Source: a virus
Taxonomy: Duplodnaviria > Caudoviricetes
Strand: one strand, 5' to 3'
DNA length: 25,553 nucleotides
IMG/VR virus record: IMGVR_UViG_3300012942_000125
Span: 1-25,553 of that record
Under the pieces are notes generated by a model, which made no database searches, was not told where the DNA came from, and saw nothing but the letters and a program-made list of their open reading frames with translations. A program made the position numbers and the translations under genes. Position 1 is the first letter of the stretch. The number at the start of each line of letters is the position of its first letter. Of this stretch, positions 1-25,553 are shown one piece after another.

Positions 1-699
1 CGTCGCCTCCATCGTGCTGGTCTCCGCAGTGAATTCCTGGCGCAACTGGAGGAGCTCTTCGTCGGGCTCCATGGACTGGATCTTGCGTTTGAGCGACTTC
101 ATGGAAGCCTCGACCTTGTCCAGCTTCGCATTGCGATCAGCCAATACTTGATCCTTGGCCCTGGCCTCTTCGCGCTCATCGCGCAGGGCTTTGCGCAACT
201 CGGATGCCGACATCTTCGCGATATCGTCCAGCTCCAGGCCCGCCACCGTGCCGCCTTCCGACAACTCCTTTATTTCGTCATCGTCTAAAGTCAGAAGCTC
301 AAATAACTTCGTCTTTGATCCGGCCGCTTCGACCAAATGCGTCGTTAACGCCGCATTTGAGAATTTGAGGGCGGACTGCATCATGCGCTGCGCCAGGCGT
401 GGCTCCAGCCCGATGCGGCCGATGAACGGCGTCCACTGACCATATCCGAGCATTTCCTTTGCGACGATCAGCGCACGTCCCGCCGCCAGCATTTCCTCCG
501 CGCTGCGCGACAGGTGCCCACGAATGACGTGCTCGTAGCGCGCCTCGTCGAATGGCAGCCCATCCCCAAACCGAGTAATGATCTCGGTAGTCCGCTCGAC
601 AGCCTTGTGTTGCTCAGCTGTCAATACCTCTGCGTTCGTGATGACGGTTGTTTCGGGGCTGGCGGCTGACGCGGCCGGCGTGGTCTTTGTGCGTGGCAT
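1..699 (-). CDS. DUF3102-like early phage protein (runs off the window's left edge)
   Basis: Not in the ORF track because it is open-ended. ATG at 699 follows AGGAG. Reads MPRTKTTPAAS...YEHVIRGHLSRSAEEMLAAGRALIVAKEMLGYGQWTPFIGRIGLEPRLAQRMMQSALKF...GLELDDIAKMSASELRKALR, typical of the protein that precedes the transposase in B3-like phages. Confidence 0.8.
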   Translation of the reverse strand, partial: MPRTKTTPAASAASPETTVITNAEVLTAEQHKAVERTTEIITRFGDGLPFDEARYEHVIRGHLSRSAEEMLAAGRALIVAKEMLGYGQWTPFIGRIGLEPRLAQRMMQSALKFSNAALTTHLVEAAGSKTKLFELLTLDDDEIKELSEGGTVAGLELDDIAKMSASELRKALRDEREEARAKDQVLADRNAKLDKVEASMKSLKRKIQSMEPDEELLQLRQEFTAETSTMEAT

Positions 700-711
700 A
701 GGGACTCCTAG

Positions 712-1017
712 TTAGCGGGAACCGGCGGCAATGCGCTGGTCGATTTCCTGGGCCCGCGTCATGAACGCGGACATGTGATTGGCATGGGCTTGGGCGATCT
801 GCAGGGTCTTGACCGAATGGGCGTAGCGTCCGTTGTCGTAGCGAGTGACATACCCCCCCTCGACCAGGGTGTTGAGGGCCCGGCTGACATTCGGGGCGCT
901 TTGACGCGTGGCGGCGGCAATCTCGGCGTTACTCAAGCCCGTCAGCGTGTGGCCCTTCAAGGCCGGCCACACCTGCAGAACTTTGAGAGCGCTCGCGATG
1001 GTGGCGGGCTTATTCAT
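712..1017 (-). CDS. IclR-type winged-HTH DNA-binding protein
   Basis: MNKPATIASALKVLQ...GLSNAEIAAATRQSAPNVSRALNTLVEGGYV has an HTH pattern. Start re-called to ATG 1017 (GGAGG upstream, overlaps the previous stop). Confidence 0.8.
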   Translation of the reverse strand: MNKPATIASALKVLQVWPALKGHTLTGLSNAEIAAATRQSAPNVSRALNTLVEGGYVTRYDNGRYAHSVKTLQIAQAHANHMSAFMTRAQEIDQRIAAGSR

Positions 1018-1486
1018 GGGAACCTCCGAAGTCCAACTCCGGCGCGTCGGCCTGGCTGACGTTTTTGTGGTGGTATGCAAGCTGCTCCATGCCGGCCATG
1101 ACGGCAGACAATGTGCGGGCCGCGTCGCCAGCACCTCGGTAGTACGCCAACAGCGCGCCGACAGCGTTGTGGACGGCCTCCTGCAGGGCCTGGATTGACT
1201 CGGGCTTAGCAGGCCGTCCCGTGGGCATGTCGATGACCATGCGGCCGTTGCCTGTCGCCAGGTACTGGGACACCAGGGCTATGCCACATGCGTGCTCGTA
1301 ACCGGGGATAAGGCTCGCTGGAATGCGACCCGTAGACAGCCACTTGTAGAGCACGTCGGCAGTGACGCCGAGCAGCTCGGCGATGCGCTCCACCGACAAG
1401 TTGCGGCGCTCGCGGGCGTGGTCTTTGCATAGGCGCAAAGCTTCGGCCACGCTCGTGGGATAGACGCGTTTCCAATTTCGGGCCAT
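1010..1486 (-). CDS. Phage regulatory protein (HTH, CII-like)
   Basis: MARNWKRVYPTS...NLSVERIAELLGVTADVLYKWLSTGRIP has an HTH. GAGGAGG lies upstream of ATG 1486. Confidence 0.75.
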   Translation of the reverse strand: MARNWKRVYPTSVAEALRLCKDHARERRNLSVERIAELLGVTADVLYKWLSTGRIPASLIPGYEHACGIALVSQYLATGNGRMVIDMPTGRPAKPESIQALQEAVHNAVGALLAYYRGAGDAARTLSAVMAGMEQLAYHHKNVSQADAPELDFGGSHE

Positions 1487-1604
1487 GTTTAGACCCTCCT
1501 CGCCCAGCGCCAGGCGAACGATTTCCAAACAAAAAGCCTATTGGATTGGGAAAATCCCTGATTTCCCGGGCATAATTTCCCTGCTGATTGTCGTAACATG
1601 ACGC

Positions 1605-1817
1605 TTACACTCGCAGGCTCTTGGGGTTGGCTTTGATGCCCAGGGCGACGGCGGCTTTATGCGCCTGGCCACGGCGACCTACGCGCTTGCCGCGCAGGAT
1701 GTCGTGGATGGTGTAGCGAGACACGCCAAGCTGGCGGGCGAAGTCGACGATGGATATCCCATTGGCGACCAGCCATTCGGCGGCCTGTTCCGGCGTGCGC
1801 AGTGTGGAGGTGCTCAC
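1605..1817 (-). CDS. Ner/Cro-like small DNA-binding protein (BcepMu gp16-like)
   Basis: LRTPEQAAEWLVANGISIVDFARQLGVSRYTIHDILRGKRVGRRGQAHKAAVALGIK; first gene divergent from the repressor. GTG 1817 follows AGGAG (alternative ATG at 1847). Confidence 0.85.
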   Translation of the reverse strand: MSTSTLRTPEQAAEWLVANGISIVDFARQLGVSRYTIHDILRGKRVGRRGQAHKAAVALGIKANPKSLRV

Positions 1818-1883
1818 AACGTGTGCTCCTTTTTTTGGTTCCGTCATGTGGCAATGACGGGTGTTACTAGTGCGTATGTGGTG

Positions 1884-1912
1884 ATTATAGGAACCAAACG
1901 GTTTCTTGTAAA
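1884..1912 (-). promoter_or_regulatory. Leftward early sigma70 promoter (Pe-like)
   Basis: On the minus strand: TTTACA (1912-1907), a 17-bp spacer, then TATAAT (1889-1884). Confidence 0.85.
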
Positions 1913-1936
1913 GAAAATAATGAACCGAACGGTGTC
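1891..1936. promoter_or_regulatory. Two candidate repressor operators
   Basis: GAACCAAACGGTTTC (1891-1905) and GAACCGAACGGTGTC (1922-1936) are 13/15 identical with an ACC-N4-GGT dyad. The first fills the promoter spacer. Confidence 0.7.
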
Positions 1937-2381
1937 CATTGGAGATAGGCTTAAGGAAGAGCGTCTGCGCTTAGGTATGACTCAGCCCGTTATGGGAGAA
2001 ACGGGAGGCGTCACAAAGAAATCACAGATGCTTTATGAGTCTGGCGAGCGTTTTCCGGACGCAAGATATCTGGCCGCCATAGAGGCAATTGGGGCTGACG
2101 TTATCTACGTGTTGACGGGCCAGCGTTCAAATGCCGCGATGTCGCAGCATCTGACTCCCAAAGAGCAGATTGTCTTGGATGCTTATCGCTCGGGCACGAT
2201 CGAGCAGCAGGACTTCATCTTGAAGGCGGCGCTGGGGTTCGCAGGCACCGGCGAATCCTTGGCACGCCCCCAGCCCGGGGCGAGTGCTGTGCGCCAGAAG
2301 GTCAAAGATAATCACGGCGTCATGATCGTTTCGGGCAGGGATGTCATGGCGGACAAGAAGAGCCAGGGGAATAAGAAATGA
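1920..2381 (+). CDS. Phage immunity repressor, XRE/HTH_3 family, without peptidase S24 domain
   Basis: IGDRLKEERLRLGMTQPVMGETGGVTKKSQMLYESGERFPDARYLAAIEAIGADVIYVLTG is a classic XRE HTH, divergent from the ner-like gene. Start is ATG 1920 or GTG 1932. Confidence 0.9.
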   Translation: MNRTVSIGDRLKEERLRLGMTQPVMGETGGVTKKSQMLYESGERFPDARYLAAIEAIGADVIYVLTGQRSNAAMSQHLTPKEQIVLDAYRSGTIEQQDFILKAALGFAGTGESLARPQPGASAVRQKVKDNHGVMIVSGRDVMADKKSQGNKK

Positions 2382-2545
2382 TGTGCGAACAGATCATCCA
2401 TGACAATCACGGTGTCATGATCGTAGCTGCGCCAGGAAGTCAGGTAATCATTGTTCTGGGAGAGTTAAAAAAAGAGGGCGAATATATAGAATTGATGCGA
2501 TGGAATGAGCCAATTCAAAGACATCTGCAACCTGAAGTCGCATAG
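2378..2545 (+). CDS. Small unannotated protein (55 aa) sharing the DNHGVMIV motif with the repressor tail
   Basis: ATGA overlap with the repressor stop. Translates MMCEQIIHDNHGVMIVAAPGSQVIIVLGELKKEGEYIELMRWNEPIQRHLQPEVA*. Shorter than any ORF in the supplied track. Confidence 0.65.
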   Translation: MMCEQIIHDNHGVMIVAAPGSQVIIVLGELKKEGEYIELMRWNEPIQRHLQPEVA

Positions 2546-2560
2546 CTTGGCTTTTTTTTT
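2535..2560 (+). terminator. Possible weak intrinsic terminator closing the repressor operon
   Basis: AAGTCG/TGGCTT stem (with G-U pairs) running into T9 at 2552-2560. Confidence 0.35.
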
Positions 2561-2622
2561 ACGCCCACTGGTAACAGGATAATTCGTACAATAAGCGCGT
2601 GTTTTAAGCCGAGGCCGGGAGA

Positions 2623-3219
2623 ATGAAAAAAATTTGGTGTGTGCTGGCATTACTTGTGAGCACGGCCAGTGCGGCGCAATTGCATTTGCCTGGACTAGGC
2701 TGGAAGCTGGTGTCCGACAACAGCGCAGACATTAATGCATGGCACAAGAACAAAACCGAGGCAAAACACGTGCTGGAATATGCCGACAAGCTGATGGTTG
2801 ACTCTCTCGCTATCGCTCAGATACAGCGTAATGGTGGAGGGCCTGCGGTAGTAGCTCATTCAAAGGAAATCAATTCAACCAGCGATGAGCTGAAAAAGAT
2901 TGGACCAAACCCCGGCCCGCTGTCGCATTGCGGCGCTGCAGGTTCTTACCTGATATTGTTCTGGAGCGAATTGCTCAGCGGTCGTAACCAGGCAGGCATA
3001 GCGCGGGCGCTGGCCACATATAAAGATAATCATGAGGCCTGTCTTGATCAGATCGAGTCGCCGCCTGAGCTAGAGTATGAAATACTCGGCCCAAATCGAG
3101 ATGATGCTGTACTGTCAAATGGGTGTACGACGATAGTGCCTCAAGATGGCGACAAAACGGTCACATGGTTCTGCAAAGCTCGCGTGCTGCGTGCGGCAGG
3201 CTTCATAAAGCAGTCATAG
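2623..3219 (+). CDS. Accessory (moron-like) exported protein, unknown function
   Basis: Signal peptide MKKIWCVLALLVSTASA-AQ, GGGAG RBS, four mature Cys. Visibly AT-richer than the flanking structural genes. Confidence 0.75.
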   Translation: MKKIWCVLALLVSTASAAQLHLPGLGWKLVSDNSADINAWHKNKTEAKHVLEYADKLMVDSLAIAQIQRNGGGPAVVAHSKEINSTSDELKKIGPNPGPLSHCGAAGSYLILFWSELLSGRNQAGIARALATYKDNHEACLDQIESPPELEYEILGPNRDDAVLSNGCTTIVPQDGDKTVTWFCKARVLRAAGFIKQS

Positions 3220-3229
3220 TACATACCAG

Positions 3230-3274
3230 TTTTGCCCTAGTTCCAAAGACTCTCCGGAGGATCCCGATCATGAT
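3230..3274 (+). promoter_or_regulatory. Late promoter 1 (lysis/packaging operon), activator-site motif plus -10
   Basis: TTTTGCCCTAGTTCCAAAGAC, 18 nt, CATGAT. The motif recurs at 11079 and 22827. Confidence 0.75.
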
Positions 3275-3322
3275 GAAGCCTCATCGCTTCATCGTGGTTC
3301 CATCGATCCGACCGGAGAGTTC

Positions 3323-3679
3323 ATGTGTAATCTTCCCCTTCATCGACGCCTTCCCCGGCTGACCAGTTTCGTCCTGCTGGTCGTCCTGCTGATCATCCTG
3401 ATCGCCGCGATCGCTCCGGTGCAACTGCCGGTTGTCGCCTACAAGCTCACGCTCATTTCGCTGGCCGCCATCGTTGCCTATTGGCTGGATCGCACACTGT
3501 TTCCGTATGCGCGCCCGGACGGCTACCTGCTCAAAGACTGGCGTGAAGGGGCCTGCATCGGTACCAGCCCCGTCGATTACCCAATCGTTCAGGAATACCG
3601 CATCGCCTTCATCGGCGCCTGCCTACGGCGCGCCATTGTCGTGCTCGCTGTCGTGATCGGCGTGGCGCTGGGGCTGTGA
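3323..3679 (+). CDS. Putative holin (2-3 TM)
   Basis: Hydrophobic helices, LAAIVAYWLDRTLFPYARPDG motif, C-terminal RRAIVV...VALGL. Directly precedes the endolysin. Confidence 0.85.
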   Translation: MCNLPLHRRLPRLTSFVLLVVLLIILIAAIAPVQLPVVAYKLTLISLAAIVAYWLDRTLFPYARPDGYLLKDWREGACIGTSPVDYPIVQEYRIAFIGACLRRAIVVLAVVIGVALGL

Positions 3680-4344
3680 TGAAGATTCGTTCTTGGTGGA
3701 AGTTCTGGATCGTTGGCGGCCCCTGGAGGGCATGGCTTTCGATGGTTGTATTGCTGATCGTCACGCTCGTCTTGAGCCGCTGTGTGCCGGCGGCTGAAGT
3801 GCCAGCAGCAGCCAAGTTCTACCGAGCCGATCTCACGCGCAGTGCCCGTGTCGTCATGGGCCTTGATGCACCCGTATCGTTGTTCGCCGCGCAGATCCAC
3901 CAGGAGAGCGGTTGGCGCGCCTCGGCTCGGTCGGGCGTGGGTGCGCAGGGCTTGGCTCAGTTCATGCCAGCCACGGCCAATTGGATCTCGGACCTGTTTC
4001 CGGAACTGGCCCGCAACGACCCGTACAACCCTGGGTGGTCGCTGCGCGCCCTGGTGCGCTACGACGACTGGCTCTATGCCCGGATCCGGGCGGCTGACGC
4101 ATGCCAGCGTTGGGCGATGACGTTATCTGCGTACAACGGCGGTCTAGGCTGGATCAGCCGCGACCAGGCACGGGCCTCCAGGCAGGGACTGGATCAGCTC
4201 GTGTGGTTCGGCAGTGTCGAAACGGTAAACGCAGGCCGATCGGCGTCGAATTGGCGCGAGAACCGGGACTACCCCCGGCGCATCATCTATGACCGCCAGC
4301 CGCTCTATGTCGCGGCTGGCTGGGGCGCAGGGGTATGCCTGTGA
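3676..4344 (+). CDS. Endolysin, lytic transglycosylase (SLT) with N-terminal membrane anchor
   Basis: Motifs QIHQESGW (catalytic Glu), GAQGLAQFMPAT and AYNGGLG; N-terminal hydrophobic segment. Confidence 0.92.
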   Translation: MMKIRSWWKFWIVGGPWRAWLSMVVLLIVTLVLSRCVPAAEVPAAAKFYRADLTRSARVVMGLDAPVSLFAAQIHQESGWRASARSGVGAQGLAQFMPATANWISDLFPELARNDPYNPGWSLRALVRYDDWLYARIRAADACQRWAMTLSAYNGGLGWISRDQARASRQGLDQLVWFGSVETVNAGRSASNWRENRDYPRRIIYDRQPLYVAAGWGAGVCL

Positions 4345-4745
4345 CGGCCTGGATCATCGTAGCGAGCTTGGTTGTATCCATCTCCACATACGCGGCGGGA
4401 AATTATTTGGGCTATGCCCGGGGGCAGGCCGACGCGCAGGCGACGCAGGCCAAGCAGGACGTGGACACGCTCACGAAGGCCATGCAGACCACCAACGATG
4501 CAATCGCCGCCAGCAATAAAGCGAGTATTGATATGCGCAATCTCCTGGGCCAGATCGAGAAATCCGGCCAGACCTCGACCAAGGAACTGAAAAATGCGTT
4601 GGCCAAGAACCATGCTGATCCTGTTATTTGCAAGTTCGATGCTGACAGCATGCGCATCATCGCCGAAGCCCGTGCCCGCGCCGCCGACCGTGCTGCCGGC
4701 GGAATACGCGAAACGGTGCCCGCCGCCAGTGGCAGCGACCGATGA
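4335..4745 (+). CDS. Rz-like inner-membrane spanin
   Basis: One N-terminal TM followed by a coiled coil; follows the endolysin. Confidence 0.8.
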   Translation: MPVTAWIIVASLVVSISTYAAGNYLGYARGQADAQATQAKQDVDTLTKAMQTTNDAIAASNKASIDMRNLLGQIEKSGQTSTKELKNALAKNHADPVICKFDADSMRIIAEARARAADRAAGGIRETVPAASGSDR

Positions 4746-4860
4746 CAGCATGGATGCGGCGGCTGTGGCGCTGAAAGCCATGTACGACCTGTACGGCGTC
4801 TGCGCGGGCCGGCTGGTCGATTTGACGAACTGGGTACAACAGCAGGGGAAAACTCCGTGA
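4594..4860 (+). CDS. Rz1-like outer-membrane lipoprotein spanin (overlapping Rz in another frame)
   Basis: AAGGA RBS, lipobox LTA-C, Pro-rich mature region; starts within the Rz-like gene. Confidence 0.8.
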   Translation: MRWPRTMLILLFASSMLTACASSPKPVPAPPTVLPAEYAKRCPPPVAATDDSMDAAAVALKAMYDLYGVCAGRLVDLTNWVQQQGKTP

Positions 4861-5159
4861 CGTTGGAAGAAGTGAAGATGGTGTTTTCGATCCTGCAGGG
4901 TGTCATCACTGCCGGTATCGCCGTGTATATCTACATGTCGAAAAAGGATCGGGCCGATGCAAAGCGGTTGTCGGCGCTGGAATCGCGCGTCACGACGCTG
5001 GAAGAGGCCATGCGCCATCTGCCCGACCAGACCATGGTTATCGAGCTGGCCGGCGACATGAAGGCGGTCAAAGCAAGCCTGGACGGCGTGAGAGAGTCTC
5101 TCGCCCCTTTGGCTCGTAGCGTCGACCGCATCAATGACTATCTTTTGACCCGATCGTGA
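4857..5159 (+). CDS. Mu gp25-like protein (DUF2730-like)
   Basis: TM followed by coiled coil with HLP motif, ending INDYLL; conserved position after the spanins. Confidence 0.7.
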   Translation: MTLEEVKMVFSILQGVITAGIAVYIYMSKKDRADAKRLSALESRVTTLEEAMRHLPDQTMVIELAGDMKAVKASLDGVRESLAPLARSVDRINDYLLTRS

Positions 5160-5166
5160 GCGACCT

Positions 5167-5466
5167 ATGAGCAACAGCAAATTCCAGGACTTTTTGCGGC
5201 AGGACCAGCGCCTGGTGATTCTGCGGCTGCTGGCCGAAATGCCGGCATACAGCTCGAATTCGTCGGTGCTGTGCATGGCGCTGGAGCGCTTCGGGCACGC
5301 AATCAGTCGCGACCAGGTCAAGACCGAACTGCACTGGCTGGCCGAGAACGGCCTGGTGGAAATCACCGACATGGAAGCTGTGCTTGTGGCGCATCTGACC
5401 GAGCGCGGCCAGGACGTCGCCGCGGCGCGAGCCGTGGTGCCTGGCGTGAAGCGCCCGGGGGCCTGA
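5167..5466 (+). CDS. Mu gp26-like winged-helix protein
   Basis: DQRLVILRLL...SRDQVKTELHWLAENGLV...LTERGQDVA...PGVKRP pattern and synteny. Confidence 0.8.
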   Translation: MSNSKFQDFLRQDQRLVILRLLAEMPAYSSNSSVLCMALERFGHAISRDQVKTELHWLAENGLVEITDMEAVLVAHLTERGQDVAAARAVVPGVKRPGA

Positions 5467-5467
5467 C

Positions 5468-6013
5468 ATGCCGCGCAAATCCACCATCAAGCGGCTGCCG
5501 GCCGATGTACGGGCGCATCTGGAGCTGCGTCTGCGGGAAGATCAGCTCACGCTTGACGAACTGATCGAAGACCTGCGTGAGCATTTCCCGCAAGCCGAGC
5601 CGCCCAGCCGTTCGGCCCTGCACCGGTATCGCGTGGGATTCGAAGAAATGGCCGGCCGCATGCGCGAGATCGAAGTAGCCTCGACCGCCCTGGTCGGCGA
5701 GCTGGGCGAGGACGTGGGCGAACGGGCCGGCGCGCTACTGGCCCAGGCCGTGACTACCTTGGCAACCAACGCGGCGCTGCAGGCCCATTCCGATGACGTG
5801 TCGATCACGGAAATCGCCAAGCTGGCCCGGGCTGCCAAGGCGGCAATGGAGGCGCGCACGCTCTCAATGAAAGAGCGCCAAGCCATCGAGAAGGCCGCCG
5901 AGGAGCGCTTGCTGAAAGAGCAGTCGAAGAAGCTCGAGGCCTTGGGTAAAGCCGGCGCGCTGGCGCCGGAAACGCTGGCGCGGATCCGCAGCGAAATTTA
6001 TGGAATTGTCTGA
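5468..6013 (+). CDS. Terminase small subunit (Mu gp27/DUF3486-like)
   Basis: MPRKSTIKRLP...SRSALHRY motif; immediately upstream of the large terminase. Confidence 0.8.
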   Translation: MPRKSTIKRLPADVRAHLELRLREDQLTLDELIEDLREHFPQAEPPSRSALHRYRVGFEEMAGRMREIEVASTALVGELGEDVGERAGALLAQAVTTLATNAALQAHSDDVSITEIAKLARAAKAAMEARTLSMKERQAIEKAAEERLLKEQSKKLEALGKAGALAPETLARIRSEIYGIV

Positions 6014-7398
6014 TGGCAGCGGCCGTTCCTCTGTATGCCTATCAAAAAAAATGGCTGTTGGATAAGAGCCGTTTCAAGATCGGCGACTTCTCGCGCCAGA
6101 CGGGCAAGACGTTCACCACCACGCTGGAGCTCGTTGACGACTGTTTCGAAGTCGAGGCGCGCGGCGGCCGCACGCGCTGGGTGATCCTCTCGCGCGGGGA
6201 GCGCCAGGCCAAGGAAGCAATCGACGAGGGCGTGAAGAAGCACGCCAAAGCCTACAACATGGCCGTCAAGGAAATCGAGGGGGAGTTCAAGGTCTCGGAC
6301 AAACTGAGCTATACCATGCTCGACGTGGTGCTGCCCGGCGGCTCCAAGATCACAGCACTACCTGCCAACCCGGACACAGCTCGGGGCTTCTCGGCCAACG
6401 TGTTTCTGGATGAGTTTGCATTCCACGCCGACAGCCGCAAGATCTGGACCGCGCTTTTTCCGGTCATCTCCAACGGGTTCAAGCTGCGAATTACCAGTAC
6501 GCCCAACGGAAAGGGCAATAAGTTCTACGAGTTGATGACCGATAAGAAGCTCGACGGCATCTGGTCGCGTCACGTCGTGGATATCTACCGGGCAGTCGCC
6601 GATGGCCTGCCTCGTGACATCGATCAGATGCGCACGGCGCTGAACGACGATGACGCGTGGGATCAGGAATTCGCGCTCAAGTGGCTGGATGAGGCCAGTT
6701 CCTGGCTGTCCTTCGACCTGATCGACGGTGTCGAGCACGACCGCGCTGGGATCCCCGAGAACTATACGGGCGGGCCCTGCTACGTGGGCGTAGACATCGC
6801 GACCCGCAATGACTTGTTCGTCATCTGGGTCTGGGAGGAAGTCGGCGATGTGCTGTGGTGCCGCGAGATCATCGCGCGCCGGCGCATCAAGTTTTCCGAA
6901 CAGGACGCACTGCTGGCCGATGTGTTCAAGCGCTACAAGGTGATCCGCTGCTGCATGGACCAGACCGGCATGGGCGAAAAACCGGTCGAAGACGCCAAGC
7001 GGGCCCATGGCGATGCCCGGGTCGAGGGCGTACTTTTCACGGCCAGCAACAAGCTGCTGCTGGCCACGGTGGGGAAAGAAGCCTTTGACGATCGCACCTG
7101 CCGTATTCCGCTGGGCGACCGAGATCTGCGCTCCGATCTGCACAAGCTGAAAAAAGTCACCAGTCCGACCGGTGTTCCCCGGTTTGTCGCCGATTCAGAT
7201 TCCGAAGGCCACGCCGACCGGGCCTGGGCGGCGTTCCTCGGCCTGTATGCGGCCAAGGATGGCCACCAGGTCATCGAGCACCAGAGCGCGGGCACGCGTG
7301 AAAGCATGGCCGCAGCCGATACCGAGCGCGCCTATCCAACCTTGACCGCCCGGGGCTTCGGCACCGTCTCGGGCGGCACCGATTTCGCGGGGTTCTAA
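6013..7398 (+). CDS. Terminase large subunit
   Basis: Walker A SRQTGKT, Walker B VFLDE, STPNG coupling motif, nuclease motifs GVDIA, MDQTGMG and GHAD. Confidence 0.95.
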   Translation: MAAAVPLYAYQKKWLLDKSRFKIGDFSRQTGKTFTTTLELVDDCFEVEARGGRTRWVILSRGERQAKEAIDEGVKKHAKAYNMAVKEIEGEFKVSDKLSYTMLDVVLPGGSKITALPANPDTARGFSANVFLDEFAFHADSRKIWTALFPVISNGFKLRITSTPNGKGNKFYELMTDKKLDGIWSRHVVDIYRAVADGLPRDIDQMRTALNDDDAWDQEFALKWLDEASSWLSFDLIDGVEHDRAGIPENYTGGPCYVGVDIATRNDLFVIWVWEEVGDVLWCREIIARRRIKFSEQDALLADVFKRYKVIRCCMDQTGMGEKPVEDAKRAHGDARVEGVLFTASNKLLLATVGKEAFDDRTCRIPLGDRDLRSDLHKLKKVTSPTGVPRFVADSDSEGHADRAWAAFLGLYAAKDGHQVIEHQSAGTRESMAAADTERAYPTLTARGFGTVSGGTDFAGF

Positions 7399-7400
7399 GA

Positions 7401-8957
7401 GTGGCCACACCATCCAGTAAAAACAGCGATACGGCTGCAAACGCAGCCCCCACGCCTGAGTACGGCCGACAGATCGCGTCAGTCGCCAATGGCAATGACA
7501 TCACGCGCGGCTATGTGGGGCCGCTGCTGCTCACGACCGACTCGGTGTTGCGCCGGCGTTCCGGCGGCAATCTCGCGCTATACGAGCACGTCTATTCCGA
7601 TTCGCAGGTGAAAAGCTGCTTCGGCCAGCGGCAGTTAGCCGTCGTGAAATGCGACTGGCGGGTCGAGCCGGCCAGCGACGAGCCGATCGACGTGAAAGCG
7701 GCTGACTGGTGGCGTGGCGAACTGGCGCGCATCGGCTGGGATCGGATCACGACGCAAATGCTGTTCGGCGTGTTCTATGGCTATTCCGTTGCCGAGATGA
7801 TCTACGAGCCCTATGAGCGCACGGTACGGATCGGTACCGTGCGCGTGCGCAACCGGCGCCGCTTCCGTTTCGACGAAGATATGGGCCTGCGCCTGCTCAC
7901 GCCCACGGAGATGCTGCGCGGCGTGCCCGCCGAGGCGCCGTATTTTTGGCATTTCTCCGCCGGCGCGGACAATGATGATGAACCCTACGGCCAGGGGCTG
8001 GCACACTGGCTGTATTGGCCCGCGTTCTTCAAGCGCCAGGGGCTGAGTTTCTGGCTGCGGTTCCTGGATAAGTTCGTATCGCCTACGGCAGTCGGCAAAT
8101 ACCAAGCTGGCAGCACGAGCCCCGAGGAACAATCGAAGCTCCTGGCCACGGTAGCGGCGATTCAGACCGACGCTGGCGTCATCATGCCCAATGACATGAT
8201 GATCGAGTTCATGGAGGCGGCGCGCTCGGGCACGGCCGATTACAAGAGCTTGCACGACACGATGGACGCGACCATCGCCAAGGTGACACTCGGCCAGGTC
8301 GCAAGCTCTCAAGGCACGCCCGGAAAGCTCGGTAACGACAATCTGCAAGGCGAGGTGCGCCGCGACCTCATCAAAGCGGATGCTGACCTGGTCTGCGAGT
8401 CGTTCAACCTGGGGCCCGTGCGCTGGCTCACCGCCTGGAACTTTCCCGGGGCGCAGCCGCCACATATCTACCGCGACGTCGAAGAGCCCAAGGATTTGAA
8501 GGCGTTGTCAGAGCGTGACGCGAACATCTCCAAGCTTGGCTACCGCCCGAAGCTGATCGCCTTGCAGCAGACATATGGCGGCGAGTGGGAGCCGATCCCA
8601 TCGTTCCGGCCGGCGCCAGGTGCCGCTCAGCCCGGCGCCGACCCGGCCACGTTCGCGGCGCCCGCGCCGGCTATGCCGCCCGACGTGGGCGTGGCACGCA
8701 CCCTGGTCGCCCAGAAGCACCTGGATGCCGCCATTGACGCGCTGCCGGCCGACGCCGTGCGCGACGCCCTGGATGCGTTCCTGCACCCCGCGGTGCAGGC
8801 GATCCAAGCGGGCACCTCGCTCGAAGACGTCTACGAGCGCCTTGTGGCGGCCGCGCCGGACATGGACGATTCGCATCTGCAGGAAATGCTGGCCAGGGCT
8901 ATTTTCGTGGCCGACCTCTGGGGGCAGATCGGCACGCAGGACCGTAGCAATGCCTGA
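7401..8957 (+). CDS. Portal protein (Mu gp29/DUF935)
   Basis: YGYSVAEM, PYGQGL..LYWP..FKR, AVGKY and IAKVTLGQ motifs; follows the terminase. Confidence 0.92.
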   Translation: MATPSSKNSDTAANAAPTPEYGRQIASVANGNDITRGYVGPLLLTTDSVLRRRSGGNLALYEHVYSDSQVKSCFGQRQLAVVKCDWRVEPASDEPIDVKAADWWRGELARIGWDRITTQMLFGVFYGYSVAEMIYEPYERTVRIGTVRVRNRRRFRFDEDMGLRLLTPTEMLRGVPAEAPYFWHFSAGADNDDEPYGQGLAHWLYWPAFFKRQGLSFWLRFLDKFVSPTAVGKYQAGSTSPEEQSKLLATVAAIQTDAGVIMPNDMMIEFMEAARSGTADYKSLHDTMDATIAKVTLGQVASSQGTPGKLGNDNLQGEVRRDLIKADADLVCESFNLGPVRWLTAWNFPGAQPPHIYRDVEEPKDLKALSERDANISKLGYRPKLIALQQTYGGEWEPIPSFRPAPGAAQPGADPATFAAPAPAMPPDVGVARTLVAQKHLDAAIDALPADAVRDALDAFLHPAVQAIQAGTSLEDVYERLVAAAPDMDDSHLQEMLARAIFVADLWGQIGTQDRSNA

Positions 8958-10293
8958 TGCGTCCGCCGCGCCCGACCTGAAATATGCCATCGGCCTGCCG
9001 CCGGCCGAGGCGATCGACTATTTCAAGGGCCTGGGCTATCGGATCAGCCGCAACGCCGTGCAGGCCTACAACGCCGCCCAGGCCAAGGCCTTTACCGTGA
9101 CGGGCATCACCCGCATGGATCTGCTGCAGGACGTCAAAGCGGGACTGGACAAGGCCCTGGCCAAGGGCACCACGCTGTCCACCTTCCAGAGCGAGACGAA
9201 CGACCTGCTGCGCCGGCGCGGCTGGATCCGCACACCCGGCGGCGCCCACGCGGAGCCTGGTACCGGCGAAGTCGTCGCGCAGTTGCCGCCGCGCCGCATG
9301 CAGACGATCTTCCGCACGAACATGCAGTCCGCGCTCATGGCCGGCAAATACCAGCAGCTGCAGGATGACGTCGATATTGCCCCGTACTGGCAGTACGTGG
9401 CCGTCATGGACAGCCGCACGCGCCCAGCGCACGCCGCGGCCAACGGTCTGATCTTCAAGCACGACGATCCGTTCTGGGATAGCCACTTTCCGCCGTGCGG
9501 CTTCAATTGCCGCTGCAGCGTCCGGGCACTGCGGGCCCGGGACATCGATCGCCGCGACCTGGACGTGTCCGACAGCGACGGGATGCTGGAGCCCACCGAA
9601 GTGCCTGTCGGCCGCCAGACGCGGCCCTCCGTGGCCTTCGTCGACAAGGTCACCCGCACCCGTTTCGTGCCGGATCCTGGGTTCGGGCAGCGCCCGGTAC
9701 GCACGCAGCAGACGCTCGGCCAGGCCCTGGGCAACAAAATCGAGCAGGTCGCGCCCGAGGTCAGTGCCGCAGTGGTGGCCGCGAAGCCTAGGCTGACCTC
9801 GGCCCTGGCCGAGGAATATCAGGGCTGGGCGCGGCAGACGTTGACGGCCGGCCGGCCGCAACATGACTACCGTGTTGTTGGGACCCTATCGCCCAAGATC
9901 GTAAAGACCTTGCGAGCTAAGGAATACACGATCGCCAATGCGGCGTTGGTCCTGCGCGACGATGAGCTGCTGCACCTCGCGCGCGACGCGAAGCGGGCAC
10001 GGTCGGCGGCATTGACCCGAGCACAGATCCTGCAGCTGCCGGATTTGCTGGCCCATCCACAAACGGTGCTCTGGGATAACGAGGATCCGGCGTTGGTCTA
10101 CGTCCTGGACCTGCAGGGCCAGGCGGCCACCAAAGCTATTGTGCGCGTCGATTGGCGCACGTCCCTGCGAGATGATCAGGGGCGACACAAAGCAACGGTC
10201 AACGCGATACGGACAGCGGGTGTGGTGCAGGTGGGGGATTTGCATGCGGCGCGCTATACGCCGATCGAGGGCAGCTGGAAAAGCGAGGATTGA
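8950..10293 (+). CDS. MuF (gp30) head morphogenesis protein with C-terminal nuclease-like extension
   Basis: AFTVTG, RMQTIFRTNMQSA, YWQYVAVMDSRTRPAH, PPCGFNCRC and PDPGF motifs, plus about 180 extra C-terminal residues. Start re-called to ATG 8950. Confidence 0.9.
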   Translation: MPDASAAPDLKYAIGLPPAEAIDYFKGLGYRISRNAVQAYNAAQAKAFTVTGITRMDLLQDVKAGLDKALAKGTTLSTFQSETNDLLRRRGWIRTPGGAHAEPGTGEVVAQLPPRRMQTIFRTNMQSALMAGKYQQLQDDVDIAPYWQYVAVMDSRTRPAHAAANGLIFKHDDPFWDSHFPPCGFNCRCSVRALRARDIDRRDLDVSDSDGMLEPTEVPVGRQTRPSVAFVDKVTRTRFVPDPGFGQRPVRTQQTLGQALGNKIEQVAPEVSAAVVAAKPRLTSALAEEYQGWARQTLTAGRPQHDYRVVGTLSPKIVKTLRAKEYTIANAALVLRDDELLHLARDAKRARSAALTRAQILQLPDLLAHPQTVLWDNEDPALVYVLDLQGQAATKAIVRVDWRTSLRDDQGRHKATVNAIRTAGVVQVGDLHAARYTPIEGSWKSED

Positions 10294-10417
10294 GGTGTTG
10301 CCGTGGAGAGGCGCCATTCCCCAGCTCGGAAACCTTATGGGGTGTCTCTCATGTAGCGGCTGCGGCTGCAGCCCCCGCGATCAGCCCGGCGGCTTTCTGT
10401 CGTCACGGCAACGACCT
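10293..10417 (+). ncRNA. Candidate structured RNA between muF and gpG
   Basis: Closing stem AGGT-GTTGCCGTG / CACGGCAAC-g-ACCT encloses GAGAGGCGCC/GGTGTCTCTC and further hairpins. Confidence 0.55.
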
Positions 10418-10427
10418 TATTTTACAA

Positions 10428-10907
10428 ATGATCGAGATTGAAGTCACTGTCAAGAACCTGGCCGAGGCATTCGCCGCCCTAGAGCGCGGGCTACGCGACG
10501 CCACGCCTCTGATGAAGGAAATCGCCTTCGTCATGAACGACGCCGTGGCCGAGAACTTCGAGCAGGGAGGCAGGCCCACCTGGCTGGGTAAGAAATCGGG
10601 CGGGCCCAGCAAGCTGCAGGACACCGGCCGGCTGAAATCCTCCATCGTGCGCTACTACGACCAGAGCTCCGCGACAGTGGGCACCAATGTCGTTTACGCA
10701 GCTATCCACCAGTTGGGGGGCAAGACGCCACCGCATACCATTCGGGCCAAGAACGCCAAGGCGCTGCACTTCGGCAATCGCTTCGTGAAATCGGTGCGCC
10801 ACCCCGGCTCAAAAATTCCCGCACGGCCATTCTTGGACATGACCGAAGAGGACAGCACCGAGCTCGAGCTCGTGGCCGAAAAATACCTGCGCGGCCTGGT
10901 CGAATAG
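10428..10907 (+). CDS. Virion morphogenesis protein (Mu gpG-like)
   Basis: ENFEQGGRPTW, LQDTGRLKSSI, VGTNVVYAAIHQLGG and IPARPFL motifs. Start re-called to ATG 10428. Confidence 0.9.
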   Translation: MIEIEVTVKNLAEAFAALERGLRDATPLMKEIAFVMNDAVAENFEQGGRPTWLGKKSGGPSKLQDTGRLKSSIVRYYDQSSATVGTNVVYAAIHQLGGKTPPHTIRAKNAKALHFGNRFVKSVRHPGSKIPARPFLDMTEEDSTELELVAEKYLRGLVE

Positions 10908-11078
10908 CCCACCCTCGAAAATCGGGCCGTAGAGCGTTTTTTTGGCCTTGGGGCTACGTCGATACCTAAATCGCGTCAGACCCCGTTTGCAAATCGCTGT
11001 AAAGACCTTTGCGAAGGTGTTTGAAACCGGCCACACCCCTGCATTGCGCTTCGACGGCAGAAACCGGGGAGATGTTGA
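10908..11078. other. G-I intergenic region, candidate strong gyrase site (SGS)-like element
   Basis: Position equals that of the Mu SGS (between G and I). Non-coding, with recurring short A/T tracts. Confidence 0.4.
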
Positions 11079-11123
11079 TTTTGTCCTGGTTCCAAAGACA
11101 TACCCGTCCCGCGCCGCCATCAT
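11079..11123 (+). promoter_or_regulatory. Late promoter 2 (head/tail operon, Mu PI-like)
   Basis: TTTTGTCCTGGTTCCAAAGAC, 18 nt, CATCAT, 6 nt, ATG. Confidence 0.75.
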
Positions 11124-11129
11124 GGCGCC

Positions 11130-12146
11130 ATGCCTACCGCTAATGCTCATCCCGCACCGCGTATCCCGTTCTTCAAGCCGGGCGATCTGACCTCGTCGGA
11201 TGGCCGGGCTGTGACTTTCACGGCCGCAGACCTGCAGGAAATCGTCGACAACTACGACCCGGCCTTGTCGCGCGCGCCGTTGGTCGTGGGGCATCCGACG
11301 ATGGATGCGCCCGCATATGGCTGGGCTCAGTCCCTGTCGTTTGACGGTGAGCTGCTGTCGGCCGAACCCGACCAGGTCGAAGTGCAGTTCGCGGCCATGG
11401 TCAACGACGGGCGCTTCCCGAATCGTTCGGCCGCCATCTACTTGCCGAACTCCCCGGGCAACCCCAAGCCCGGAAAGCTGTATCTCAAACACATCGGTTT
11501 TCTGGGCGCGGCCGCGCCGGCCATCCCGGGCCTGCCGCCCGTGAAGTTCGCCGCCGACGCTGATGCGCCGACATTTTCCTTTGCGCAGTCCGATTTCAAC
11601 CCTCTGGAGCCTTCAATGCCCGAGTCCAAAACCCCCGACACCAATGACGCCGTCACTTTTGCGGCAAAGCAGGCCAAGCTCGACGACGATGCGCGCAAGC
11701 TGACCGAGCGCGAACGTGAGCTGGAAGCCCGCGAAAAGCGTCTGACCGATGAACGCAAAGCCGCCGAACGCGAAGCCGCCGTTACATTCGCCCAAGGCTT
11801 GGTCACCGAAGGCAAGGTATTGCCGGCTGAAACCGACTCGGTCGTGGAGCTGATCATGGCGTTGCCCAATGACGCGGCGCCCGTGACCTTCGCTCAGGCC
11901 GGCACCACGGTGAGCAAGCCCGCACGCTCGATGCTGCGCGAGTTGCTCACGGCCATGCCCAAGCGTGTGAACTATGCCGAAAAGTCCCGCGCCCGCCACG
12001 ACGGCGCTGCGCCGGTCACATTCGCTGCGCCCGCAGGCACGGACGTCGATGCGGACCGCGCCGACCTGTACGGCCGCGTCAAGGAAATTCAGGCGCAGCA
12101 CCCGAACATGTCGTTCATGGAAGCGGCCCACCTGGCCGGCGCCTGA
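11130..12146 (+). CDS. Prohead protease/scaffold (Mu gpI-like)
   Basis: APLVVGHP (His), PAYGW, RFPNRSAAIY (Ser) and YLKHIGFLGAAAPAIPGL motifs; coiled-coil C-terminal half. Confidence 0.9.
   Translation: MPTANAHPAPRIPFFKPGDLTSSDGRAVTFTAADLQEIVDNYDPALSRAPLVVGHPTMDAPAYGWAQSLSFDGELLSAEPDQVEVQFAAMVNDGRFPNRSAAIYLPNSPGNPKPGKLYLKHIGFLGAAAPAIPGLPPVKFAADADAPTFSFAQSDFNPLEPSMPESKTPDTNDAVTFAAKQAKLDDDARKLTERERELEAREKRLTDERKAAEREAAVTFAQGLVTEGKVLPAETDSVVELIMALPNDAAPVTFAQAGTTVSKPARSMLRELLTAMPKRVNYAEKSRARHDGAAPVTFAAPAGTDVDADRADLYGRVKEIQAQHPNMSFMEAAHLAGA
11616..12146 (+). CDS. Scaffold protein from in-frame internal start (Mu gpZ-like)
   Basis: GGAG at 11606-11609 precedes in-frame ATG 11616 at the domain boundary; the I/Z arrangement is known in Mu. 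Confidence 0.6.
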   Translation: MPESKTPDTNDAVTFAAKQAKLDDDARKLTERERELEAREKRLTDERKAAEREAAVTFAQGLVTEGKVLPAETDSVVELIMALPNDAAPVTFAQAGTTVSKPARSMLRELLTAMPKRVNYAEKSRARHDGAAPVTFAAPAGTDVDADRADLYGRVKEIQAQHPNMSFMEAAHLAGA

Positions 12147-12182
12147 TCGACACACCTATCGATTACCTCCCCGGAGATAGCA

Positions 12183-12539
12183 ATGTCCCAGAAGACTTCC
12201 CTTTTGACTCTGTCTGTGAAGGCCACGGCCGCCGTCTCGGCGCACACATTCGTGACAGTGGCGGGCGCTACGGCCGCAGCCGGCGCCGACGCTCACGGCG
12301 TAGCCATTTGCGATGCCGCCAGTGGTGACCTATTCGGCGCGGACGTGCTCGGCACGACCATCGTCAAGGTCGACGCGGACATCACCGCGAGCGCACGCCT
12401 GGCCGTGGGTGCATCTGGCGGTGTCAAGCCGGCGGGCGAAGGCAATTATGTTGTCGCACGCGCGCTGACAGCCGCGACGGCCGGCGATCTCACCGAGGTG
12501 CTGCTGTTCCAGGGCGGCCCGACCATCCCCGCGGCGTAA
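12183..12539 (+). CDS. Capsid cement/decoration protein (DUF2190-like)
   Basis: Small Ala/Gly/Val-rich beta protein between scaffold and capsid; GGAG RBS. Confidence 0.75.
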   Translation: MSQKTSLLTLSVKATAAVSAHTFVTVAGATAAAGADAHGVAICDAASGDLFGADVLGTTIVKVDADITASARLAVGASGGVKPAGEGNYVVARALTAATAGDLTEVLLFQGGPTIPAA

Positions 12540-12576
12540 TTCCGCAGCCACTCCTCAGATTTCATAAGGACACAAA

Positions 12577-13509
12577 ATGCTTAATCCCGCACAAGGCCGC
12601 GTCGTCGATCCGATCCTTTCGGAATACGTCCGCGGCTACAAACAGCCACAGCTGATCGGCACGGCGCTTTTCCCGCGCGCTCCCGTCGCGCAGTATGGCG
12701 GCAAGGTCATCGAGTTCGGCAAGGAAGCATTCCGCTTGTACAACGTCAAGCGCGCGCCGGGTGGCGCCACCGGCCGTGTCGAATTCGGATACGAAGGCAA
12801 GCCCTACGCGATCGTCCCGGGTGCACTGGAAGCCAAGGTGCCGCGCGAATGGATGCGCGATGCTTCCCAAGTTCCAGGTATCAACCTGGCCAGCCGCGCG
12901 GTGAATCTGGTCATGCGTGCCATGGCGTTGAGTCATGAGTATGAATGCGCTCAGATAGCCCACGGCGCCGGCAACTACGACTCGGATCACAAGGTCGCTC
13001 TCGCATCGGGCTCCCGATGGGGCGACGCGGTCGATCCCATTACCGACATCAACAAAGGCAAGGAAGCGATCCGTTCCAGCATAGGGATGGAGCCGAACGT
13101 GCTGGAGATCAGCGCCTCGACCTGGAACAAGCTCAAGACCAACCCGAAGCTGCTGGAGCGCATCAAATACACCACGGTGGATTCGCTGACCATTCAGATG
13201 CTGGCCAATCTCGTGGAAATCCAAAACGTCGTCGTCGGGAAGGCTGTTGTAGCTTCTGGCGCCGATGATAGTTTCGGCGACATCTGGGGCAATGATGCGG
13301 TGCTGGCCTATGTGTCGGACAACCCGTCACCCAACAATGAAGAGCCGTCCTACGGCTACAGCTACGTCATTGAAGGGCACCCTGCAGTGGAGCTGCCGTA
13401 CTGGGATGCGAACGCCAAGTCCTGGATCTACGGGGTGTCGGATGACGTCACGCCGGTGCTCTCGGGCATGACGGCCGGCTATCTCATCCAAAACGCGGGA
13501 GCCGACTGA
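12577..13509 (+). CDS. Major capsid protein
   Basis: 310 aa with VVDPILS..GY..IGTALFP..FGKEAF and PSYGYSY motifs; strong TAAGGA RBS; position. Confidence 0.9.
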   Translation: MLNPAQGRVVDPILSEYVRGYKQPQLIGTALFPRAPVAQYGGKVIEFGKEAFRLYNVKRAPGGATGRVEFGYEGKPYAIVPGALEAKVPREWMRDASQVPGINLASRAVNLVMRAMALSHEYECAQIAHGAGNYDSDHKVALASGSRWGDAVDPITDINKGKEAIRSSIGMEPNVLEISASTWNKLKTNPKLLERIKYTTVDSLTIQMLANLVEIQNVVVGKAVVASGADDSFGDIWGNDAVLAYVSDNPSPNNEEPSYGYSYVIEGHPAVELPYWDANAKSWIYGVSDDVTPVLSGMTAGYLIQNAGAD

Positions 13510-13511
13510 TC

Positions 13512-13790
13512 ATGGCACATCGCATCGTCTACCCCGTCAAGCACGCCGGCAAGATCCATAAAACCGGCCAGGTTGTGAACTGGCCCGCCGATGTGACCGG
13601 CGACCTGGTCAAGCTCGGCGCACTGATGCCGTTGGATGGCGCGCCGGCCGCCGAGCCGGAGAAACTGCCGGAGACGCCTGCCGTTCCCGAAAAGCAGCCC
13701 GATTCGGGTTTGCCGGCCGTGCCGGTGCACTCCGATAAGCCGGCAAAACCTGAAGAGCCGGCCAGGCCCCGAAAGCCGGCCAAGAAATAA
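13512..13790 (+). CDS. Small Pro/Lys-tailed protein after the capsid gene (gp35-position)
   Basis: VKHAGKIHKTGQVV..LVKLGAL N-terminal domain and a low-complexity tail; coupled to the capsid gene. Confidence 0.65.
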   Translation: MAHRIVYPVKHAGKIHKTGQVVNWPADVTGDLVKLGALMPLDGAPAAEPEKLPETPAVPEKQPDSGLPAVPVHSDKPAKPEEPARPRKPAKK

Positions 13791-13809
13791 CTCCGCCGCC
13801 GCCGAAACG

Positions 13810-13878
13810 TCCCGCGTGATGCCGTAAGCGTGGGAGGAAGACTGGATCCGTGCCCTCGGCCTTGTGGGGCACGCGATC
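13810..13878 (+). ncRNA. Two-hairpin element downstream of the capsid genes
   Basis: TCCCGCG/CGTGGGA and GATC-CGTGCCC/GGGCACG-c-GATC stems in a 103-nt intergenic gap. Confidence 0.4.
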
Positions 13879-13893
13879 GCTGAATACGACACC

Positions 13894-14328
13894 ATGCAGA
13901 ACTACGCCACCCAGCAAGACCTGATCGACGCCATCGGCGAAGACGAGTTGATCCGCCTCTCCGACACCCGGGCCAACCCCGGCGTGATCGGTGCGGATCT
14001 GGTGGCGCGCGCGCTTGATCGCGCCAGCGTCGATATCGATGCCCGGCTTTCGGCCCGTTATCCGAAGCCGTTTGCCGCGATTCCGCGTGTGCTGGTCGGG
14101 ATCTGCTGCGACATGGCGGTCTATCGCCTGTGCGGCACCGAGGGGCGGGTCATGACCGATGAGATCCGCGATCAGTATCGCGAGGCGCTCAAGCTGCTGG
14201 CGCTGATCGCCAATGGTGAGGTCAAGCTGGGCGCGGATATGACCGACACACAGGTATTTTGGCCCAGTGGCGTGCAGACGGCGCCGGCGCGCTCCAGCTT
14301 CGATCGCGACCTGGAGGATTTCCGGTGA
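13894..14328 (+). CDS. Head-tail adaptor (Mu gp36/DUF1320)
   Basis: YATQQDL, IDARLSARY..P, ICCDMAVYRL and Y..ALKLL..IANGEVKLG motifs. Confidence 0.88.
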   Translation: MQNYATQQDLIDAIGEDELIRLSDTRANPGVIGADLVARALDRASVDIDARLSARYPKPFAAIPRVLVGICCDMAVYRLCGTEGRVMTDEIRDQYREALKLLALIANGEVKLGADMTDTQVFWPSGVQTAPARSSFDRDLEDFR

Positions 14329-15002
14329 GCGGCCCGATCCAGACCCTATATACGCAGATCGAGACGGCCATCGTTGATCGGCTGCGGCTCGGCCTGGGCA
14401 GCATGGTGCGCTCGGTGTCCAGCTACGGCGGCGAGCTCGATGACGATCTGGGTGTGATTGCTGCCGCGCTCCCTGCGGCCTGGGTGACCTTCGGTGGTGT
14501 GACAAACAGCCGGCGCACGTCGACCTCGCGCCAGAAATTCCGCTGCGAAGGCAAGTTCGTCGTGATGGTGGGCGATCGCAACGGCCGCGGCGAGCAGGCC
14601 AGCCGCCAGGGCGGCGTCCAGGCCTCCGAGGTCGGCACCTATCCGCTGCTCTATGCCGTGCGGCGCTTGTTGGCATCCCAGGACCTGGGCTTGCCTATCG
14701 AGGCGTTCACGCCTGCTCGCGTACGCACGCTGTTCAACACCAAGGTGGCGCGCCAGGCACTTTCTGTCTTTGCTGCCGAGTTCGACACGGTCTGGATCGA
14801 ATCCGCCCTGGATCTCGGCCGCTGGCCGGCCCCGGTTGATGCGGACGATCCCGACCAGGTCTTTGCAACTTACCAGGGCAAGCTCGATTCGCCATACCCG
14901 GATCTCGACCGCGTCGGCCTGCATGTTTACCCCACGCCGCCGGCCCAGGAAGATCCCGCCGTTACAGATGTGGTTCAGCTCAACACCGAGGAGTCGCCAT
15001 GA
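14325..15002 (+). CDS. Tail terminator-like protein (Mu gp37/DUF1834)
   Basis: IETAIVDRL, VSSYGGELD and LPAAWVTFGG motifs; GTG 14325 after GGAGG. Confidence 0.82.
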   Translation: MSGPIQTLYTQIETAIVDRLRLGLGSMVRSVSSYGGELDDDLGVIAAALPAAWVTFGGVTNSRRTSTSRQKFRCEGKFVVMVGDRNGRGEQASRQGGVQASEVGTYPLLYAVRRLLASQDLGLPIEAFTPARVRTLFNTKVARQALSVFAAEFDTVWIESALDLGRWPAPVDADDPDQVFATYQGKLDSPYPDLDRVGLHVYPTPPAQEDPAVTDVVQLNTEESP

Positions 15003-15196
15003 GCAAAAGCACGTTCAAAGTCCAGGCCGCCACGGGCCTGAAAGTTCCCCACGAAACGAAGCCCCGCAAATACATTGCGGGGGCCGAAACCGTGACGGTT
15101 CCCGCCACGGCCTATTACCTGCGTCGCATCGCCTCGGGCGAGCTGATCGATGTCGCCGCGTCAAAGGCTGCTGCGGCCGCCGCGAAAGGAGCCTAA
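14999..15196 (+). CDS. Mu gp38-like protein (DUF2635)
   Basis: KVQAATGLKVPHE...YYLRRIASGEL; immediately before the sheath gene. Confidence 0.82.
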   Translation: MSKSTFKVQAATGLKVPHETKPRKYIAGAETVTVPATAYYLRRIASGELIDVAASKAAAAAAKGA

Positions 15197-15199
15197 TCC

Positions 15200-16621
15200 A
15201 TGGCCAGCCCGAATATCTCGTTCGACAATATCCAGTCGAGCATCCGCAAGCCCGGAGACTATTTCGAATTCAACACCAAGCTGGCTGTCCGGACGCTGCC
15301 GGGCAACCTGCAGAAAGTCCTGATCGTCGGCCAGCGGCTGGCCGCCGGCACGGTCGCGGCCCTGACTCCCGTGGACGTGTTCGACGATGACACGGCGGCT
15401 ACCTACTTCGGCCGCGGCTCGATCGCGCATCTGATGGTCAAGGAAGCCATTACGGCAAACCCCTATGTGCAGTTGACGGCCATTGCCGTCGACGACGCGG
15501 GGGCCGCCGTAGTCGCAACCGGCAAAGTCACGTTTACGGGCGCAGCGACCAGCGTGGGCGTGGCCAGCGTCTATATCGCGGGGACACGCGTCGATGTTGC
15601 GGTCGACAACGGTGATGCGATCGCCGATATCGCTGCGGCCGTGGCCGCGGCGGTGGGTGATCTGCCCGATCTGCCCGTAACGGCAACCGCAGCCTTGGGC
15701 GTAATCACGCTGTCAGCCAAGAATAAAGGCCTGGCCGGTAACGGAATTGTGATTTCGGCGGCTGTCACAGCCACCGGCGTAACGGTGGCCACCACGGCCT
15801 TCTCCGCCGGGGACGTGGATCCGGATCTGGCGCCCGCATTCGCGGCGGTATTTTCGGCCTGGTACAACATCATCGCCATCCCGTTCGCCACCACTGAAGC
15901 GCTGACGGCCCTGCGCGATCATCTGGAGTCTGTAGGCTCGCCCATGGAGCAGCGTGACGCGATCGGCGCCGCGGGCATCCCGACAACCTTGGCTGCCGCC
16001 ACCACGCTTGCCACGGCGAATAACTCGGGGCTGATATCGCTCGCCTGGCACTCGGGCTCGACGAAATCCGCAGCCGAGATTGCGGCGGGCTATGCCTCGG
16101 TCATCGCTAGCGAAGAGGATCCAGCCCGCCCCTTGAATACGCTGGAGATAGCCGGCCTGGATATCACCGCGCTGGCTGATCAGCCCAGCCGTACCGAGCA
16201 GGAAAACGCTCTGCACAATGGCGTCACACCGCTTACCGTGTCCGCCGATGGCCGGGTAAGCATCGTTCGGGCAATCACGACCTATACCGTCAATGCGGCG
16301 GGCGTGGACGATATCTCGCTGCTCGACCTGACCACGATGCGCACGCTCCACTACGTGCGCAAGGCCATGCGTGAACGCATCGCGCTGCGTTTCCCCCGGG
16401 AAAAGCTCTCGGACAAGACGCCGCCCAAGGTGCGCTCCGAGCTGCTCGACGTCGCGACGAAGTGCGAGGAGCTGGAGATCCTGGAAAACGTCGACGCCAA
16501 CAAGGACGGCCTTATTTGCGAGCGCGATTTGCAGGATCCGAACCGGCTCGATGCCAAGATTCCGGCCGATGTCGTGAACGGCCTGCATGTTTTCGCCGGT
16601 CGGATCGACCTGCTGCTGTAA
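15200..16621 (+). CDS. Tail sheath protein (Mu gpL)
   Basis: ISFDNI..SIRKPG.YFEFN, FGRGS, DPARPLNTL, LHNGVTPL, RAITTY and VVNGLHVFA motifs. Confidence 0.95.
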   Translation: MASPNISFDNIQSSIRKPGDYFEFNTKLAVRTLPGNLQKVLIVGQRLAAGTVAALTPVDVFDDDTAATYFGRGSIAHLMVKEAITANPYVQLTAIAVDDAGAAVVATGKVTFTGAATSVGVASVYIAGTRVDVAVDNGDAIADIAAAVAAAVGDLPDLPVTATAALGVITLSAKNKGLAGNGIVISAAVTATGVTVATTAFSAGDVDPDLAPAFAAVFSAWYNIIAIPFATTEALTALRDHLESVGSPMEQRDAIGAAGIPTTLAAATTLATANNSGLISLAWHSGSTKSAAEIAAGYASVIASEEDPARPLNTLEIAGLDITALADQPSRTEQENALHNGVTPLTVSADGRVSIVRAITTYTVNAAGVDDISLLDLTTMRTLHYVRKAMRERIALRFPREKLSDKTPPKVRSELLDVATKCEELEILENVDANKDGLICERDLQDPNRLDAKIPADVVNGLHVFAGRIDLLL

Positions 16622-16642
16622 TCACCACTGAAAGGAGCCAAT

Positions 16643-17017
16643 ATGGCACTGGAAGAATATGTAGGCGCCATCATCCTGGACGTGGATGGCCAGGAAGTGG
16701 AAGTCGTCGATCTCAGTACGACCGAGCGCACCGGCAAGCGGCCCGTGAAGACCATGAACCGCACCGGGCGAGTCAAGGGTTTCTCTCGGGGCATCTACGA
16801 GTATGAGCTGCGCCTGACCGTGGTGATTCCGCTCACGGGTGACCTGGACTGGGGAAGCATCGAGGGAGCGAAACTGACTAAGTTTCCTGTGGGCTCGGAC
16901 GACAATCGCGAGTCGTACCTGGATTGCGTCACGACCGAGGTCGGCGAGACCTACAACGTCGACAACGAAGCCCGGCGCGACATTAGCATGTTCGCCACTC
17001 GCAAGGTGCTCGAATGA
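16643..17017 (+). CDS. Tail tube protein
   Basis: 124-aa beta-rich protein directly after the sheath gene; AAGGAG RBS. Confidence 0.85.
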   Translation: MALEEYVGAIILDVDGQEVEVVDLSTTERTGKRPVKTMNRTGRVKGFSRGIYEYELRLTVVIPLTGDLDWGSIEGAKLTKFPVGSDDNRESYLDCVTTEVGETYNVDNEARRDISMFATRKVLE

Positions 17018-17409
17018 GCGGCGCAACCGCAATAGCCCGCATCGAGGCGGGCCAGCTCGAATTCGGCGTGGAATACGAGGGCGCACTGCATTACGACTTC
17101 GAGATGCGCCTGACTACCATTGCCGACAATATCGCCGCGCTGGACAAATACGGTGCCGAGTCGGGCCTGCGCATCACCACGGCCATGTACGCCAGTGCGA
17201 TCGTCAAGCTGGGCACGATTCCGGCCGATGCCATCACGCCCGATTTCCTCATTGGCGCCTTGGCCGAGCCTGACTTCGATGTCCTGGCCGCCGCCCAGGA
17301 GCGCCTTAAAAAAAAGCGCAGGCGGTCGAGCAGCGTCTCGGCAGCTTCCGGCTCGCCGTCCTCGTCCTCGGCCAATACGGCATCACCCAGGATGCCATTG
17401 AACGGATGA
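17014..17409 (+). CDS. Tail assembly chaperone (short, G-like form)
   Basis: Lies between tube and TMP; contains in-frame slippery A AAA AAG at 17310-17316. Confidence 0.8.
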   Translation: MSGATAIARIEAGQLEFGVEYEGALHYDFEMRLTTIADNIAALDKYGAESGLRITTAMYASAIVKLGTIPADAITPDFLIGALAEPDFDVLAAAQERLKKKRRRSSSVSAASGSPSSSSANTASPRMPLNG

Positions 17410-17576
17410 CTTCCGTGCAGCTCGACGGCCACCTGGATGCCGTCGCGCGGCTGCGCAATCCCTCCAGGCGCGGCGCGCGCGGTCGGCGCGGCAGTGGCGC
17501 CCACCCGGCTCAGGACGTTACGACCACGCGATCGGTGAGCCTGCGCCAGCGTCCCCCGAAAAAAGCAGAGAGGTAG
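17014..17576 (+). CDS. Tail assembly chaperone, -1 frameshifted (GT-like) form
   Basis: The -1 frame is open from the slippery site to TAG 17574-17576, 4 nt before the TMP start: ...AQAVEQRLGSFRLAVLVLGQYGITQDAIERMTSVQLDGHL...KKAER*. Confidence 0.7.
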
Positions 17577-17580
17577 CGGC

Positions 17581-19818
17581 ATGGCTCGTGATTTGAAAGT
17601 CGGTTTGACTATTGCAGCCAAGGATGCTGCAAGCGATCAGCTAAACCGTGTTAGCCGCGATGCTGAACGCCAGGCCAAGCGGGTCAGCGAGTCCTCTCAG
17701 CGCGCTGCCCGCGATGCCAGCCGCGAACAAGAGCGGGCAAATGGCCGCGTCGAAGAATCGCAGGCGCGCCTGGGCCGTTCGCGCGAGCAAACGAGTATAC
17801 GTACCGAGGCCCGCATACGTCAGGAAATTCAGCGCACCCAAGCGGCCTATGATCGCTTGGCCCGTTCGGGTGAGCTTTCGGCGAGAGAGCAAGGCCGAGC
17901 CTATGAGCAGACGCGCAACAAGATTGCGGGGCTGCGGCGCGAAATGTCGGGGCTGGAACAGCAAGAACGGCGTGCCGGCCGAGGAATGAATGCCGGATCC
18001 ATGATTCTGCGCGGCGGCCAGATGTTGATGTCGGGCGGGCTTATCTCCGGCGCCGCGGCAGGCGGTTATGCAATTGCCCAACCGATTCGGCGCACGGCCA
18101 GCTATGAGCGTCGGCTCATGAATATGTCGAATATCGCGTTCGACGAAAGGGATAAAGCGGGCCGCGTCAGAGGTGCCGGGGAATTGAAATCGGTTATTGA
18201 TTCCACACTTCAGACATCGGGCGGAGACCGTGATCAAGCCGCAAATGCGTTAGAAACCTTGCTCGCGGCAGGCGTCGTCAACCACGGTGACGCCCTGAAG
18301 CTTCTGCCGACTATTCAGAAATATTCGGTGGCAGAAAACGCAGATTCTGAAGATGTCGCACGGCTCGTTAACACGATGGTGAAGACGGGCGGCGTGACGG
18401 TCGACCAGATCCCGCGAGCGCTGGACATGTTCGTTCAAGGTGCGAAGGATGGCCCGATCGAGTTCGCCGATCTCGCACGAGGTATGCCACGCATTGTCGC
18501 GGCGGCGTCGGCCACTGGTATGAAAGGCATGCATGACCTGCCCTCATTGATCTCGATCGTCGAGAATTCGATGGGTACGGCTGGAACTCCCGACGAGGGC
18601 ATGATCAATGTCACGGATTGGCTGAACGATCTCATAAGCCGCAGCGCGACGCATTTAGCGTCCAAAGTCCAATGGGCACCTGGTAAAAGCGTCGATCTGA
18701 TTGGTACGCTGGCCGCAGACCGGGCAAAGGGCCTGAATACCGCCCAGTCGTTTGACCGAATCATGAACCGTATTATCCAGAACGACCCCAACGTCAAGCG
18801 AGTCGACGCCCAGTTGAGGCAGGCACCTGCCTCCGAGCGACAGAACATGCTGGAGTCACAGATGGCTCTGTTCGAGGGGTCGCAAATAGGTAAGCTGCTG
18901 CGCAATCAACAAGCGCTTCGCGGTTACCTCTCATATCGATATATGCGTCCGGAAGACCGTCAGCAGAGCGTACAGAACATTGTCAACAGCTCAGGGGCGG
19001 GCGCGAGAGATTGGGAGGCCATCGCTACTACAAGCTCGTTCAAACTCCAGAACGCATCGAACACTGCGCAGTCCGCCGAGTTCGATGCATTTAAGAACGC
19101 CTCTGGCGCGGTGGGTGATCTGGCGCAGAAAGTTGCCGATCTGGCTAAGGAATATCCAGGAATGACAAAAGCCGCGGTGGGTGCGGCCGAAGCACTCCGG
19201 GCGCTTGCGTTCGCTGCGGGGTCATGGATGCTCTTCGGCGCATTGCGCGGTCGCGGTTTGGCCGCTGCGGGCATGGCCAGCGCTGGCATTGGCGTTGGCG
19301 AAGCTACGGCCGCCGGCGTAGCGGGAGCCGCTCGCGGTGGCAGCGGTGTACTCCGGGGCCTGGCGAAGGGCCTGGGCCCCGCGGCGATCGCGGGCATAGG
19401 CGGCTACGATCTATACAACATCTACAACAGCAACGCTCCGTCCGATAAAAAGAACGTCGCGGCCGCCGGTGTGGCAGGCGGCACGGGGGGTAGCCTCGCG
19501 GGGATGTATGCGGGCGCCGCGCTCGGTTCTGCCATAGTGCCCGTGCTCGGCACTGCAGTGGGCGGCGCGCTCGGCGCGTGGGGCGGAAATTACCTCGGCG
19601 GCGAGTTGGCCGAGCGCCTGGCCACGACGATGTACTTCGCCAAGCAGCCGACTGAGCCCGCGCTGCCCGCGCCGGTCATGAATCCGGGCGACTTCCAGGC
19701 GCGCCTGGGCGGCGGGACGATGGGTTCAATCCCTGTGCATGTCACCGTGGATGTGCAAAACGGCAATATCACCGCGTCGGTCATGGACGCGATGAGTCGC
19801 GACGCGCGGAGGCACTGA
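17581..19818 (+). CDS. Tail tape measure protein
   Basis: 745 aa, N-terminal coiled coil, Ala/Gly-rich C-terminal region; position. Confidence 0.9.
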   Translation: MARDLKVGLTIAAKDAASDQLNRVSRDAERQAKRVSESSQRAARDASREQERANGRVEESQARLGRSREQTSIRTEARIRQEIQRTQAAYDRLARSGELSAREQGRAYEQTRNKIAGLRREMSGLEQQERRAGRGMNAGSMILRGGQMLMSGGLISGAAAGGYAIAQPIRRTASYERRLMNMSNIAFDERDKAGRVRGAGELKSVIDSTLQTSGGDRDQAANALETLLAAGVVNHGDALKLLPTIQKYSVAENADSEDVARLVNTMVKTGGVTVDQIPRALDMFVQGAKDGPIEFADLARGMPRIVAAASATGMKGMHDLPSLISIVENSMGTAGTPDEGMINVTDWLNDLISRSATHLASKVQWAPGKSVDLIGTLAADRAKGLNTAQSFDRIMNRIIQNDPNVKRVDAQLRQAPASERQNMLESQMALFEGSQIGKLLRNQQALRGYLSYRYMRPEDRQQSVQNIVNSSGAGARDWEAIATTSSFKLQNASNTAQSAEFDAFKNASGAVGDLAQKVADLAKEYPGMTKAAVGAAEALRALAFAAGSWMLFGALRGRGLAAAGMASAGIGVGEATAAGVAGAARGGSGVLRGLAKGLGPAAIAGIGGYDLYNIYNSNAPSDKKNVAAAGVAGGTGGSLAGMYAGAALGSAIVPVLGTAVGGALGAWGGNYLGGELAERLATTMYFAKQPTEPALPAPVMNPGDFQARLGGGTMGSIPVHVTVDVQNGNITASVMDAMSRDARRH

Positions 19819-21092
19819 TGTCCTGGGCTGACATGCTGATCAACGCGTCATTCAAAGGCACATCTTTCGAGTGCATATCGACCGACGATGAAACCGGCCG
19901 CGACGTCGCCTTCTACGAGTATCCCTACGTAGACGGTACCGACTCCGACGACCTCGGGCGGCGCGGCCGCCAGTTCAGCATCCGCGCGGTGTTCTGGAAT
20001 GAGTTTTATGCGCTACTGCCGGGTTTCCTGCAGCTCCTCGATGAGTCAGGCCCCGGCGAACTGATCCACCCGACATACGGATCCTTCCCGTCGGTGCAGT
20101 TGCTGCGCCACCGGGTGCGCCAGGATGCGGAGCGGCCGGACTTCGCCATCGTGCAGATGGAGTTCGTCGAGCACCTGGACAGCAAGCCGCCGTTTTCCCG
20201 CTCGATCCCGATCTTGCAGACCCTGCAGGTCTACGCTGCCATGGTCTCGGCCTGGATCGGCGCGGCCGAGGATTTCGTGGGGCGCATCGACATGTTGCGC
20301 ACGTCGCTGCTGGGCGGGGCCGTGGGCCTGTTTTCGCGCCTGTCGGCCTTGGGCGACATGACGGCCGGCGTGATCATGGGTTTCCGTAATACCTTTTCAG
20401 GCACGACAATCACCACGACGTCCAGCGACTATTCCGACGATCCGGATGCTTTCTGCGCCGATGTCTCTGCCGGCCTGGAGGCGGGGCTGACCGCGAACCG
20501 CGATTTTTCGGGTGATCGCGCCATGTCGGATTGGTCCGCCGTGATGATCGATGCCAATGCCATCACGGCGCTGCCCACGCAGCTTTCCCTCGGAACTGCG
20601 CCGTCCATGTCGGCTACGGGCCACCTGGCGGCGATCCCCGTTGACCCGGCAGACCTCGGCGCCGTCGACGCGCTGGTGACGGCCGCTGTGGCCAGCGCGG
20701 TTGCACAGACCGCCTCTGACCTGCTCAACGAACAGGCCACCACGCCTACGCTAACGCCTGCGCAGGTCGAGCAGATCGCCGATGATGCGCGCGACCTGAT
20801 CAACCAGGCGATCGCCAAGTACCGCGCCCTAGAGGGCTCAGTAGCGGCGCGCCCGGTCACCGAGCCGCTGAAGACCGCGGCCGGCGAGCTGTTGGATCTG
20901 GCCCTGGCGGTGCTCAATGCCCGACCGCCCCTGATTTCGCGCCAGATCCCTGCGCCCTGCAACCTGCACCTGGCAGCGTTCCGATGGTACGGGGACTATA
21001 CGCGCGCCACCGAGCTGCTGCGGCTCAATCCTACCGTGCGCAACCCGAACGACATCCTGCGCGGAGACGTCCTCAATGGCTACGCAGACTGA
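19818..21092 (+). CDS. DNA circularisation protein (Mu gpN-like)
   Basis: ASFKG..F, YEYPYVDG...DLGRRGR and GPGELIHPTYG motifs; C-terminal LysM-like LAAFRWYGD...LNP. Confidence 0.9.
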   Translation: MSWADMLINASFKGTSFECISTDDETGRDVAFYEYPYVDGTDSDDLGRRGRQFSIRAVFWNEFYALLPGFLQLLDESGPGELIHPTYGSFPSVQLLRHRVRQDAERPDFAIVQMEFVEHLDSKPPFSRSIPILQTLQVYAAMVSAWIGAAEDFVGRIDMLRTSLLGGAVGLFSRLSALGDMTAGVIMGFRNTFSGTTITTTSSDYSDDPDAFCADVSAGLEAGLTANRDFSGDRAMSDWSAVMIDANAITALPTQLSLGTAPSMSATGHLAAIPVDPADLGAVDALVTAAVASAVAQTASDLLNEQATTPTLTPAQVEQIADDARDLINQAIAKYRALEGSVAARPVTEPLKTAAGELLDLALAVLNARPPLISRQIPAPCNLHLAAFRWYGDYTRATELLRLNPTVRNPNDILRGDVLNGYAD

Positions 21093-22176
21093 CGATCCAG
21101 ATGCTATCAGCGTGATCGTGGGCGGCAATGTGCATAAGCACTGGACCACGTATGAGATCGACAGCGACCTGCTCACGCCGGCCGATGCCTGGACCGTCCA
21201 GTTGGGGCTGGATGCAGGCAGCAAGTTGCCGGCCGAGATCGTCAGCATGGCCGACGTCGAGATCCGCGTGGGTGACGATACGGTCATGAAAGGCCGCATT
21301 GACGAAATCCGCCATCACGTCGAGAAGCATTCGCCCTGGGTCATGATGTCCGGGCGTGACGGGGCGGCGGTCCTCGTGGATTGCTCGGCGCCGATTTTCG
21401 TCGCCAAAGAGATCACGCTCGACCAGGTCGTCGCCCAGGTCGTGCGCCCGCTGGGCATCACATCGGTACGGATCGACGCCGATGAGAAGGCCCGCATGGA
21501 GAAAATCAATATCGACCCGGGCACGACGGCCTGGGACGCGCTGCAACAGGCCGCCGAAGCGAATGGGCTATGGCCCTGGTTTGAGCCAGATGGCACGCTC
21601 GTGGTCGGTGGGCCCGACTATACGGCCGATCCCGTCGACGAGCTCGTGATGCGTCTTGATGGAAAGGGGAATAATCTGCTGTCGCTGGAATACATACAGT
21701 CCATGCCCCAGCACTATTCTGAGGTGACGGTGCTGGGACAGGCGCACGGCACTTCCCACCAGTTGGGTAAGGCGTCGGTGAAGGCCACGGCGAAAGACAC
21801 CAACGTGGCAATCTACCGGCCGCATGTATCCGTCGACGGTGACGTGTTGACTGCGACGGAGGCACGCTCGCGCGCCAGGAAATATGTCGCAGACGGCCGG
21901 CTGGCGGGCACCACCCTGGTGGCTGCGGTCAAAGGTCATCGTACCGTCGCGGGCGAGCTATGGCACCCAGGCCAACGTGTCTATTTGACGTCAGAACCAC
22001 ATGGGCTGGACGATATTTATTTCCTGATGGCCCGCAAGTTTTCGGGCGGACGCGGCCGACCCACGGTTACCCAGCTCACCTTGAAGGAAGACGGCGTCTG
22101 GGTGCTCGATGCGCACAAACAGCGCAAAAAGGCGGGTAAGAAGAAGCTCGTGCCGACGATCGTGGACTGGAATTGA
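21076..22176 (+). CDS. Baseplate hub protein (Mu gpP-like)
   Basis: W..YEIDSDLLTPADAW, SGRD..AVLVDCS and LWHPGQRV motifs. Confidence 0.9.
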   Translation: MATQTDDPDAISVIVGGNVHKHWTTYEIDSDLLTPADAWTVQLGLDAGSKLPAEIVSMADVEIRVGDDTVMKGRIDEIRHHVEKHSPWVMMSGRDGAAVLVDCSAPIFVAKEITLDQVVAQVVRPLGITSVRIDADEKARMEKINIDPGTTAWDALQQAAEANGLWPWFEPDGTLVVGGPDYTADPVDELVMRLDGKGNNLLSLEYIQSMPQHYSEVTVLGQAHGTSHQLGKASVKATAKDTNVAIYRPHVSVDGDVLTATEARSRARKYVADGRLAGTTLVAAVKGHRTVAGELWHPGQRVYLTSEPHGLDDIYFLMARKFSGGRGRPTVTQLTLKEDGVWVLDAHKQRKKAGKKKLVPTIVDWN

Positions 22177-22178
22177 GC

Positions 22179-22826
22179 ATGCACCGTGCTATTCAACAGC
22201 AGATTGGACGCGCTATGGCTGCCGTGCGCCAGGCGTTTCGTGGTGTGGTCGGCCGTGTGGATAGCGCCGGGCCCGTCCAGCTCGTTTCTCTGTCGGGCCT
22301 GGCCGGTGAGGATCTGCGCGACCAAGAGCAGTTTCAGGAGTATGGGTACACGTCGAACCCGCCGTCTGGCACGATGGGGGTGTTGGTGCCTCTGGGCGGA
22401 AAGACTTCGCACAGCATCATCATCGCCACGGAGCACGGCCAATATCGCCTGACAAGCCTGAAACCCGGCGAAGTTGCCCTATACACCGATGAGGGTAGCA
22501 AGATCGTGCTCAAGCGCGGCCGCGTCATCGAGACCGACTGCGACGACTATATCGTCAACTGCAAGACCTTTACGGTCAATGCGGACGACGAATCGACCTT
22601 CAACACGCCTACGCTGACCGCTAGCGATGAGGCTGTTGTCAATGGCCTGGTCACCGGCAGGGGTGGACTGGCACTGTCCAATGAGTCGGGTAGTGACGGG
22701 CCGGTGGCGCAGATCGCCGGCGACGTTGAGGCAACGGGCGACGGCCGTTTTAATGGCGTCAGCACGGTTCATCACAAGCACCCGGGTGACTCGGGCGGCA
22801 CCACGGACGAGCCGATTCCTAGCTGA
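22179..22826 (+). CDS. Baseplate spike (Mu gp45/gpQ-like)
   Basis: QEYGYTSNPP and LKPGEVALY motifs; C-terminal HxH (HKHPGDSGG). Alternative TTG start at 22173. Confidence 0.9.
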   Translation: MHRAIQQQIGRAMAAVRQAFRGVVGRVDSAGPVQLVSLSGLAGEDLRDQEQFQEYGYTSNPPSGTMGVLVPLGGKTSHSIIIATEHGQYRLTSLKPGEVALYTDEGSKIVLKRGRVIETDCDDYIVNCKTFTVNADDESTFNTPTLTASDEAVVNGLVTGRGGLALSNESGSDGPVAQIAGDVEATGDGRFNGVSTVHHKHPGDSGGTTDEPIPS

Positions 22827-22871
22827 TTTTGCCCTCGTTCCAAAGACGTTGCGTCCCCGGGCCGGCACCAT
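22827..22871 (+). promoter_or_regulatory. Late promoter 3 (baseplate wedge/fibre operon)
   Basis: TTTTGCCCTCGTTCCAAAGAC, 18 nt, CACCAT, 6 nt, ATG. Confidence 0.75.
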
Positions 22872-22877
22872 GTCGGC

Positions 22878-23228
22878 ATGGACGCACTGATCGACCCTGC
22901 CACGGGTGACTATACGGGCCAGCGCACCACGACGCTGGCCAATGCCGTTTATCTTCGGCTCATGACACCGCTGGGCAGCTGGTGGGCATTGCCCACGCTC
23001 GGCTCTCGTCTGCATGAGCTGCGTCGGGAAAAAGACCTGCCGAGGTTCTATACGCTTGCTCAACAATACGCTGAGCAAGCATTGGCCCCGATCCTTGCGG
23101 ACGGCCGTGCTCGCGAAATTACCGTTACGGCCAGCGGCCCGCGCCCTGGCTGGTGCCTGTTGGAAATACAGGTGGTGCAGGCATCCGGCCAAGTCGAACA
23201 ATTCCAGCACTTCGTACGGGTGTCGTGA
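22878..23228 (+). CDS. Baseplate protein (Mu gp46-like)
   Basis: GSWWA...GSRLHELRREK...AQQYAEQALAPILADGRA motif. Confidence 0.9.
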   Translation: MDALIDPATGDYTGQRTTTLANAVYLRLMTPLGSWWALPTLGSRLHELRREKDLPRFYTLAQQYAEQALAPILADGRAREITVTASGPRPGWCLLEIQVVQASGQVEQFQHFVRVS

Positions 23229-24295
23229 TGGCTTTTCCTGTGCTCGACATGGCCACGGTGCGCGCCAATATCCTGCGCGACATCAAGAACCTGCTGCCCG
23301 ATGCAGATGTCGGCGAAGACAGCGATTACTTCGTCCGGGCCACCAGCATCGGCAGCGCCGTCGAGGGCCTGTATCAACACCAGCAGTGGATCGTTCGGCA
23401 GATTTTTCCGGATTCGGCAGACACCGATTTCTTAGAGCTGCACTGCGCATTGCGCGACATCCGGCGCAAGTCAGCCGTCTCGGCGAGCGGCCTCCTCGGA
23501 GCAACAGGAACAGCCGGCAAGAATGTGCCGGTCGGGTTGATCGTTGTATTGGACGACGGCCGTCAGTACGCGGTGACGACCTCAGCGCTGATCGGGGAAG
23601 ACGGGACGGCCGACATTCAGGTCTCCGCCGTCGTTCCTGGTGTCGCAGGGAACGTCGCCGCGGGCGCTGCTGGCACTTTCCAGATGGCGCCGGCCGGGAT
23701 AGATTCCGCTGTCGTTATGGGCGATATCGTGGGCGGCACAGAGCGGGAAACGGATGCTGCGCTGCTGGCCCGCCTGCTGGATCTCATCCGGCGGCCGCCG
23801 GCGGGAGGCAACAAATACGACTACAAGCGGTGGGCGTTGGGAGTGTCTGGCGTCGTTGGGGCCTATGTGTATCCGCTGCGGCGGGGCAACGGCACGGTGG
23901 ACATTGCTGTGACCGCCGAGGATGGCCTGCCGTCCGAGGCAACCATCGACGCCGTCCAGGCGCATATCGACGACGTGCGACCGGTAACAGCCAAGAATTC
24001 GATTGTGCTGGCGCCAGACATCATGCCGGTCGATTATGAGGTTGAGGTGCAGCTCGACGGCATAACGCCGGACGCTGCACAGGTAGCGATCGAAGCTGCA
24101 TTAGCCGGCCAGTTTGCTCAGATAGAGCCAGGCCAGGGCCTCGTACGCAGTCGCAGCGAAGCCTTGATAACCGCTGTCTCGGGTATTGTCGATCGAAGGG
24201 TCGTCGCGCCGGCGGCGAACGTATCGGCAATCGTCAATGGCGATACCGTGCAGTGGCTACGCCTGGGCACGGTAACCGTGAGCTTGATGGAATGA
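23228..24295 (+). CDS. Baseplate J-like wedge protein (Mu gp47)
   Basis: QIFPDSAD, GGTERETDAALLARLL, PPAGGNKYDYKRWA and RRGNGTVD motifs. Start re-called to ATG 23228. Confidence 0.92.
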   Translation: MAFPVLDMATVRANILRDIKNLLPDADVGEDSDYFVRATSIGSAVEGLYQHQQWIVRQIFPDSADTDFLELHCALRDIRRKSAVSASGLLGATGTAGKNVPVGLIVVLDDGRQYAVTTSALIGEDGTADIQVSAVVPGVAGNVAAGAAGTFQMAPAGIDSAVVMGDIVGGTERETDAALLARLLDLIRRPPAGGNKYDYKRWALGVSGVVGAYVYPLRRGNGTVDIAVTAEDGLPSEATIDAVQAHIDDVRPVTAKNSIVLAPDIMPVDYEVEVQLDGITPDAAQVAIEAALAGQFAQIEPGQGLVRSRSEALITAVSGIVDRRVVAPAANVSAIVNGDTVQWLRLGTVTVSLME

Positions 24296-24855
24296 AGCAC
24301 GTCGACCTGCTGGGCGCGCTGCTGCCGCCAGAGAGCTATGACCCGAGGGGGCTACGCATCGGTGCCGAGCTGGTCGCCGAGGGCAATGCACTGGACGCCG
24401 CGCTGACTCGGTCGGCGGATGCCGCAAATTCAATCACGCCGTGGCTCGCGGGCGACTTGATCGTCGACTGGGAGCGCGTGCTCGGGCTGTCGCCGGCAGG
24501 TGGCTATCAGCAACGCCTCGAGGCGGTGCTCGCAAAGATCGCCGAGACCGGCGGGCTGTCGATCCCATATTTCAAAGGGCTGGCTGCCCGAATGGGCTAC
24601 ACGATCGACATCGTCGAGCTGCAGCCGTTCTGGGTGGATTACAGCTGCGTGGATCGGGATCTGATCTATGACGAAGACATCGTCTGGGTCTGGCAAGTGG
24701 TCGTCGAGGGCGGCTCAGGACAGCGCAGCTACCAGTTTTACGTGGATTCGTCCTGTGTGGGCGACCGGCTGCTGTCATTCGGCGACCCCGTCATCGAGAG
24801 CGTGTTCGAAGACCTCAAGCCCGCGCATACCTATGTTTATTTCGCTTATCAATAG
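24292..24855 (+). CDS. Baseplate wedge protein (Mu gp48/YmfQ/DUF2313)
   Basis: LLPP, DWERVLGL, GGLSIPYF..LA..MGY.I.I and KPAHT motifs. Confidence 0.9.
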   Translation: MKHVDLLGALLPPESYDPRGLRIGAELVAEGNALDAALTRSADAANSITPWLAGDLIVDWERVLGLSPAGGYQQRLEAVLAKIAETGGLSIPYFKGLAARMGYTIDIVELQPFWVDYSCVDRDLIYDEDIVWVWQVVVEGGSGQRSYQFYVDSSCVGDRLLSFGDPVIESVFEDLKPAHTYVYFAYQ

Positions 24856-24864
24856 GAGCCGCTC

Positions 24865-25553
24865 ATGCAGCGTATAGCAACTGGAGACGGTCGTTTCGCC
24901 GCCGGGAATCCCGCCAACGGCACGCCTGGCACCATGGTGACCAGCCTTTATATGAACGACCTGCAGGACGAAGTCTGCAACCTCATTGAGGGCGCCGGCC
25001 TCACGCTCGATCCAGCCGACAAGACACAGCTTTTGAAGGCGGTCAACGCGCGCATAGCGCAAAGCTCGATGCTGGTGGTACCGACAACGCCAACTGAGCA
25101 GATCGACGACGTGGGGCTGATTTTCGTAAAAGACCGCTTGAATTTCCAGACATGGGTGGATACGGCCTACTACACAGGCTACCGTTCGCTGAATTGTGGC
25201 CGGTTCACCTGGGGCACGACGACATCGCCCAGGCCCGGGGAGATCGAGGCGGAAGGCGACATCATTGACGGCGACGACGAACCTTCGCTGATCGCATATT
25301 TCCAGGAAAACGGACTCACGAAGCCCATTGCAAATTGGACAGCGGGAACATGGATCCTGGGCGTCATGGGAGATGGAACCTACCGGTTGCCCGACATGCG
25401 CAATATGTTCGTTCGGGCCACGGGTACTGACGCTGACACTGCAAATGCTAGGGTCCTAGGAAGCAAGCAAACAGACGCCATACAAAACATTACCGGGCAA
25501 TTCGGTGATCAGGCGACCGCGCTATCCGAAGCGAGCGGCGCCTTTGCTCTTTC
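24865..25553 (+). CDS. Tail fibre protein (truncated by window end)
   Basis: AGGAG RBS. N-terminus MQRIAT...GNPANGTPGT.VT...MNDLQDEVCNLIEGAGLTLDP is Mu-S-like; collar motif YRLPDMRNMFVR..G...R.LGSKQ.DAIQNITG. Confidence 0.88.
   Translation, partial: MQRIATGDGRFAAGNPANGTPGTMVTSLYMNDLQDEVCNLIEGAGLTLDPADKTQLLKAVNARIAQSSMLVVPTTPTEQIDDVGLIFVKDRLNFQTWVDTAYYTGYRSLNCGRFTWGTTTSPRPGEIEAEGDIIDGDDEPSLIAYFQENGLTKPIANWTAGTWILGVMGDGTYRLPDMRNMFVRATGTDADTANARVLGSKQTDAIQNITGQFGDQATALSEASGAFAL

Follow-up and report, generated by a model that had tools for sequence, protein, structure and literature searches.

The immunity region of a B3/BcepMu-like prophage

Gene content, compared to the annotated Fc22 and BcepMu records, identifies the stretch of DNA analyzed here (25,553 nucleotides, referred to as the window) as part of a transposable prophage of the B3/BcepMu-like group. 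The transposase of such a prophage lies outside the window. The immunity region has the layout known for this phage group. On the left, divergent genes were found for a gp16-like HTH protein and for CII-like, IclR-like and DUF3102 proteins. Based on Pfam and PHROG matches, the rightward order is repressor, an ORF of 55 amino acids (aa), an exported-looking protein, a holin and an SLT lysin. The divergent small HTH gene (1605..1847, - strand; PHROG 925, E=4e-21) encodes a Cro/Ner-like protein and is the first gene of the early operon, in the same position as BcepMu gp16. A putative early promoter (TTTACA-17-TATAAT, 11 of 12 consensus positions) is located at 1884..1912 on the - strand. A 15-mer resembling an operator is present in two + strand copies that are identical at 13 of 15 positions, one at 1891..1905, overlapping the early promoter-like site, and one at 1922..1936, at the start of the repressor gene. 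These 15-mers are likely operators; the chance figure for the pattern is circular because the pattern was designed from these same two copies.

The repressor is an XRE-family immunity repressor of 153 aa (1920..2381, + strand), with homologues annotated as repressors (Fc22 gp19, BcepMu gp17). Its start is most likely at 1920, where the homologues start, rather than at the upstream ATG at 1659. An AlphaFold2 model built on an alignment of 90 sequences displays an HTH DNA-binding domain (residues 7-66; 1938..2117, + strand; pLDDT 92-98; matches to P22 c2 and 434), followed by a two-helix hairpin (residues 80-108; 2157..2243, + strand) and a low-confidence, unstructured tail. Foldseek searches with this model ranked P22 c2 first and SinR/SinI (1b0n_A) second, the latter a weak match spanning 107 columns across HTH and hairpin (E=2.6e-3, rmsd 7.1). 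Judged from the model, the hairpin is likely to be a SinR-like dimerisation hook. It was noted in the preliminary description of the locus that the repressor has no S24 autocleavage domain, and Pfam, PHROG and the structural model agree: all family matches are confined to the N-terminal part, and the model shows no further domain. The window repressor is not of the self-cleaving LexA/lambda CI-type, and the 45 repressors of the matched pairs described below are 124-156 aa long. The predicted-disordered tail harbours the motif QKVKDNHGVMIV (2295..2330, + strand), which is followed by a basic end and sits ~16 residues ahead of the end of the protein. When the repressor P0008 is compared to the window (1920-2381), the HTH recognition region is much less conserved than the hairpin and tail, suggesting that immunity specificity is swapped while the tail module stays.

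Downstream of the 55-aa ORF, a 198-aa protein is encoded (2623..3219, + strand) with, by eye, a signal-peptide-like N-terminus and a weak match to PHROG 29261. It is not part of the motif pair and is dissimilar to the gene at the same position in locus L089. Contigs of one sequencing run match positions 1532-3278 with zero indels; this run is possibly the source sample and hence not independent. In this run (X1), loose ends and variant pieces were observed at window positions 1513-1599, 2190-2223 and 3229-3400, pointing to related prophages in the same sample.

The 55-aa ORF and its repeated motif

The 55-aa ORF (2378..2545, + strand) overlaps the repressor stop codon by ATGA. A Shine-Dalgarno-like AGGGGA (2365..2370, + strand), 7 nt ahead of its ATG, may serve as ribosome binding site; the junction in L089 is similar. 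ORF residues 5-16 form the partner motif QIIHDNHGVMIV (2390..2425, + strand), which is followed by AAPGSQV, and little else is present in the protein. Two 24-nt copies, at 2307-2330 in the repressor gene and at 2402-2425 in the ORF, translate to the identical peptide DNHGVMIV; the three differences between them are synonymous and fall on third codon positions. This repeat and the ATGA-coupled ORF had been reported in the preliminary description and were confirmed on the sequence. The repeat extends to 35 nt with 80% identity, the copies being 95 nt apart, which adds a common Gln seven residues ahead of the Gly. Under neutral substitution, the probability that all three differences are synonymous is p = 0.007-0.014, varying with the transition bias. 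An exact common stretch of at least 8 aa was found in 7 of 27,060 non-cognate tail/next-gene pairs, which is chance level, and the window's own tail/partner pair (score 49) ranked 1 of 165 both in its row and in its column. Over the 45 matched pairs, the same codon is used at 201 of 434 shared degenerate residues compared to 183.6 expected, with two of the 45 alignments (L238 and L076) looking off-register. Synonymous sites are therefore near saturation, and the match is kept at the peptide level. G, N, Q, V and H are overrepresented 1.9-2.8x in the motif segments, and L, P and R are underrepresented. The G-phi-Q-phi-G core of RHIM, PP and BASS3 motifs is absent in the window; it was found in 2 of 165 tails and 2 of 165 partners.

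Protein collections already list the ORF as a predicted gene. Family searches, Pfam and PHROG included, revealed zero family matches for it. A word-indexed homologue search returned only the ORF itself, and an Atlas search gave no usable match. Alignment searches with the close clade returned nothing in viral contigs, one locus in species genomes and, in metagenomes, the window itself plus two false matches within unrelated chromosomal genes. Four matches of the short-ORF profile to long repeat proteins were rejected as Ig/Fn3-like repeats. Two short relatives were identified, namely a 42-aa ORF behind the L089 repressor, annotated as hypothetical in NCBI, and the 34-aa P0036, found by full profile search. 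These two have 11-14 of 23 residues in common with the window ORF, and all three proteins keep AAPGS[QH]V, which lies beyond the part matched by the repressor; residues 33-55 of the window ORF are without counterpart in the other two. Identity between the window ORF and the L089 ORF by codon position is 17/22/11 of 32 (p=0.012). The two short relatives and this codon-position signature argue that the 55-aa ORF encodes a real microprotein. Together with the synonymous-only differences and the near-saturated synonymous sites, the signature also bears out the earlier proposal that selection acts on the peptide and not on the DNA.

The contigs given for P0036 and for the repressor P0008 have the same length (118,384 nt), and the two genes are presumably adjacent. 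The window tail is identical to its own ORF at 9 of 12 positions and to P0036 at 7 of 12; the P0008 tail is identical to P0036 at 9 of 12 and to the window ORF at 6 of 12. In L089, the closest locus, the tail matches its own partner weakly (3 of 12 identical, score 19), which counts against homotypic matching.

The ORF is A+T-rich (GC 0.435 compared to 0.62 for the window), contains an A7 run at 2466-2472 and is followed by a T9 run at 2552-2560, just past its stop codon; no + strand terminator was called around 2552-2560. A hydrophobic 19-mer (mean 1.73) spans residues 12-30. An AlphaFold2 monomer model of the ORF, which carries little weight as it is based on a 2-sequence alignment, shows an unstructured motif and a hairpin at residues 22-45. 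Among the top-scoring six-frame segments no second motif partner was seen elsewhere in the window. A frameshift fusion of the ORF with the gene at 2623 was rejected, as the other two frames close before 2623 and the contigs are without indel.

Covariation of tail and partner across related loci

In total 469 loci were gathered, the window included, of which 458 with a repressor and downstream DNA were grouped into 182 clusters at 70% identity. Of these clusters 165 were tested; 17 were dropped, six because they had been found through the partner and the others because they were of S24 length, truncated or without a downstream ORF. The last 40 residues of each repressor were scored against the first 60 residues of the next ORFs of each locus. 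For the 107 long-tailed clusters, the cognate scores add up to 3420 compared to 2335+-62 in 20,000 permutations (z=17.6; permutation maximum 2635). The 58 short-tailed clusters showed a cognate excess of z=2.1, and a set of 52 clusters chosen without use of the cognate score gave z=13.7, a few of its matches being helical, not beta. Kinship was controlled for with disjoint pairs of nearest relatives, taken from a tree built without the tail: the own partner beat the swapped one in 20 of 22 (p=1e-4) and in 27 of 34 (p=8e-4) pairs. Four motif classes, defined by regular expressions that were hand-written after the data had been seen, agree within loci, with 0, 1, 4 and 1 discordant cases among 33 motif-bearing clusters. 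Small phylogenetically independent pair tests per class pointed in the same direction, none reaching p<0.05 at the median. The covariation of the tail with the downstream N-terminus that had been proposed for homologous loci thus clearly holds (z=17.6; 20/22 pairs), and the pairing of tail and partner motifs is a family trait that is locus-specific at the sequence level.

At a score of at least 32, the next gene matches in 45 of the 107 long tails. The 62 long tails whose next gene is without such a match count against a homotypic reading. Many of these are helical tails of another type, several are motif tails that remain orphan within the DNA examined (e.g. L059, L341 and L052), and in four loci a matching partner was found displaced by 327-1527 nt downstream, which argues against a scar of local duplication. 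Starting from the other side, the repressor was located upstream in 80 of 80 loci found via one partner family, and an identical six-residue motif was present in both proteins in 58 of these.

Partners elsewhere are mostly long, and the window represents the minimal, motif-only form. At least 70 aa are found in 40 of the 45 matched partners, that of the window being one of five below this length. Predicted membrane anchors are frequent: 25 of 45 pass a crude hydropathy cut-off, although some terminal anchors escape it and the motif of the window itself is among the segments that pass. Many long partners have a helical domain with sub-threshold similarity to the anti-repressor PHROGs 245 and 2127, to Flk and to ORF6C. 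In the L027 and L068 partners, the cytoplasmic part resembles the flagellar regulator Flk (E=7e-16 and 2e-14), which is far below the family cut-off. The partners of L233, L248, L210, L230, L231, L236, L238, L321 and L060 form a GxVQxG-motif class with a Trp/Leu/Lys-rich N-terminal segment, a soluble helical domain and no transmembrane segment; some motifs of this class carry the RHIM-type G-phi-Q-phi-G core. L089, L029 and L395 likewise have a short motif ORF followed by an exported-looking protein that is encoded separately. In L009, the nearest neighbour of the window in the tree, a motif-only segment is in frame with the subsequent signal-peptide-like protein (2487-3155). Frameshifted or truncated long partners elsewhere also leave motif-only ORFs (L469, L010 and L407). 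In L469 (Escherichia phage 520873; 2409-3021) the partner gene is unannotated and in pieces, the first of which is a motif-only ORF of 55 aa.

A possible repressor switch and its relation to known systems

Like-with-like binding would best explain why a disordered, beta-biased segment is matched between two co-encoded proteins, locus by locus and at the level of the peptide. It is probable, going by these sequence patterns, that the motif copies of tail and partner co-assemble homotypically; the repressor would be titrated or sequestered in this way, and a RecA-independent exit from lysogeny would thereby be tuned. Owing to the ATGA overlap, the 55-aa ORF would be co-translated with the repressor, and its product would thus be present in the lysogen. 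The motif copies may stack as a beta-arch or cross-beta assembly. The chance that this assembly is amyloid-like is rated a little short of even; otherwise a small beta-strand-exchanged oligomer would be formed. In bacterial amyloid signalling (BASS) pairs it is the sensor that carries the N-terminal copy, the C-terminal one being part of the regulated protein; by analogy, the partner may act as trigger or titrator and the repressor as its target. Long membrane partners would pass on an envelope signal through their anchor. With no sensor domain, the motif-only form would most likely cap or seed repressor tails and in this way set a threshold. It is somewhat more likely that the partner lowers repression than that it stabilises it. 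Co-expression with the repressor would be atypical for an antirepressor and weighs against the mechanism; the same holds for the AlphaFold2 monomers of repressor and ORF, in both of which the motif is unstructured. In a stronger version, for which the analysis leaves a rather low probability, a widespread family of S24-less repressors of Mu-like and P2-like prophages would be switched by amyloid templating, the partner nucleating a cross-beta assembly of the tail, and the minimal form of 34-55 aa would act here as a free seed or cap. This would constitute a RecA-independent, possibly heritable lysis-lysogeny switch with a specificity encoded by the motif.

Other explanations for the pairing have to be weighed. 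The pair might work in the reverse direction as a defence switch, with the tail of the repressor of a resident or superinfecting phage as the seed and the partner as a membrane-acting effector of abortive infection or exclusion. Known amyloid motif pairs do govern cell death, including the prophage-borne Bab/Agp, as far as described in the available text (10.1101/2024.11.07.622273), 25 of the 45 matched partners pass the hydropathy cut-off, several others begin with a Trp/Leu/Lys-rich, amphipathic-looking segment, and the window ORF has its hydrophobic 19-mer. However, this stretch is the motif itself, interrupted by PGSQ and modelled as a strand, none of the 22 partners scanned matched Bell or another death-domain family, and in the pairs described in those parts of the literature that were accessible the C-terminal motif belongs to the effector, whereas here it belongs to the repressor. 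A defence switch is regarded as unlikely. An equally unlikely explanation holds that the two copies have a common binding target in the host, a protease, adaptor or other protein, and that the partner, as a decoy, shields the repressor from degradation, comparable to the C-terminal ClpX signal of Mu. The predicted disorder of the repressor tail would suit such a role, but close relatives show joint changes of motif type in the two genes, something a conserved host target would not call for. Moreover, the repressor motif lies ~16 residues from the end, and that of the partner is N-terminal, often with 100-250 residues following it.

Broken long partners can look like the window ORF, and in a further reading the family system is real but the 55-aa ORF is left over from a long membrane partner, in decay and with no present function. 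Its probability is lower still than that of a decoy. The first pieces of L469 (55 aa), L010 and L407, which carry only the motif, the A7 run and the absence of a counterpart for residues 33-55 in the two short relatives fit a remnant, but none of 46 long downstream proteins used as queries left a trace in the 1 kb after the motif. The short relatives keep AAPGS[QH]V and the coding signature, the short-motif-ORF layout recurs in three other loci (L089, L029, L395), the motif match of the window is among the tightest seen, and neither of the other two frames stays open as far as 2623. Two copies 95 nt apart that are 80% identical across 35 nt might also stem from a neutral tandem duplication or represent a DNA or RNA site present twice. 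This is largely refuted and very improbable, as none of the three differences alters the peptide, synonymous sites are near saturation over 45 pairs, displaced partners exist and the operator-like sites differ in sequence.

Co-assembly of tail and partner, the preferred reading, has its closest precedents in two systems. In BASS1-10 (10.1101/2020.01.06.895854), BASS11 Bab/Agp (10.1101/2024.11.07.622273) and fungal HET-S/NWD2, a short motif is likewise common to a C-terminus and the N-terminus encoded by an adjacent, often overlapping gene. In BASS pairs there are also many motif families of comparable length with a G/N/Q/V bias, which diversify yet stay matched within pairs. The amyloid-pair architecture of the preliminary description therefore stands as regards layout; its RHIM-like label does not, the window being without the G-phi-Q-phi-G core. 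Unlike in BASS, no NLR (NACHT/NB-ARC) or TGP receptor was found in the window ORF or in 22 other partners, and the partner here is nearly the motif alone. Unlike in both BASS and HET-S, the C-terminal motif is on an XRE DNA-binding repressor, which has no Bell/HeLo or other death domain. SinR/SinI of Bacillus subtilis, as far as covered by the text available (PMC3163267), is similar in combining an XRE HTH with a two-helix hook (1b0n, the weak Foldseek match) and in having a small protein that copies the C-terminal interaction element of the repressor. In SinI the copied element is helical and a four-helix bundle is formed, whereas here a beta-type motif in the disordered tail beyond the hairpin is copied, and the partner gene, unlike that of SinI, is downstream and overlapping. 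A hairpin profile gave no match to the window ORF, which is not a SinI-type helical copy. The pair works like BASS in layout and covariation and like SinR/SinI in logic, and is a member of neither.

Three phage systems are related as well. The repressor of phage Mu has a DNA-binding fold that differs from that of the window repressor. Mu also is a transposable phage with a non-LexA-type repressor and a regulatory C-terminal tail carrying a ClpX signal; a matched downstream protein is not described in the available part of that report (PMC10584840). Qtip of phage VP882 provides a precedent for repressor sequestration by a small phage protein and for RecA-free repressor control, but Qtip binds the N-terminus of the repressor and is induced by quorum sensing, and the abstract mentions no motif in common with the repressor (10.1101/2019.12.16.877910). 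BcepMu (NC_005882), an isolated phage, belongs to this family and shows an identical layout, the tail of gp17 being matched by the N-terminus of gp18, with an ATGA overlap. It differs in having another motif class and in gp18 being a membrane protein of 260 aa. The partial literature searched revealed no function or motif pairing for gp17/gp18.

More generally, no description of a repressor-partner motif pair was found in the literature, the search covering titles and abstract openings, with most subscription papers outside its scope. The terms 'repressor' and 'HTH' occur nowhere in the accessible text of 10.1101/2024.11.07.622273, and a term search of the accessible text of PMC12261475 for 'phage', 'HTH' and 'repressor' gave no hit. 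The paired-motif architecture with transcriptional output, represented here by its minimal form, was thus not found in print. The exit of Mu-like and other S24-less prophages from lysogeny is an open question. SOS-independent induction is poorly understood according to the available part of a 2026 review (PMC13492144), and the early genes of BcepMu rise after peroxide treatment by a route left unexplained in the accessible text (PMC2830190). In the BASS literature, as far as its texts were available, amyloid motif pairs act on cell-death effectors (10.1101/2020.01.06.895854, 10.1101/2024.11.07.622273). If the mechanism is correct, a pair ending on a DNA-binding repressor would carry amyloid signalling into transcription and into a phage decision switch. 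Within the family, the motif-only partner is the member that is easiest to test. Matched, switchable motif classes are possible tags for orthogonal interactions, and cross-talk between prophages residing in one host could be explained by them.

A helical counterpart of the pairing was found within the same family. A nearby ORF copies the helical hairpin of the repressor in 5 of 58 short-tailed loci compared to 0 of 107 long-tailed loci (p=0.005). These ORFs are located at +639 (L355), +954 (L301), +104 (L384), +1634 (L056) and +488 (L045) from the repressor stop; L023 and L055 were added by eye. They encode proteins of 53-134 aa without HTH that are, by their sequences, candidate SinI-like antirepressors. 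Their design is parallel to that of the tail-motif partners and follows the same mimic logic. The 56-aa partner in L036 (507-674) unites the two types of mimic, as it carries the beta motif and, after it, an apparent copy of the repressor's first hairpin helix. In L026 and L048 a second HTH repressor-like gene is located directly 3' of the first.
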